NCBI GenBank assembly: GCA_963674945.2
Contig: CAXXWQ010000004.1
Span: forward strand, 1,504,001-1,568,000
Reading direction: 5' to 3'
Source: an uncultured Desulfosarcina sp.
GTDB lineage: Bacteria; Desulfobacterota; Desulfobacteria; Desulfobacterales; Desulfosarcinaceae
DNA length: 64,000 nucleotides
The stretch's first letter is position 1, and the number at the start of each line of letters is the position of its first letter. The translations under genes were made by a program, and so were the position numbers. The notes beneath the pieces were generated by a model. The model saw nothing but the letters and a program-made list of their open reading frames with translations. It was not told the origin of the DNA and searched no databases. Positions 1 to 64,000 of this stretch are shown in pieces.

Positions 1-3000
1 CCGGAAAGCCGGTAACTTCGGCCACCTGTTGTACCAGGAGCCGCTCCAGTTTCGCCCGGTCCACCGTCGACCGGCCCTTTTTTGTTTCAGCACTGCCCCG
101 CAGCCGCTGGGCGGCGTCGGCCAGCTCGCCCAAGGCGGCATTGGCCAACAACGTCGGATCGGGAAAAGAGATCCCGCACTGTTTTGCGAAACGGGTGATG
201 AGGTCACCGGCCTTGATGGAGTCCAGATTCAGATCATCCAGCAGCCGGACGTTCCGAGAGAGGCTGTCTGCCGGAAAACCGGTCACCGCCGAAACCAGAT
301 CCAGCAGGATGGCCTGGGCCGCCACCGGCTCGACCGCCGGTGTCGACGCCGCGCCGTCCACATCCTTCGGTCGTGCATCGGGATCCCAGAAAGAGAGATC
401 GGCCTTTACCACCTGCCGTAAAAACGCACCCCGGGAAGCAAGGTACCGGCTGACCAGTGCGTCCGGAACACCGGTGAAGGCTTCGGCCAGTACAGGATGA
501 ATCCCGCCCGGGATGATACCGGCTTCATCTTCCTTCTCCTTTTCGATGACGGGGATGTTTTCACATGGATTGACGACAAAAATCTTTTCACCGGCCGGCG
601 TAAAGGGCCGGATCAGCCTGTTTTCGAAGAAGGTCTCCCACCGGATGGACGTACCATGGGAAAACAAGGCACCCACCGCCCGGTTCAGATCCGAAAAACT
701 TCCGGCCGCGGTTTCCACCGGAAGGCATGGCGTTTTCCCATCGCCGCGGATATCCCGAACGAGACCCGTGAGAACACGCCCCGGGCCCACTTCGACGATC
801 ACATCACAAGCAGCGTGCATACTTCGCACCATGGCAATAAAATCGACCCGGGACCGGATCTGCCGGGAGAAATGATCTTTCAAGGAAAGGCCTGCCTCGA
901 GCCGGGAACCGTCGATACTGGTAAACAGCGTACAGACCGGCGCCGCCATGGATTCTGTCAGCATCTGAAAATCGGCCACCTGCCGTGCGGACTCTTCACA
1001 AAGGGGGCTGTGGAAGGCGGCGGAAACCGGAAGCGTTACGGCGCTGACGCCATTTTCCCGTGCCAGCCGCGCCATTTGTGCAACGGCCGACGATTCGCCG
1101 GAGAGTACGGTCTGATGGGGGCTGTTGCGGTTTGCCACGGTGACGGTCGAACCCGATTGGGCGACCAAGGCCAGTGCCGTGGATTCGTCGCATCGCAGAC
1201 TCACCATGCCACCCGGCGTCGTCACCGGTGCGGACATGACCTTCCCGCGGCGGGTGGAAAACTCCAGCAGCGTCGCTCCGTCCATAACGCCTGCAGCAAA
1301 ACAGGCGGTCAATTCTCCCAGGCTGTGGCCGCCCACGGCAACCGGTACGACCCCCAGACGGGTCAGATATTCGAACCACAGCATGGAGGTCAAACAAATG
1401 GCCGGCTGTGCATGTTCCGTAAGGGAAAGGGTACGGAACCAATGTTCCTGCTGTTCGGCATCCGATGCCCGGTCCATGTCACGATGGATCAAGGCGCCGA
1501 TGGAAACACCGATTTGTTCGCCGGTCACCCGATCGGCCGTTTTCATCCAGGAACGCGCCCACTCGAATCGCCGGACCAGGGCAAACGCCATGTTGATCCG
1601 CTGTGAGCCCTGACCGGGAAACAAAAATCCGATCCGGGGGGCCGTATTCCCCGATCCCAACCAGATGTCCGGACCCGGCGAAATCACCCTCTGGCCTTCC
1701 GCTTCCATTACGGATTTTTGCACTGCAGTTTTCAATTGGGCCAGACGGTCCGCCAGGTCATCGGGATGGCCGGCAACGACGGCCGCCCTGAGGTTCGACG
1801 AAGGATCTGCCTGTGGACATTGCCGGGCCGAAAGGTCGGCGAGTTCGGCGATACTCGAACCCTCTGCGTCTCGGATCAGTTTATCGATTTTTTCGATCAT
1901 GTTCGCCACATCGTCTGCACCGATGGCGAAAAGCTCATCCTCCTGGGCATGGGCCAGCAGTATCTCTTCTTCCAGGGCCGGTTGCAGTCGATTGTCCGGA
2001 GCGTCGCCGGAGACCAGGGTGATGTGACAATTGATCCCGCCGAACCCCATGGAAGAGACGCCTGCTTTCAATTGGGTATCGGTGGATTCGAGCCTTCCGA
2101 GGCGGACCGGATAGATCCTTCGGGCGGCGTTGTCGAATGCCTGGTGGGGATGGTTGCAGGCCGCGGTGGGGGGAACCACCCGTCGATTGACCGCCATGAC
2201 CGCCTTCATCAATCCACCGATTCCCGAAGCGGCCTTGGCATGGCCGATGATGGACTTCAGGGAGGTGATGCCGCAAGGCCGCAACAGGCCCTTGGGGACG
2301 GGGGTTCGTCCGGTCACCTGGGCGATGGCCTCCAGTTCCGTCCGGTCCCCAACGGTGGTCCCGGTGCCGTGCCCCTCGATAAAATCCAGCTCGTGGATCC
2401 CGTACGGAGCATGATGATATGCCCGTTCCAGGGCCAGGGCCTGACCGGCACTGCGGGGCGCCGTGATGCCGGTACCGGCGCCGTCCGACGAGATACCCCA
2501 CCCATGAATCACCGCATAGACGCGGTTTCCTTCTTTTCTTGCCGCATCCAGGGGCTTGAGCACCATGAATCCGCATCCCTCACCGGGTATGAAGCCCTTA
2601 CCCCCCCGGTCGTACACGTTCATATCCCCGTCGGTGAGTGCCCCGGTCTTGGCAAATCCCACCATTTCAAAGGGGTCGAGGCTGATGTCAACGCCTCCCA
2701 CCAGGGCCAGGTCCAGGTCGCCGTCGGCAAGACGCGAGGCGGCATGGGCCACCGCCAGAAGGGAGGAGGAACAGGCGCCGTCAACCGTGAATCCCCCCCC
2801 CATTAAATTGAGATGGTTGCATATTCGTCCTGCGATGGTATTGGACAAACCACCGGCCAACGTGTCTTCGTCAACCTTGGGAAAGACCGCGGTGTAGCGC
2901 TCCTTAAGCAATCGCGTGAGACCTCGAAGCTGGGTTTCATCCATGCCCTGGGCACGGGCGGCGCTGAAAAGCGCCCGCCGGACAAAAGGCCAGCGCAGCC

Positions 3001-3418
3001 GCATGGTGTTGGACCGGGTCTGCTCCCCCGTAAGGGTGTTGCCGACGATGACGCCGGTCCGCTGTCCGGGCAGGGTGTCCCGGGTATATCCGGCATCGGA
3101 AACGGCCGCAAGACTGGTCTCCAATGCCAACCAATGAACGACATCCGTGGTTTTCATGGTTGACTCGGGAATGCGACGCCCGGACCAGTCGAAGACAAAA
3201 CCGTCGATGACCGCGGCTTGACGCCCATAGGTCTTATCTGCGGTCTTTCGATCCGGATCGTAATAATCCGCCATGGAAAGCCGGCATTGGGGGAATTGTC
3301 GAAACTGCCGTCTTTTCGCCAGAACATTTTCCCACAGCAGGCGGGGCGTGGATGCATCCGGATATTGACATGCCAATCCGATCACAGCGATCGCCGCAGA
3401 CGAAGGCCGATGGTTCAT
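1..3418 (-). CDS. Iterative type I polyketide synthase, PksE (enediyne PKS)/PfaA-like; 5' part only (KS-AT-ACP-ACP...)
   Basis: Manual translation from ATG 3418 (GAGG RBS), open to the window edge: MNHRPSSAAIAVIGLACQYPDA. KS motifs GNTLTGEQTRSNTMRLRWPFVRR, DEDTLAGGLSNTIAGRICNHLNLMGGGFTVDGACSSSLL (Cys codon 2771-2773), EGHGTGT, KSIIGHAKAA. AT motifs FPGQGSQ, GHSLGE, AAFHS. ACP motif LLDDLNLDSIK (Ser 218-220). A second ACP begins at the edge (QVAEVTGFP). Confidence 0.93.
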   Translation of the reverse strand, partial: MNHRPSSAAIAVIGLACQYPDASTPRLLWENVLAKRRQFRQFPQCRLSMADYYDPDRKTADKTYGRQAAVIDGFVFDWSGRRIPESTMKTTDVVHWLALETSLAAVSDAGYTRDTLPGQRTGVIVGNTLTGEQTRSNTMRLRWPFVRRALFSAARAQGMDETQLRGLTRLLKERYTAVFPKVDEDTLAGGLSNTIAGRICNHLNLMGGGFTVDGACSSSLLAVAHAASRLADGDLDLALVGGVDISLDPFEMVGFAKTGALTDGDMNVYDRGGKGFIPGEGCGFMVLKPLDAARKEGNRVYAVIHGWGISSDGAGTGITAPRSAGQALALERAYHHAPYGIHELDFIEGHGTGTTVGDRTELEAIAQVTGRTPVPKGLLRPCGITSLKSIIGHAKAASGIGGLMKAVMAVNRRVVPPTAACNHPHQAFDNAARRIYPVRLGRLESTDTQLKAGVSSMGFGGINCHITLVSGDAPDNRLQPALEEEILLAHAQEDELFAIGADDVANMIEKIDKLIRDAEGSSIAELADLSARQCPQADPSSNLRAAVVAGHPDDLADRLAQLKTAVQKSVMEAEGQRVISPGPDIWLGSGNTAPRIGFLFPGQGSQRINMAFALVRRFEWARSWMKTADRVTGEQIGVSIGALIHRDMDRASDAEQQEHWFRTLSLTEHAQPAICLTSMLWFEYLTRLGVVPVAVGGHSLGELTACFAAGVMDGATLLEFSTRRGKVMSAPVTTPGGMVSLRCDESTALALVAQSGSTVTVANRNSPHQTVLSGESSAVAQMARLARENGVSAVTLPVSAAFHSPLCEESARQVADFQMLTESMAAPVCTLFTSIDGSRLEAGLSLKDHFSRQIRSRVDFIAMVRSMHAACDVIVEVGPGRVLTGLVRDIRGDGKTPCLPVETAAGSFSDLNRAVGALFSHGTSIRWETFFENRLIRPFTPAGEKIFVVNPCENIPVIEKEKEDEAGIIPGGIHPVLAEAFTGVPDALVSRYLASRGAFLRQVVKADLSFWDPDARPKDVDGAASTPAVEPVAAQAILLDLVSAVTGFPADSLSRNVRLLDDLNLDSIKAGDLITRFAKQCGISFPDPTLLANAALGELADAAQRLRGSAETKKGRSTVDRAKLERLLVQQVAEVTGFP

Positions 3419-3645
3419 GTACCTCTTCCTTTTTACGATTTATTTTGTTTGCCAATTTATGTACACAAACACGAGGGCTGTGGTGAAATGGGAGATCCGG
3501 GCAGGTGTTGTTCGTGCACGTTGGGAAAAATAGGTTGCGTCGACCCAATTCCCGCGAATTCATTGTAAGGCATTTTTTCTTTGGATTTGCAGTTATACCT
3601 GTAACATATTCGCAAGAAAAAATACAGATGCAAGGTAAAACAAAT

Positions 3646-5247
3646 ATGACAACAAAGCTGAGAACCTGTGTTTCTCCGGCGGGTCGTTTTATCTTCGGGA
3701 TCCACCGGCCGACATTCACCTCGGATAATTTCCGCTTTGAAAGTTCACTTACCGACCTGGGTCTAATGCCCGATGGCACCCCATACCGCAACCGGGCCAA
3801 TTTTCCCGAAGGCCCGGTACAAGAACCATCGGCGGACTGGATATTCGAAGTTCCCAACGCCTTTCCCTTCCGGGGCACGACCTACATCGGGAAAACCTGG
3901 GCCGATTCTCGTGCCAAAAGTCCCGAACATATCCGGTTGCCCGAGGCGCCGGAGATTTCTTTCTTTTCGGGTTTCGAAGATGAAGCCTCGGCCATGGGAG
4001 CGATCCAAAAGCTCCCCCGCCCCCTTCACCTGGCCCTGGCCGTCACCTCAACCGATCCGCGGGACCTGTGCTGTCTGGCCCATATGGCCTGCACATTTTT
4101 CATGGATGAGACCAGCGGCGCCCCATGGGGATTGGCCTATGAACGCCGAAACGACGGAAGGATGAAGGCCGTTATCACGGACGAAGCGCTGTTCGAGGCC
4201 GTGGCCAACAACCGCCACCTGCCCGGACCCTACAAGCAGGCCATGGTTCTTCGTCCCGGCGCCCAGGGGGAAAGCGAAATCGTCGGCGAATGGCAGGGTG
4301 AGAACACCCATGTGTTCGAGTATCTCAGGCGCAACTCCTACATCCCCTGGGGCCACTATGCAGCCAACATGGCAAACGACGCCGTGCGGTACCGGGTCCG
4401 GGACATCACCCTTTCGGACATGACCGGCATGCGCCATCTTTACTATCAGCGAAGCTATACCCGCATGGCGCGGCAGTTGGGAATCCATCTTGAACCCGAT
4501 GCCGGCCCCATCGATGCCAATGCCCTGGAACGCATCCGGCAGCGCATCCAAAACACTCCTTCCGCCCATGGGGACCTGCCCTTTGACAGGACCTTGTGGG
4601 GATGGAATTACGGATTCGATTTCGCTCCCAGCGGGTACCGCCTCCACGCCTCCCACCAGCAGATCCACCAGCAGTATGCGATGATTCCAAAAACCGTCCC
4701 GATAAACGGCGATACGGGTCGAATACCGGCATTTGCATGCGGTGACATGGTGGCCGAATTCATCAGTGAATTCCGCAAGCAGACGGGAAAAGGCTTTTTC
4801 GATTGCTATGAAAAGGCGATTGTTGAAAACCAGCGGATGGACGGGAACGATGAACGGGAGAAAAGCCTGGTGATTTTTGAGGACGAACGGGTCATGGTAT
4901 TCGTACCCAAGGCGCAGACATCCCAATGGGAGTTACAATTGATGCCCAAGCTTTCCGTGGGCAATATATTCGATTCGGACACTGCCATGCGCCACAGTCT
5001 GGACCGGGCCATATTGGTTGCCGTTCGGACACTGGCACAGATGGGGGCGAGGATGATCACCACCATCGAGTACGCCAAACCCATATTCGACGGAGATGAT
5101 GAGCAGCGGCTATTGATGGCATTTTTGCCGAAACTGCCCGAATCCCCCGGTGCCTTCAGCGAAGCCCAATTGCGCTGGATCAACGGCCACTATCCGGAAG
5201 ATTTCGCCCTCGCCTGCCGACGCAAACAGACCGAAACCGAGAAATGA
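3646..5247 (+). CDS. Conserved hypothetical protein with C-terminal GalT/HIT-like nucleotidyltransferase region
   Basis: Long ORF; ATG 3646 follows AAGGT (3628 is an alternative start). HASHQQIHQQY aligns with GalT GASxxHPHxQI, and VFVPKAQTSQWELQLMPK resembles the GalT C-terminal FVPxAxxxxFExxIxPK segment. Confidence 0.7.
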   Translation: MTTKLRTCVSPAGRFIFGIHRPTFTSDNFRFESSLTDLGLMPDGTPYRNRANFPEGPVQEPSADWIFEVPNAFPFRGTTYIGKTWADSRAKSPEHIRLPEAPEISFFSGFEDEASAMGAIQKLPRPLHLALAVTSTDPRDLCCLAHMACTFFMDETSGAPWGLAYERRNDGRMKAVITDEALFEAVANNRHLPGPYKQAMVLRPGAQGESEIVGEWQGENTHVFEYLRRNSYIPWGHYAANMANDAVRYRVRDITLSDMTGMRHLYYQRSYTRMARQLGIHLEPDAGPIDANALERIRQRIQNTPSAHGDLPFDRTLWGWNYGFDFAPSGYRLHASHQQIHQQYAMIPKTVPINGDTGRIPAFACGDMVAEFISEFRKQTGKGFFDCYEKAIVENQRMDGNDEREKSLVIFEDERVMVFVPKAQTSQWELQLMPKLSVGNIFDSDTAMRHSLDRAILVAVRTLAQMGARMITTIEYAKPIFDGDDEQRLLMAFLPKLPESPGAFSEAQLRWINGHYPEDFALACRRKQTETEK

Positions 5248-5268
5248 TGCGTACCGGAATGATACATC

Positions 5269-5532
5269 TCAGGCGTATGCATCCTCACGGATAATGGACA
5301 ACACCGGAGATGGGCCACGGGACATTTTTCGGGTGTCGATACTGGTGCCGGTCACGACGCCAATGCGCTCCCGCCTGTCATTTCCGGAACGTCGTTCCGG
5401 TATGGCGCGGTGGTAGGAGAATTGACGACGATCCATGAAGAAGCGTCGATTGCCGTTGGTTTCACAATCGTGGGCAAATAGGCTTTTTATCAATGATCGA
5501 ACCTTTCTTTCTCGTGAAGGGTTATCAACCAT
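5269..5532 (-). CDS. Small hypothetical protein with DRRQFSY..IPERRSGxDRR motif
   Basis: 87-aa ORF with an Arg-rich repeated xRR motif of a type I recall from small Desulfobacterales proteins. Confidence 0.6.
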   Translation of the reverse strand: MVDNPSRERKVRSLIKSLFAHDCETNGNRRFFMDRRQFSYHRAIPERRSGNDRRERIGVVTGTSIDTRKMSRGPSPVLSIIREDAYA

Positions 5533-5788
5533 GGAACTGCGTCCGTATTTTCATTTTTGTCCATTTCAGGTATAGGCAAGTATCGAACCACGATCACGAT
5601 CACGCAGTTATGGCTCCAATCCCGTGGATTTTCATCGCGTTGACGTTTCCGGTGACGTTTTTTGCACAATGAAATACCATTTTTTCCCACGAAGGGAACC
5701 ATTGGTTTTTTCCGAAATTTTATGGTAACCAGATGAATACCAGGATGGCGATCCCTCCTTCTTAGTTGCTTACGAGAGCGAAATTTCC

Positions 5789-7258
5789 ATGAATCTGAGA
5801 CTTGGTATCACCGGGAAGCTGTTGGTGTGGTTCCTCTTCATACTCGGCATCTTTGTCGGTACGATTCTGATCCTGTATGTCAATATCAAGCAGGTGGTTC
5901 GTCTTTCCGAATCCATCGTGGGGAAAAATTACGCCATCTCATCCGGGACCAAGAAGATGGTGGAATCCCTTCTTGGCATGGAGGAGAACAAACAAAAGTT
6001 TCTTTTGCTTGGAAAACCCGACTACATCTCCTTCTACAACAAGGCGCAACGCGAATTCGAAGAAAACCTGGGCCAGTTGACCCGTCTGGTCGACGCGGGA
6101 CATGATATTTCTCCCGTGTGGTCTGAACTGATTGGCGACTACAAGACGCATCCCAGTGCGGATGCGCTGGCCAACCACCTGGCCGGGGGGCAAAATGACC
6201 CTGAATCGACTGCGTCCTTTTTCATCCCCGAAGCGACCATCAACGAATGGATAAAAAGAATTTCCGGCGAACGCCTGAAAAACGAACAGGAGATCGAGCG
6301 CACCATACGGGAGGTAAACCAGAAAGGCCGACTCTCGGCAAAGCTCGGACTGATCGGTCTTGGCGTTTCGGGAGTCGTCGGACTCATTGGTGTTTTCTAT
6401 TTGACCTATTCCATGCTCCCCCCGTTACGTGAATTGATGGAAGGCATCCGCATGATATCGTCCAACCGTCGAACGACACCCATCAAAATACGGAGCAGAG
6501 ATGAGTTCGGCGAACTGGCCCACGCATTCAATGAAATGTCGGAACGCCTGCGCAAAGAGGAACGGATGCGATCGGACTTCATCTCCATGCTCAGCCACGA
6601 AATCCGTACCCCGCTGACGTCCATTCGTGAATCGGTCAACATGATTCGCGAAGAGGTGATGGGCCCCATCAACGAGAGACAGGAAAAATTCCTTGCCATT
6701 GCGGGTTCGGAAATCAGCCGGATCACCGATCTGTTGAGCCATCTGATGCAGGCATCCCGGCTGGAACCGGGAGTGTTGAACATGCAGTTGGAGTCCATGG
6801 ACCCGTACACTTTCGTTTGCGATTGCACGGATAGCATCAAATTGGCTGCAAAGGCAAAAAACATCGAAATGACGGTAGATATCCCCACGTCAATCCCCCG
6901 CTTCATGGGGGACCGGATGAAACTCCAACAGGCCATGATGAATTATCTGTCCAATGCGATTAAATTCTCCGATTCCGGGGCACGGATCACCACCGGCGTA
7001 CGCCTTGAAAAATCCGGAGAGCAGCTCTCCTTTTACGTCAAGGACTATGGCCCCGGAATCATGGAGGAGGATCAGGCCTTCCTGTTCAACAAATATTATC
7101 GCGGCCAACGGGAACGGGAGCGGCTGGAGGGGGTGGGACTGGGACTGAGCATCGTAAAGAACATCATCGAATCCCACCATGGAAAGGTTTGGGTCGAAAG
7201 TCAGATGGGAAAGGGGTGCACCTTTGGGTTTACCCTTCCCCTTTCACTGGAATCATGA
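5789..7258 (+). CDS. Membrane sensor histidine kinase (TM-periplasmic-TM-HAMP-HisKA-HATPase), GlrK/QseE-like
   Basis: Two TM segments, HAMP (DEFGELAHAFNEM), H-box SHEIRTPLTS, N-box NYLSNAIKF, G boxes DYGPGI and GVGLGL. Confidence 0.93.
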   Translation: MNLRLGITGKLLVWFLFILGIFVGTILILYVNIKQVVRLSESIVGKNYAISSGTKKMVESLLGMEENKQKFLLLGKPDYISFYNKAQREFEENLGQLTRLVDAGHDISPVWSELIGDYKTHPSADALANHLAGGQNDPESTASFFIPEATINEWIKRISGERLKNEQEIERTIREVNQKGRLSAKLGLIGLGVSGVVGLIGVFYLTYSMLPPLRELMEGIRMISSNRRTTPIKIRSRDEFGELAHAFNEMSERLRKEERMRSDFISMLSHEIRTPLTSIRESVNMIREEVMGPINERQEKFLAIAGSEISRITDLLSHLMQASRLEPGVLNMQLESMDPYTFVCDCTDSIKLAAKAKNIEMTVDIPTSIPRFMGDRMKLQQAMMNYLSNAIKFSDSGARITTGVRLEKSGEQLSFYVKDYGPGIMEEDQAFLFNKYYRGQRERERLEGVGLGLSIVKNIIESHHGKVWVESQMGKGCTFGFTLPLSLES

Positions 7259-7369
7259 AACGCACCGTGGGTTCGCGGAAGTGACCGCCGTTGAATTTGC
7301 TTGAATTGTCGTGCAATGGCGATTAAAAGGAGCAATTGACCTTGAACGAAAAAAAAGAATGAACATCAT

Positions 7370-8059
7370 ATGACGCAAACTCGGATCTTGGCATACTTTC
7401 TGTGGATTTGGCTGGCGATTTTCACTGCGCACTTTTCCGGCTGCATGCACGTTTTTCATAAATCCGACGCCCCACTCCCCCCCGCAGCGTCATCGGAGGC
7501 GCAGATCGCTTTTGAAGAAGCGCTTGCCGATTACGGTAGCGGAGATTTCGAAGGCGCCTTGGCACGTTTTCGTGTATTGTCTTCCACCGGCGCCTCGGAT
7601 ACCATTGCACGAAAGGCAAAATTGGGAGAGATATACTGCCACATGATACTGGCAAAAACCCAGGCGGACTATCAGGTTGCCGTTGACATGTGGAGGGAAC
7701 TGGACCGTACGACGAAAAGTGAAGAAGCGTCCTGGGCAATCACCTTGACCGATCCCCTGGTGGATCGAATGGAACCCCGTGGAGCGGAAAACAAGATGGG
7801 AGCCGTCCCATCGCCGACAACCACATTACCGGAAGTCGGCAAACAGACCGACACGGAGCAAAGGTCAAAGGCCAAGATCGCCGAACTTACGAAAAAGGCG
7901 AACAAGGCGGATCAATTGCAGCGCCAACTCCATCAGATGATAGGGGAAAACAAATCCCTAAAGGAAAAAATCAAAGCGTTGGAGGCCATTGACCAGAATA
8001 TCCAACGGAAAAAATCCGAAATCGCAACTACCGATGAACAATCTAAAGATAAAGAATAA
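7370..8059 (+). CDS. Helical lipoprotein, QseG/YfhG-like by position
   Basis: Lipobox-like FSGC, TPR-like helices and a C-terminal coiled coil ending KIKALEAIDQNIQRKK; lies between the kinase and the regulator. Confidence 0.7.
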   Translation: MTQTRILAYFLWIWLAIFTAHFSGCMHVFHKSDAPLPPAASSEAQIAFEEALADYGSGDFEGALARFRVLSSTGASDTIARKAKLGEIYCHMILAKTQADYQVAVDMWRELDRTTKSEEASWAITLTDPLVDRMEPRGAENKMGAVPSPTTTLPEVGKQTDTEQRSKAKIAELTKKANKADQLQRQLHQMIGENKSLKEKIKALEAIDQNIQRKKSEIATTDEQSKDKE

Positions 8060-9422
8060 CGACAGCTTGGCGCCTTCCGTCCTCGTCGTTGACGACGATC
8101 ACAATGTCCTGGAGGTGCTGGATGCCCGATTATCCAACTGCGGCCTTCGCGTATACCAGGCAGATGGCGGACACAAAGCCCTTACCATCCTCAATAACCA
8201 TGAAATCGACCTCGTCGTTTCCGATGTAAAAATGCCCGATCTCGATGGCATGGCACTCTTATCCGAAATCATTCAGAACCAGCCGGGACTTCCGGTTATC
8301 CTCCTAACCGCATATGCCAACGTTCCCGATGCCGTCAAGGCCGTTAAATCCGGAGCCGTGGATTACGTGGAAAAGCCTTTCGACGGAAAAGCGCTGAGCG
8401 AAAAAATCCAATTCATGCTCAAAGAGTTGCAGGATCCGGTCCCGAATCAGCAGATGGCGGAACCCTTCAAATTGGATGCCCAATTCGTCAGCCCTGCCAT
8501 GAAGAATCTGGAGAGGCTGGTTCAAAAAGTCGCCAAGAGCAGTGTAAATGTCTTGATTCTTGGAGAAAGCGGCGTGGGAAAGGAGCGAATCGCCAAACAG
8601 CTCCACCAGATCGGCCCTCGCCACAAAAAACCCTTCGTTGTGGTCGACTGTGGTGCGACACCGGCAGGTTTGCTGGAAAGCGAACTATTCGGCCACGTCA
8701 AGGGCTCTTTTACCCATGCCATCAGTGACAAGACCGGACTCATCGAAACGGCGGACACCGGAACGCTCTTCCTCGACGAAATCGGTAACATCTCCCATGA
8801 AATGCAGATCCGACTTCTCCGGTTCATCGAAGACCGAACCATCAGAAAGATCGGGGGACTGAAAGGGAAGACGGTGGACTGCCGGATCATCGCCGCCACC
8901 AATGCGGATTTGGCGGAGGAAATCAAGGAGGGTCGATTCAGGGAAGATCTCTTTTTCCGCCTTCGTGTCGTAACGTTGACGATACCCCCACTTCGGGAAC
9001 GAACTGCCGATATCCCCCTTCTGGTTGAACATTTTTCCCGTCAGTTCAGCGCGCAACACGGCGTCGATGAAGTTCATATCCCCAGAGAAACCATGGATTG
9101 GCTCTGTCAATACCCCTGGCCCGGGAATGTCCGGGAATTGAAAAATGCCATAGAGGGCGGTATCGTGCTATGCAGAAAAAATGTGCTCCGACCCGAGGAT
9201 TTTCACCTGATGGGGATGGTACAGAATGTGAGTACAACCGTCTCCGACGATCAGTGTCTCTCTTTGGAGGAGAGTGAAAAGAACACCATCCTGCGGGCCC
9301 TGGAGCAGACCGGTGGAATTCAAAAAGAGGCGGCCGAAGTACTGGGCATCAGCCGGCGGGCCATCCATTACAAGATAAAAAAATATGGTATTGATGCGGG
9401 CAGCATCAAGGCCAGGCACTGA
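8034..9422 (+). CDS. Sigma-54-dependent response regulator (REC-AAA+-Fis HTH), GlrR/NtrC family
   Basis: VLVVDDD, DVKMP, GESGVGKE, ESELFGHVKGSFTHA, FLDEIG, WPGNVREL and a C-terminal HTH. Confidence 0.95.
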   Translation: MNNLKIKNNDSLAPSVLVVDDDHNVLEVLDARLSNCGLRVYQADGGHKALTILNNHEIDLVVSDVKMPDLDGMALLSEIIQNQPGLPVILLTAYANVPDAVKAVKSGAVDYVEKPFDGKALSEKIQFMLKELQDPVPNQQMAEPFKLDAQFVSPAMKNLERLVQKVAKSSVNVLILGESGVGKERIAKQLHQIGPRHKKPFVVVDCGATPAGLLESELFGHVKGSFTHAISDKTGLIETADTGTLFLDEIGNISHEMQIRLLRFIEDRTIRKIGGLKGKTVDCRIIAATNADLAEEIKEGRFREDLFFRLRVVTLTIPPLRERTADIPLLVEHFSRQFSAQHGVDEVHIPRETMDWLCQYPWPGNVRELKNAIEGGIVLCRKNVLRPEDFHLMGMVQNVSTTVSDDQCLSLEESEKNTILRALEQTGGIQKEAAEVLGISRRAIHYKIKKYGIDAGSIKARH

Positions 9423-9892
9423 TCAATCCTTCCAAGCGACCATCTTCTTCGTTTTCATCCATGACGACAGCGGTGTGCGACCATTTTCTTCCCAAATTGA
9501 GCGATTAGCAGAATTATTTCAGAGAGTTGCTGAAATTCTGCGTGTAACCCGGTGGGTGGTAATTACAATACCGATAAATGCTAACAGCCAATTGCTGAAA
9601 GCGAACGGCGGCTCTTGGGATTAAAAATGTTGCAGATGGCAACACAGATAGCGAGCCGGAGACATTTGCAGATTAAATCATGTAACCGAATCACCGATGC
9701 CTGTCTCGTTAGCGGTACGTCGAAATATAAATGGACAACAATCGATGAAAGAAATATAAAGGGAACAAAAAATGAAAGAAATTTTAATACTTTCGGCAGT
9801 TGTCTGCATCTGGGTCCTGCTCCAGGTCGTCGTTTTGCCGAAATTGGGTGTCTCCACATGAATGCGAGACGCTTGTCAGGTGACAAGCAAGA

Positions 9893-10510
9893 ATGTCAAT
9901 GCCGAAGCCGCCAGAGAAAACCAGCGCCAGAGACAGTGATTTTGACCTGATCCAGAGGATTACCAATGGTCGGCAGGACCTGTTCTACGAGTTGGTCAGA
10001 CGATACCAAAAGAGTCTGTACAACTTCGGCATAAAAATGTGTGACACCCCCAGTGATGCGGAAGACATGGTCCAAGACACCTTCTTGAACGTCTTTAAAT
10101 ACCTCGAGGGCTTTCGCTATGAAACAAAATTTAAAAACTGGCTGTATCGGGTCGCCACCACCGCCTGTCTGAAAAAGAAACGACGTTCCAAATTCGCTCC
10201 GGACAGAGAGCTTTCCTTAGACGACTTTCTCCCCTCCGCAGAATCGTCGATATCCATGGAACTTCCCCGTTGGGCCTCGCAACCATTGGAACAACTGCTC
10301 GATGAAGAGCTTGGCAAAGTCATCAAAACGGCACTGATGGACCTTCCGGAAAAATATCGACTCGTTATCGTATTGCGGGATATCGAAGGGTTTTCCACAC
10401 AGGAAGCGGCGGAAATCCTGGATCTTACCCCGACGAATGTCAAGGTGCGCCTGCACCGAGCGAGACTCTATCTCAGGGAAGCATTGAAGGACTATTATGA
10501 AAACGACTGA
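9893..10510 (+). CDS. ECF RNA polymerase sigma factor
   Basis: Region 2 (DAEDMVQDTF, FKNWLYRVA) and region 4 (EGFSTQEAAEIL, NVKVRLHRAR). Confidence 0.93.
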   Translation: MSMPKPPEKTSARDSDFDLIQRITNGRQDLFYELVRRYQKSLYNFGIKMCDTPSDAEDMVQDTFLNVFKYLEGFRYETKFKNWLYRVATTACLKKKRRSKFAPDRELSLDDFLPSAESSISMELPRWASQPLEQLLDEELGKVIKTALMDLPEKYRLVIVLRDIEGFSTQEAAEILDLTPTNVKVRLHRARLYLREALKDYYEND

Positions 10511-10769
10511 TCCGCATCCTGACCACGACCATTGCATGGAACTGTTTCAATATTTATCCGAATATATTGACAGGGAGCTGGACGCCACCACCCGCATGAA
10601 GATCGAGGCACACATCCAATCGTGCAAGCCCTGCCAGGTTTGTCTGCGAACATTGAAACAAACGGTAAATCTGTGCAATCATCTTGAGCGGCATCAAGTG
10701 CCGGCATCCTTTTCCCACAAGCTCAAGGCCGCCATCGATAAATTCGTGAAGCAACGACCACCCTTATAG
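10497..10769 (+). CDS. Soluble zinc-binding anti-sigma factor (zf-HC2/ZAS)
   Basis: HIQSCKPC matches HxxxCxxC; LSEYIDREL; overlaps the sigma stop codon; no TM segment. Confidence 0.88.
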   Translation: MKTTDPHPDHDHCMELFQYLSEYIDRELDATTRMKIEAHIQSCKPCQVCLRTLKQTVNLCNHLERHQVPASFSHKLKAAIDKFVKQRPPL

Positions 10770-11279
10770 CGGATGGGTTGGATTTTGGGCTAATTGCCGA
10801 AAAAACAAGAACATGTTGGTGTTTCACCCGTTTCGGGTAAAACCGGTTGCATTGCATCCTGTGCCCGACAACCACCGGGGAATCCGTTCCGGCCACCCCA
10901 AGTGGTTGTGTTAGGATTTCATGCAGCACACTATATTCTGTTGACAAAAGCAGCAAAATGGAAATAGACTGGTTCAGTCTGGCATTTGATCGTTCGAGTT
11001 GTGAATTCCCACTGAATTGGCGGCGGCTGTGAACATTGCCTTAGACCTGACATGCCTTACCAAGATGATTGATTCTCCATTGCGAAATGGCGGGCATCGG
11101 CTTATTCCTGCCGCTCCCCGACCGATAACCTGTCCAAGTTTCCCGACGACGCCATCGAAGCCCTCCCTTCACCCACGAAAAAGTAAAAAACAAGGCCGAT
11201 ATTTCCCCGGTCTTTTTTTATTCGTATCATTAGTGGATCGGTACTTTTTGCACCGAACTCAGCCATCCAGGAGCGCTTC

Positions 11280-13217
11280 ATGAAGATCCTTCCGCGCATT
11301 TTGATCTGCGACGATGAGCCATTGATGACGGACAGCATCAAGAAAATACTGGGAGAGGAAGACTATCAGATCCAGACCACCAACAACGCCAGCCGTGCCC
11401 TCACCTACATTCATGCCGAAGATCCGGACCTGGTCATTTTGGATGTGCTCATGCCGGAGATGACCGGTTTCGAAGTCCTCGACGCCATCGATCAAACCAG
11501 ATGTGATGCTGCCTTCATTATCATCACCGGCGACGCGTCCTTCGAGTCGGCCATCGCGGCCATTCGAAGAGGCGCCAGCGATTACCTGCGAAAGCCATTC
11601 GAACCCGAAGAACTGATCATCCGCGTCGAAAATGCATTGAAGCAGCGTCAAATCAAGCACGAACACATGTGCATCAAGGCGGAGAAACGACAGCTGGAAA
11701 AACAGCTGCGACAGTCGCAGAAGATGGAAGCCATCGGCACCCTGGCCGGTGGAATCGCCCACGACTTCAACAATATATTGAGCATCATACTGGGCAATAC
11801 GGAGCTGGCGCTGGCCGATATGCCAATGGAATCCCCCCCCCGTCAGAATCTGGAACAGATACTGGCCGCAAGTCTGCGGGCACGGGAGATGATTCAGCAA
11901 CTGCTCAACTTCAGCCGAAAGGATGAGTCCGGGTTAAAGCCCCTTCACCTAAATTGCGTCATCGCCGAGTCCCTCAAGCTCATGCGAGCATCCCTTCCGA
12001 CAAATATCGCCATCGAAAAGGACATATGTAAAAAAGAGTGCACGACCATGGCGGATACGACACAGATTCACCAGATCATGCTCAATCTGTGCACAAATGC
12101 CGCTCATGCCATGGAGACCGAAGGTGGTGTGCTGACCGTTCGATTGGAATCTGTCGTCCTGGATGAAACTGCGGTAGAAGGATTCGGCATCCCACCGGGC
12201 AACTATGCCAGACTCGTGGTCGCAGACACCGGACGCGGCATCGAAAAAGATGTCATCGATCGAATTTTCGATCCCTACTTCACAACGAAAAAAGACGGCA
12301 GGGGCACCGGGATGGGTCTGTCCGTGGTTCATGGTATCGTCAAGGGAAACGGTGGAACCATACAGGCCTTCAGCCGTCCCGGACGGTTCACGGAATTCCA
12401 CATCTACCTTCCTTTGGTGGACGCGGTCATCGAAACGGAAACCGCCACGGAAATTCCCCAGCATCTCCCGGGAGGGGATGAACACATTCTCATAGTCGAC
12501 GACGAAGAGATGCTCGTGGACATGATGCGACAGGTGCTCGAGCAGTTGGGGTACAAGGTCTCCGCCTATACGGACAGTACGGCCGCATTCAAGGCCTTTC
12601 TTTCCTGTCCGTTGGCCTACCACCTGATGATCACGGACATGACCATGCCCGGAATGACCGGCACGGGGCTGTCCAAAGCGGTAAAAGCCGTGCGAAACGA
12701 CATTCCCATTATCCTGTGCACCGGATTCAACGAACAGATCCGGGATTGCAATATTCAGGCTCTGGGAATACAGGATTTGATCATGAAGCCTGTTGGGATG
12801 CGGGAATTGGCGGAAACCATCCGAAGGGTCCTTACCATGAAGACCCCGGCGGAGAGACGCCGACATCCTCGCATGGAGGCACCGATCAATTTCTTTGTCA
12901 TCTCACGGGAAACTCCCTATGAGCGGTGCAACCTTCTGGATATCAGCCTTTCGGGACTCGCATTCAGCCATGAGATAGAAGAAGTGGATGCCCCATTGAA
13001 GGATCAATTGGCCATCATGGCCCCGGACGGCACAATCTTCGTCAGCGATATCCATTGCCGCACAATTTCCGACATTTCCAGTGAAGGGGAAAGCGACATT
13101 TCCAATAGACGGTCAATTCGGCGCGGTGTGATGTTTGAAAACATGAACGATCACCAGATCGAGCAGATCAATCAATTGATCAATGCTTACGGCGTTGAAT
13201 CGGCCAGGGCCAATTGA
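11280..13217 (+). CDS. Cytoplasmic hybrid histidine kinase REC-HisKA-HATPase-REC-PilZ
   Basis: ILICDDE; AHDFNNIL; NLCTNA; GTGMGL; second REC ILIVDDE/DMTMP; C-terminal RRHPR and DISLSG motifs. Confidence 0.9.
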   Translation: MKILPRILICDDEPLMTDSIKKILGEEDYQIQTTNNASRALTYIHAEDPDLVILDVLMPEMTGFEVLDAIDQTRCDAAFIIITGDASFESAIAAIRRGASDYLRKPFEPEELIIRVENALKQRQIKHEHMCIKAEKRQLEKQLRQSQKMEAIGTLAGGIAHDFNNILSIILGNTELALADMPMESPPRQNLEQILAASLRAREMIQQLLNFSRKDESGLKPLHLNCVIAESLKLMRASLPTNIAIEKDICKKECTTMADTTQIHQIMLNLCTNAAHAMETEGGVLTVRLESVVLDETAVEGFGIPPGNYARLVVADTGRGIEKDVIDRIFDPYFTTKKDGRGTGMGLSVVHGIVKGNGGTIQAFSRPGRFTEFHIYLPLVDAVIETETATEIPQHLPGGDEHILIVDDEEMLVDMMRQVLEQLGYKVSAYTDSTAAFKAFLSCPLAYHLMITDMTMPGMTGTGLSKAVKAVRNDIPIILCTGFNEQIRDCNIQALGIQDLIMKPVGMRELAETIRRVLTMKTPAERRRHPRMEAPINFFVISRETPYERCNLLDISLSGLAFSHEIEEVDAPLKDQLAIMAPDGTIFVSDIHCRTISDISSEGESDISNRRSIRRGVMFENMNDHQIEQINQLINAYGVESARAN

Positions 13218-13226
13218 TCCACCTGC

Positions 13227-13826
13227 CTATTTTCTTGTCTCTTCGAAATACTGCACTTGGTAAGTCTTTACGGTAAGCGAACCGGTCTGCCATTCATTGG
13301 CAGGCAATCCCGCCTTCATGCATAGGTTGGAAAGAAATGCGTTTGGTTGGGGGAGCTGTTTCCAAACCTGAGGCAGAAATGTAGCGCTGGCCGAACCTTT
13401 CTCGATGATCACCCCGTCCACCCCGGGTCGCAATTTTGCCATAAGCGCGTCGGCGTCCCCATAGGACATGGGAGTCGGTTCGGAAAGTACACTCACCTCA
13501 ATGTGGACGGCATCCAGTTCCTTTCTCTCCAGTGGAGGAAACCGGGGATCATGGAAGGCCGCATGCAAAGCGTTGTCTTTCACTCCGGTCAATATGGAGG
13601 TTGTCGCCGACAGATTACCGATGCATCCACGCAGGGCATGATCGATCTTGAGAGTCACGAAGATACCCCCCTTCTCCATGAACCTGTCGTCACGCAACCG
13701 CTTTTCGAGACCTTCATCATCGGATGAGTCGCCAAAATGAGCCGCCAAGGTCCGACGGGCCAACGCCACGAGAGCCATTCCCTGGGCATCGGTCAAAGGC
13801 TGCGGTCTTTTCTTTCCATCTTCCAT
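13227..13826 (-). CDS. AmmeMemoRadiSam system protein A (AMMECR1 family)
   Basis: GIFVTLK..LRGCIG, AAFHDPRFPPL, ATFLPQVW, LCMKAG. Confidence 0.92.
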   Translation of the reverse strand: MEDGKKRPQPLTDAQGMALVALARRTLAAHFGDSSDDEGLEKRLRDDRFMEKGGIFVTLKIDHALRGCIGNLSATTSILTGVKDNALHAAFHDPRFPPLERKELDAVHIEVSVLSEPTPMSYGDADALMAKLRPGVDGVIIEKGSASATFLPQVWKQLPQPNAFLSNLCMKAGLPANEWQTGSLTVKTYQVQYFEETRK

Positions 13827-13904
13827 AGGTAAATCTCCATTGTAAAACTAAAGTATCGGGCCGACCCTGTCGATAAAAAGATAAACACCAGCGAGGAGCA
13901 CACG

Positions 13905-14081
13905 ATGGAAATCAGCAGCGTACCCGCAACAACCACGGCCATGGCCGTCGCCTCACAACAGCTTCAAGCCACCATGGAAGCACAGGTGGCCATGCTGCAA
14001 GAACTGGCCGAAATGCAGCAGCAGGTTGCCCAATTGCTTGCCGATGGCGGCATCGGCCAGAACATCAGCCTTACTGTCTAA
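13905..14081 (+). CDS. 58-aa YjfB-like (putative motility) small protein
   Basis: Not in the ORF track. GAGGAG RBS; MEISSVPATTTAMAVASQQLQATMEAQVAMLQELAEMQQQVAQLLADGGIGQNISLTV, ending in a GQNIxL motif. Confidence 0.75.
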   Translation: MEISSVPATTTAMAVASQQLQATMEAQVAMLQELAEMQQQVAQLLADGGIGQNISLTV

Positions 14082-14161
14082 ATTTCCTGCCGTTACCATC
14101 CAGAAACGGAACAATTTGGTCAAGATATCGGCCTAAGCGATAATGGCATGGCCATTTCTGG

Positions 14162-15109
14162 TTAGTCGAAGAGAGCACCGACACTCTCCCCGGTATGAAT
14201 CCGCCGTATCGCCTCGGCAAAAAGCGGTGCAACGGACAAAGATTGAATCTTCGCGGTTCGCTTCTTTTGCGGCAGATGGACCGTGTTGGTGACCACCACC
14301 GAATCGATTCTGCTCTCCATGAGCCTCTCCACGGCCGGTCCGCACAATACACCGTGGGTGGCTCCCACATGGATCCGGTTCACCCCTGCTGCGGCCAGCG
14401 TTTTTGCCGATGTGGCAATGGTCCCCCCCGTGGAGATTTCATCTTCGAAAATGATGGCGTCTTTTCCCTCGACATCGCCCACCACCAATCCCTGGACCAC
14501 CCGGGTATCGGCCACGCGCCGTTTGTCGATGACCGCAATGGGAAGACCGATCCGACTGGCGAACCGCCCCGCCCGTTTGGCACCACCGGCGTCCGTGGCG
14601 ACGACAACGGCGTTGGAAAGATCCAGCTCTTCGCGAAAATAATTTACGAAATTGGGAATGGCGGTGAGATGGTCCACCGGAATGCTGAAGAACCCGTGCA
14701 CCGCATCGGAATGAAGATCCATGGTAAGCACCCGATCGGCGCCGGCGGTACGAATCAGATCCGCCATGAGACGACCGGTAATGGAGATGCGCGGTGCATC
14801 CTTCTTATCCGAACGGGCATAGGAAAAATAGGGGATCACCGCCGTAATGCGTTTGGCCGATGCACTTCTCAGTGCATCGAGAATGATAAACAGCTCCAGA
14901 ATGTTATCCCCCACCGGAGCCGTAAACGGTTGAACGACGAACACATCCTTTTCCCGTACGTTCTCCTGGATCTGGACGAAAAGGTTATCATTGGAAAACC
15001 TGGATATGGCCAGGCGGCAAAGATCCATCTTCAATGAATCGCAAATGGACTGTGCGAGCTTCGGATTGGCGCTGCCGGAGAAAATCTTGAGATCGGTGGA
15101 CATATTCAT
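14162..15109 (-). CDS. prs: Ribose-phosphate pyrophosphokinase
   Basis: IFSGSANPKLA, PYFSYARSDKK, DLHS; PRPP loop variant EDEISTGGT. Confidence 0.92.
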   Translation of the reverse strand: MNMSTDLKIFSGSANPKLAQSICDSLKMDLCRLAISRFSNDNLFVQIQENVREKDVFVVQPFTAPVGDNILELFIILDALRSASAKRITAVIPYFSYARSDKKDAPRISITGRLMADLIRTAGADRVLTMDLHSDAVHGFFSIPVDHLTAIPNFVNYFREELDLSNAVVVATDAGGAKRAGRFASRIGLPIAVIDKRRVADTRVVQGLVVGDVEGKDAIIFEDEISTGGTIATSAKTLAAAGVNRIHVGATHGVLCGPAVERLMESRIDSVVVTNTVHLPQKKRTAKIQSLSVAPLFAEAIRRIHTGESVGALFD

Positions 15110-15179
15110 CTTCCTGATATGGATCGGTTGAATTTACCATGCACGATCTCTATCGCGGCAGAACAGATTTTTCAAGGGT

Positions 15180-15304
15180 GACGGCTTCGTAAAAAGTCCG
15201 TATCGGCGTTACGCTTCACCCCTCGTCACTGCGACGTATCCAACCATACGCCTCATTCCTTAAGGTCTCGCAAGCCTCGATCTCGAACTTTTTGCGAAGC
15301 CGTC
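15180..15304. repeat. 125-bp intergenic palindromic element (MITE/ERIC-like), copy A
   Basis: Terminal IR GACGGCTTCGTAAAAAGT / ACTTTTTGCGAAGCCGTC (17/18). An extra degenerate end follows at about 15313-15333. Confidence 0.8.
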
Positions 15305-15349
15305 CGAAACCTGACATTTTACGAGTTCATCAAGGTCATTGCCTACGGA

Positions 15350-16864
15350 TTACTTGAGACGACGCTTCACCGGCCCTGCGCCCACCAGGTAAAGCAGGGC
15401 GAAATCTGTGGGCAGATCCAGCAGTGCAGCGGCCTCCCAATCATAGATGGCACCGATGCCGCAGCCCCCCCATCCCAGGGCCGTGGCGGTGAGGTAGGCA
15501 AGCTGTCCGAGACGTCCGGCTTCGATCATGGCATACCGATACCCCCGCGCACCCCAGGCCCGATCCAGAAAATCCAGGTCGGCTAAAAAGAGAAGGTGAA
15601 AGGCGGCGTGCTTCAGCCACATCTGATCCAGACATGCCGATGCCATGGGCACGACAAATCGCCCCTGGCGAATCCTTCCCAATCGTCGGTGCTGGTGATC
15701 GAGAAGATAAAAGCCGGCTGGCTGTGGCATGTGATCCCCCAGCAAAATCCCTGTGGCAAGGGCTTTTTGACACGTTGGGGGCATTGCCGACGCGGCCCCC
15801 ATGTGGTCGACCATGATCTGCAAAAATGAAGTGAAGCGATCTTTGGAAACGGCGGTGGGAATAAAATTCCGATGGGATCGACGACGCATCAGGACACGCA
15901 CATAGTCTGCCGCCTCCCATTGTTCCGGCCGGCCAAGATCCGTCCATGCTCCGACGTTGCCTTCCAGCGTCACCGACGGTGGGAAATCCCTTTTGGAATC
16001 ACCAAAGATCCGTGAACCGGAATGGTGTGCTTCCAAAACCACCGGGTATGCGATCTCGTGGCCCGATACCGTCGAGGCCTGGAGAAAATCCGGGCCAAGC
16101 GGCTTCGGATCCGTTGCGGGGGGGGGCGTTTCCCTATTATCTCGATCGGCGTGCAGATGAATTGCCGCCAGACATGCCTCCCGGTCGGGATCCAGACCCA
16201 AAAGAGTGGCGGCCTTCCTGTCGTCGAAATCCAGGTGAATAGAAAATGGAAAATCCAGCGCACCCATTGCCAAGCGAAGATTTTCCAGGAGATGACCCGC
16301 GTCCAACAACACATAGCGATAGGCCCGGTCGCGGTATTTCCAGGAACTTCGGAAAAAAATGCCGGTAATGTAGAAGGTGGCGCTCACACCACCTCCATGG
16401 GCCGGAAGCGTCGGTACCGTCTCATGGCGCAACCGGATCAAGGAAAAATTCAGCACGTCGTAATAATAGACGCCCGAATCGAGACCATCCACGTCATGGA
16501 CGGCAAGGTAAAGCTCGAATGGGTAAAGCGCCCCGGCGGAGGCGACACTTCGAAAATAGAAGGGCTGATTCCCGGACATGGCACGGGCCGTGACGTCGTA
16601 GGCCAGGCGAAAAATGCAAGATAGGTCCCCGATTGCAGGTGGATTCGCCCTTTGTGCACCGATACCGAAATTTCGCCGGGACAATTGGAAAAATTTTAAA
16701 TCGGGCAAAGTCGCCTTCGGATCCAGGGCGATACGGGGAAGATCCGGATATCGTTTGGTGAGTACGGGCTGATTTGCCCAATCCAACCCATGGCCTTTCA
16801 ATTCGTGGCGACGATATCCGGTGGACCAATGATAATTTGCCGCGGACAGCGTCTCAGTGTTCAT
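15350..16864 (-). CDS. SagB/ThcOx family dehydrogenase (two nitroreductase domains)
   Basis: RSVASAGALYPFELY, KYRDRAYRYVLLDAGH; second domain RRRSHRNF, RGYRYAMIEAGRLGQ, GIGA. Confidence 0.9.
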   Translation of the reverse strand: MNTETLSAANYHWSTGYRRHELKGHGLDWANQPVLTKRYPDLPRIALDPKATLPDLKFFQLSRRNFGIGAQRANPPAIGDLSCIFRLAYDVTARAMSGNQPFYFRSVASAGALYPFELYLAVHDVDGLDSGVYYYDVLNFSLIRLRHETVPTLPAHGGGVSATFYITGIFFRSSWKYRDRAYRYVLLDAGHLLENLRLAMGALDFPFSIHLDFDDRKAATLLGLDPDREACLAAIHLHADRDNRETPPPATDPKPLGPDFLQASTVSGHEIAYPVVLEAHHSGSRIFGDSKRDFPPSVTLEGNVGAWTDLGRPEQWEAADYVRVLMRRRSHRNFIPTAVSKDRFTSFLQIMVDHMGAASAMPPTCQKALATGILLGDHMPQPAGFYLLDHQHRRLGRIRQGRFVVPMASACLDQMWLKHAAFHLLFLADLDFLDRAWGARGYRYAMIEAGRLGQLAYLTATALGWGGCGIGAIYDWEAAALLDLPTDFALLYLVGAGPVKRRLK

Positions 16865-17763
16865 GATGTCCCTACCAGGTCCGCCAGGGCCGTATGGGCT
16901 TCACCGAAATCAAAGGAGAAACTGTCGTCCACCAGCCGTTGAGGGTACACCCTCTGACTGGCAAACAGGATGCCGGCCATTTCACCCATCGCCAAACGAA
17001 GAGCCAGTTTCGGTGCCGGTACCACGGCCGGCCGGCTGAGGACCTCACCGAGGGCCCTGGCAAAGTCTTTCTGCCGGATCGCATGGGGGGAACAAAAATT
17101 GTAGGGACCGCTGGCCGTCTCGTTTTCCATGAGAAACCGTACCGCCCTGACGAGATCGGTCATGTGAATCCAGGGAAACCATTGCCGGCCACTACCGATG
17201 GGTCCGCCGGCAAACATGCGAAATGCCGGAAGCATCTGGGCCAGGGCACCACCGCCGGCCCCGAGCACCACGCCGAAACGCATGATGACAACACGAACGC
17301 CGCTCTTCTCCGCTTCGCGGGCGGACTTTTCCCAGTCGACGGCGAGCCGCGCGAGAAAATCGTCTCCGGGAGATGCAGTCTCGGTCAGGATTTCGTCTCC
17401 CCGGCTGCCATAGTACCCCACGGCCGATGTACTGAGCAGAATCTTGTCCGAACCGGTCATCGCATCGGCCACATTACGGGTGGTTTCCAGTCGGCTTTTT
17501 ACGATCTGCCGCTTGTAGGCAGCCGACCATCGTTTGAAAATCGAGCATCCGGCCAGATTGACGACGGCATCTGCGGCCGCTATGATTTTTTGCCAGTCCC
17601 CGCTTCGGGTGGTATCGGCCCGAATCCATCGAAACCGGTCATCCATAGCCAGAAAATGGTCCCTGGATGTGCCCAAGCCGGCCACCTCATGGCCGGCCGA
17701 GATGAGCACCTGGGAAAGTTTCGACCCCACGAATCCCGATGCACCCGTGACGACAATTTTCAT
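16861..17763 (-). CDS. TIGR01777-family NAD-dependent epimerase/oxidoreductase
   Basis: TGASGFVG, VNLAG, SAVGYYG, GSGRQWFPWIH. Confidence 0.92.
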   Translation of the reverse strand: MKIVVTGASGFVGSKLSQVLISAGHEVAGLGTSRDHFLAMDDRFRWIRADTTRSGDWQKIIAAADAVVNLAGCSIFKRWSAAYKRQIVKSRLETTRNVADAMTGSDKILLSTSAVGYYGSRGDEILTETASPGDDFLARLAVDWEKSAREAEKSGVRVVIMRFGVVLGAGGGALAQMLPAFRMFAGGPIGSGRQWFPWIHMTDLVRAVRFLMENETASGPYNFCSPHAIRQKDFARALGEVLSRPAVVPAPKLALRLAMGEMAGILFASQRVYPQRLVDDSFSFDFGEAHTALADLVGTS

Positions 17764-17793
17764 GGTTGTCTCCTTGGAGTCACCCTGTTGCGA

Positions 17794-18249
17794 CTACCCG
17801 TTCAACAGCCGGTACAGATAACGCTCGATCTCCTGTCTCGGCAGGGCGCCGGCGGCCGTATCCACAACCTTTCCGTCTTTGAAAAACAAGAGGGTGGGCA
17901 GGCTCATGACGCTGTATCGACCCGCAGTCATGGGATTCTGGTCCACATTGAGCTTGGCCACCTTCAGTCGCCCCGCATGGTCCCTGGCCAGGTCATCGAG
18001 GATCGGCGCCATGGCACCGCAGGGAGCGCACCAGGCAGCCCAACAATCAAGCATCACCGGCAGAAAACTCGCGATCACCTCGTCGGCAAAGGTCTTGTCG
18101 GTAACCACCACCGGCCGATTGGTCGCGGGAATGGGTGGAAATTTCTGTTTGCAACGCCCACAACGGGGAGATTCTTGCAACCTGGCGATGGGAATCCGGT
18201 TGCGTGTTCCACAGCCACGGCACCGTATCAAAACTGTCTCATGGGACAT
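17794..18249 (-). CDS. trxC: Thioredoxin 2 with N-terminal zinc finger
   Basis: CRGC..NR..CGRC zinc ribbon and WCAPC active site. Confidence 0.9.
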   Translation of the reverse strand: MSHETVLIRCRGCGTRNRIPIARLQESPRCGRCKQKFPPIPATNRPVVVTDKTFADEVIASFLPVMLDCWAAWCAPCGAMAPILDDLARDHAGRLKVAKLNVDQNPMTAGRYSVMSLPTLLFFKDGKVVDTAAGALPRQEIERYLYRLLNG

Positions 18250-18362
18250 ATTCCCTCCTTCGTCTCAAACCCAATTGCAAGTCTCGTTTCCTTTTCACCT
18301 TTTTCTCACCGGATCAGACGCCGTCGACGTTCGAACTCTTCTTATCGTTGTTTCGGTACTTG

Positions 18363-18938
18363 CTACGTTTCGGCAAACACTGCCCCTTCACCGGGATACA
18401 CGACTTTGTCTTCTGTTTTCGTACGGGTAGCCGGTACCGGCCATTTGCCCGCCTGGGACGCCGATCCTTCCAGAGCGATTGCTGCCGGATGCCGATCCAG
18501 CATCTGCGGTCGTTTGCGAAGATCCACCGTCGGGACAGGGGATGAAAATTCAATGGGGATGTTGTTGGGATCGAAAGTGTAGACCGAATGAATAAAGCCA
18601 TGGTCGATCACTTCCGACACCCAGAATCCTGCCGCTTCCAGCCGATCCTTCAAATCCCACAAATCATCATCCGCGACGACGCCAAAAGCGATATGGTCGA
18701 AGGCAAAGGGCCCTTTTACCGGGACACCGTGATCCTTTTCCGGAATATTTTCCACGTCGGGCCACTCGAAAAAGGCGATCATGTCCTTATCGGAAATCTC
18801 GAAAAAATAGTGCCGATACCCCTTGGTTCCCAATCCGGCCAGGAGGCGCATGCCCAAAAGGTCTCGCCAGAACCGAATGGTGCCATCCATATCGCCCGTT
18901 GCCATGGCCAGATGATTGATACCGGTATAGGCGGTCAT
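18363..18938 (-). CDS. VOC family (glyoxalase-like) protein
   Basis: GINHLAM, FWRDLLG, DHIAF, SVYTFDPNNIPIEF. Confidence 0.88.
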   Translation of the reverse strand: MTAYTGINHLAMATGDMDGTIRFWRDLLGMRLLAGLGTKGYRHYFFEISDKDMIAFFEWPDVENIPEKDHGVPVKGPFAFDHIAFGVVADDDLWDLKDRLEAAGFWVSEVIDHGFIHSVYTFDPNNIPIEFSSPVPTVDLRKRPQMLDRHPAAIALEGSASQAGKWPVPATRTKTEDKVVYPGEGAVFAET

Positions 18939-18981
18939 GCTCTCTCTTTCTTGCTATGAAAATCTCTCAGGAGACCTGCCG

Positions 18982-19581
18982 TCAACTGCCGGCGCGGCCA
19001 TCGTCGCAGGGGTCATCATCGCTTGCAGCCCGGGAATGCTCTGCGGTAAAACTCGTAGTACAGGCATCGAGGACCGCCTCGCTGGTGAGACAGGCGAGAG
19101 CCGTTTCGTAGTCGGGCTCTTTGGAAATTTCATCCACTAACTGCGAATAGACCACCATTCCCCTCCCATCGATGACAATCACTGCCCTGGCCATCAGACC
19201 GGCAAAGGGTCCGTCGACGATGCGAACGCCGTAATCGTCACCAAACTCCGGGCTCCGAAAGGTCGAAGCGGATACCACGTCATTCAATCCTTCGGCGCCA
19301 CAAAAGCGTCCATGGGCAAATGGCAAATCCGCAGAAATGCAGAGAACGACGGCATTTTCCGATTTTCCGATTTCGGCATTGAATTTTCTCACCGACATGG
19401 CACACACCGGCGTGTCGATACTGGGGAAGATGTTGAGAACGACGGTTTTACCGGCGTAGTCCTTCAAGGAGATATCGGACAAGTCCGTTTTCGTCAAGGT
19501 AAAGGCCGGGGCATAATTTCCCGGTTGGGGAAGTTCCCCGGACAATTTCACTGGATTGCCTTTAAATGCGGTTGTAGCCAT
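18982..19581 (-). CDS. tpx: Thiol peroxidase with Cys-containing C-terminal extension
   Basis: [30 protein letters not shown]; extra tail [25 protein letters not shown]. Confidence 0.92.
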
Positions 19582-19708
19582 TTTTTCCTCCTCCATCGAT
19601 GTGGATATTCATCCAAAGGGACTTCAAATTGAATTTTCGGTCAGTCGGTCTTATGCTAGTAGCATTCAATAAATATACCAAGACAGGAAGGAGTTTTCCC
19701 TTTCGCAG

Positions 19709-19724
19709 TGGCATTCTTTTTGCT
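19709..19724 (+). promoter_or_regulatory. Sigma-54 (-24/-12) promoter candidate
   Basis: TGGCATTCTTTTTGCT has exact GG-N10-GC spacing, about 115 nt upstream of ATG 19838. Confidence 0.65.
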
Positions 19725-19837
19725 GTCTATTTGGTTATGTTTGGTATGGAAACGCGTTGCCCTGCAGACGCCCTGATTATTTCCAACGAACCTTGAATGA
19801 TTCGAAAACAACAAAAATTATGGGAGGGAATGCCATC

Positions 19838-20053
19838 ATGGATCGTAAACGCTATCAAGTCAAATCGGCCTGCCCGCAATGCGGGTGCAGCTTTGCCCAG
19901 GTAATGTCCAAGGAAGAACTCTTGGAAAAATACGGAGACACCCCCAACATGGAATTGGAGTGTGGTGAATGCATGATGAAGTTTGCAACGGACAGAAAAA
20001 GCGCCTGTCCCGAATGGGATGATGAATGCCGGTTGAATGAAGGCAAGGATTGA
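19838..20053 (+). CDS. Small Cys-rich zinc-ribbon/rubredoxin-like protein
   Basis: GGGAGGG RBS; CPQCGC, CGEC, CPEWDDEC. Confidence 0.75.
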   Translation: MDRKRYQVKSACPQCGCSFAQVMSKEELLEKYGDTPNMELECGECMMKFATDRKSACPEWDDECRLNEGKD

Positions 20054-20203
20054 CCCCATTCAAAGCGATGTCCGCCTCCTTTTTGTATTGACAGACAGAT
20101 GCCAAAATGGGCATGTATCGGTTGCTGTCCAGGTAACCCAAGCTCATGAAACCAAAATTGAGTGTATGTGCCCGTATCGTAGGGAAGAAAGGCAAAACCG
20201 ACT

Positions 20204-20686
20204 ATGAGATACGATTTTTCTGCAGACGACGTGTTCGAAATGGCGGAGCAGATCGAAAGAAACGGCGCCGCATTTTATAGAAAGGCCGCAGCCGACATTT
20301 CCGAACCAGAGGCAAAAACGTTTTTAACGGAACTTGCCGTCATGGAAGACAACCATGAGAAAACATTTGCTGCGATAAGGAAAGAACTCACCAATGCGGA
20401 GAAAGCCCAAACCGTCTTCGATCCGGAAGGTGAGGCAGAGGCTTATCTCAAGGCCCTGGCGGACACCCGTGTGTTTTTCGAAAAAGAAATCGACACCTCG
20501 ACCATGGAGGCGATACTAAAAGCGGCCATTTTGGCAGAAAAGGACTCCATCGTCTTTTATCTGGGGATGAAGGAGATGGTGACCGAAAGCTTGGGCAAAT
20601 CCCGATTGGATGACATCATTAAGGAAGAGATGTCTCACATTAAACTCCTGAGCAATCGCCTCATAAACACGAAAAAAGCAAGTTAG
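20204..20686 (+). CDS. Ferritin-like/rubrerythrin-family protein
   Basis: EMAEQIERNG..FY, EDNH, EKDSIVFY, EEMSH diiron motifs. Confidence 0.9.
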   Translation: MRYDFSADDVFEMAEQIERNGAAFYRKAAADISEPEAKTFLTELAVMEDNHEKTFAAIRKELTNAEKAQTVFDPEGEAEAYLKALADTRVFFEKEIDTSTMEAILKAAILAEKDSIVFYLGMKEMVTESLGKSRLDDIIKEEMSHIKLLSNRLINTKKAS

Positions 20687-20695
20687 CGCAAAGGA

Positions 20696-20793
20696 TGTCC
20701 AATACTACAGAAAACAACATGGTCTATTGAACTCTTTCCGGAATCGCGATGTAAAAGGTTTGGGTTGCCATGTTGTTTCTGTACCGTTGGACA
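20696..20793. repeat. 98-bp intergenic palindromic element
   Basis: TGTCCAATACTACAGAAAACAACATGG pairs imperfectly with CCATGTTGTTTCTGTACCGTTGGACA. Confidence 0.65.
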
Positions 20794-21212
20794 CCCATTG
20801 ACGACAAGCCACCCGAACCGTTGCACCCGCCTTCACCGATACCGTCTTTCACGATGATCACAATTGCGTATTGGATTCAGAGGAGACAGTCAAAGCGTCC
20901 CGAAAATCCTGTCTTGTGAGACACCTTTGTATCAAAATAAACGTGAGACCGGAGAAAGGCATGAACCACCGGACATTACGGCAATACGGCGCGATTTGCG
21001 TGTCCTTCCACTTACGTAAGCCACCAAACGGGGTCTCCGACCCTAACGGCTGCAGCGCCGCAACAGAAATTATATGAAATAATTATAGAGTTTTACATTA
21101 ATATTTGTTACCAACCACCAATCCTGGCATACATCTTGTTAATCTCTATATCAGCACTGTCGACCCCCCGACCAACGTCGACGGGCGCCAACCCTTCGGA
21201 GATTTTCATTTT

Positions 21213-21422
21213 GTGAGACCTTGTGATCAAAATTTAAAGCAAGCCATCCTGCTGGCACAAAGCATGATCGAGTTGGCCGATCGAGGAGATGGTGACCGGG
21301 AAGATACCGGATGTGGCATTCTTTACGGTGTTCTTCGAGATTCGGGATACAAGATCAAGCGGTTGGCCGAAGACGAAAAATTGAAACACATGGCCAAGGG
21401 CTGGTGGGATGAAACGTGTTAA
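21213..21422 (+). CDS. Small conserved hypothetical protein preceding rubrerythrin
   Basis: GTG start after [36 protein letters not shown]. Confidence 0.7.
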
Positions 21423-21463
21423 CCCAACGCAACGATCCAAAAACAACCAAAGGAGGATATGAA

Positions 21464-22039
21464 GTGGCATCTATCAAAGGAACAAAAACGGAAAAAAACA
21501 TATTGACGGCATTTTGCGGTGAATCCCAGGCGAGAAACCGTTATACGTATTTTTCCAAACAAGCCAGAAAGGAAGGTTTTGTACAGATTGCGGACATCTT
21601 CGAAGAGACTGCCAACCAGGAGAAAGAACATGCCAAACGGCTGTTCAAACTGCTGGAAGGTGGCGAGGTTGAAATCACCGGTGCATTTCCCGCCGGTGTA
21701 ATTGGTACCACCACCGAAAACCTGGCCGAAGCCGCAGGTGGTGAGAACTATGAATGGACCACCATGTATCCCGATTTCGCCAAAGTCGCGCGGGAAGAGG
21801 GATTCGATCACATTGCCTTTATTTTCGAAGCCATCGCGGTTGCTGAAAAGCAGCACGAAAAGCGATATTTGGACCTGAAAGCCAACATCGAGGCCGGCCG
21901 GGTCTTCAAACGGGAAGAGAGCGTCACCTGGCGCTGCCGCAATTGCGGGTATCTTTTCGCAGGAACGGAACCGCCGGAGATGTGTCCTGCCTGTGCCCAT
22001 CCCCAGGCACACTTCGAACTTCTGGGCGAAAACTGGTAG
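21464..22039 (+). CDS. rbr: Rubrerythrin
   Basis: AGGAGG RBS, GTG start; [19 protein letters not shown]-terminal CRNCGY..CPACAHP. Confidence 0.95.
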
Positions 22040-22086
22040 CCAGATACACAAAACCAATAACCGGTAATTAGGAAAAGGAGAATAAA

Positions 22087-22461
22087 ATGGCGGAGAGATA
22101 TGAGGTCTACAAATGTGATCTTTGTGGAAACATCGTTCAGGTCCTCGTTGGTGGGGGAGGAGAACTCGTTTGCTGTGGCGAACCAATGAAAAAGCTGACG
22201 GAAAACACCGTCGATGCGGCAAAGGAGAAACACGTTCCGGCAATCGAAAAGATCGATGGCGGTTACAAGGTCAAAGTGGGAAGCGTCCCACACCCCATGG
22301 AAGAAAAACATTACATTCAATGGATCGAATTGATCGCGGACGGCAAGTCCTACTTTCAGTTCCTCGAACCGGGACAGACCCCCGAAGCCTGCTTCATGAT
22401 CGACGCGGCGACGGTTTCCGCCAGGGAGTACTGCAACCTTCACGGATTGTGGAAAGCCTGA
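22087..22461 (+). CDS. dfx: Desulfoferrodoxin (superoxide reductase)
   Basis: [38 protein letters not shown]. Confidence 0.96.
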
Positions 22462-22631
22462 TTCGTTGTATTCAAACCGGGTGCTCTGCACTCTGAACCA
22501 ACCCGAACGATGAAAGCACGTAACGTGCTGTTGGATATCCGGATCAAAGCCGAATGTCCAAGCCACTCGCCCTGGGATTGGTCGTTGAGACCAAAAAACA
22601 TTTTGAAACATCAGCGGCCACATCCAACCAT

Positions 22632-22674
22632 TGGTATGAGACGGTGTTCACCGGCATGACCCCGTCTCATACCA
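22632..22674. repeat. Perfect 13-bp inverted repeat (hairpin) between dfx and the next gene
   Basis: TGGTATGAGACGG-N17-CCGTCTCATACCA. Confidence 0.55.
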
Positions 22675-22799
22675 GCACAATTTCGGCCATCGTCGTCTCA
22701 GTGGTGGACAGTACTCGCAATGCCGAGGATAAACACCCGTGAGAGTAAAAACATCCTTCGATGGTCGAATCCATCTGTTACACCATAAGGAGGTGCGCT

Positions 22800-22955
22800 A
22801 TGGGAAGCTGGAAATGTGGCAACTGCGGATATGAACTCGAGGCGGATAGCCCGCCGGAGAAGTGTCCGTCCTGCAAAGAGAAATGTGAGTTCCTGGACAA
22901 CACCTGCTATACGCCCGACTGCGAGTTTGAGGGTAAGGACCCGAGAATCAAATAG
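22800..22955 (+). CDS. Small rubredoxin-like protein
   Basis: [41 protein letters not shown]. Confidence 0.82.
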
Positions 22956-23065
22956 TGGGCAGGTAATTTTTCCCACCCCATTGCGGGGATTGACGAAAAC
23001 GGCGCAATGTCGCCAAGGATTGTTGCGGCAATACGCCTTACAATCCACGATGAAAGGAAATACAA

Positions 23066-23500
23066 ATGGCCAAGGCACTCATTGTGTATGCAACGCGTAC
23101 GGGTGAAACCGAGAAGATCGGCAATCTCATCGCCGAAGGCATTCGTTTTTCCGGTCACGAAGCGGAGGTGGTAAAGGTGACGGACATCAAAAAACCGGAA
23201 GACCTGATGGGATATGATGCCGTCATTTTTGGTTCGCCGACCTACCATGGAGAAATGGTGCAAGGGATGAAGACCCTTTTGTTCATGGCGGAAAAGGCCG
23301 AGCTGGAGAACAAGGTGGGTGGATCATTCGGTGCCTTCGGATGGAGCGGTGAAGCTCCGGATCGAATCTTCGATACCATGAAAAACATCTTCCGGATGAA
23401 TATGGTGAGCATTCCCCTTCGGCTCAAATCCGCCGGCCTGGGCGGTGGAATGAAGATGGCCCAGGACTATGGTAAGGAAGTGGCCGAGAAACTCGCATAG
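23066..23500 (+). CDS. Flavodoxin-domain protein
   Basis: YATRTGET, GSPTYHG, FGAFGWSGEA. Confidence 0.9.
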   Translation: MAKALIVYATRTGETEKIGNLIAEGIRFSGHEAEVVKVTDIKKPEDLMGYDAVIFGSPTYHGEMVQGMKTLLFMAEKAELENKVGGSFGAFGWSGEAPDRIFDTMKNIFRMNMVSIPLRLKSAGLGGGMKMAQDYGKEVAEKLA

Positions 23501-23640
23501 TGCCCATCCAGAAATGGCCAATTTGCCCGATATCGGCGTTGCGCGAAAAATTGTATCCTCGGAATATCAACCATATACCTCCGGTAAAATTTTTCGGGCG
23601 CCTTGATCTCGACCAAATTTTCCTATTCTGGACGAACACT
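23499..23640. repeat. 142-bp intergenic palindromic element, copy B
   Basis: Ends AGTGCCCATCCAGAA / TTCTGGACGAACACT. Internal TATCGGCGTT, CAACCATA and GCCTTGATCTCGA are shared with copy A. Confidence 0.75.
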
Positions 23641-23698
23641 CGCACAGCAATCGTGCATACACGAAAAACCACCAATTTACTAAGATAAGGAGTATGCC

Positions 23699-23884
23699 AT
23701 GACGACACCACAACATTGCCCCGGATGGGAGAGTTTCAAGAACCTGAAATCGTTCATCTGCAAATGTCCCGAGTGCGGCGAAAGCAAAGAGATCTTTTCC
23801 GATGAATTCAACAAGGAACACACCTGTGCAAAATGCGGTAAGATCATCGATTTTACCCAGTGCACACTAGACGGCGGCGCCTGA
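23699..23884 (+). CDS. Small Cys-rich zinc-ribbon protein
   Basis: AAGGAG RBS; HCPG, CKCPECG..EIFSDE..CAKCG. Confidence 0.78.
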   Translation: MTTPQHCPGWESFKNLKSFICKCPECGESKEIFSDEFNKEHTCAKCGKIIDFTQCTLDGGA

Positions 23885-24044
23885 GGCTTGCGACGGCAAC
23901 AAGCGCTAACCCCGTGTACCGTTAATGGATTTACCGGTAGTATGATCCGAAGTCCGTATGGAGAAAGGATCCGTTCGACATAAGGGACCGGTGAACCGCT
24001 TATGAACGGTAACGGATTCGGTACCTGATTAAGGAGGATTTTGT

Positions 24045-25361
24045 ATGGACGTTGTCATGTTATCCCGGCTCCAGTTTGCCGCTGCCACCATGTTTCACTT
24101 CCTGTTCGTTCCCCTCACGTTGGGATTATCCGTCCTGGTTGCATATATGGAAACCCAGTATGTGCGTACGGGAGATGAGACCTATCTTCGCATGACCAAA
24201 TTTTGGGGCAAACTCTTTCTCATCAACTTTGCCCTGGGTGTCGTCACCGGTATCACGCTGGAATTCCAGTTCGGCACCAACTGGTCCCGCTATAGCGCCT
24301 ATGTGGGGGACATATTCGGATCAATCCTGGCCATCGAGGCGACCCTGGCGTTTTTCCTGGAGTCGACCTTCATCGGCATCTGGATCTTCGGCTGGAAAAA
24401 ACTCTCCAAGAAAGCCCATGCCACGGTCATGTGGCTGGTTGCCGCTGCCGGTAACATCTCCGCCGTCTGGATTCTGTTGGCCAACGGCTGGATGCAGCAA
24501 CCGTTGGGATACACCATCCGTAACGGACGTGCGGAACTGACGGATTTTCTGGCGGTTGTCACGAATCCATTCGGCCTTCTGGAAATCGTCCATACGATCC
24601 CTTCCGCCTTTTTGCTTTCCGCTTTCTTCGTCATGGGCATCAGCGCATGGCACCTTCTCAAAAAACAACATATCGAATTTTTTACCCGCTCCTTTAACAT
24701 CGGTTTGGTGGTGGGACTGATCTCCTCGCTCGTGGTAATCTTCACGGGCGATCTGCATGCCGTCCACGTCACCAAGACCCAGCCCGCCAAATTGGCAGCC
24801 ATGGAATCCCATTGGGAAACCCAGACCCAGGCCCCCATGGTCTTGTTCGCCCTTCCGGACGAAGAGAACGAAACAAACAAGATCGAAATCGGTCGGATTC
24901 CCGGCGTACTGAGCTTTTTGGGGCATCACGACATCAACGCTTCGGTAACCGGGCTGAAAGACATTCCCAAAGACGAACGGCCACCAGTCATGTTGACCTT
25001 TGCCTCGTTTCGAACCATGGTCGCATTGGGAACCTTGTTTCCTCTGCTCACCATCATCGGATTGGTGCTTCGAAAGCGCCTCCTGGAATCCCGTTGGTAT
25101 CTTTGGATCATGCTTTTTTCCCTCCCGCTGCCCTATCTCGCCATGGAGATGGGATGGGTATTGGCAGAAGTGGGCCGCCAGCCATGGATCGTCTATGGCC
25201 TGCTGAAAACCGCCGATGCCGCTTCTCCCATCGCTGTTTCCCAGGCAGCGTCATCGTTGGTAGCCTTTATCCTGGTCTATGGACTCTTGGGGCTCACCGG
25301 TTTCTACCTGATCGCCAATTATGCCAACAAGGGACCTGAGATGGAAACCGGCACTGCATGA
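24045..25361 (+). CDS. cydA: Cytochrome bd ubiquinol oxidase subunit I
   Basis: SRLQFA..FHFLFVP, EFQFGTNWS, QPAKLAAME, EVGRQPW. Confidence 0.97.
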   Translation: MDVVMLSRLQFAAATMFHFLFVPLTLGLSVLVAYMETQYVRTGDETYLRMTKFWGKLFLINFALGVVTGITLEFQFGTNWSRYSAYVGDIFGSILAIEATLAFFLESTFIGIWIFGWKKLSKKAHATVMWLVAAAGNISAVWILLANGWMQQPLGYTIRNGRAELTDFLAVVTNPFGLLEIVHTIPSAFLLSAFFVMGISAWHLLKKQHIEFFTRSFNIGLVVGLISSLVVIFTGDLHAVHVTKTQPAKLAAMESHWETQTQAPMVLFALPDEENETNKIEIGRIPGVLSFLGHHDINASVTGLKDIPKDERPPVMLTFASFRTMVALGTLFPLLTIIGLVLRKRLLESRWYLWIMLFSLPLPYLAMEMGWVLAEVGRQPWIVYGLLKTADAASPIAVSQAASSLVAFILVYGLLGLTGFYLIANYANKGPEMETGTA

Positions 25362-25408
25362 TTGTCAAAAAAACGAAAACGAAATAAAGAAAAAAACGGG
25401 GGTTTTTC

Positions 25409-26437
25409 ATGGAATTGCAATCGGTATGGTTCTTCATTTGGGGGCTGCTCTGGGCGGTGTTTTTCATTACGGATGGTTTTGATTTCGGGATCGGTACGCT
25501 GTATCCCTTCCTGGGAAAAACAGAACGAGACAAACACATGATGATTCACGCCATGGGACCTCTTTGGGACGGCAACGAGGTGTGGCTGATAACCGCCGGT
25601 GGCGTTACTTTCGCCGCCTTTCCGCTGGTATATGCCGTGATGTTTTCCTCTTTATACACGGCTCTCATGCTGATTCTCTTCGCCTTGATCCTTCGCGGGG
25701 TATCTTTTGAGTTCCGGAACAAGGTCGACAATCCGGCGTGGAAAAAGGTGTGGGATACCTGCATCTTCGTGGGAAGCTTTCTGCCCGCCCTTTTGTTTGG
25801 GGTCGCCTTCGCCAATATATTCAAGGGAATTCCCATCGATCAACAAGGGCTCTACCAGGGCAATCTGTTTACCCTGCTCAATCCCTACGGCATACTGGGC
25901 GGACTGCTCTTCGTCTGCCTTTTTTTGGTTCACGGCGCCTTGTGGCTTACCATTCGTTCCGACGGTGATCTGGCCCAGCGAAGCGAAAAATTGGCCGGGA
26001 CCCTCTGGCCAATTCTCACCGGTGTCGCGGTGATATTTCTGGTTGCGACCTACATATTCACGCCGCTGTACGACAACTATCTGGCCAATCCCGTCTTGTT
26101 CCTGGTTCCCGTCATTTCGGTTGCCGGTATCTTCGGAATCCGGTACTTTATCCAGAAGAGAACATTCTTTCTGGCATGGGTGTCATCTGCGGTCACCATC
26201 GTATTCTGCACTTTTTTCGGCGTGATCGGGCTGTTTCCCAACCTGTTCCCCTCCAGTATCGACCCGGAGTACAGCCTTTCGGCGTTCAACGCCTCGTCCA
26301 GCCCGCTGACCCTGAAGATCATGCTCATCGTCGTGCTGCTTTTCGTACCCGTGGTATTGGCATATCAGGTCTGGGCGTACAAGCTGTTTTCCGTTAAGGT
26401 GACCGATGAAGACATGGCCCACGAAGAGACCTATTAG
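25409..26437 (+). CDS. cydB: Cytochrome bd ubiquinol oxidase subunit II
   Basis: DGFDFGIG, WDGNEVWL, LILRGVSFEFR. Confidence 0.97.
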   Translation: MELQSVWFFIWGLLWAVFFITDGFDFGIGTLYPFLGKTERDKHMMIHAMGPLWDGNEVWLITAGGVTFAAFPLVYAVMFSSLYTALMLILFALILRGVSFEFRNKVDNPAWKKVWDTCIFVGSFLPALLFGVAFANIFKGIPIDQQGLYQGNLFTLLNPYGILGGLLFVCLFLVHGALWLTIRSDGDLAQRSEKLAGTLWPILTGVAVIFLVATYIFTPLYDNYLANPVLFLVPVISVAGIFGIRYFIQKRTFFLAWVSSAVTIVFCTFFGVIGLFPNLFPSSIDPEYSLSAFNASSSPLTLKIMLIVVLLFVPVVLAYQVWAYKLFSVKVTDEDMAHEETY

Positions 26438-26459
26438 ATAAGAGAGAAAGGGAGAATTC

Positions 26460-26810
26460 ATGCGTTCACCTTTTACGTGCATCACAATTGTTGCCGTGTT
26501 CGGCCTCCTTTTCTCTGTGGCTGTCACTTCTGCAGCCGTGAACCGGGGCCCCGGCAATATCGAAATATACGGCGGCAGCCAGGGAAAGGTCCCCTTTCCC
26601 CACGCCCTGCATCAGGATCGTGAAAAAGATTGCAATGTCTGCCATAGCGTATTTCCCCAAAAGCACGGTGCCATGAAACAGATGAAGGAAGCGGGAAGCC
26701 TCAAACCGAAGAAGGTGATGAACCTGCAATGCATCAAATGCCATAAGCAGGCAAAACGGGAAGGAAGACCCCACGGTCCCGTCACCTGCAATACCTGCCA
26801 TGTCAAGTAA
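26460..26810 (+). CDS. Periplasmic triheme cytochrome c (c3/c7-like)
   Basis: Signal peptide; CNVCH, CIKCH, CNTCH; VPFPHALH. Confidence 0.88.
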   Translation: MRSPFTCITIVAVFGLLFSVAVTSAAVNRGPGNIEIYGGSQGKVPFPHALHQDREKDCNVCHSVFPQKHGAMKQMKEAGSLKPKKVMNLQCIKCHKQAKREGRPHGPVTCNTCHVK

Positions 26811-26823
26811 ACCAAAACAAGTG

Positions 26824-26882
26824 ATCAGTTATCGGTAATCAGCGATCAGTCAACTGAGAACCGAGAACCGAGAACCGAGAAC
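26824..26882. repeat. Tandem heptamer repeats
   Basis: ATCAGTT ATCGGTA ATCAGCG ATCAGTC followed by about four GAGAACC units. Confidence 0.7.
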
Positions 26883-26892
26883 GAATACCACC

Positions 26893-27867
26893 ATGTTTGT
26901 ATTAGGACTTCAAGGCAGCCCCCGTAAAGGCGGCAACACCGACACTCTTCTGGCGGCGTTTTTAGAAAAGGCAGCAGGGAAAGGGGCCGGCGTGCACACC
27001 ATACAGGTTCCCTGGGCAAGGATCGAGCCCTGCAGAGGATGCGGTTATTGCGAAACCCATGGCACCTGTGTCATCGCCAAAGATCCCATGTCCACCGAGG
27101 TCTATGGATTGATGCGAAAAGCAGATGTAATCGTGGCCGCCTCCCCTGTCTTTTTCTACGGTATTTCCGCGCAACTCAAGGGGCTCATCGATCGCAGCCA
27201 GGCTCTCTGGTCCCGAAAATACGTCTACAAATTGAAAGATCCCAGGGCCGGCACGCGAAAAGGCGTCCTTTTGAGCGTTGGGGCATCAAAGGGCAAACAA
27301 TTGTTCGACGGCATCCACCTGACCGCAAAATATTTTTTCGATGCCGTCGATGCCTGCTTCGAAAGCGCATTGACCTATCGTGGTGTCGAATCCAAGGGCA
27401 CCATTCTAGATCAGGCCAACATCTTTACCGACATCGACGACACCGTTGAAAAGATCATCGTTCCCCTTGTCCGTCGCAAGCGCGTCCTCTTTGTATCGGC
27501 AAGCGGCGCCTGCCTTTCCCCCATGGCCGCAGCCATCACCCAGAGGCGGTACGGCGATGGAATCGACGCCGACTTTGCCGCCCATTCACCTTCATCCGGA
27601 TTTTCGGAACAGATGGTTCAAACCATGGAAAAATCCGGCGTGGATGTAAGATACGGCAAACCGAAAGCAATGGACCAGACGATATTGGATCCGGCCCCGG
27701 ATCTGACGGTCACCATGGGTAACCCAGTGGATCACGAAAATATTCCCGGCCTGCAGAAAGTGCATTGGCACATTGACCAGCCGGCGGAATCGGACGAAAA
27801 TGCCATGGAGCAGTTGCATCGGCAAATGAGCGACCTGATAGACCAAATGATGAAGACGTTTTTATGA
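26893..27867 (+). CDS. Iron-sulfur flavoprotein (flavodoxin-like) fused to a degenerate ArsC/LMW-PTP domain
   Basis: [29 protein letters not shown]-terminal [24 protein letters not shown]. Confidence 0.85.
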
Positions 27868-27880
27868 AAAGGAGTCGAAG

Positions 27881-28060
27881 ATGGCCCAACCCCACGAGAT
27901 GTACCAATGCCAAACACAAAGCTGTGGATACATTTACAATCCCGACAAGGGTGACCGTAAGGGAAAGATCCCCAAGGGGACTTCCTTTGACGATCTTCCC
28001 GATGACTGGAAGTGCCCCATCTGCGGTGCCGGGAAAAAGATGTTCCGTCCTTTGGGATAA
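27881..28060 (+). CDS. Rubredoxin, CX4C type
   Basis: Not in the ORF track. [67 protein letters not shown]. Confidence 0.9.
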
Positions 28061-28176
28061 GTCCGAAAAATTGGATTAGACACCCCGTCGCCCTTCATGG
28101 TAAAAAGGGGAACTTATCTGATTCAATCCGAATCCAGTATCTTTTATCGTTAACCAAAAATGACATGGAGGTAAAA

Positions 28177-28338
28177 ATGGACAGATATGTATGTACGCTC
28201 TGCGGATATGTCTATGACCCGGAAGCCGGTGACCCCGATAACGGCGTGGAACCCGGCACCAAATGGGAAGACGTACCGGAAGATTGGGAATGCCCGGTCT
28301 GTGGCGCCAGCAAAGACGATTTCGAAAAAGAATCGTGA
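28177..28338 (+). CDS. rub: Rubredoxin
   Basis: [31 protein letters not shown]. Confidence 0.95.
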
Positions 28339-28382
28339 TGCGTCATACGGCGTATGGTTGATTCGTGTTGACTTGGCACCGA

Positions 28383-28415
28383 ATGCCCTTTTTCCGAAAG
28401 ACGGGAAAAGGGCAT
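28383..28415 (+). terminator. Hairpin after rubredoxin (partial terminator or mRNA stabiliser)
   Basis: ATGCCCTTTTTCCG-AAAGA-CGGGAAAAGGGCAT with only a weak T tail. Confidence 0.45.
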
Positions 28416-28485
28416 CTCGATTTTGCCGCTACCAATACGCGCAGGACTGAAATACAAAAGACCAAAACATAAAGGAATGGATCAG

Positions 28486-29679
28486 ATGAAACCGACGCAA
28501 ATCGCCGATGGCATCTACGATGTTGGCGTCATCGACTGGAATATAAGGGATTTTCACGGCTACTCCACCGACCAGGGAACCAGCTACAACGCTTACCTGA
28601 TCATCGATGAAAAGGTGACGCTCATCGACACGGTGAAGGCACCGTTTGCCGATCAACTCATCGGCAACATCTCGCAAATTATCGATCCGAAAAAAATCGA
28701 CGTGGTGATCAGCAATCACACGGAGATGGACCACTCGGGAGCGCTTCCCCGCATTATGCACCGGGTGGGAGAAAACAAACCCCTCTATTGCTCAAAAATG
28801 GGGGCCAAGAACCTGGCGCAGCACTTTTCTGCCCCCTTACAATACCGTGCCGTGAAAGACGGCGAACAATTATCCCTGGGCAAGCGCACCCTCACCTTCT
28901 TGGAAACCCGGATGATCCACTGGCCGGACAGCATGTTCACATACTTGAACGATGATCACATCCTGTTTTCCAGCGATGGATTCGGACAGCATTACGCAGG
29001 GTTCGACAAATTCGACGACCAGGCCGGTCCCGACCTCATGAACCAGGCAAAGAAATACTACGCCAACATCCTGTTGCTCTATGCGCAGCGAATCGAAAAA
29101 CTGATTGAAAAAGTGGTGGCATCGGGAATTAAAATCGACATGATCTGCCCGGATCATGGGGTGATCTGGCGAAAGGACCCGGGAAAAATCATCGATGCCT
29201 ATCTGAAGTGGAGCCGTCAGGAACCGGAAAAGAAGGCGGTTGTGGTCTACGATACCATGTGGAAAAGCACGGAAGCCATGGCCAATGCCGTCGCGCAGGG
29301 AATCTCCTCTGCCGGCGTGAAGGTGAAACCGATTCATATTCGAAGTTCCCATCGCAGCGACATCATGACCGAGGTACTGGATGCCGCCGCCGTAGTGGTG
29401 GGTTCCCCCACCCTGAACAACCAGATGTTTCCCACGGTGGCCGACGTTCTCACCTACATGAAGGGATTGAAACCGGCCAATAAAATCGGCGGTGCATTCG
29501 GCTCCTATGGATGGAGTGGCGAGTCCGTCAAGCTCGTTGCCTCGGAGCTTTCCGCTATGAAATTCCACATGATCGAGGACCAACCCCGACTCCAGTACGT
29601 TCCCGACAAGGACGGCATCGACGCTTGCATGGAATACGGCAAAAAAATCGGCCAGGCCGTACTCGAAGTGGTCCCCTGA
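28486..29679 (+). CDS. Flavodiiron protein (FprA/Roo, rubredoxin:oxygen oxidoreductase type)
   Basis: GTSYNAY, NHTEMDHSG, HWPDS, SSDGFGQH, PDHG and a C-terminal flavodoxin domain. Confidence 0.95.
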   Translation: MKPTQIADGIYDVGVIDWNIRDFHGYSTDQGTSYNAYLIIDEKVTLIDTVKAPFADQLIGNISQIIDPKKIDVVISNHTEMDHSGALPRIMHRVGENKPLYCSKMGAKNLAQHFSAPLQYRAVKDGEQLSLGKRTLTFLETRMIHWPDSMFTYLNDDHILFSSDGFGQHYAGFDKFDDQAGPDLMNQAKKYYANILLLYAQRIEKLIEKVVASGIKIDMICPDHGVIWRKDPGKIIDAYLKWSRQEPEKKAVVVYDTMWKSTEAMANAVAQGISSAGVKVKPIHIRSSHRSDIMTEVLDAAAVVVGSPTLNNQMFPTVADVLTYMKGLKPANKIGGAFGSYGWSGESVKLVASELSAMKFHMIEDQPRLQYVPDKDGIDACMEYGKKIGQAVLEVVP

Positions 29680-29870
29680 TGCGCATTCCCGTCGTCGACA
29701 TCGGCACCTGCACCCTCTGCATGGGTTGCGTGGAAGTGTGCCCCCAGGTATTTTCCCAGAATGACGCTGGGTATATCCAGGTCATCGAGATGAATACATA
29801 CCCCGAGGAGGCGGTAAACGAGGCGATCAAATACTGCCCGGAAAATAGTATCTCTTGGGAGGAAAGGTAA
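29679..29870 (+). CDS. Monocluster ferredoxin
   Basis: CTLCMGCVEVCP...CPENSI; TGATG translational coupling. Confidence 0.88.
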   Translation: MRIPVVDIGTCTLCMGCVEVCPQVFSQNDAGYIQVIEMNTYPEEAVNEAIKYCPENSISWEER

Positions 29871-30217
29871 TGAAGAAAATCGCATTGTTCGTTTTCAACG
29901 GAGATCCGGTCTGTTTTATCCACGTGTTGCTCAATGGTCTGGATATGAAGGAAAAGGGCATGGATGGCCGCATCATCGTGGAGGGTGCGGCGACGGCCCT
30001 ATTGCCCAAACTGGCCGAGTCGGAAAATCCCCTTCACAAACTGTGGGAAAAGGCCAAATCCCAACAAATCGTCGATGGTGTTTGCAAGGGCTGCGCCCAC
30101 AAAATGGGAACCGTGGATGAAGCCGTCAGACAGGGATTAAAACTGCTGGATGACATGTCCGGCCATCCCTCCATGTCCAGCTATATACAGGATGGATTCG
30201 AGGTAATCTCCTTTTAA
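29870..30217 (+). CDS. DsrE-like small protein
   Basis: FNGDPVCFIHVLLN, GVCKGCA, GHPS..YI. Confidence 0.78.
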   Translation: MKKIALFVFNGDPVCFIHVLLNGLDMKEKGMDGRIIVEGAATALLPKLAESENPLHKLWEKAKSQQIVDGVCKGCAHKMGTVDEAVRQGLKLLDDMSGHPSMSSYIQDGFEVISF

Positions 30218-30231
30218 CTAGTCGCTATCTA

Positions 30232-30333
30232 TAGAGTTTCAGAAAAGGTTTTTAGCAAGGCCAGAGGGAGGATGCTGTATAATAATACCGCGACGACCGA
30301 TAACGCAGTCCAAAAACATTTTCTTGAACTCTA
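30232..30333. repeat. 102-bp intergenic palindromic element, copy C (core in reverse orientation)
   Basis: TAGAGTTTCAGAAAAGGTTTTT / AAAAACATTTTCTTGAACTCTA (19/22). Minus-strand core GCGTT...GCCTTG. Confidence 0.7.
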
Positions 30334-30345
30334 CATTCTTGAATA

Positions 30346-31023
30346 ATGGGAAACCGTGAACTCAAAGCCCGCATCGGCAAACTTCTCGGGGAAGAGAATT
30401 TTGCCGGTGCTTTGACAGAAATCGGCCGAATCCCGTGCCGTCAGGCGGTAAATCCCCTCTTCTCCTTTTTCTATTCGGGAGAGGAGGTCTTCCGCTGGCG
30501 GGCCATCACGGCCATGGGAGAAGTTGTGGCCCGGATGGCCGACACTGCCATGGAACAGGCGCGCGTGGTGATGCGTCGTCTCATGTGGAACCTCAATGAC
30601 GAGTCCGGCGGAATCGGCTGGGGATCACCCGAAGCCATGGGGGAAATCACCGCGCGCCATGAAGGGTTGGCCAAGGAATTCACCGATATCGTAATCTCCT
30701 ACATCAACCCGGAGGGAAATTACCTAGAACACGAAATGATGCAACGGGGCAGCCTGTGGGGGGTCGGACGGCTGGCCCACGCCCGACCGTTGCTGGCCGG
30801 GCCGGCCATGGATTTCCTTCCCGCATTTTTCGACGCCCCCGACCCCTTTTTGCGTGGAACAGCCATCTGGGCGGCCGGTCCGATTCTGACCGATTCGGTC
30901 CGGCCGATGGTCGAAGCCCACCTCTCCGATAATGCGCCCCTTCGCGTATATCGCTCCATGAACATCGAGTCCACGACGGTAGCGCAGCTTTCCATGGAGG
31001 CCATCGCGCTTTTTGGAGGGTAG
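30346..31023 (+). CDS. DVU0298-family HEAT-repeat protein
   Basis: ARVVMRRLMWNLNDESGGIGWGSPEAMGEI. Confidence 0.82.
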   Translation: MGNRELKARIGKLLGEENFAGALTEIGRIPCRQAVNPLFSFFYSGEEVFRWRAITAMGEVVARMADTAMEQARVVMRRLMWNLNDESGGIGWGSPEAMGEITARHEGLAKEFTDIVISYINPEGNYLEHEMMQRGSLWGVGRLAHARPLLAGPAMDFLPAFFDAPDPFLRGTAIWAAGPILTDSVRPMVEAHLSDNAPLRVYRSMNIESTTVAQLSMEAIALFGG

Positions 31024-31221
31024 ATCTCCCGATCTCTTTAAATAAGTGCCTGTTGGCCCCCATTGCAGATAAATTCAATCAGTCCTTGTAAAATCATCGA
31101 AAGAGCCAGTACAGATATGCAATACTGAATCTTATCACATTTTATTGCTTCAGATATATTGTGAATCCAAAAATGGGAATGAAAAATGGTTGAACCCGTC
31201 GGTTAGGAAAACCTGGCATCC

Positions 31222-31593
31222 TCAACCAGCATGACCGGCTGATGAGAGGGTTTTGCATACGTGGTACAAAGCAAACGGCTTTAGGAAGAAATGATCTGCG
31301 ATTCCTTCTTTCATCAGGTTGCTGCCAATCTCACCGTCTCCCCCGGTCATCACAGCCACCTTCGTGTGCGGTGACGCTCTGCGTATATGGGTGGCCAACT
31401 CTTCACCAGACAGACCCGGCATACGAATATCGGTTAAAACGATATCGATCTTCTCCTTATCGAAGATGCCCAAACCATCATTGCCGTTTTCAGCCGTAAA
31501 CACCCTATGCCCGTAGAGCCGAAAGGCTGTGGCAAGCACATCCAAGATAAATGTGTCATCATCGACGATCAGAATAGATTTGGCGACCGGCAT
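31222..31593 (-). CDS. Single-domain response regulator
   Basis: ILIVDDD, TDIRMP, MTG, KPF. Confidence 0.88.
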   Translation of the reverse strand: MPVAKSILIVDDDTFILDVLATAFRLYGHRVFTAENGNDGLGIFDKEKIDIVLTDIRMPGLSGEELATHIRRASPHTKVAVMTGGDGEIGSNLMKEGIADHFFLKPFALYHVCKTLSSAGHAG

Positions 31594-32084
31594 TGTGCAT
31601 ACCCCACTTCCACGTAAACATTAAATCACGACTACCTACTGTACCAATCCCGGTGGTGCAAAATGCAACAACTGTGCAAACAGAGCTGTTTATGTAAAAT
31701 TATCCATAGAAACAATAGGTTATTATGATTGGTAAAACCCATCGGTTGTGTAAAATAGACCAATAATTGAAAGAATTTAGACAAAATTTGTCAACTGTCG
31801 GCTCAAATTTGGCCCGGGTGGGGTGATGCGGCAAGACGAATGGGACGCCCATCTCAGACGGGCCTCCGCCCACCCAATTCATAATTCCGGCTATCGCTTC
31901 CAACGATACGAAGGAAGGTGGGTTTGAAAAAGTGTCAATGGCAATGTCATTGAGTTCTTTAGAAAAATCAGATACAAACTTGAGAATATTGTAAATCTCG
32001 GCAAACGACCGGAACCTGACGATTGAAATGACAAACAGGACCCGTGGTAAGCGTTCTATCGGAACAGCGTAATGGATTTAACGA

Positions 32085-32723
32085 TTGCGAGGGTATTGTT
32101 ACCAAAGGCGTGAAATGAATCTCCCAAAGAGGCTACAACGATACATTATAGAATCTCAAACCTATTCGTTCAAAAAAGCGCCGGCTTATGTAAAAGTCAT
32201 GGCCTTTCTATATAAATTAGTAGGAAGGAAGTTTCTGGCAAAATTATTTGTTACTTCCGACAGCTGTATCGGATGCAAGCAATGTTTAACAATGTGTCCG
32301 AATCAGGCGATAGATTTTCGATTCCATAACCCGCGGAGAAACAGTAAATGCAAAGGCTGCCTGTTGTGTGTTTATCTTTGTCCGAATCAGGCGATAATAT
32401 TACCTCTGAGTACTCTTATCGGTGGTTTTTTATTACTTTTTCTACCTTATGATGCGTTTATCAAAGAATTATTTTCCCTTCAGTTTTCATCCTTATCGAT
32501 GTTTTTGGACACGCTGCTATCTCTGCTCCTATGGTCTGTCGGCTATATCGTGTGTATATTTATATTTGGTAAAATCTCTTTTTTATTCAGTACATTGCCC
32601 ATTGTGAAAAAGGTAAGGAGAAACCAATATGTCGCACAAATTTACCGCAAGATACATCCAATCAACGTGTTCCCTGTCATTTTGCCGAAAAATAATAACA
32701 ACTTGAATATGCCGAAGGTTTGA
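32085..32723 (+). pseudogene. EFR1-like 2x[4Fe-4S] ferredoxin/membrane protein, probably 5'-truncated
   Basis: CIGCKQCLTMCP, CKGCLLCVYLCP and two TM helices; low GC; no good RBS or start; lacks the usual N-terminal flavodoxin domain. Confidence 0.55.
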
Positions 32724-32823
32724 CCATATGGTCTTTGAACGGGGCACGATCAGATGGCACTCAAAAGCCGATACAGAAAAATATACGAATCAGAGAAGCC
32801 CCCTTGGGATTTCGCAGAGCCAT

Positions 32824-33939
32824 TCAAACAAACTTCTCCTTCCACGCCTTGGTCTTCTCCTTCGGCCACGCAATACAATATGCGGGACGTCCCTTCATTA
32901 CCATCTCCATGCAGCCGTTGCAATCGGGTTTGCAATGGACGATGTCCGCATCCCGACCATCCTGGACCTTTTTCGGCCAATCCGGGTCGGCCCACAGGAC
33001 ACGCGCCAGGCCGATGAGATCGGTCTTTTTGTCGGCGATGGCTTTGTCGGCGAAGGCGCCGGTGGCCAGACGGCCCGCGGCGATGACAGGCACGTCCACC
33101 TCGGCGCGGACGGCAGCCGCCAGATCGAGCATATACCCCTCCTGCCTGGATGCCTCCACGACTTCCGGTAGAAAGAAGGATTCGTAGGTGCCACCCATGA
33201 CGGAGATGTAGGCGATCCCCTTTTTGGCCAGGCTGCGGGCAAACTGTCGCGATTCTTCCAGCTGCAAACCGTCGGGAAGCCATTCATCGGCGAGAAACCG
33301 GTATCCCACCGGGAACGTGCCTACCCTCGCCTTTACACGTTCCAATACCGCCAGGGCGAACCGCTGGCGATTGTCCAGATGGCCTCCGTAATCATCGGAA
33401 CGCAGGTTGGTGCGTGGTGAGAGAAACTGGGCCAGCAGATAACCGGTGCCGCCGTGCAGTTCCACCATGTCGAATCCCGCACGTCTCACCCTTTCCGCCG
33501 CATCGGCATATTGATCGATGATGGCATCGATTTCGTCCTTTTCCAGGGCGCGGGGCATCCGCCCGAAGGTATCCACCGCAGACGGCGCCACCTTGTTTTC
33601 GGTTGCCTGGGCGAAGCGGCCGGCATGATTGATCTGAATGCAGGCCAGAGCGCCTTCCCCCTTGATTGTCTCGGCGAGACGTTTCAACCCATCGAGGTTG
33701 TCATCGATATCCGCCCGGAGGGTCCGGTTGGATCCACTGCCCGTTGGATGATCAACCGTAGAATTTTCGACCACCACCATGGCGATGCCGCTTTTGGCCA
33801 TGAGCCGGTAGTGATCTATCATCATATCGCTGACCGTCCCCCCTTCCCCGGCGTACCCGAGGTAGAGGGGAGCCATGGTCAGGCGATTTTTCAAAGTAAG
33901 ATTTTGTATGGAAATCGTTGAAAAAAGATTCTCGTACAT
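32824..33939 (-). CDS. NADH:flavin oxidoreductase (Old Yellow Enzyme family)
   Basis: AGGAGG RBS; LKNRLTMAP, QINHAGR, GFDMVELHGGTGYLLAQFLSP, C-terminal CKPDCNGC. Confidence 0.92.
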   Translation of the reverse strand: MYENLFSTISIQNLTLKNRLTMAPLYLGYAGEGGTVSDMMIDHYRLMAKSGIAMVVVENSTVDHPTGSGSNRTLRADIDDNLDGLKRLAETIKGEGALACIQINHAGRFAQATENKVAPSAVDTFGRMPRALEKDEIDAIIDQYADAAERVRRAGFDMVELHGGTGYLLAQFLSPRTNLRSDDYGGHLDNRQRFALAVLERVKARVGTFPVGYRFLADEWLPDGLQLEESRQFARSLAKKGIAYISVMGGTYESFFLPEVVEASRQEGYMLDLAAAVRAEVDVPVIAAGRLATGAFADKAIADKKTDLIGLARVLWADPDWPKKVQDGRDADIVHCKPDCNGCMEMVMKGRPAYCIAWPKEKTKAWKEKFV

Positions 33940-34155
33940 ATCGGCACCTCCTATAAACTTTTTCGCATCTGTCTGGCTGGTCCATTCTAACCATATCCGA
34001 CACAAATGACCGGTGCAACAGGATTGTGCCGGGACAGTGCCCTTTGCCGAGCATCCCTGTCGACAACGAATGGATGTTTATTGGTAAAAACCGGAAAAAG
34101 TTCATGATTTTGAAAAAATGCAAGAATGCTGAAAGGGGCGATTGATATCTCGCGA

Positions 34156-35700
34156 TTATAAATACCCAATGATTTCGCCGGAAAGATAGCCGCTCGGATC
34201 ATCTACATGGATCGTTAATCCTTTTGCCGAAAATCGGATGTGCATGTCGAAATGGTTTACGCCGCCCACCTCCCTGTAGTGGATAAGGAGGCGGTCTTGA
34301 TCAATGAAGCACCCTCCCATGGCGGTCGGCAAACCAGAGGGGCCAGTATCGGTAAGCCGCAAATCTTCTTCTCGACCAACATTCAACAAATAGGCATTCT
34401 CTTTTATCGACACCCTCACCGTAAAATACTCAGGAGCGTCGAAGTGAAATGATATCGCCGTCAACCCCATTCGGTTGGAAGAGAGGCGATACACCTTGCC
34501 GGAACGGTTGCGCATGGTTTGCGGCAGTATGGGGGGCACAGGAGATTTTTCCACCACAGGCGGCTAGGAGGCCGATCGGACCCGATTGGATAGTCTCCCG
34601 TAGGCGGATCTGTTTTCTGGCAGGGCCGCCTTTGACGCAAAAGACTTCATTAAAAGATGGGAGAAAGAATCGATATGCGCACCGTTTGCCGTAAGCACGA
34701 GGACCAGGTCATGTTGGGGCCAGACCAGAATCTCCTGACCGCCCCGCCCCCGCGCACCGAACATGCCATCGTATGGATTTGGAAATATCCACCAGCCATA
34801 CCCGTATCCTTCCGGTCGATTGTCCACATCGATCTGTTTCGTCGTCGCCACATTGACCCAGGTGGTTGAGAGAATCCGTTGTCCATCCCACTGGCCATGC
34901 CTCAAATAGAGGTACCCGATCCTGGCCATGTCGGCAGGATGCATTCGCAGGTCTCCGCCACCAAGATTCACTCCCTGGGGGTCGGCCGGCCAGACAACAT
35001 CCTCAATGCCGAGTGGCGAGAACAGAAAACGCTCTGCAAAATCGAGTGCAGGCATCCCTGTGGCTCGTCCCACAATGGCCGACAGCAGGTGCATGCCGTT
35101 GCTGCAGTAGGAAAACGCGGTCCCGGGCCTCACCGCCATGGGCATTTGCAATGCAAAGGCCACCCAATCGGGACTTTCTATCATCTCGAACAGCTCTTTT
35201 TCACCCGGCACGTAACCACACGCAAACCCAGAAGTCATGGTCAATAAATGGTGAATCGTAATGGACGCCGTACTTTTCGACCTGTTCTCGTATTCAGGGA
35301 AAAAATCCACGATCGGCTCTTTCAGGTCTTCTATGAATCCATTTTCATGGGCCAACCCGATCAGGGAAGCGGTAATGCTCTTGGTCACCGAAGCGACATC
35401 GTGCAGCATGCCCTTATGGTAAGGATAAAAATAGGCATCCAGCACCACATACCCGTTTTTTATGATCATGAGGCTGTCGACGGGTAATTTCTCCTTCATG
35501 ATGAACGCAACCACTTCACTCAATACATCGGAATCCATGCCCTGCTGTTCCGGCGTAGATGTTCGCCAATCAGCAGTTGGCCAGTATGCAAGGTCTTTTG
35601 GTGGGGTCGTTACCGGTGGGATGGCGCAGGCAGCCAGATGGAAAAAACAAAGTACAATTTGCATCAGGAAAACAGGACGAGCCATTGATTTTCCCTTCAT
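34156..35700 (-). pseudogene. Beta-lactamase-family serine hydrolase lipoprotein interrupted by one in-frame TAG (34564-34566)
   Basis: LAAC lipobox, SVTK (SxxK), FSYCS, YGYGWW. The reading frame continues RSAS*PPVVEKSPVPP to 34156. Confidence 0.75.
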
Positions 35701-35770
35701 CGGTTTGCGAAGCCGGATCGGAATCCATGCGTTGTCAGCCGGAATCCCAAACCTGGAAAAAAATTCACGA

Positions 35771-38233
35771 TCAACTGGATTCGCTGCGCCCCCCTTTGGG
35801 CAGACGAATCACGAAACAGCTTCCACCGTCTTTGGCGACCTGCACGCTCATCTGCCCCCCGTGATTCTCCGTGACGATGAAGTAGGAGACGGACAGTCCC
35901 AGGCCCGTTCCCATGCCCACAGGCTTTGTGGTAAAGAAGGGTTCGAAGATACGCCGTCGGATTCTTTCTTCCATGCCCGGCCCATTGTCCTCGATCTCCG
36001 CCCGAACCCATGCGCCATCATCTTTGACCCGCAGGATAAACACCGGCGGACAGGGTGGTTTTGCCATTTCGGTCATGGCCTCGGCACCGTTTTTTAAAAT
36101 ATTCATGAAGACCTGCTGTATTTTGCTCGATTCGCACGGGACGGGCGGTGCCGATGGGTCGTACTCCCGAATCAGTTCGATCTTCTTGAAGTCATACCGT
36201 TTCTTCATGTCGTAATCGGTCCTGAGCAGTTCGATGGTCCGATCCAGCAGGGTCCCGAGGTCATTGGAGGAAGTGACTTTGTCGCTTTTACGGGCAAAAC
36301 TGAGCATGTTCTTGACGATGGCGGCAGCCATGCTGCCCGAAGTCCGAATATTCTCGATCATGTCTGGCAGTTTGCGCAACGCCAGGTAACGCCGAATGGC
36401 CGCCATTGTCGTTCCGGCGGCTTCGGCGGCCTTGTGATTGGCAGGCAGTTCACCGGTCAATCGGCTTTCCAGCACCGATGCGTTTTGCAGGATACCTGCC
36501 AGGGGATTGTTGATTTCATGGGCCATGCCCGCGGCCAGACCGCCCACGGAAAGCATCTTTTCACCCTGAATCATCATCTCTTCCATGCGTACTTGTTGGG
36601 TCTCATCGTCCACCCGGATCACGGCTTCCGCAACGCCATTGCCAACCAGAGGAAAGATGGTGATATCTTCAAAGCGAGTCTCCTGATCTACCTTGCGGGC
36701 AACTTTGGGCAGACTGATCACCCGGCGCTCCCGGATGGAAAATTCGATGCTCTCCATTATATCGCCCAGGCGAGGGAAGACCTCGCGCAAAAGCCGAGAT
36801 CTGGCATCCGAAACACTTATTCCGGTTGTTTTCACTGTCTGTTGATTCCATAGGGTCACCCTGCCCTTTCGGTCCACGGCCACCAGTATGGATGGCATGG
36901 AATCAATGATATTGGCAAGATAGTTACGCAGCCTGCGCAGTTCCACTTCATCTCTCTTCTGCTGCGTAATATCGCTAACGACGCCAACAATACCGACAAT
37001 TTTTCCATCTGCATCTTTGAGGGGTGAAAAACTGTCCCGGCACCACACATCAGGATTTTTAGGCAATTCGATATGTACTTCCGTATCTCCTGCCGTTTCG
37101 CCGTTCATCGCTCTCTTCATATTCTCTTCAATGGATGTATTCTTAAGGGATGGAAATACATCCCATGGTCGTTTACCGAGGACTTCTTTCCTTGGCGTAT
37201 TGGAAAAATCCTCCATGCTTTTATTGAAAATAGAATAGGTGAAATCACTATCGACCACGATCACCCCTTCATCCATGGATTCCAGAATATTCGTCAGCAA
37301 CTGCTCATTTTCCCTTAACGCCTCTTCCGCCATCTTTCGCGCTGTGATGTCCGTATGGGTTCCGATAAAACGTTTCGGCTTCTCTCTGTCGTCCCGAGAA
37401 ACGACTTTACCTTTGGACTGAATCCACATATAGCTACCGTCTTTACGCAAAAATCTGAACTCCACTTCAAAACCATTCAGATCTCCGGCAAGCATATTTT
37501 TCAACTCTGCTTCCAGTTGATTAAAATCGACTTTGTGAATACGTTTTACGACCTCGTCATTTTCTTGTGGAAATTCATAGGGGTGGTAACCGGCCATGGT
37601 GTAAAAACGAGAATCAAGGTAAAGCGAATTTTTATCAATTTTCCAGTCATAGATACCTTCATTCGCACCCGACAGGGCCAAGTCCAGGCGTTCTTCGCTC
37701 TCCTTTAGTTTCCTTTCAATACGTTTTCGTTCGGCAATTTCATCTCGCAATTTCCAATTGATCGCCTCAAGCTCCGAGGTCCGCTGTTTTACACGCTCCT
37801 CGAGTTCATCGTTCAATTGCTGAATCTCTTTTTGAACCCGCCTGCTTGTTAATTGCGTCTGGACACGCGCTAATATTTCATCCGGATGAAAAGGCTTGGT
37901 TATAAAATCGACACCACCGGCATTAAATGCCTTTACTTTTTCCTCTGTTTCGTTAAGGGCGCTTATGAAAATCACAGGGATGTTCCGCGTCTTCTCATGT
38001 GATTTAAGAATCCGGCATAGTTCGAATCCATCCATCCCCGGCATGCGAATATCGAGAAGAATAAGATCGGGCAGAAGCCTCTCAATAATCTCAAGTGCCT
38101 CACCGCTGCTGGTAACCGGCCGAATATTGTAGCCGTCATTTTGAAGAATCGACGATATCATCCTCAGATTATCGGGATTGTCGTCAACAATAACGATATT
38201 GCTCGTGTCTGTATACTGAATTGCAGGCGTCAT
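35771..38233 (-). CDS. Hybrid histidine kinase REC-PAS-PAS-PAS-HisKA-HATPase
   Basis: [19 protein letters not shown] motifs; [20 protein letters not shown]. Confidence 0.93.
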
Positions 38234-40278
38234 GTCTGCTGTTTGTTTATCGTGTTGATGATCTGTTTATAATTAAAGTCATCGGCAAGGCGATGCAGCC
38301 GCTTTGAAAGAGAGGGATTAAATTCGGCAACCTGTGCGATCAATTCATTCAGCCGACCAATATCTGCGTGATCCGCCGCTCCAACCAGTTCGTTTTTAAG
38401 ATCCTCTGGAAGTCCATCCAATCCGAAATCTCCCTCTTTGAATGTGGCATTGCTGTGTACCAACGGTTCGGCAGGATATTTCGCCTTCCTGAAAGGAAGG
38501 TATTTTATCATTGCTTTTATCAACTCTTTTTTTCTCACCGGCTTTCTCAGATAATCGATGCAGATCTTTCGGATCGCTTCTTCATCCTGGGCCAGGGCCG
38601 AAGCGGTTACGGCAATCACCGGAATATCCTTCGTCGTAGCATCCTTGTTAAGCTTCTCGGCGACTTCATAGCCGTCCATCACCGGCATTTTCATATCCAG
38701 CAGGATCAAGTCGGGTATATTGCTTTTTGCAAGCACCAGCACCTCTCTTCCCTCTTTGGCTTCCAAAACCTCAAAGTCCCATTCATTCAGAAACCCCCGA
38801 AGCAGGTCACGGTTGTATTCGATATCATCAACAATCAAGATGGCTGCTTTTTCAAAAACGATTCCCGTTAGATCGAAAGTTTCCTCATTCGTCCATGCTG
38901 TCTCATCTAAAACGGCCTTTTCAACATCTTCGATTACAACAGTAAACACGCTGCCTTCGTTCTCCCTGCTTTCTACCGTGATGCGCCCGTTCATGGCTTC
39001 CACCAGCCGTTTGCTGATGGTCAAACCAAGACCTGTGCCTTCGGTGGTTCTTGCCGAAGCAACAACTGGTTGTTCGAATGCCTTGAAGATGGTCTCCAGC
39101 ATGTCCTCGGGAATACCGATCCCGGTATCGGCCACTGAAAAAATAAAATTGTAGGTATTGACTCCATCGGTATTCGTGGGTTCCATCCGGGCGAACACCG
39201 TAATGGAGCCTGTTTCGGTAAATTTGACGGCGTTTCCCAACAGGTTGAGCAGAACCTGTCGCAATCGCGCCTCATCCAGCAAAATGTCTTCCTGGAGACT
39301 GTTATCCAAACTCAAATCCAGGTTGAGACCCTTTTCCGAAAGTCGATACTCGAAAACACCGCAAATTTCCCTGAACAATCGTTCGGGATTCACTGCCGTC
39401 TGCCGGATCTGCAACTTTCCGGCTTCGATCTTGGAAAGGTCCAGGATGTCGTTGATGAGGGCCAGCAAACTCTCTCCGGCCGTCTGGATACGCTCGAGGT
39501 AACGCTTGTGCTTTGCATCTGAAATCAATCTGGTCAGGATATCGGAAAACCCGATGATGGCATTCATCGGCGTTCTCAACTCGTGGCTCATGTTGGCCAG
39601 GAACTGACTCTTCGCCTGGTTGGCCGCTTCTGCAGCTACTTTGGCGCTCACCAAGGCTTCTTCGATTCTTTTTCGCACCTCGATCTCTTCCCGAAGCTCT
39701 TTGGTCCTCGTCTCAACGGTTTGTTCGAGTTCGTCTCGATGCCGTTCAAGCTCATGCAGATATTCTTTTTCCGTTGTGATGTCCTCCATGGTGGACCACT
39801 GGCCGATAAGATGGTCATCTTGAATTTGTGCATAGGAATTAAACCTTCGCCAGGTAGTACTGCCGTCGCGGTCTGTTCTTGGAACTACAAAATTGATAAC
39901 GGTCCATTTTTGCGATGCGGCATACTCGAAATAATCTTTCACTTTTTCATAGGCCATGGGATCATATGCGGTGGAATCTAATCCGACAGGCATTTTTATT
40001 TCAGAAAGGGCTTTCAGCTGATCTCTTCGGTAAATGTCATTCATTTCAAGATAGCGTGATTCGAAGTAGAATCGCTTTGCCTGTTCTTCGATGGGAAGTG
40101 ATAAGGAAAGAGGCGGTTTGAACTCCAGGTAGTAGATACCGGCAGGACTCAAATCCATATACGCTTTGTATCGTGACAGCTTTTTGGTCAGCTTTCGGGA
40201 ATGCAGCAAACACGATCCTGCAAATATCATCGTTCCTGTGGCGAAAAGGAGGGCTACATAGAAAAATATTTCGGGCAT
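38230..40278 (-). CDS. Hybrid histidine kinase TM-PAS-like-HisKA-HATPase-REC
   Basis: [37 protein letters not shown]; overlaps the downstream kinase. Confidence 0.92.
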
Positions 40279-40869
40279 ATCCGATCCTTGAAGGCTGGAA
40301 GAGTAAGGGCCGACAATTGCGAAACGAGTTATCTTTTGAAATTTATATCAAAAGCATCTTCAATCCGATCCGGATCATGATCGAAGAAAATAAAGTATAC
40401 CATGAATCATATATTCCAGAAAGCCGAAGTCCGCAAACGAAGAAACGCTTCCTGCACACCCAAAACACATTGATATTCATTGGTATATCCGCAAGCTTTA
40501 TCGTTCTCCCGTTTTTTACTTTTCGAAATTTGTAGTTTTCTTCGTCCATAGACAACCGATTGCGGAAACAGGATGGTCTTTTTCTCCGATTGTTCCCTGA
40601 ACTACGCCGTGTTTGCGATCTATTCCCGACTTACGTCAATTGGGTAGAGATAGAAGCTGCAAAGCAAAATAGATTCTCAACCGCAAAGAAATTCACCCGA
40701 GAACTTATTGCCATATTTTGTGCTGGAAGAGGGAAAACAACATAGATACGGCGGCAGAAAAGATAAATCGTGCCCTGGTGAGACCACTGCTTCATGACGG
40801 ATGAAGATCGAATCTGATAAAACCGGCAATTCGATTATATAGCGTTTTGCCTGCTACCACGTTTCGATG

Positions 40870-41748
40870 TCAGTTACGCTGGAAAGGAACGGCCAGCACG
40901 GGCACCGGTGCGTGGCGCAACACCAGTTCTGTAGTCCGGCCCATCACCCGTTCCTGTTCAAAGGGTTTGTGATGGGCACCGATGACGACCATATCGCAGT
41001 TTTGGGCTTTGACCAGACTGACGATTTGCTCGGCCGCCGGGCCCGTTTGGGTGATGACATCGATGTTTTGGGTATCTCCCAATATATCTTGCATCCACTC
41101 CGACAGGTCATTTTCCGCTACTGCCTCGGATTCCATAATATGTACGATGGTCAGCCGGGCTTTATATCTTTGGGCCAAGTCGGCGGCCACCTGCAGAGCC
41201 CTGGCCGCGGTGACAGTTCGGTTACAGGGGCAGAGGATATGGTCGATAGCCGGCCGGCTTTGCGGTTGGCTGGTATCGATGAAATCATCTATCTTTTGAC
41301 GCACGACGAACACGGGCAGCTGACACTGATGGATCACACTCTCGGTGACCGAGCCCAGCATCCAATGTTTAAAGCCGCTGTATCCATGGGTGCCCATCAC
41401 CACCAGGTCAAAGGCGTTGTCGGCAAGAGCCTGCATCACCGCCTCTGCCGGCGGTGAATCAGTGATTTCAAATCCCACATCACCGATTTCTCCCAATACA
41501 CTGCGTACGTGGGTCTCAACATCCTTTGCGACAGTCTGTTTGGCATTGTCCAGTTCCGCCAAAACACGGTCGGTTAAATCCCTGGACAGATAGCGAGGAA
41601 CCTCAAAGTGGATGGCGTGCAATACGGTCAAGTCAGCGTCGAAAACGCTCGCACCCACATGAGCGTATTTTAGGGCCAAATCGGAAAGTTCGCTCATATC
41701 CATAGGACAGAGAATTCGTCTGGGATGGAAATCTAATTGACTTGCCAT
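40870..41748 (-). CDS. Universal stress protein (tandem USP domains)
   Basis: ILCPMD, DLVVMGTHG..LGSVTE, DMVVIGAH..GRTTE, PVLAVP. Confidence 0.92.
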   Translation of the reverse strand: MASQLDFHPRRILCPMDMSELSDLALKYAHVGASVFDADLTVLHAIHFEVPRYLSRDLTDRVLAELDNAKQTVAKDVETHVRSVLGEIGDVGFEITDSPPAEAVMQALADNAFDLVVMGTHGYSGFKHWMLGSVTESVIHQCQLPVFVVRQKIDDFIDTSQPQSRPAIDHILCPCNRTVTAARALQVAADLAQRYKARLTIVHIMESEAVAENDLSEWMQDILGDTQNIDVITQTGPAAEQIVSLVKAQNCDMVVIGAHHKPFEQERVMGRTTELVLRHAPVPVLAVPFQRN

Positions 41749-41808
41749 TACTTTTCTCTCCTCGTGGTGGATGAAAACGAAAAAGTTACTGCAACCACAT
41801 AGACCAAC

Positions 41809-44800
41809 CTACGGCTCTTCTACTGGACCGCCTTTATGGGACAACTCATGCCCATGGGCGAATTCCCAGCGTTTGTCCAAAAAGTAGAGAATGGGCACTG
41901 TCATGCGTGAAAAAAGCAGCGACGCCACTTCGCCGGCCATCAGGGAAATGGCCAGCCCCTGGAAAATGGGATCGAAAAGAATCACCGAGGCACCCACCAC
42001 TACCGCCGCAGCGGTGAGCATCATGGGACGAAAACGTACGGCACCGGCGTCGATGACGGCTTTGTCCAGTGGCATGCCTTCGCGGATTCTAAGCTCGATG
42101 AAATCCACCAGAATGATGGAGTTTCGTACAACGATGCCGGCGCCGGCAATGAAGCCGATCATTGAGGTGGCGGTGAAAAAGGCCCCCATGGCCCAATGGG
42201 CCGGCAGGATGCCGATGAGCGAGAAGGGTATGGCCACCATGATCGCAATGGGGGTGGAAAAGGATTGGAACCACCCCACCACCAGAACGAAAATCAGGAT
42301 CAGAACCACGCCGAACGCGATGCCCAGATCGCGGAACACTTCGTAGGTGATGTGCCATTCGCCGTCCCACTTCATGGCGAACTTGCGGTCGGTTTCGGGC
42401 ACATTGGCGGTGTGTTGCGCGATTTCATATCCTTCGGGAAGCTGCATGGCCGCGATCTTCTTGCGCATCTCCAGGATGGCGTAGACCGGACTCTCCTTGG
42501 CCCCGGCCACGTCGGCCAGCACATAGACCACGGGCATGAGATTCTTGTGGTAGATGCTCTTCTCGCCGCTGGTCTCCCGGGCTTTGACCAGGGAGGCCAG
42601 GGGTACCAGATCGCCACCGGCCGTTTGCATCTTGATGGCTTCCAGACGTTTGATGTCGGACCGGTCGGCCAGGGGCAGGCGTACGATCACCGGGACGTCC
42701 TCTCGCTCCAGAGGCTGGTGCAGCAGGCCCACCTGGCGGCCGTCGAGGGCCGTCTTGAGTGTCTCGGCGATCTGCATGACGCTGATGCCGTGCAGGGCGG
42801 CACGCTCACGGTCCACGGTGAGCTGGTAGCGCGGATAGTCGTCCTCCATGTACCAGTCCACGTCCACCACCCCCTCTGTCCCCTCGAAGATCTTCATGAT
42901 CTCGGCGGCGATTTCTCGCTGGCGGCCGTAATCCGGTCCGTAAACCTCGGCCACCAGGGTCGAAAGTACCGGCGGACCGGGCGGCACTTCGGCCACCTTG
43001 ATGCGGGCACCGTGGCGCTGGGCGATCGCTGCCAGGGCCGGCCGCACCCGCTTGGCGATGTCATGGCTCTGCTGTGCCCGATCCTGCTTGCCCACCAGGT
43101 TGACCTGGATGTCGGCCATGTATGGTGCGCTGCGCAGGTAGTAGTGGCGTACCAGACCGTTGAAGTTGAACGGACCGCTGGCACCCACATGGAGCTGGTA
43201 GTCGGTAACCTCGTTGACCGTGGCAAGGTAGTCGCCCATTTCGCGAGCGGCGGCGGCGGTGGTCTCGAGGGTGGCCGACTCGGGCATGTCGATGATCACC
43301 TGAAATTCGCTTTTGTTGTCAAAGGGCAGCATTTTGACTTTGACCATGCCCACACCCACCATGGCGCAGGAGAGCAAGAGCAACCCGACGACGCCGATGA
43401 GAAAGGTCCAGCGCCAGCGGGGATTGTGGATCAGTGGATCCATCATCCGGCGGTAGAGCCGCGTGCTCCAATCTTCGCTGGCGTGGTCGTGTCCGCCACC
43501 GTCGGCGGTCTTTTTGAGCAGACGCACGCTAGCCCAGGGGGTGACGATGAAGGCCACGATGAGTGAGAAGACCATGGCCGCCGACGCGCCCACGGGAATG
43601 GGCCGCATGTAAGGACCCATCAGGCCGCCCACAAAGGCCATGGGCAAAATGGCGGCGATGACGGTAAGGGTGGCCAGGATGGTCGGGTTGCCCACCTCGT
43701 CCACGGCCTCGATGGTGACGTTGAACAGATTGCGGCCCTTGTTCTCGGGCAGGTGGAAATGGCGCACCACGTTTTCCACCACCACGATGGCGTCGTCCAC
43801 CAGGATTCCGATGGAGAAGATCAGGGCGAACAGGGTGATGCGGTTCAGTGTATAACCGTACAGGTAGAAAATCGCCATGGTCAGGGCCAGGGTGACGGGG
43901 ATGGCCATGGCCACGACGCCCGATTCGCGACGTCCCAGGACCAACCAGATGAGAAGGGTGACGGAGACGACGGCGATAGCCATATGGTAGAGCAGTTCGT
44001 TGGATTTCTCCTCGGCGGTCTCGCCGTAGTTGCGGGTGATGGTCATGTGGATGTTGTCGGGCAGTTTGCTGCCGCGGACTTTGTCAATGCGGTGCAGCAC
44101 CCGTTCGGCCACATCGATGGCATTGGTGCCTTTTCGCTTGGCCAAAGAGAGGGTGACCGCCGGAAAGACGCCCTCACCTTCGATTCCCTTTTCATCTGCT
44201 GCCGGGCCGGTGCCGAAGAAGGCATACTGGTCCGGTTCCGCCGGACCATCCTCGATGGTGGCCATGTCCTGCACATAGACCGGGCGGCCGTGATAATTGC
44301 CGAGCACCACCCGGGCCACATCCTCGCGGTCCCGCAAAAAACCGCCGACATGGACGGTCACCTCCCCCTTTTGTGAGGGATAGCTGCCGGCCTGGGAGGC
44401 CATATTGGCCGCCTGGATCATACCGGCGGCCTGGTTCAGGTCGATGCCCGCGGCCGCCAGCCGCACCGGATCGAAGAGCACCCGCACCTGACGGGGGCTA
44501 CCGCCGATGAGGGTGGTGATGGAGACATCGGGTTCCCGTTTGACCACGGTTTCGATTTCCGCCGCGACCCGACGCAGCGTGTAGTGATCCACGTCGCTCT
44601 CCTCACTCCAGAATGTGAGGGCCAGAATGGGAACGTCATCGATATAGCGTGGCTTGATCAGAGGTGGCGAGGCGGCCCAGGGAATGCGGTCGTAATTGGC
44701 CATCAGCTTGGACTGCAGGCGCACGATGGCGTTTTCCTCGTCTTCCCCCACATAAAAGCGTACGATCGCCATGCTGACACCGGGAGCCGAGGTGGTGTAG

Positions 44801-45060
44801 ACATACTCCACACCGGGAATCTCCCACAGCAGGCGCTCCATGGGACCGGTGATGCGCTGTTCCACCTCTTTGGCGTCGGCGCCGGGCATCTGAACGAAAA
44901 TATCGATCATGGGCACAATGATCTGAGGCTCTTCTTCCCGGGGCAATGCCACCACGGCGGCGATGCCCAGCAGAATCGAAGCGATGATCACCAGGGGCGT
45001 GAGTTTGGAATCGATGAAGTAACGGGCGATTTTGCCGGCGGTTCCGATCGTAGATTTCAT
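41809..45060 (-). CDS. RND efflux permease (AcrB/CusA family)
   Basis: 1083 aa; [40 protein letters not shown]. Confidence 0.95.
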
Positions 45061-46220
45061 CAGGCACCCTCCACCTTCATGCCGTCTTTCAGCGTGACGG
45101 GGATGTTGGAAACATAGCGTTGTCCGTCTCTGAGGCCGGAGATGATTTCAATCCGGTCTGCATAGGTCTTTCCGGCACGCACCAACCGGAAGCGGGCGAC
45201 GTTGCCGTCGTCCACGATGTACACACCGGTGAGCTGACCTTCGGTCTTCACGGCGGTTTCAGGAACGAGCAGAATACCCGTGCCGCCAACGGGGATGAAC
45301 ACCCGGGCGAACATGCCCGATTTGAGATCCAGCCCCTCGGGCATGCCCACTTTGAGTTCGAAGCTTCGGCTCTGGGCATCGGCCGCCGGAATGATGCGTC
45401 CCACATGGCCGGTGGCCTCCAGATCACCGAGGGCCGGCACCTTGACCTTGACCGGCATACCGATCTTTACCGATTGGATATGGCGTTCGGGCAGCACCAG
45501 GTCAGCACAGAAGAGTCCCTCCTGCTCGATGGTCAGCATCGGCGTGCCGGGTGCGGCCAGATCCCCCTCGTCGACCATTTTGCTCACCACAAGGCCGTCG
45601 TAGGGTGCCGTTACCTTGGCGTCCCGTTTGGCGATGCTGGCCTGCTGCACGGCGGCCTCGGCCTGTTGTACACGGGACCGGGACGCTTCCACCATGGCTT
45701 CGGCCTGGGCCTGGGCCGCCCGGGCCTGACGGCTGCGTGATTCGATTTCGTCGTACTCCTGTTTGGAAACCGAATTCTCCTCGAGCAGCCTCTGATAGCG
45801 CTTGTATGTGGCAACGGCCAGATCGGCTGCAGCCCGGGCTGCATCCCGTGAGGAAATGGCGGAGGACTCGGCCCTTCTCGCCGCCCGCAGTCCGGCTTCG
45901 GCCTGATCAAGCTGGGCCGTGACCGTACTGGAATCGATGGTTACCAGCAGGTCTCCCTTTTTCACCGGATCGCCTTCCTGTACATGAACCGCTTGAACGG
46001 TACCCATCAGTTTGGACGAAATGGTGCTGGCCGTGCGGGCATTGATGGTGGCCACGGCTTCGTAGAGAAACGGTTCCTCGCTGATCTTTGCCTCGGCCAC
46101 CGGGGCCTGGATGGTCTGGCCGATGCCCGGTGCGGTGTTGCCCGGCTCGATCTTCTGACCACAGGCGGTGGAAATGGCCAACATCGTCAATAAAACGATC
46201 ATCGTGCGTTTTGATTTCAT
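45060..46220 (-). CDS. RND periplasmic adaptor (membrane fusion protein), lipoprotein
   Basis: TACG lipobox, V.EGD.VKKG, helical hairpin, APYDG, GMFARV. Confidence 0.93.
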
Positions 46221-46245
46221 TGCGGTCTCCGTTTTAATCGTTTAG

Positions 46246-47640
46246 TCATTCAAAATCCTTATCGATGCTACCAATAGCCAGGGCCAGGGCGATGCGGGAA
46301 ACTGTAAAGTCGTGCATGGCCTTGAAATGCTGGGTCTGAGCCTGCTGCAGGGCCACCTGGGCGTCGAGCAAGTTGATCAGGGCCAGCAGTCCGTTCTCGT
46401 ACCGGTTGGCCACGATGCGCAACCCCTCTTCGGCCTGGGCCACGGCGCCGGCGGCCACCTGGATGCTTTGCCAGGTACTCTGGGCCTCGTAATATGCCTT
46501 TTGGGTTTCCACCCGCACGTTCAAGGCCAGTCCCTGGCGCATGGATTGGATTCTGGAAAGCACCGCTTTGGCTTCGGCCGTTTGGGCGGAAATACGCTGC
46601 CCGCTGAAAAGATTAAACTGGAGCACCGCGCCCACGTTGTAGCTCTCCTGGGAATCGCCGAAATCCTCGGTGTTGATTTCATACCCGCCCGTAAGGGCCA
46701 GGCTCGGATAGTGACCGGTACGGGCCCGGCTCACCCCCTGGCGGGCAATCTCTTCCTGAATCTGAAGCTGCTGCAGGTCGGGTCGCTGTTCCAGTGCATT
46801 CGTGAGCCACTCGTTCAGTGCACCCCTCACGGCGACTGCTTCTCCAAAGGTGGTGGTCAGCAAAAGGGGGGCACTGTTTTCATCGGTTTCGGTTATGCCC
46901 ATGGCAGCCCGGAGAATGGCATAAGCCACCTTGAGCCGGCTCTCGGCCGTAAGGTGCTGCTGCTCCAGGTTGGAGATGCGCACCTGGGACCGCAATACGT
47001 CGCTTTTGACGGCCAGTCCGCTGTTCTGACGGTCTTGCACCACCTTCAGATGCGCCCGGGCGGTATCCAACGCCTGCAGCACCACCTGGCGATTTTCGTC
47101 GGCCAGCAGGCATCCCATATAGGCCGTGGCGGTCCGGGCGATGGTGGCCTGTTCACTGCGTTGCAGGGCCAGGCGGCCGGCCTCTTCGTTTTGCTGTGCC
47201 TGGCGCCAGGCAATCCATGTCTGGCCGCCGTCGAAGATACGCCAGCCCAGCGTCAGCGCGGTTTTAAAGTTATTGATGGCGTCCGGGTTGTTCAAGCGCT
47301 CGGGATCGAAATCCTGTGCCGTGATGGCGCCTTGATTGAGCTTGGTACCGAAGGCCCACAGGGGGCTGTCGGTACGGCTGTAGGTTTCCGAGATGTCCAG
47401 TTGGGGCAGCAGCCCCGAGCGCGCCTGAATCGTCTGGGCGGATGTCGCCGCCACCTCGGAACGGTCCGCCTCGAGCTGGGGGTTTTGCCGCAAGGCCGTT
47501 GCAATGGCATCGGACAGGGTCAGTGGCGCTTGCATCTCTTCGGCGTGGGGCGACGTCGTAATCAGAGCCAGGGACAGGAACGCAAGGCCCCCGACAAAGG
47601 CGATGAATCTACTACCCAGTGAGTTCATAACACTCTCCAT
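46246..47640 (-). CDS. TolC-family outer membrane efflux protein
   Basis: Signal peptide, LTLSDAI..AL..NP, two OEP repeats, RYENGL..LLDAQ. Confidence 0.93.
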   Translation of the reverse strand: MESVMNSLGSRFIAFVGGLAFLSLALITTSPHAEEMQAPLTLSDAIATALRQNPQLEADRSEVAATSAQTIQARSGLLPQLDISETYSRTDSPLWAFGTKLNQGAITAQDFDPERLNNPDAINNFKTALTLGWRIFDGGQTWIAWRQAQQNEEAGRLALQRSEQATIARTATAYMGCLLADENRQVVLQALDTARAHLKVVQDRQNSGLAVKSDVLRSQVRISNLEQQHLTAESRLKVAYAILRAAMGITETDENSAPLLLTTTFGEAVAVRGALNEWLTNALEQRPDLQQLQIQEEIARQGVSRARTGHYPSLALTGGYEINTEDFGDSQESYNVGAVLQFNLFSGQRISAQTAEAKAVLSRIQSMRQGLALNVRVETQKAYYEAQSTWQSIQVAAGAVAQAEEGLRIVANRYENGLLALINLLDAQVALQQAQTQHFKAMHDFTVSRIALALAIGSIDKDFE

Positions 47641-47900
47641 TCGTTTAGCGGCATTGGGGACGATTCTCCGACGTGTGAATCGCCTCCGTTTTTCTTTCAG
47701 AGCGATATTGCAAATATAACATATTTAACGTTTTTTTCCAGTTCCAGTATTGAATCAGGGACCACCCTACGGTGGGGGAATTTCATTTTAGACCTCAGGC
47801 CGCCAATTATTCAAGAGACGGCTCTTCTCAGATCGTTACAATTTTCAATAATGAGTCAAACGAGTGGCTTGGAGAAAAAAAATGAAGACAATAAAAATGT

Positions 47901-49178
47901 TCACCGCGAAGTCAACTTGATCTCAATGCGGCGATTCTTTCGGTAGGCGGAAGGCGTATCAGCCGGATCGAGGGGATGGAACTTACTGAAACCGACGGCA
48001 GCCATGTGGGTCTCGGGAATCCCCCGGGTGGAAAGGAATCGGACCACCGAAACGGCCCGGGCGGTGGAAAGCTCCCAATTGGAAGAAAAATGCGCCCTGG
48101 TGACCGGCACCCGATCGGTATGGCCGTCGATCCGCAGGATCCAGTCGATCTCATCCGGGATTTTCTCCGCCATGGCCTTCAATTCGACGGCCAGTTGTGT
48201 CAGATGATGAATGCCGTCTGCACCGAGATCGGCCGAACCGGAGGCAAAGAGAAGTTCGGCCTGGAGAACGAATCGGTCTCCTTCGATCCGAATCAGCGGG
48301 TTGTCGTCCAGTACGGTTCGCAGACGCCCAAAAAATTCCGACCGATAGGCTTCAAGATCATTGACCCGCTTTGCCAGGGCAAGGTTCAGACGTCTGCCCA
48401 GATCCTTGATTTGAGCATCCTTGGAAAACTGCTCGTCTTTGGAAAGATCCAGTGCGCGACTGACCATTTCCAGGCGGGCCTGCAATGTCTCGATGCTTTT
48501 GTTCAATTGGGCAATCTGTGCCCGGGCACTGGCTGACAGCCGGCGTTCGTTTTCGATGGCCGCCTCCTGCTCATGGACCAACGCCGCCAGTGCCTGAATC
48601 CGAATTTCCTTTTTTTCGATGGTCCGCTGGGCGAGCAGGGTGCGCTCCTGCTGGTCGGCCAGTCGTGTGTCCAGGGCCTTTGTCCGATCCCGGAGTGATC
48701 CGATCTGTAAACGGCTGTCCGAAAGCGCAACCGTCATATCGCCGATGCGCGCCTCGAGGGATTCCCGCAACTGCCGGAGGGCATCGATGTCCTCCTGCAG
48801 GCTTCCGATGAGCAGCAGCTGCGTTTCGATCTTCGTCTCATCCAGACGGGCGTTCTGCGTCAGGATTGTCACCTCGTCGGTAAGCGTCTCCTTGGTATCG
48901 GTGAGCGCGCTGATCGTAACGTTCATATCGGAAATGCTGGCTGCCATCTCACGATTGCGCTGCTCTTCGAGGCCCAGCTGGGTCGTCAGATCGTTGACTT
49001 TCCGCTGGAGCGCCGCCAATTCACTCTCCTGTCCGGACAGCACCTGTCCCAGCAGGAACTGGGCGACGGAGAAAATCAGCACCAGAAAGATGACGACCAT
49101 GAGCAGGGCACTGAGAGCATCCACATACCCCGGCCAGACATTGAATTCGCGTGGACCGCGTTTGGCGATGGTTGTCAT
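47901..49178 (-). CDS. MotB/OmpA-family peptidoglycan-binding protein with long coiled coil
   Basis: TM WPGYVDALSALLMVVIF with Asp; about 230-aa coiled coil; LFASGSA, DGHTD, NWELSTARA, NRRIEI. Confidence 0.88.
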   Translation of the reverse strand: MTTIAKRGPREFNVWPGYVDALSALLMVVIFLVLIFSVAQFLLGQVLSGQESELAALQRKVNDLTTQLGLEEQRNREMAASISDMNVTISALTDTKETLTDEVTILTQNARLDETKIETQLLLIGSLQEDIDALRQLRESLEARIGDMTVALSDSRLQIGSLRDRTKALDTRLADQQERTLLAQRTIEKKEIRIQALAALVHEQEAAIENERRLSASARAQIAQLNKSIETLQARLEMVSRALDLSKDEQFSKDAQIKDLGRRLNLALAKRVNDLEAYRSEFFGRLRTVLDDNPLIRIEGDRFVLQAELLFASGSADLGADGIHHLTQLAVELKAMAEKIPDEIDWILRIDGHTDRVPVTRAHFSSNWELSTARAVSVVRFLSTRGIPETHMAAVGFSKFHPLDPADTPSAYRKNRRIEIKLTSR

Positions 49179-49182
49179 GGCG

Positions 49183-50070
49183 TCAAACACCCATCGCCGC
49201 GACCGACCGTTTTCTGGAAAACGGTTTATCGGAAACGCGTTCTTCCAGCAACTTGGCCACCATGCGATTGCTGGTGCGAAGCTCCCGGTTCATCTCAATC
49301 AATTGATCCTTGATCCCATGGGGCTCCGTGTCCGCCGATCCGGTTCCCATGGCGGCATCCTCCCCTTTTTCCCTGTCGATCAGATGCGTTACACCGGACA
49401 GCCACTCTTCCAGTTCGTTGAAGAATCGGTTCTGGGCGTGTCCGGCCTGAAGGTCTAAAAATCCCAACACCAGCGACCCCCCCAATCCGAAAAGGGAAGA
49501 GCTGAATGCGGTTCCCATCCCGCTCAAGGGACCTTGAAGACCGGTCTTGAGGTTTTCGAACACTGCGGCAAAATCGTGACGGGCGACATCCAACCCTTCG
49601 ATGACCTGCCATACGGAACCGATGGTTCCCAGAAGGCCCCAAAAGGTTCCCAGAAGCCCCAAGAAAACCAGCAGGCCGATCATGTATCGGGAAACCTCAC
49701 GGGATTCATGCAGGCGGTCACGAATCCCGTCCAGGACCGTGCGCATGGAAAATGCCGACAGGGAAAAGCGATCCCGATTGAGCCCCTCCAGATGCTTTGC
49801 CAGTGGCTTCATCAGACGGGTAGGATCGGAAACCGAAATTCCCGCCTTCCCCGTTCGAAACATGTTGATCCAGCGGAGTTCCGGTTCAAGAGCGAACACC
49901 TGTCGGATGTTGATGGCGATGCCGACGGCCAACGCTCCTATTATCAGCAGATTGAATCCCCAATTGGCCATGAAGGCCGCTTTGAGCGGCGCGAACATCA
50001 GCAGACAGACAACGAGGACGACCCCCTGGTAGAGGGTCATCCAGAAAAGGTGATGTCGTGGACGGCACAT
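49183..50070 (-). CDS. MotA/TolQ/ExbB-family proton channel protein
   Basis: Four TM segments; LGLLGTFWGL and GMGTAFSSSLFGL. Confidence 0.85.
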   Translation of the reverse strand: MCRPRHHLFWMTLYQGVVLVVCLLMFAPLKAAFMANWGFNLLIIGALAVGIAINIRQVFALEPELRWINMFRTGKAGISVSDPTRLMKPLAKHLEGLNRDRFSLSAFSMRTVLDGIRDRLHESREVSRYMIGLLVFLGLLGTFWGLLGTIGSVWQVIEGLDVARHDFAAVFENLKTGLQGPLSGMGTAFSSSLFGLGGSLVLGFLDLQAGHAQNRFFNELEEWLSGVTHLIDREKGEDAAMGTGSADTEPHGIKDQLIEMNRELRTSNRMVAKLLEERVSDKPFSRKRSVAAMGV

Positions 50071-50317
50071 CCTGATTTTCCTTCCGGTATCGGTTATTGC
50101 ACATTTTTGCCAGTCTCTACCGATATGGATGAATCAAAGCCCGTGCCACATTGACAAAATTTTATTTCTTTTAAAATCAGGGAGTAAAACCGAAGCCTGA
50201 TGATAACCGGCGACCCTTTGACGTTAGGTGTCAACAAATGGCGATCGATATAGAAGAAAACCGATGGGCGAATCAGGAATCAGATAAACTCACCAATCCC
50301 ACACAGATCCTAAAAAA

Positions 50318-50773
50318 GTGGCAAAAAAATTGCTCGAAGAGTTACAACGAGAGAATGACCAACGACGGGAAGCAACCAAAACCTCGAAAAGAAAGCATGG
50401 TCGTGAAAAGCACCAGGAAAGGCTGTCTATAAAAGTGAAAGAAATCGTATTCATTATCATCATCTACGCGATGCTCGCCGTCTTGCCGGCATATGCCTAC
50501 CAGGCAGCCATCATCCCCGCATACGCTTTCGTTTCGTCCATGCAATCATCCATGCGAGACTATCAGGCGTATGTGGAACGCCAAGACCGTGCTGGGGCGA
50601 GAAGGCTCCTCACATCCGAAAAGGTTTTCATCGCCCCTAAGGATGTGCGTGTAGAGGTGGTGATCATCGAAGAGAAACTTGCCAAGGTGAAATTGTGCAG
50701 GTTAAATGAAAAGGCCGAACCTGTCACCATGTACTTCTGGACCCTTGCCGATCAGCTAAAATGGCTGCCGTGA
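50318..50773 (+). CDS. Hypothetical membrane-anchored protein
   Basis: 151-aa ORF with one hydrophobic segment; start codon uncertain. Confidence 0.55.
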   Translation: MAKKLLEELQRENDQRREATKTSKRKHGREKHQERLSIKVKEIVFIIIIYAMLAVLPAYAYQAAIIPAYAFVSSMQSSMRDYQAYVERQDRAGARRLLTSEKVFIAPKDVRVEVVIIEEKLAKVKLCRLNEKAEPVTMYFWTLADQLKWLP

Positions 50774-50792
50774 CAAAAGAAGGCGATCGGCC

Positions 50793-51059
50793 CTATACGA
50801 TTCGCGGCCTGTTCCTGGCTGAGATGATCGGTGTGTTGAACATCAAGGAGGTAAGATCGTCATTGCGACGAATGTCGAGTTCCGATTTGTCCTCGTCGAT
50901 GATGAAATAACGGGAGATTACCGCCACAATCTCGTTCTGCATCTCCCGTAAACTGTGATTGGACACGCTCAGACGATCATAAACCAAGGTGAACTGCAGT
51001 CGTTTCTTTGCTGTGTCTTTGCTTGCACCTTTTCGAAATATCCTCTTAAAAAATTTCAT
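50793..51059 (-). CDS. minE: Cell division topological specificity factor
   Basis: SKDTAKKRLQFTLVYDR, EIVAVISRY; ATGA overlap with minD. Confidence 0.9.
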   Translation of the reverse strand: MKFFKRIFRKGASKDTAKKRLQFTLVYDRLSVSNHSLREMQNEIVAVISRYFIIDEDKSELDIRRNDDLTSLMFNTPIISARNRPRIV

Positions 51060-51877
51060 TGGCATTGTGACCCCACCTGTTTCCCGAAACCGATCCTGGC
51101 ACCGATTCTCTTCCAGATGGATTTGGAGACACCCGGAATCTCGATGGGAAGGTCCGGCTGTCCGTTCAGTCGCATGGCGATGCGCTTGAAGGCTAAGCCT
51201 GCCTTGGATTCTTCATTCATCACGATGGGCATCCCGCTGTTGGTCGAAACCACCACCTGTTCATCCGCCTCCACCAATCCAACCAGATCGATGGACAATA
51301 CGTCCACCACATCCTGGTGGCTGAGCATGTCTCCGCGCGCCACCATCGACGGAACGATGCGATTGACCACCAGCTTGGGAGGAATCTGCTTGGAGTACAA
51401 AAGACCGATCACCCGGTCCGCATCCCGGACGGACGACACTTCCGGTGTGCAGATCACCACCGCCTCGTCCGCCGCCGCAACGGCGTTGTCGAATCCCCGC
51501 TCGATACCGGCCGGACAATCCATGAGGATAAAGTCATAGGTCTTTTTCAGCTCCTTGGACAGATGGATCATGTCCTCGGGACGCAACGCATCCTTGTTGT
51601 CGCTCTGGGAGGCCGGTATTAGGAACAGCGTCTCGATTCGACGGCTCTTGATCGCTGCCTGATGAAGTTTACACTTGCCACGGATCACATCCACGATGTT
51701 GAACACCACCCGGTTTTCCAGTCCCATCACCACATCGAGGTTGCGAAGACCGATGTCCATGTCCACGACCGCTACTTTCTTGCCATCCATGGCCAGCGCC
51801 GCACCGATGGAGGCCGTCGCCGTGGTCTTGCCCACGCCGCCTTTGCCCGAGGATATGACGATTATTTTTCCTTCCAC
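51056..51877 (-). CDS. minD: Septum site-determining ATPase
   Basis: SGKGGVGKTT, DIGLRNLD..MGLENR, PEVSSVRDADR, C-terminal amphipathic helix. Confidence 0.96.
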   Translation of the reverse strand: MEGKIIVISSGKGGVGKTTATASIGAALAMDGKKVAVVDMDIGLRNLDVVMGLENRVVFNIVDVIRGKCKLHQAAIKSRRIETLFLIPASQSDNKDALRPEDMIHLSKELKKTYDFILMDCPAGIERGFDNAVAAADEAVVICTPEVSSVRDADRVIGLLYSKQIPPKLVVNRIVPSMVARGDMLSHQDVVDVLSIDLVGLVEADEQVVVSTNSGMPIVMNEESKAGLAFKRIAMRLNGQPDLPIEIPGVSKSIWKRIGARIGFGKQVGSQCQ

Positions 51878-52137
51878 GATTCACCTCATTCGTTTGCCCG
51901 ATACGGGCCAAAGGGTTCTGTTCTCAGGATGCGATATTTCATAAAAGAGTGATAAAGACGGTTGCACATCAACCTCGATGAAATGACCGCCATAATTCAG
52001 GCAGACGGCCGGACGGGACAGAAAGTACAGTATTCAGCTGGCACCAGGAACGGCAGGCGCGATTGAACCGCAAAGACCGATTCGAACCACATATTCATGA
52101 CGCCGGAATATCGTTTCGTCGTTGCTGAATTTCATTT

Positions 52138-52193
52138 ATCATACTGGAACACATATTGTGTGTCAAGAATGAAAAAACATCAATATATGGTAG
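52138..52193 (-). promoter_or_regulatory. Sigma-70 promoter for minDE overlapped by two NrdR-box-like sites
   Basis: Minus strand TTGACA(52166-52161)-N17-TATGAT(52143-52138). Boxes GGAACACATATTGTGT (52146-52161) and CATCAATATATGGTAG (52178-52193) start 32 bp apart. Confidence 0.6.
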
Positions 52194-52305
52194 TTTTTGT
52201 GATATTTCTGGCTAATCTGCAATGCGGGGAATAACGGCCGACGATGAGGCGATAAGATCATGCATTTGCTAAAGTAACCCGGTATGGCGGTTCGACGGAC
52301 AACAG

Positions 52306-52632
52306 CTACTTCACGTTAAGGGTCTTCGGGTCCAGCCCCAACAATAGGCTGGACGTTGCGTAGCTAATCGCCAGATCGCCCGGTGCAAACTGGGGTAACT
52401 GTGCCGCCAGTGCTGACGGCAGTGGATCGATATGGTCATAGGGAAATACGTTAAACCGACCGACGGAATAGCCATAGATGACCGTCACCACAAACAACAG
52501 GTACAAGGCGGCGATTTTTTTGACAGTATCCACGACGATGGGTTTCCTAACGATTGCCCATTCAGAAATGGCAAATTTTCCCGATATCTTTGTTGCGCGA
52601 AAAATTTGGTTTGAACCAACGGCCAACCTCAC
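52306..52632 (-). pseudogene. Internally deleted arylsulfotransferase-family remnant
   Basis: An N-terminal TM plus YGYSVGRFNVFPY is joined directly to an internal-type segment DPLPSALAAQLPQFAPGDLAISY..LDPKTLNVK, then TAG. Confidence 0.5.
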
Positions 52633-52633
52633 A

Positions 52634-53719
52634 TCATGACACTACTCTGCTGACGGACTGCCGAATCTTTCTTAGTGCTGGACGTTCAAAATAGTAGTGG
52701 GACAGCAAAGACAGAATCAGTAGACTCGCAAATAAGATGGCAAAAGCCTGATTGGCATCCAAATAGGAAGTGATCTGCAGTCCGGAGTATAGAACAAAGA
52801 TGACCGGGAACTGATAGATGTAGAAACCATAGCTGGCATTTCCCAGTGCTAAAAACGGGCCGCGACCCATGGCGCTGACAAGAAAATTATTAGAGTTTGC
52901 CACAATAAGAATAAATGCCAGAAAGAGCGGAGCATATATACTGCTTTCTACGGGAAGGACGAGAGGTAATTTACCGAGTATCCACGATTCATTGTTCAGC
53001 ACAAAAACGATTACCGCGCCCACGATCAACATGGGGATAAGGCCGTTGCGATTTTGATCTTTGAAAGCCTGTTCCCGTAAAAACCAGATCGCACCCGCTA
53101 TGCCCAGAACAAAACTGCACAGATGCGACAGTGGGTTAAAGCGGATGAACTCATTCACGGCGGATCCCGGGCCGCCAAAGGATTCCATGTTCATTAGGCC
53201 AATCAGGCCTGCTTGGGAAATCAGGTAAAGCGCCATTGCGGCCATTAACACGCTGGCCGTTGATAGATGGCGCTGCCGCATTAACGGAAAGATAAACGGA
53301 AATATCAGGTAAAAAACCATTTGCACTGAAATCGCCCAGGCCGCCATGTTGAGCGTGACCGCGTAGTGTGGGACCCATGCCTGTAAAAAGAGCAGGTGCA
53401 GTACCACCGCCACGTCGACGTTGAAGCCTGTGTACTCGCCGTAGGTGAATGGAATAATTATGAGAAAGGCAGCAATGTAGGCAGGAGCAATACGCGCCAC
53501 CCTGGCGACATAGAAATTGTAACACCGATCCATGTCTCTGTCTATATAGGTGATTGCGAGAACAAACCCCGATAGAACAAAGAAAAAGGTGACCATGGCT
53601 GGTCCCTTGTTCAGTATCTCAAGATAGGGTTGCTTCAGTACAGTGCCTCCAGCCCAGTGATAGGTGAGCACCACGAAGGCAGCGCAGAAGCGCAGGAAAG
53701 TGAGAGATTCGATACGCAT
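52634..53719 (-). CDS. Acyltransferase-3 family (OafA-like) membrane O-acyltransferase
   Basis: RIESLTFLR, FFFVLSGF, RVARIAP, W.ISVQ.VFY, LGNASYGFYIYQ, YFERP. Confidence 0.9.
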   Translation of the reverse strand: MRIESLTFLRFCAAFVVLTYHWAGGTVLKQPYLEILNKGPAMVTFFFVLSGFVLAITYIDRDMDRCYNFYVARVARIAPAYIAAFLIIIPFTYGEYTGFNVDVAVVLHLLFLQAWVPHYAVTLNMAAWAISVQMVFYLIFPFIFPLMRQRHLSTASVLMAAMALYLISQAGLIGLMNMESFGGPGSAVNEFIRFNPLSHLCSFVLGIAGAIWFLREQAFKDQNRNGLIPMLIVGAVIVFVLNNESWILGKLPLVLPVESSIYAPLFLAFILIVANSNNFLVSAMGRGPFLALGNASYGFYIYQFPVIFVLYSGLQITSYLDANQAFAILFASLLILSLLSHYYFERPALRKIRQSVSRVVS

Positions 53720-54590
53720 GGTCAACTATCTTCAGGGTTCTGCCCGGTTTTCCGGTAAGAGTGTCTTGTCGTATGATTGTACAAAGGTCATTGAACGATA
53801 AGAACCTGCTTTTTAAGGAAAAGTATATGGCAAAATCACAATAGGTTGTCAATGCAAGAGTTCTCACTCGAATTGAATTATTCAGGGCATACCACACGAC
53901 ATGACCAAATTGTGCTAACTGATAGTATGATTATAACTCCTCAATGGTGATCTGGCAGTTGCAGCTTCAATGTTTCCGTAGATGGTAAAAATTGCACCGG
54001 AAGAAAAAACGTTGTTGATAATAGATCAAAATTTCTTTCTTCCAACATTGGTTATTATATGACATTTGAATGGTGAGGTTCATGGCGGCAAACAACCGCC
54101 GATTGTTATCATCACCGTGCATCAAGCAGCGGTCTGACGCAAAAATGTCTTTCACCAGACCTTGCACCGGCTCAACAATTGACATAATTTACATAGACAA
54201 GGTATTCTTAATGAATCTGCAGTTTAAAAGCTGTTGGGAATGTAAAAAAATTGGATGCATGCGATCGATTCTGGATTTTACAGCCTCGATGTGGAGAGAT
54301 ACCTAAAGGCAATGTAAAAATAATAGCTAAGCATGGCATTAAAAACTGGGCCGATCGAAGGGGAAATTTTTTACATCTGGCAAAAATAACCACCGAGGTC
54401 AAAGAGAATATAACAAGAGACTTTATTTCGGACTCGGTCCAAAAAGCGACCCTCGTCGGTAAACCACGGCGTTGGCGTCTTGAGAGTTATGAGCGTTAAC
54501 ATTTACACACTCGCAAGAGAGCTTGGCATACCGCAACGTGAAACAATATTTCATTTCAGATTGAACAATCTTTCCCAGAGGGTCATAGCA

Positions 54591-55121
54591 ATGTCAGATA
54601 ATAGAAATACAGATAAGACACAAGGAGTAAGCTTTTCCGATAAAAAAACACCCACCGATGATAAATTGATCACCGTAATTACCATCAGTGGAGAGTACAA
54701 GGGTATGATCAATCTGAATTCTGCACCCGTGAAGGTGAATCGTGTAAGCGATTTTTTAGCGAAGACTGACCTTTCTTTTTTGCCATTATACAATACAACC
54801 GTTATGGGTGTGACTGGAGAAACGATCTTCTTAAATTTTGCTGATATTGCGGCTGTGGTCCAGCCGGATGATATTGACTCAAAACGTTCCGAATTAAGAC
54901 GTGATGCAAAGGTCATTATAAGATTGAAAAATAATTTAGGACAAATTAACGGAAAAGTGAATATTCATGGAGAAAGCAAACCAGTGGATAGAGTTAGCGA
55001 TTTGCTCAATTATCCGGAGAAGAAATGGTTGGTAGTATATGAAGCGAGTTTCAAAGGTAAGACGATGCTTTCCACTATTATAAATATGGATTTTATCTCT
55101 ATGGTTAAGGTTGCAAACTAA
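54591..55121 (+). CDS. Hypothetical protein of two tandem homologous domains, low GC
   Basis: Internal repeat YKGMINL..NRVSDFL..FLPLYN vs INGKVNI..DRVSDLL..WLVVYE. Confidence 0.72.
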   Translation: MSDNRNTDKTQGVSFSDKKTPTDDKLITVITISGEYKGMINLNSAPVKVNRVSDFLAKTDLSFLPLYNTTVMGVTGETIFLNFADIAAVVQPDDIDSKRSELRRDAKVIIRLKNNLGQINGKVNIHGESKPVDRVSDLLNYPEKKWLVVYEASFKGKTMLSTIINMDFISMVKVAN

Positions 55122-55502
55122 ACCCGGAATCTGGTGGTTTTTTTAACAAGTCTTCCCAATTGATCAAGATATTACCTTTACATCCGAAACAGGTACTCAT
55201 AATTTCAGGCCGAACAACGAAGGGAACCGGGATTCATCGGCAATCCAATGCCATCGTAGTTATGAACAGGGGCACCTGGTTACTTGAGCCGAGCGATTGT
55301 CGAGTCCGGCTTCTGAGCGGAAAAAGTGAAAATGTTCATTAGCGGCAGCAACTTTGACAACCATTTCTTCGTGTTTAAATTATGATTTGAATTCAAATTG
55401 TTACCACCGAATTGGAAAGAGTCGTGGATCCTTTTGCAGAGCCGGCGCCATGTCTCCTGTCGATCCGTCCCGATTCGCAATTCGTATTTTGGGAGGCCTT
55501 CA

Positions 55503-56471
55503 ATGAAAAAGAGCAGCCATGATCCCAACAGCGCTTGCCGAACCGACATCCAACGCCAGGAAATGGCCCGGTCCAAGTTGACCGGAATTGCCGAGCGGAT
55601 CATCGACCACTGCGTGAACAGCCCCTGCTACACCCACATCGACAGCGATCCCATCCCGGGAGAAGCATCTGTCAGTGATATCATCGACATGTTTCGGGAG
55701 CTTCTCTTTCCCGGATACTTCACACGGGAGAAGCTGGACATGGTGAACATGCGCTACGGATTGGGACAGATCGTATCCAGGCTCTACGACCATCTTGCCG
55801 ATCTGATCACACACAACATCCGCCACGACTGCCAGCGCTACGGTCAGCCATGCAGTGATTGCGAATCCAGGGGGCACCGGATTGCCCTTGCCATGATGGG
55901 CGCCATCCCCGAAATTCGGCAGACCCTGACCTCGGATGTCCGGGCCGCATTCGAAGGAGACCCGGCCGCCAAGAGTCATGACGAAATCATATTCAGTTAT
56001 CCTGGCCTTTACGCCATCAGCGTGTACCGGGTAGCCCACAAATTATTCGAACTGGGTGTTCCCATGCTGCCCCGGATCATGACCGAACACGCTCACGGCG
56101 TCACCGGCATCGACATCCATCCCGGTGCCACCATCGGCGGCCGTTTCGTCATTGATCACGGCACCGGGGTCGTCATCGGCGAAACCACGGAAATCGGCAA
56201 CAACGTTCGCATCTATCAGGGGGTAACCTTGGGGGCGCTCAGCCTTCCCAAAAATGCGGGAGAGAAGCTGCGCGGGAAAAAGCGCCATCCGACCATCGAG
56301 GACGATGCCATCATCTATTCCGGGGCCACGATCCTGGGCGGAGATACGGTGATCGGCGCACGTTCGGTCATCGGCGGAAACGTCTGGCTGACCGAATCCA
56401 TCCCGCCCGACACCACCGTGATGATGGAGACCCCCAAACTGATCATCCGGGAGGCCCGGAAAGCGGTCTGA
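55503..56471 (+). CDS. cysE: Serine O-acetyltransferase
   Basis: [39 protein letters not shown]. Confidence 0.94.
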
Positions 56472-56545
56472 AGCGCTGAGAAGAACAAACAAAGTCGGAT
56501 TTCGGACTTCTTACGGAGCCGTAAAGCTTAGGAGGCGATTATATC

Positions 56546-57469
56546 ATGACCCTACACTACGCCATCGATACCACCATCGGCCGCACCCCACTGGTCCGGC
56601 TGCAGCACACCGGTGATGATCTATATGCCGAAATTTTAGCCAAGCTGGAATTTTTCAACCCCCTTGGAAGCGTAAAGGACCGGATCGCCGCATCCATGAT
56701 CGACGACGCCGAGAAACGGGGGTTGATCGGTTCCGACACCTTGATCGTAGAACCCACCAGTGGGAATACCGGCATCGGGCTGGCCTTCGTCTGTGCGGCC
56801 AAGGGATACCGCCTCTGCCTGACCATGCCCGACACCATGAGCGTCGAGCGCCAAAAGCTGCTTCGCCATCTGGGAGCCCAACTGGTCCTCACCCCGGGGG
56901 CCAAAGGCATGGCCGGTGCCATCGAAAAAGCCGAGGCCATCCTGTCCGAAAATGAGGGGGCCTTCATGCCCAACCAGTTCGAAAACCCGGCCAACCCGCG
57001 CATCCACCGGGAGACCACGGCACAGGAGATCTGGACGGATACGGGTGGCGACGTGGATATCCTGGTCGCCGGCGTGGGAACCGGCGGCACCGTCACCGGC
57101 ATCGGCGGCATGTTCAAGGAGAAGAAACCCGAATTCCGGGTAATCGCCGTGGAACCCGCCGATTCCCCCATCCTGTCCGGCGGGGAAAAGGGTCCTCACA
57201 AAATCCAGGGCATCGGTGCCGGTTTTATCCCCAAGGTACTGGACCGTTCTCTCATCGACGAGGTGGTCACCGTCACCAACGACGACGCCTTCGAGACGGC
57301 CCGACGCCTGGCGTTGCGGGAGGGAATATTATGCGGCATCTCCTCGGGCGCGTCAGTATGGGCCTCCCTTCAGGTAGCAGCCCGCCCGGAGAACACCGGC
57401 AAACGCATCGTCACCGTTTTGCCCAGTACGGGCGAACGGTATATCAGCACCGATTTATTTCTATCCTGA
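56546..57469 (+). CDS. cysK: Cysteine synthase A
   Basis: [37 protein letters not shown]. Confidence 0.96.
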
Positions 57470-57547
57470 ATTGGACGATTCGCCGATAGCTGGCAGCAGC
57501 ATAATTTCAAATGATCATCCGTTCTATTGTAAAGGATTGCGTGGATC

Positions 57548-58492
57548 TTGCGGATTGAAATCTTGGGAACCGAATCCTTGGGAGTCCGGGGATTGTGCTG
57601 CGCCGTACACACACGGCATCGGGATATCGTGATCGATCCCGGCCTGGCCCTGGGGTATCTACGGCACGGGCTTCTGCCCCACCCTCGCCAGGTGGCGACC
57701 GGAGAGACCACGGCACGCCGCATTGTGCAGCAGCTGGCAGGAGCCACGGATGTGGTGTTTTCCCATTATCACGGCGATCATATCCCCCTGGCCAATGCCA
57801 ATCCATTCCAGTTGCCGTTAAATGAAATAGCGCACCTGCTGAAGCGGCCGCGATTATGGGGGAAGACTCCGTCCGATGAACCTGCCAGGTTTGCAGATCG
57901 CTGCCACCATCTGGAGACAGCGGCAGGCCGGCCGATCTGTTACTGCGACGGCCGTTCAGGGGATCTTCTCACGTTTTCCGAAGCCATGCCTCACGGTCAT
58001 CGAGATGCAGGCCTGGGAAGGGTCATGATGAGCCGGATAGAAGATGATGATGAGGTGTTTGTACATGCCTCAGATATTCAGATCCTGGACGATGAACCGG
58101 TCTCCGTGATTCTCGGCTGGTCCCCCGACATACTTCTGGTCAGCGGGCCGCCGCTATATCGCCGTCTTTCCTCCGATCTATTGGCGTCTGCCCGTAAACG
58201 GGTGCTCAGGCTGTCCCGGGAGATCCCCTGCTGCATCATCGATCATCATTTGCTGCGCTCTCGTCTCGGTTTTCAGTGGCTGGATGAATTACAGGCGGCA
58301 ACAGGCAACGTCCTTCAATGCGCGGCCGATTATATGCAGGTGGACCGTCGTCCGCTGGAAGCGGACCGTACCATGTTGTATGACATGGACCCGGTGCCTC
58401 CAAGTTGGCATCAATCCTATCAACGGCCGGCCCTGGCTATGTCCGAAGCAGGTATAAACGGCGGCGCACAGAAAAAGGGCGGCCGGACATGA
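57548..58492 (+). CDS. Metallo-beta-lactamase-fold hydrolase (UPF0282-like)
   Basis: TTG start; ESLGVR, IDPG, SHYHGDH, PHG, HASDIQ, GPPLY, DHHLLR. Confidence 0.8.
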   Translation: MRIEILGTESLGVRGLCCAVHTRHRDIVIDPGLALGYLRHGLLPHPRQVATGETTARRIVQQLAGATDVVFSHYHGDHIPLANANPFQLPLNEIAHLLKRPRLWGKTPSDEPARFADRCHHLETAAGRPICYCDGRSGDLLTFSEAMPHGHRDAGLGRVMMSRIEDDDEVFVHASDIQILDDEPVSVILGWSPDILLVSGPPLYRRLSSDLLASARKRVLRLSREIPCCIIDHHLLRSRLGFQWLDELQAATGNVLQCAADYMQVDRRPLEADRTMLYDMDPVPPSWHQSYQRPALAMSEAGINGGAQKKGGRT

Positions 58493-58513
58493 AGGGAAAG
58501 CCGATATAAAAGA

Positions 58514-60433
58514 ATGGTTTCCGGTCATCATCATACAAAGGGGATTTTTAACCGGATCGCCCTCATATCCGCTCCCTGGCCCCTGTTCAGCCGGCCGTCG
58601 ATTCAACTGGGTGCGCTGAAGGCATATCTGAAAAGTGTTTCTCCGGATATAACGGTGTCCTGCCACCATTTTTACCTCTCGTTGGCGAAAGCCATCGGAT
58701 ATCCGGTTTATCAGGCCCTGTCCCGAAAAACATGGGTGGCGGAAAGCGTTTACGCGGCCCTGCTCTATCCGGAACGACAGGACCGGATCAGCCGGTTTTT
58801 CGCCGTGCAGGCAAAAAAGACCAGGGAACTGGCGGGGCTGGACTTTCCGGCCCTGACCCGCCGCGTCAAAATCGTGTCCGATGCGTTTGTCCAAAAAACG
58901 GACTGGGGGCGAATGGATCTGGCCGGATTTTCCGTGTGTCTGTGCCAGCTGACAGCTTCACTTTACTTTGTCCGGCAAATCAAACGCCTGGCCCCAAACC
59001 TGCCGTTGATCGTGGGTGGTTCCATCACAGGAGGATGTATTACCGAGGATTTATGGACCGCTTTTCCGGAAATTGACCTGATCGTCATCGGAGAAGGGGA
59101 ACAGCCCCTGGCTCGGCTGGTGGAACATTTTCAGGCCGGGGGTCGGTGTGACGACCTGGGGCCCACTCCGGGGATTATTCGCCGAAAAGACGGCCGATCC
59201 CATAATTCAATTTCTTTTTGTCAACTGCCGGATCTGCAAGCCCTGCCCATTCCGGAATTTACCGAGTATTTTGAATTACTGTCCACATTTCCAGAACATA
59301 AACGTTTCTTCCCCACCCTGCCCGTGGAAATCTCCCGTGGCTGCTGGTGGCGCGCTTTCAATCCGGACATACCCAATCATGAACAGACAAAGGGTTGCGC
59401 CTTCTGCAATCTAAACCTTCAGTGGCAGGGTTACCGAACCAAGGCTGTTGACCAGGTCGTCAATGAGATCGATCGACTGACGGATCAACATCGGGTGCTA
59501 TCCGTGGCCTTCATGGACAACGTGCTTCCGCCGAAAAAAAGCCGTACAATATTTGACTCCCTGACCCATAAAAGCAAGGCGTTTCAATTTCTTGCCGAAC
59601 TACGGGCCACGACCACCCGCCGGACACTTAAACACCTTTGTGACGCCGGCATGGCCGAAGTTCAGATCGGCATTGAATCCTTGAGTTCACGGCTTCTGCA
59701 AAAGCTGCACAAAGGGACCACCGTCATTGATAACATCGAAATCATGAAACACTGCGAAGCCCTGGGTATAAAAAACAGAGCCAACCTGATCCTCCATTTT
59801 CCGGGCAGCGATGAAACCGATGTTGCCGAGACCCTGCACGCGATTCGCTTCACCCGCCTTTTTCGTCCCCTGCGGATCGTACATTTCTGGCTGGGCATGC
59901 ACAGCCCGGTCTGGGAAAATCCCCGAAGATACGGTCTCACGGCCGTGTTTAATCACCCCTATTATAGAGAGTTGTTTCCTGAAGCGGTGTGCCGTGGGAT
60001 GCGGTTCATGATTCAGGATTATCGCGGGGATAAGATGCGCCAACGCCGTCTCTGGCGGCCGGTGAACCGGTCTGTCGAAAAATGGCGGCAGGATTACCGG
60101 CGGCTTCATTCCGATCCCTATGCCGGACCGATTCTGACCCTGCATGACGGCCGATCCTTTTTGATCCTGCGGGAACGCCGACTCGATGGAGATCACCGAA
60201 ACCACCGGCTGATCGGGACCTCCAGGGAAATATATCTATTTTGTGAACACAGACGGCGCTTTGAAGAGATAAAAGAGCGATTTTCAACACTGCCGTCGGA
60301 CAAGATACGGTCGTTTTTAACCATGATGATCGACAAGGGGTTGATGTTTGCGGATAACGAGCAGTATTTGAGCCTGGCGGTCTCAATACACTCGAAGGAA
60401 CATCAAAATTTCGAAAACCGTGGTGGTCCATGA
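58514..60433 (+). CDS. RiPP-maturation-type cobalamin-dependent radical SAM C-methyltransferase (TIGR03975-like)
   Basis: PWPLFSRPSIQLGALKA, GEGE, EISRGCWW-...-CAFCNLN, QIGIESLS..L.KL.KG. Confidence 0.85.
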   Translation: MVSGHHHTKGIFNRIALISAPWPLFSRPSIQLGALKAYLKSVSPDITVSCHHFYLSLAKAIGYPVYQALSRKTWVAESVYAALLYPERQDRISRFFAVQAKKTRELAGLDFPALTRRVKIVSDAFVQKTDWGRMDLAGFSVCLCQLTASLYFVRQIKRLAPNLPLIVGGSITGGCITEDLWTAFPEIDLIVIGEGEQPLARLVEHFQAGGRCDDLGPTPGIIRRKDGRSHNSISFCQLPDLQALPIPEFTEYFELLSTFPEHKRFFPTLPVEISRGCWWRAFNPDIPNHEQTKGCAFCNLNLQWQGYRTKAVDQVVNEIDRLTDQHRVLSVAFMDNVLPPKKSRTIFDSLTHKSKAFQFLAELRATTTRRTLKHLCDAGMAEVQIGIESLSSRLLQKLHKGTTVIDNIEIMKHCEALGIKNRANLILHFPGSDETDVAETLHAIRFTRLFRPLRIVHFWLGMHSPVWENPRRYGLTAVFNHPYYRELFPEAVCRGMRFMIQDYRGDKMRQRRLWRPVNRSVEKWRQDYRRLHSDPYAGPILTLHDGRSFLILRERRLDGDHRNHRLIGTSREIYLFCEHRRRFEEIKERFSTLPSDKIRSFLTMMIDKGLMFADNEQYLSLAVSIHSKEHQNFENRGGP

Positions 60434-60882
60434 CTTGTATCATATACAAACTTGTAAATATCATCGTTAACGGCGATCCATAAGCTGCTGCCACCGGCGT
60501 AGGCAATTCCAACACCAAGGCTTTCAACGGTAAATGGATAGGAATATGCCTTGATTGAATTGTTGGACACGTCAATTTTATAAATTGCGTCTCTTGTGGC
60601 ACGCCACAAATACGTTCCGTCAAAAGCCAGATCTCCAATAATATCTCCAGAATCGAAAGTATCGACAACATTTCCGGACATGTTCAGTTTGACCAGTTGG
60701 GAAGTATTGCTAACCCACAAATGGTCATTATCAAATGCTATGCTGCCGGTAGCAGGTATTTCCGGTGAAATCGAATCGACAAAATTCATGGAAGTGTCAA
60801 AATGAACAGTATCCAGCTTCCTAACGTCTTGATCTTTGTGAACAAAGACAAAATGCCCCCAATATATCGAGAAATAGTTTTC
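60403..60882 (-). pseudogene. Low-GC beta-propeller protein fragment
   Basis: Repeats IAFDNDHLWV, LAFDGTYLW, IAYAGGSSLWI. The frame is open back to a TGA at about 60883 with no credible start, and it runs into the rSAM 3' end. Confidence 0.55.
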
Positions 60883-60941
60883 TCATAGTGAATGATATGA
60901 ATTAGTTGGTATTTTTTTTCTTTTGACCTGAACAATAATAT

Positions 60942-63397
60942 CAGAACACTGCATCTCCGGGAAAACTATGTGACACCTCCGGCATGATTTGAGGTGCTGC
61001 AGCCATTTAGTTCGAATATCATTTGCAGCTCGGTACCGGGGTATTTTACCTGCGCACTGTTCAGATGCGCAAACAGTTGGCAAAGAGCCCGATTGGCCGC
61101 TGGGAACGAAGCGCCGTGCAATCGTATATTCAATTGCTGATTTTCAATATCGGGCAGTACATCGCCTTCGGTCTGGAACAGTGTCTGGAGAAGACTCCGT
61201 GCATCCGACGAGTTTACCGTCGGACCCGTGAGCAACCCAACCATTGCCGTCTCTGCACGATATGCAATCATACGAACCGTGTCCATCAGGCGTTTTCTGC
61301 CCGGTTGTAAACGTAAAAATTTATCTTTTGCTTCAAGTTCTCCCCACGTGATGTGTTTACTTGTCTGTTTTCGTTTTTCTTTCAACTCGCTGAGTTGATA
61401 CTCCATCTTTTCGATTTCTTCTAACAGCTCGGCCTTTTTCTCTATCCACTTCTTAAACTTTACCGGTTTGTCTTCATTTTCAGGGTGAATGGTCATCTCG
61501 GCAAAACAGGCACGACGATATCGTAGCTTGTTCTGCAACGAATTACGGGATTGATTCAATTGCCGCCAAACGGGGTTGATTACCCGTTCGGTATCAGGAA
61601 ATTCAACGACACCATAATCTAAAAGCACATCGATATCAAAATGTTGCATCATATAGTTGAAAAAGTTTTCCTGACACCACCGGCTGAACATGCGTGCTGC
61701 CAATTGAGTATGCGGCAAATCGAAAGCGGTGCTGATTACGCTGGTCTGGTGTCCGGAATCGGTCAGTTTTCGCACTTGTCGCATCCATGTTGCACCCTTA
61801 CCAGATCCCACCAAACTACCCATTTCGCAAAGCCGCATCTTCACCACCTCTTTGTTTGGCATCGCAACTTCATGCTCGGTGAACCAATGCTCCGGCCATG
61901 ATTCACCAGGATGCTTATGATACGTCATGCAGCCGATTCGATGGCGATCCCACATTTCCTTGAAGAATGCGGGACTATATCCTTCCCTGTCGAAAACAAG
62001 AACGAACCGGCATAAACATGGGTTCTCTTGTAGTTGCTGCAAACCGGGTTGATTCGGAACGTCTTGCAACAACCGGGGAACGATATCGTCTCTTAAAACC
62101 GCCAATAATCCAGGATCGATCTGCTTTTCGACGACAAAAAAAGGTCGGCCAATCGCATCGTTAACCCAATAGTCGGTAATGCCCCTCATGCACAATCGTT
62201 CCCGGGACACGTAGCGGCGCGGTAGTCGGGTCAATTTTCCATGATAAACACGTACATGCCCGTCAACATAAAGCGCGCCAACCGATTCGGGCGCCTGTTC
62301 CATCCAGTATTTACCGAGGTATGCGGCCCACTTTTCCGCGCCGTGGTCTGCGCTCAACGCATCCATCTTGTAACGCAAACAGCGAACCTCCGGTGCACGA
62401 TCCAAGCCCAATAACTTACCAAATTCTCCCGGAGCATGGCCTCGTATTTTTTCTGTCGTCTTGATCCTGCATAAGGCCATAAACGAAAGCAGCAACAAGA
62501 CATGAAAGATCGTGTAATAGCCTTTGACTTGGCCGAGGAACTGTTTTGCGCCGGTAAACAACCCGTTTGCCACCAATGACGGTATCGCACAAAGAACGCC
62601 TGCTTTGGGAACGTCCAGGCATCTGTCAAAACGAACCGGCGCACCAACCATTTTGCCCAATGATGCCAATATGCGTTCCCCGACTCGGTTGCAAGCCGTC
62701 CCCATACCATCGGCAGCAGCCATGTCGACCATGTCCCGATCTGATTTGGTTAGACACGGTTCACCAATCCTTGATTCGATTAACCGACCATCATCTATAG
62801 CTTTGCGAAACGTATCGTATTTAATGCCAAGTTCCAGGGCGGCATCTTTTTTCGAGCACCCTTGATCCAGTAAACGTTGGGCTTGTTCAAGCACCTCAGG
62901 TTTGAAAACCTTGCCGCCGCGTCGTCCCCGCCGCTGAACGAAAAATGCCTCGGCGCCGCCGGACCTGAGTTTGTTCACGGATCGGATGACATTGCTCTTG
63001 GATACGCCGAATGTGTTTTGGATATCGATCTGGCGGCAAGCTCCGGATTCAACCAGTTGGGCTGTTATCATCCGAAACATTCGTTGATCGCCTTGTCTGT
63101 GAGAATAAATCGGAACGGTCGATAGAAAATAGGTCCAGGTCGTATCGTCACGAAATACACTGACAAGCCCGTTGATTTGTCTTGCACCCCGAGGAATAAG
63201 TGGTAGTATCTGTTGAGGCATGGCATCCTTTTCCTTTCATTTATCCGCCAAGATAATAAGGTTAAAGGTGCCATGTTCATTTTCCGGTTGCAATACCTTA
63301 CCGGCCTGCTGGATTCAGACTCCTATCTTTCTGTTTTTCAACCACTTACATTATGTTTTGCTTGCCATATGCAACAATTAGGAAATCAAGTTTCCTG
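60942..63397 (-). mobile_element. Insertion sequence, 2456 bp, imperfect IRs, 5-bp target duplication
   Basis: Ends CAGAACACTGCATCTCC / GGAAATCAAGTTTCCTG (12/17 as IR), flanked by AATAT at 60937-60941 and 63398-63402. Confidence 0.85.
60966..63221 (-). CDS. Large putative DDE transposase (751 aa)
   Basis: N-terminal HTHs; LYVDGHVRVY, LVFDREGYS, RWCQENFF resemble an IS4-superfamily D-D-E with RWxxE. Confidence 0.88.
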   Translation of the reverse strand: MPQQILPLIPRGARQINGLVSVFRDDTTWTYFLSTVPIYSHRQGDQRMFRMITAQLVESGACRQIDIQNTFGVSKSNVIRSVNKLRSGGAEAFFVQRRGRRGGKVFKPEVLEQAQRLLDQGCSKKDAALELGIKYDTFRKAIDDGRLIESRIGEPCLTKSDRDMVDMAAADGMGTACNRVGERILASLGKMVGAPVRFDRCLDVPKAGVLCAIPSLVANGLFTGAKQFLGQVKGYYTIFHVLLLLSFMALCRIKTTEKIRGHAPGEFGKLLGLDRAPEVRCLRYKMDALSADHGAEKWAAYLGKYWMEQAPESVGALYVDGHVRVYHGKLTRLPRRYVSRERLCMRGITDYWVNDAIGRPFFVVEKQIDPGLLAVLRDDIVPRLLQDVPNQPGLQQLQENPCLCRFVLVFDREGYSPAFFKEMWDRHRIGCMTYHKHPGESWPEHWFTEHEVAMPNKEVVKMRLCEMGSLVGSGKGATWMRQVRKLTDSGHQTSVISTAFDLPHTQLAARMFSRWCQENFFNYMMQHFDIDVLLDYGVVEFPDTERVINPVWRQLNQSRNSLQNKLRYRRACFAEMTIHPENEDKPVKFKKWIEKKAELLEEIEKMEYQLSELKEKRKQTSKHITWGELEAKDKFLRLQPGRKRLMDTVRMIAYRAETAMVGLLTGPTVNSSDARSLLQTLFQTEGDVLPDIENQQLNIRLHGASFPAANRALCQLFAHLNSAQVKYPGTELQMIFELNGCSTSNHAGGVT

Positions 63398-63551
63398 AAT
63401 ATAATTCTTCCCTTTTTTGTAAAGTATATTTTGGATTTCGGATCGTTGTTGATACGATAAGAAATAACTTGAAAGAGAATAGGGAGAGGTTCTTTATTTT
63501 TATTTCAAACATGATTGGCATTGATTGCCAACATCATGCTGGTGGGGCGGT

Positions 63552-63600
63552 GGTAAACGGCAGGTTGGGACGCAGATCAAGGCCCAACCTGCCGTTTACC
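63552..63600. repeat. Perfect 18-bp inverted repeat just after the thiC stop (REP-like or terminator)
   Basis: GGTAAACGGCAGGTTGGG-N13-CCCAACCTGCCGTTTACC. Confidence 0.7.
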
Positions 63601-63606
63601 CATGAA

Positions 63607-64000
63607 CTAGTCGGCGAGTTGTATGTCCTTACCCGTCAGCACCCTGTTCATATTGCGAACCGCACACATCTTGCCGCACATGGTGCAGCTGTCCTCGTGC
63701 TCGGGGGGCGAGCTCTGTCTGTAGCGCCTGGGTTTTTCCGGGTCCATGGCCAGATCGAGCATCTTCTCCCAATCCAGGTCGGCGCGCGCTCGGCTCATGT
63801 CATCGTCCCACTTTCGCGCGCCCGGAATCCCCTTTGCGATATCGGCGGCATGGGCGGCGATGCGGGTGGCGATGATACCCTCTTTCATATCCTCTGCATC
63901 CGGAAGGCGCAGGTGCTCGGCCGGCGTGACGTAACACAGAAAATCGGCACCGTTGGCAGCGGCGATGGCCCCGCCGATGGCGCTGGTGATGTGGTCGTAA
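63607..64000 (-). CDS. thiC: Phosphomethylpyrimidine synthase, 3' part
   Basis: [40 protein letters not shown] BzaF-like paralog cannot be excluded from this fragment. Confidence 0.88.

What the first reader, a model, noticed from the sequence alone, without database searches (positions are those of the whole stretch)
1..3418. Enediyne-PKS (PksE)-like synthase with tandem ACPs in a probable anaerobic sulfate reducer, without the E3/E4/E5 cassette upstream
Seen: the KS contains GNTLTGExxRxNxMRLRWPxVRR and DEDTLAGGLSNTIAGRICNH, and the post-AT linker has RPF...NPCE. I recognise these from actinobacterial PksE rather than ordinary PfaA. Also seen: at least two consecutive ACPs. Established: canonical PksE has one ACP and clusters with E3/E4/E5 and the E10 thioesterase. 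Here the upstream neighbour is a divergent GalT-like gene. Inference: a PksE/PfaA-intermediate lineage making an unknown polyene or specialised lipid. The gene is missing from the ORF track because it runs off the window.
Basis: partly seen in the sequence, partly recalled or inferred. Interest (0 to 1): 0.8.

Follow-up and report, generated by a model that had tools for sequence, protein, structure and literature searches.

The report
One-gene polyene synthase in sulfate reducer
This gene of a sulfate-reducing bacterium encodes one giant enzyme with the parts of the two-protein Rhodococcus polyene synthase joined in a single chain; it is a cousin of the enzymes that start enediyne antibiotics, but no enediyne partner genes were found in the genome, so it likely makes and releases a simple conjugated polyene, and most members of its genus keep it.

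Summary
The window shows the first 1139 of 2692 residues. The whole enzyme is KS-AT-ACP-ACP-(Ser-less ACP)-KR-DH-PPTase-hotdog-hotdog, colinear with SgcE. The last two domains resemble the E10 thioesterase, so E10 is built in. No E3/E4 family match was found in this genome or in 18 order-mates carrying the same tail (positive control rang). It is not PfaA and not a PksE/PfaA intermediate: grouping with PfaA-like KSs is rejected (AU p 1e-6), and the genome's real pfaA lies elsewhere. The closest characterised system is RerA/RerB of Rhodococcus erythropolis (PMC11563203), which makes polyenes of 6-9 double bonds. This gene is its natural one-chain form, so the likely product is a released linear polyene. 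Added here: RerB's 'unknown domain Y' is a second hot-dog, giving a predicted FatA-like double fold. It is the most conserved domain within this clade (93% vs KS 86%), but not family-wide. The gene occurs in 25 of 30 other genomes of the genus, with no conserved tailoring neighbours. The GalT-like neighbour is not a partner. Enediyne-like KSs in Deltaproteobacteria are in print, and this scan noted the family in other genomes.

The parts
1..3418 (-). 5' part (residues 1-1139) of a 2692-aa iterative type I PKS; the whole gene is G000:C4:1499340-1507418. Left of the window, in C4 coordinates: rest of ACP2 (1503825-1504052, Ser1157); third ACP-like repeat without the Ser (1503564-1503785, Pro1243); KR (1502079-1502816, Tyr1693); DH (1501149-1502036, His1824/Asp2008), no ER found; PPTase-like domain (1500489-1501031, Asp2209-Ala2211-Glu2255); first hot-dog = RerB 'domain Y' (1499934-1500380); second hot-dog, E10-type thioesterase (1499379-1499816, Arg2569 = RerB Arg415)
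   Evidence: ORF; Pfam; colinear with SgcE incl. PPTase; E10/CalE7/DynE7 hits; model and fold; residues kept: KR/DH 98 of 98, PPTase Asp 87 and Glu 92 of 98, TE Arg 95 of 98; Ser absent from the third ACP in 9 of 9 orthologs, dN/dS 0.25; RerB by eye; coordinates
2009..3394 (-). KS domain, PKSE-type; Cys216-His350-His393 intact
   Evidence: Pfam PF00109/PF02801; 53% identical to SgcE KS; residues conserved in 98 of 98 full-length homologs
719..1633 (-). AT domain; Ser699 (GHSLG) and His803 (AFHS; malonyl-type motif, assignment recalled)
   Evidence: PF00698; 98 of 98
560..610 (-). Post-AT linker motif RPF...NPCE; SgcE has a related motif at the same place
   Evidence: alignment to SgcE
104..316 (-). 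ACP1, Ser1067 (window 218-220)
   Evidence: PF00550 at residues 1038-1102
2..52 (-). Start of ACP2 (continues left of the window; Ser1157)
3646..5247 (+). Divergent neighbour, 533-aa protein of unknown function with weak HIT/GalT likeness; syntenic landmark, not part of the pathway

Best explanation
The gene encodes a single-chain iterative polyketide synthase of the RerA/RerB type that likely primes its own carrier domains, likely builds a fully conjugated chain from malonyl-CoA, and likely releases it as a linear polyene rather than an enediyne or a polyunsaturated fatty acid. Steps: (1) the in-cis PPTase would load phosphopantetheine on Ser1067 and Ser1157 (inferred; two stand-alone PPTases in the genome could do it instead); (2) AT would load malonyl, and KS-KR-DH would repeat condensation, reduction and dehydration with no ER, leaving one double bond per cycle (domains and catalytic residues shown, chemistry inferred from SgcE and RerA); (3) the C-terminal hot-dog with Arg2569 would hydrolyse the chain, followed by decarboxylation and dehydration to a polyene of about 6-9 double bonds (inferred from RerB and PKSE/TE); (4) the first hot-dog (domain Y) is predicted to pack against it as a double hot-dog and would help set which chain is released (inferred). 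No tailoring gene travels with it in this genus, so the released polyene is probably at or near the end product. The most likely role, weakly held (about 35%), is a membrane-associated radical or oxygen quencher; a signal is next (about 25%).
For: Colinear with SgcE from KS to PPTase: 42% over the N-terminal 965 columns, 28% over the C-terminal 1186. Tail matches SgcE10, CalE7 and DynE7. Domain order equals RerA (KS-AT-ACP-ACP-KR-DH) plus RerB (PPTase-Y-TE), with the same motifs by eye in every domain; KS Cys is residue 216 in both, and RerB Arg415 maps to Arg2569. RerA/RerB and an artificial RerAB fusion made polyenes with 6-9 double bonds in E. coli, and TE inactivation left orange, possibly enzyme-bound material. 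PKSE plus TE alone give pentadecaheptaene. All 8 KS/AT/KR/DH catalytic positions are kept in 98 of 98 full-length homologs. All domains are under purifying selection among 9 syntenic orthologs, dN/dS 0.04-0.38. The Y-TE model has pLDDT 84, pTM 0.83, and matches acyl-ACP thioesterases at Z 21-22, rmsd about 3.5, about 246 aligned. The middle residue of the PPTase triad is reported as non-essential, and Ala occurs naturally. Relatives sit beside enzymes of families that act on polyenes: CrtI/CrtISO-like flavoproteins directly downstream in 5 of 80 loci and fused in L110, and a carotenoid oxygenase plus halogenases in Gloeothece.
Against: No product or expression was measured. RerA/RerB were compared by eye only, with no computed identity and no place in the tree. 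RerB has Glu at the middle PPTase position and was inactivated only as a double mutant; here it is Ala, and the PPTase is the least conserved domain. Only 16 of the 25 same-genus hits have an open frame of 2540 aa or more; 9 are shorter, and I did not separate contig ends, assembly errors and real breaks. Three well-assembled same-genus genomes (G803, G804, G694) have no trace of the gene within 10 kb upstream of the neighbour, so it is dispensable. The native product of rerAB itself is unknown, and long free polyenes are unstable, so unlinked enzymes may convert it. The CrtI-like neighbours score below their family cut-offs. The strong conservation of Y holds in 2 of 5 groups tested, not family-wide.
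Confidence: 0.75

Rival explanations
1. The synthase makes a polyenoyl chain that is not released as a hydrocarbon. It is handed on or reduced by unlinked enzymes into a specialised lipid or signal, with domain Y acting as the transfer or recognition step.
For: Y is the most constrained domain within the window's clade (92.6% identity, interval 89-95, vs KS 86.1, TE 81.9; same dS) and within the second-copy clade (84.8 vs KS 78.8), but differs between clades. CrtI-like enzymes are adjacent or fused in 6 of 80 loci. In the other clades sensor genes often sit directly upstream: 21 of 59 loci L059-L117 (domain calls on like neighbours).
Against: No acyltransferase, reductase or transporter is conserved next to the gene in the window's clade. 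The only CrtI-like gene found in G000 is unlinked and 23-26% identical. The TE Arg needed for release in RerB is kept.
Confidence: 0.15
2. It starts an enediyne pathway whose other genes lie elsewhere in the genome or are too diverged to detect.
For: PKSE-type KS and E10-type TE. Family members in other phyla keep cassette-type genes: DUF1702 directly downstream in L091, UnbV/CRTAC1 genes in L117. Singh et al. 2023 suggested Deltaproteobacteria as a source of enediynes.
Against: PF08012 (E2/E3) and PF07593 (E4) match 0 of 19 genomes with this tail, while the C-1027 plasmid control rings. tblastn with C-1027 E2, E3, E4 and E5 finds nothing in G000 at E 0.01 or better (genome 98.7% complete). 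The minimal cassette is defined as PKSE, TE and three further genes.
Confidence: 0.03
3. It is a PfaA-like polyunsaturated fatty acid or long-chain lipid synthase that works with pfaBC and pfaD in trans.
For: Tandem ACPs; its best NCBIfam hit is the PfaA model; the genome has pfaD and pfaBC.
Against: It scores 572 bits against a cut-off of 1010, close to SgcE's 456, whereas the genome's true PfaA scores 1614 and sits next to pfaD. AU test rejects grouping with PfaA-like KSs. It has PPTase and TE domains in cis, which the PfaA layout lacks.
Confidence: 0.02
4. The copy in this window is a decaying, non-functional gene, redundant with the second copy on contig C3.
For: One ACP has lost its Ser, the PPTase has Ala at the middle position, a broken group II intron lies just downstream, and 9 of 25 same-genus hits have short frames.
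Against: Intact 2692-aa frame, all catalytic residues present. The Ser-less ACP and the Ala are shared with orthologs. dN/dS is well below 1 in every domain among orthologs; with the window's copy included dN stays far below dS.
Confidence: 0.04

Closest known systems
RerA/RerB iterative polyene synthase of Rhodococcus erythropolis PR4 (Prasongpholchai et al. 2024, PMC11563203; this strain's cluster is listed as 'type Q' in Shulse and Allen 2011, PMC3098273)
   Same: Same domain set and order (KS-AT-ACP-ACP-KR-DH, then PPTase-Y-TE), matching motifs in each domain by eye, KS Cys216, TE Arg kept; no cassette-type genes in its listed neighbours.
   Different: One natural 2692-aa chain instead of two proteins; an extra Ser-less ACP; PPTase Asp-x-Ala instead of Asp-x-Glu; host is a sulfate reducer and the gene is in most genomes of its genus.
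Enediyne PKSE with its discrete thioesterase (SgcE/SgcE10 tested here; CalE7 and DynE7 by PDB sequence)
   Same: Colinear KS-AT-ACP-KR-DH-PPTase, KS 53% identical, same KS motifs, E10-type hot-dog.
   Different: Three ACP repeats, fused double hot-dog, no E3/E4/E5. The cassette-type actinobacterial KSs form their own clade (100/100); whether it is sister to or nested in the Y-TE family is unresolved.
Enediyne-like KSs of non-actinobacteria: marine-sediment Deltaproteobacteria and anaerobes (Singh et al. 2023, PMC10308959); PksE-like PKS with three halogenases in Microcystis (PMC2442094)
   Same: Same kind of KS in the same kind of host has been reported.
   Different: The passages I saw treat them as possible enediyne sources and do not describe the fused tail, the lack of the cassette, or genus-wide retention.
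PfaA of PUFA synthases
   Same: KS-AT-tandem ACP-KR-DH order.
   Different: KS about 35% identical, below the family cut-off, separate clade, no pfaBCD nearby.
Double hot-dog acyl-ACP thioesterases (FatA and bacterial relatives)
   Same: Predicted fold of the Y-TE unit, Z 21-22. That their N-terminal hot-dog shapes chain specificity is recalled, not from a call.
   Different: 7-14% identity; the sequence is E10-like, so this is a fold likeness only.

Membership tests
RerA/RerB-type polyene iPKS | KS-AT-tandem ACP-KR-DH without ER | tested here: met
RerA/RerB-type polyene iPKS | PPTase-Y-TE unit after DH | tested here: met
   by-eye comparison with RerB in the supplement
RerA/RerB-type polyene iPKS | Catalytic residues named in the paper (KS Cys216, two ACP Ser, PPTase Asp48/Glu50, TE Arg415) | tested here: inconclusive
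   Cys216, Ser1067, Ser1157, Asp2209 and Arg2569 kept; the Glu50 position is Ala2211, a position reported as non-essential in other PPTases
RerA/RerB-type polyene iPKS | KS groups with RerA in a tree | not tested
   no hit listed or 65 was named as RerA or RerB, so no stored sequence was available
RerA/RerB-type polyene iPKS | Makes conjugated polyenes | not testable with these tools
   needs expression
Enediyne pathway (minimal PKSE cassette) | PKSE-type iterative PKS with in-cis PPTase | tested here: met
Enediyne pathway (minimal PKSE cassette) | E10-type thioesterase | tested here: met
   present but fused and doubled; no stand-alone E10 hit in G000
Enediyne pathway (minimal PKSE cassette) | E3 (DUF1702) and E4 (UnbV/CRTAC1) genes | tested here: not met
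   0 of 19 genomes, control plasmid positive; tblastn empty
Enediyne pathway (minimal PKSE cassette) | E5 gene | tested here: inconclusive
   not found with the single C-1027 query in G000; no profile search was run
PfaA / PUFA synthase | Score above the TIGR02813 cut-off | tested here: not met
   572 vs 1010 bits; the genome's own PfaA 1614
PfaA / PUFA synthase | KS groups with PfaA-like KSs | tested here: not met
   p-AU 1.4e-6; references were the genome's PfaA and four plasmid-borne PfaA-like KSs, not Shewanella PfaA or a named HglE
PfaA / PUFA synthase | pfaB/C/D adjacent | tested here: not met
   downstream are a broken group II intron and purine salvage genes

The most novel reading that the evidence does not exclude
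A conjugated polyene is a near-core membrane or signal molecule of this genus of sulfate reducers, made by one self-sufficient enzyme whose domain Y is a clade-specific gauge that fixes the product. The widespread PPTase-Y-TE family is the pool from which the enediyne PKSE/E10 pair arose by loss of Y and gain of E3/E4/E5, with loci such as L091 and L117 as half-way states.
Probability: 0.22. Interest if true: 0.7.

Novelty: new variant of a known kind. Interest (0 to 1): 0.42.

Why it matters
It corrects a likely misreading: enediyne-type KSs from marine-sediment Deltaproteobacteria have been proposed as a new source of enediynes (PMC10308959), but this one and 18 order-mates lack the E3/E4 families and look like plain polyene synthases. 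It gives a fold to RerB's unknown domain Y and a testable role for it. Cultured Desulfosarcina strains carry the gene (L047, L052, L053), so the native product and role of a RerAB-type enzyme, still unknown in Rhodococcus, can be tested there. A natural one-chain polyene synthase could also be a convenient biocatalyst. The chemistry class itself is known, which caps the interest.

Tried and rejected
PfaA identity and a PksE/PfaA intermediate: rejected. Adjacent or unlinked enediyne cassette: not found; searches had no ringing control, so they were repeated with the C-1027 plasmid. GalT-like neighbour as partner: rejected, since it is in 161 of 400 order genomes against 18 of 400 for the Y-TE tail, and elsewhere it is not beside the PKS. 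'Sister to PKSE' as a firm claim: dropped; quick trees gave it, the careful tree nested PKSE inside the family, and the AU test did not decide (p 0.405). Trees: 2 of 52 KS segments were too short; searches used 26 of those 50, leaving out three long branches (L017, L097, L118) and 21 further rows to save time. Seven of the 120 proteins (30-34% identity, other PKS types) were dropped before domain counts; residue counts use the 98 homologs of 2390 aa or more. 'Y is the most conserved domain' as a family-wide claim: rejected, it holds in 2 of 5 groups. Expression: no RNA holder listed. Promoter scan of the intergenic region: nothing. A full-length multiple alignment timed out and was replaced by pairwise mapping. 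Complex prediction of a Y-TE dimer was not available, so whether two chains rebuild the E10 tetramer is open. Papers PMC4753101, PMC5579567 and PMC2708871 were not held, so E10/CalE7 catalytic residue numbers were not checked in print. Earlier-findings look-ups by sequence and by place gave nothing.
Full report
What is there. The finding covers the first 1139 codons of a minus-strand gene that runs off the window. In the laid genome it is C4:1499340-1507418, 2692 aa. Pfam gives KS, AT, ACP, KR and DH, and a weak thioesterase-like hit at the end. Against SgcE from the C-1027 plasmid it is colinear from KS through the C-terminal PPTase, with an insert of extra ACP repeats (42% and 28% over the two halves). 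The last 346 residues go beyond SgcE. The final domain hits SgcE10, CalE7 and DynE7 in the PDB, and the one before it is also similar to SgcE10 (pairwise E 4e-9). The layout is KS-AT-ACP-ACP-(ACP without Ser)-KR-DH-PPTase-hotdog-hotdog. Of the 99 proteins of 2390 aa or more kept (this one included), 98 end in both hot-dogs and one ends after the first.

All three are present as quoted. The two KS motifs separate PKSE-type from PfaA-like KSs cleanly (7 of 7 against 0 of 7). The host has dsrA. Its nearest named relatives, 75-86% identical in the tail, are Desulfosarcina where a genus is named, so that genus is inferred.

Not PfaA, not an intermediate. The protein scores 572 bits on the PfaA model (cut-off 1010; SgcE scores 456), while a separate gene beside pfaD on contig C3 scores 1614. 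A pfaBC-like gene followed by oleBCD-like genes lies elsewhere on C4. In a careful KS tree of 26 rows the window's KS and the PKSEs stand together at 100/100 against the PfaA/ArsA-like rows. Forcing it into the PfaA-like group costs 130 log-likelihood units (p-AU 1.4e-6). The references did not include Shewanella PfaA or a named HglE. Whether cassette-type PKSEs are sister to the double-hot-dog family or nested in it is unresolved: quick trees gave sister, the careful tree gave nested, and the AU test gave p 0.405.

Not an enediyne pathway. In the C-1027 cluster the genes before the PKS are two DUF1702 proteins, a CRTAC1/UnbV protein and an RnfD-like protein; my labels E2-E5 for them rest on position and recall. 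PF08012 and PF07593 match 0 of 19 genomes carrying the tail and ring on the control plasmid. tblastn with all four proteins finds nothing in this 98.7% complete genome. E5 was tested with one query only. That E3/E4/E5 make the alkynes is recalled; one search returned only a listing. PMC9992847 (passages read) defines the minimal cassette and shows that PKSE plus TE alone give pentadecaheptaene.

Closest characterised system. PMC11563203 (whole main text; supplement parts 1, 2 and 5 of 5 plus a term search; figures not seen) describes RerA (KS-AT-ACP-ACP-KR-DH) and RerB (PPTase, 'unknown domain Y', TE). Together, or as an artificial fusion, they made polyenes with 6-9 double bonds and ACP-bound chains up to C22. 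By eye their printed sequences share motifs with this protein in every domain. KS Cys216 has the same number, RerB Arg415 maps to Arg2569, Asp48 to Asp2209, and Glu50 to Ala2211. No identity was computed and RerA is not in the tree. PMC4103896 (passages) reports the middle residue of the PPTase triad as non-essential; the first and third are kept here and in 87 and 92 of 98 homologs. The genome also has two stand-alone PPTases.

Domain Y. An AlphaFold2 model of Y-TE from a 17-row alignment (pLDDT 84, pTM 0.83) shows two hot-dog units. It matches double hot-dog acyl-ACP thioesterases (Foldseek E about 1e-12; Z 21-22, rmsd about 3.5, about 246 aligned). Among 13 syntenic orthologs including this one, Y is the most conserved domain: 92.6% (89-95) against KS 86.1% (84-88) and TE 81.9%, at similar dS (dN/dS 0.043 among 9 of them). 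The same order holds in the clade of the second copy (84.8 vs 78.8, intervals overlapping). It does not hold in three other groups (71 vs 80, 66 vs 72, 38 vs 61). Pairwise values are not independent. Tight within clades and divergent between them suits a specificity element, which is inference.

Distribution and context. The tail occurs in 18 of 400 other genomes of the order and 1 of 400 of the phylum. The KS occurs in 25 of 30 other genomes of the genus, head-to-head with the same neighbour in 24 of 25. Of the 25, 16 have a full-length open frame and 9 are shorter for reasons not resolved. G803, G804 and G694 lack it cleanly at that site. The neighbour is in 161 of 400 order genomes, so it is a landmark only. 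Downstream, 15 of the 21 window-clade loci show a convergent gene of the adenine deaminase cluster; here a broken group II intron lies between. No tailoring gene is conserved in this clade. This genome has a second copy (C3:140868-148700, 63% in KS, one intact ACP) behind a hybrid sensor kinase. Among 59 loci outside the window's clade, 21 have a hybrid kinase or a protein-kinase/AAA/GAF gene directly upstream; many others are cut by contig ends. The family reaches Cyanobacteria, Planctomycetota, Pseudomonadota, Bacillota, Omnitrophota and Actinomycetota. The 511 stretches were not all examined and may include ordinary E10 genes; only the best 80 were read.

How it likely works. Self-priming, repeated KS-KR-DH cycles without ER, and release by the Arg2569 hot-dog to give a linear polyene, with Y shaping the released chain. 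Domains, residues, selection and missing partners are shown. The chemistry is inferred from RerAB and PKSE/TE. The cellular role is a guess: quencher about 35%, signal about 25%.

Novelty. Enediyne-like KSs in Deltaproteobacteria and anaerobes are in print (PMC10308959, passages and a supplement search), as is a PksE-like gene with halogenases in Microcystis (PMC2442094, passages) and the listing of R. erythropolis PR4 as type Q (PMC3098273, passages). The listings of eight full-text searches of the open library showed no paper on the natural one-chain form, on the fold of Y, or on this gene in Desulfosarcina. Subscription papers, three papers not held and unseen figures could bear on that. 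This scan's earlier notes describe the same family in other genomes (10 findings in at least 10 genomes, 8 shown); I had reached the RerA/RerB reading before that look-up. Verdict: a new variant of a known kind, interest 0.42.

Noticed in passing
L110:2828-12478: A 3217-aa family member has a CrtI/CrtISO-like FAD oxidoreductase fused in frame after the thioesterase. Related genes sit directly downstream in L059, L088, L101, L102 and L111, across three phyla. This points to enzymatic reduction or isomerisation of the polyene.
   Followed up: partly
L091:946-12094: A cyanobacterial member (split in two genes) is followed directly by a DUF1702 (E2/E3-type) gene and two halogenase-like genes, a partial enediyne cassette on a double-hot-dog PKS.
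   Followed up: partly
L117:11032-17590: A gammaproteobacterial member is followed by three related FG-GAP/UnbV (E4-type) genes; two were confirmed by Pfam.
   Followed up: partly
L012:14986-31042: Gloeothece verrucosa plasmid: same enzyme split after AT, followed by three halogenases and a carotenoid oxygenase.
   Followed up: partly
L013:5868-15884 (G000:C3:140868-150884): Second copy in this genome (2606 aa) behind a co-oriented hybrid histidine kinase whose N-terminal 280 residues have no Pfam match; the same pairing recurs in 10 of the loci.
   Followed up: partly
window 3646-5247: 533-aa protein found in 161 of 400 order genomes at 45-70% identity in the listed matches, with no Pfam, NCBIfam or PDB match and only weak HIT/GalT likeness. 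A conserved unknown in its own right.
   Followed up: partly
L001:9519-10671 (G000:C4:1497519-1498671): Group II intron remnant (RF00029 match, reverse transcriptase in two pieces) between the PKS stop and the adenine deaminase gene; absent at this site in relatives; higher read depth suggests a multi-copy element.
   Followed up: partly
L016:4777-13380 and L017:4758-15689: The genome's pfa genes are split: pfaD-pfaA on C3, and pfaBC followed by oleB/C/D-like genes on C4; probably a polyunsaturated hydrocarbon pathway.
   Followed up: no
L118:12001-13359: A Sinorhizobium meliloti pSymA PKS has a KS 45% identical to this one, on a long branch on the PKSE side but without the PKSE motifs.
   Followed up: no
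L099, L106, L107, L113: Members from Methylococcales and Oligoflexus sit beside a LolA-like gene, in three of them also ABC ATPase and MacB/FtsX genes, suggesting export of a lipophilic product.
   Followed up: no
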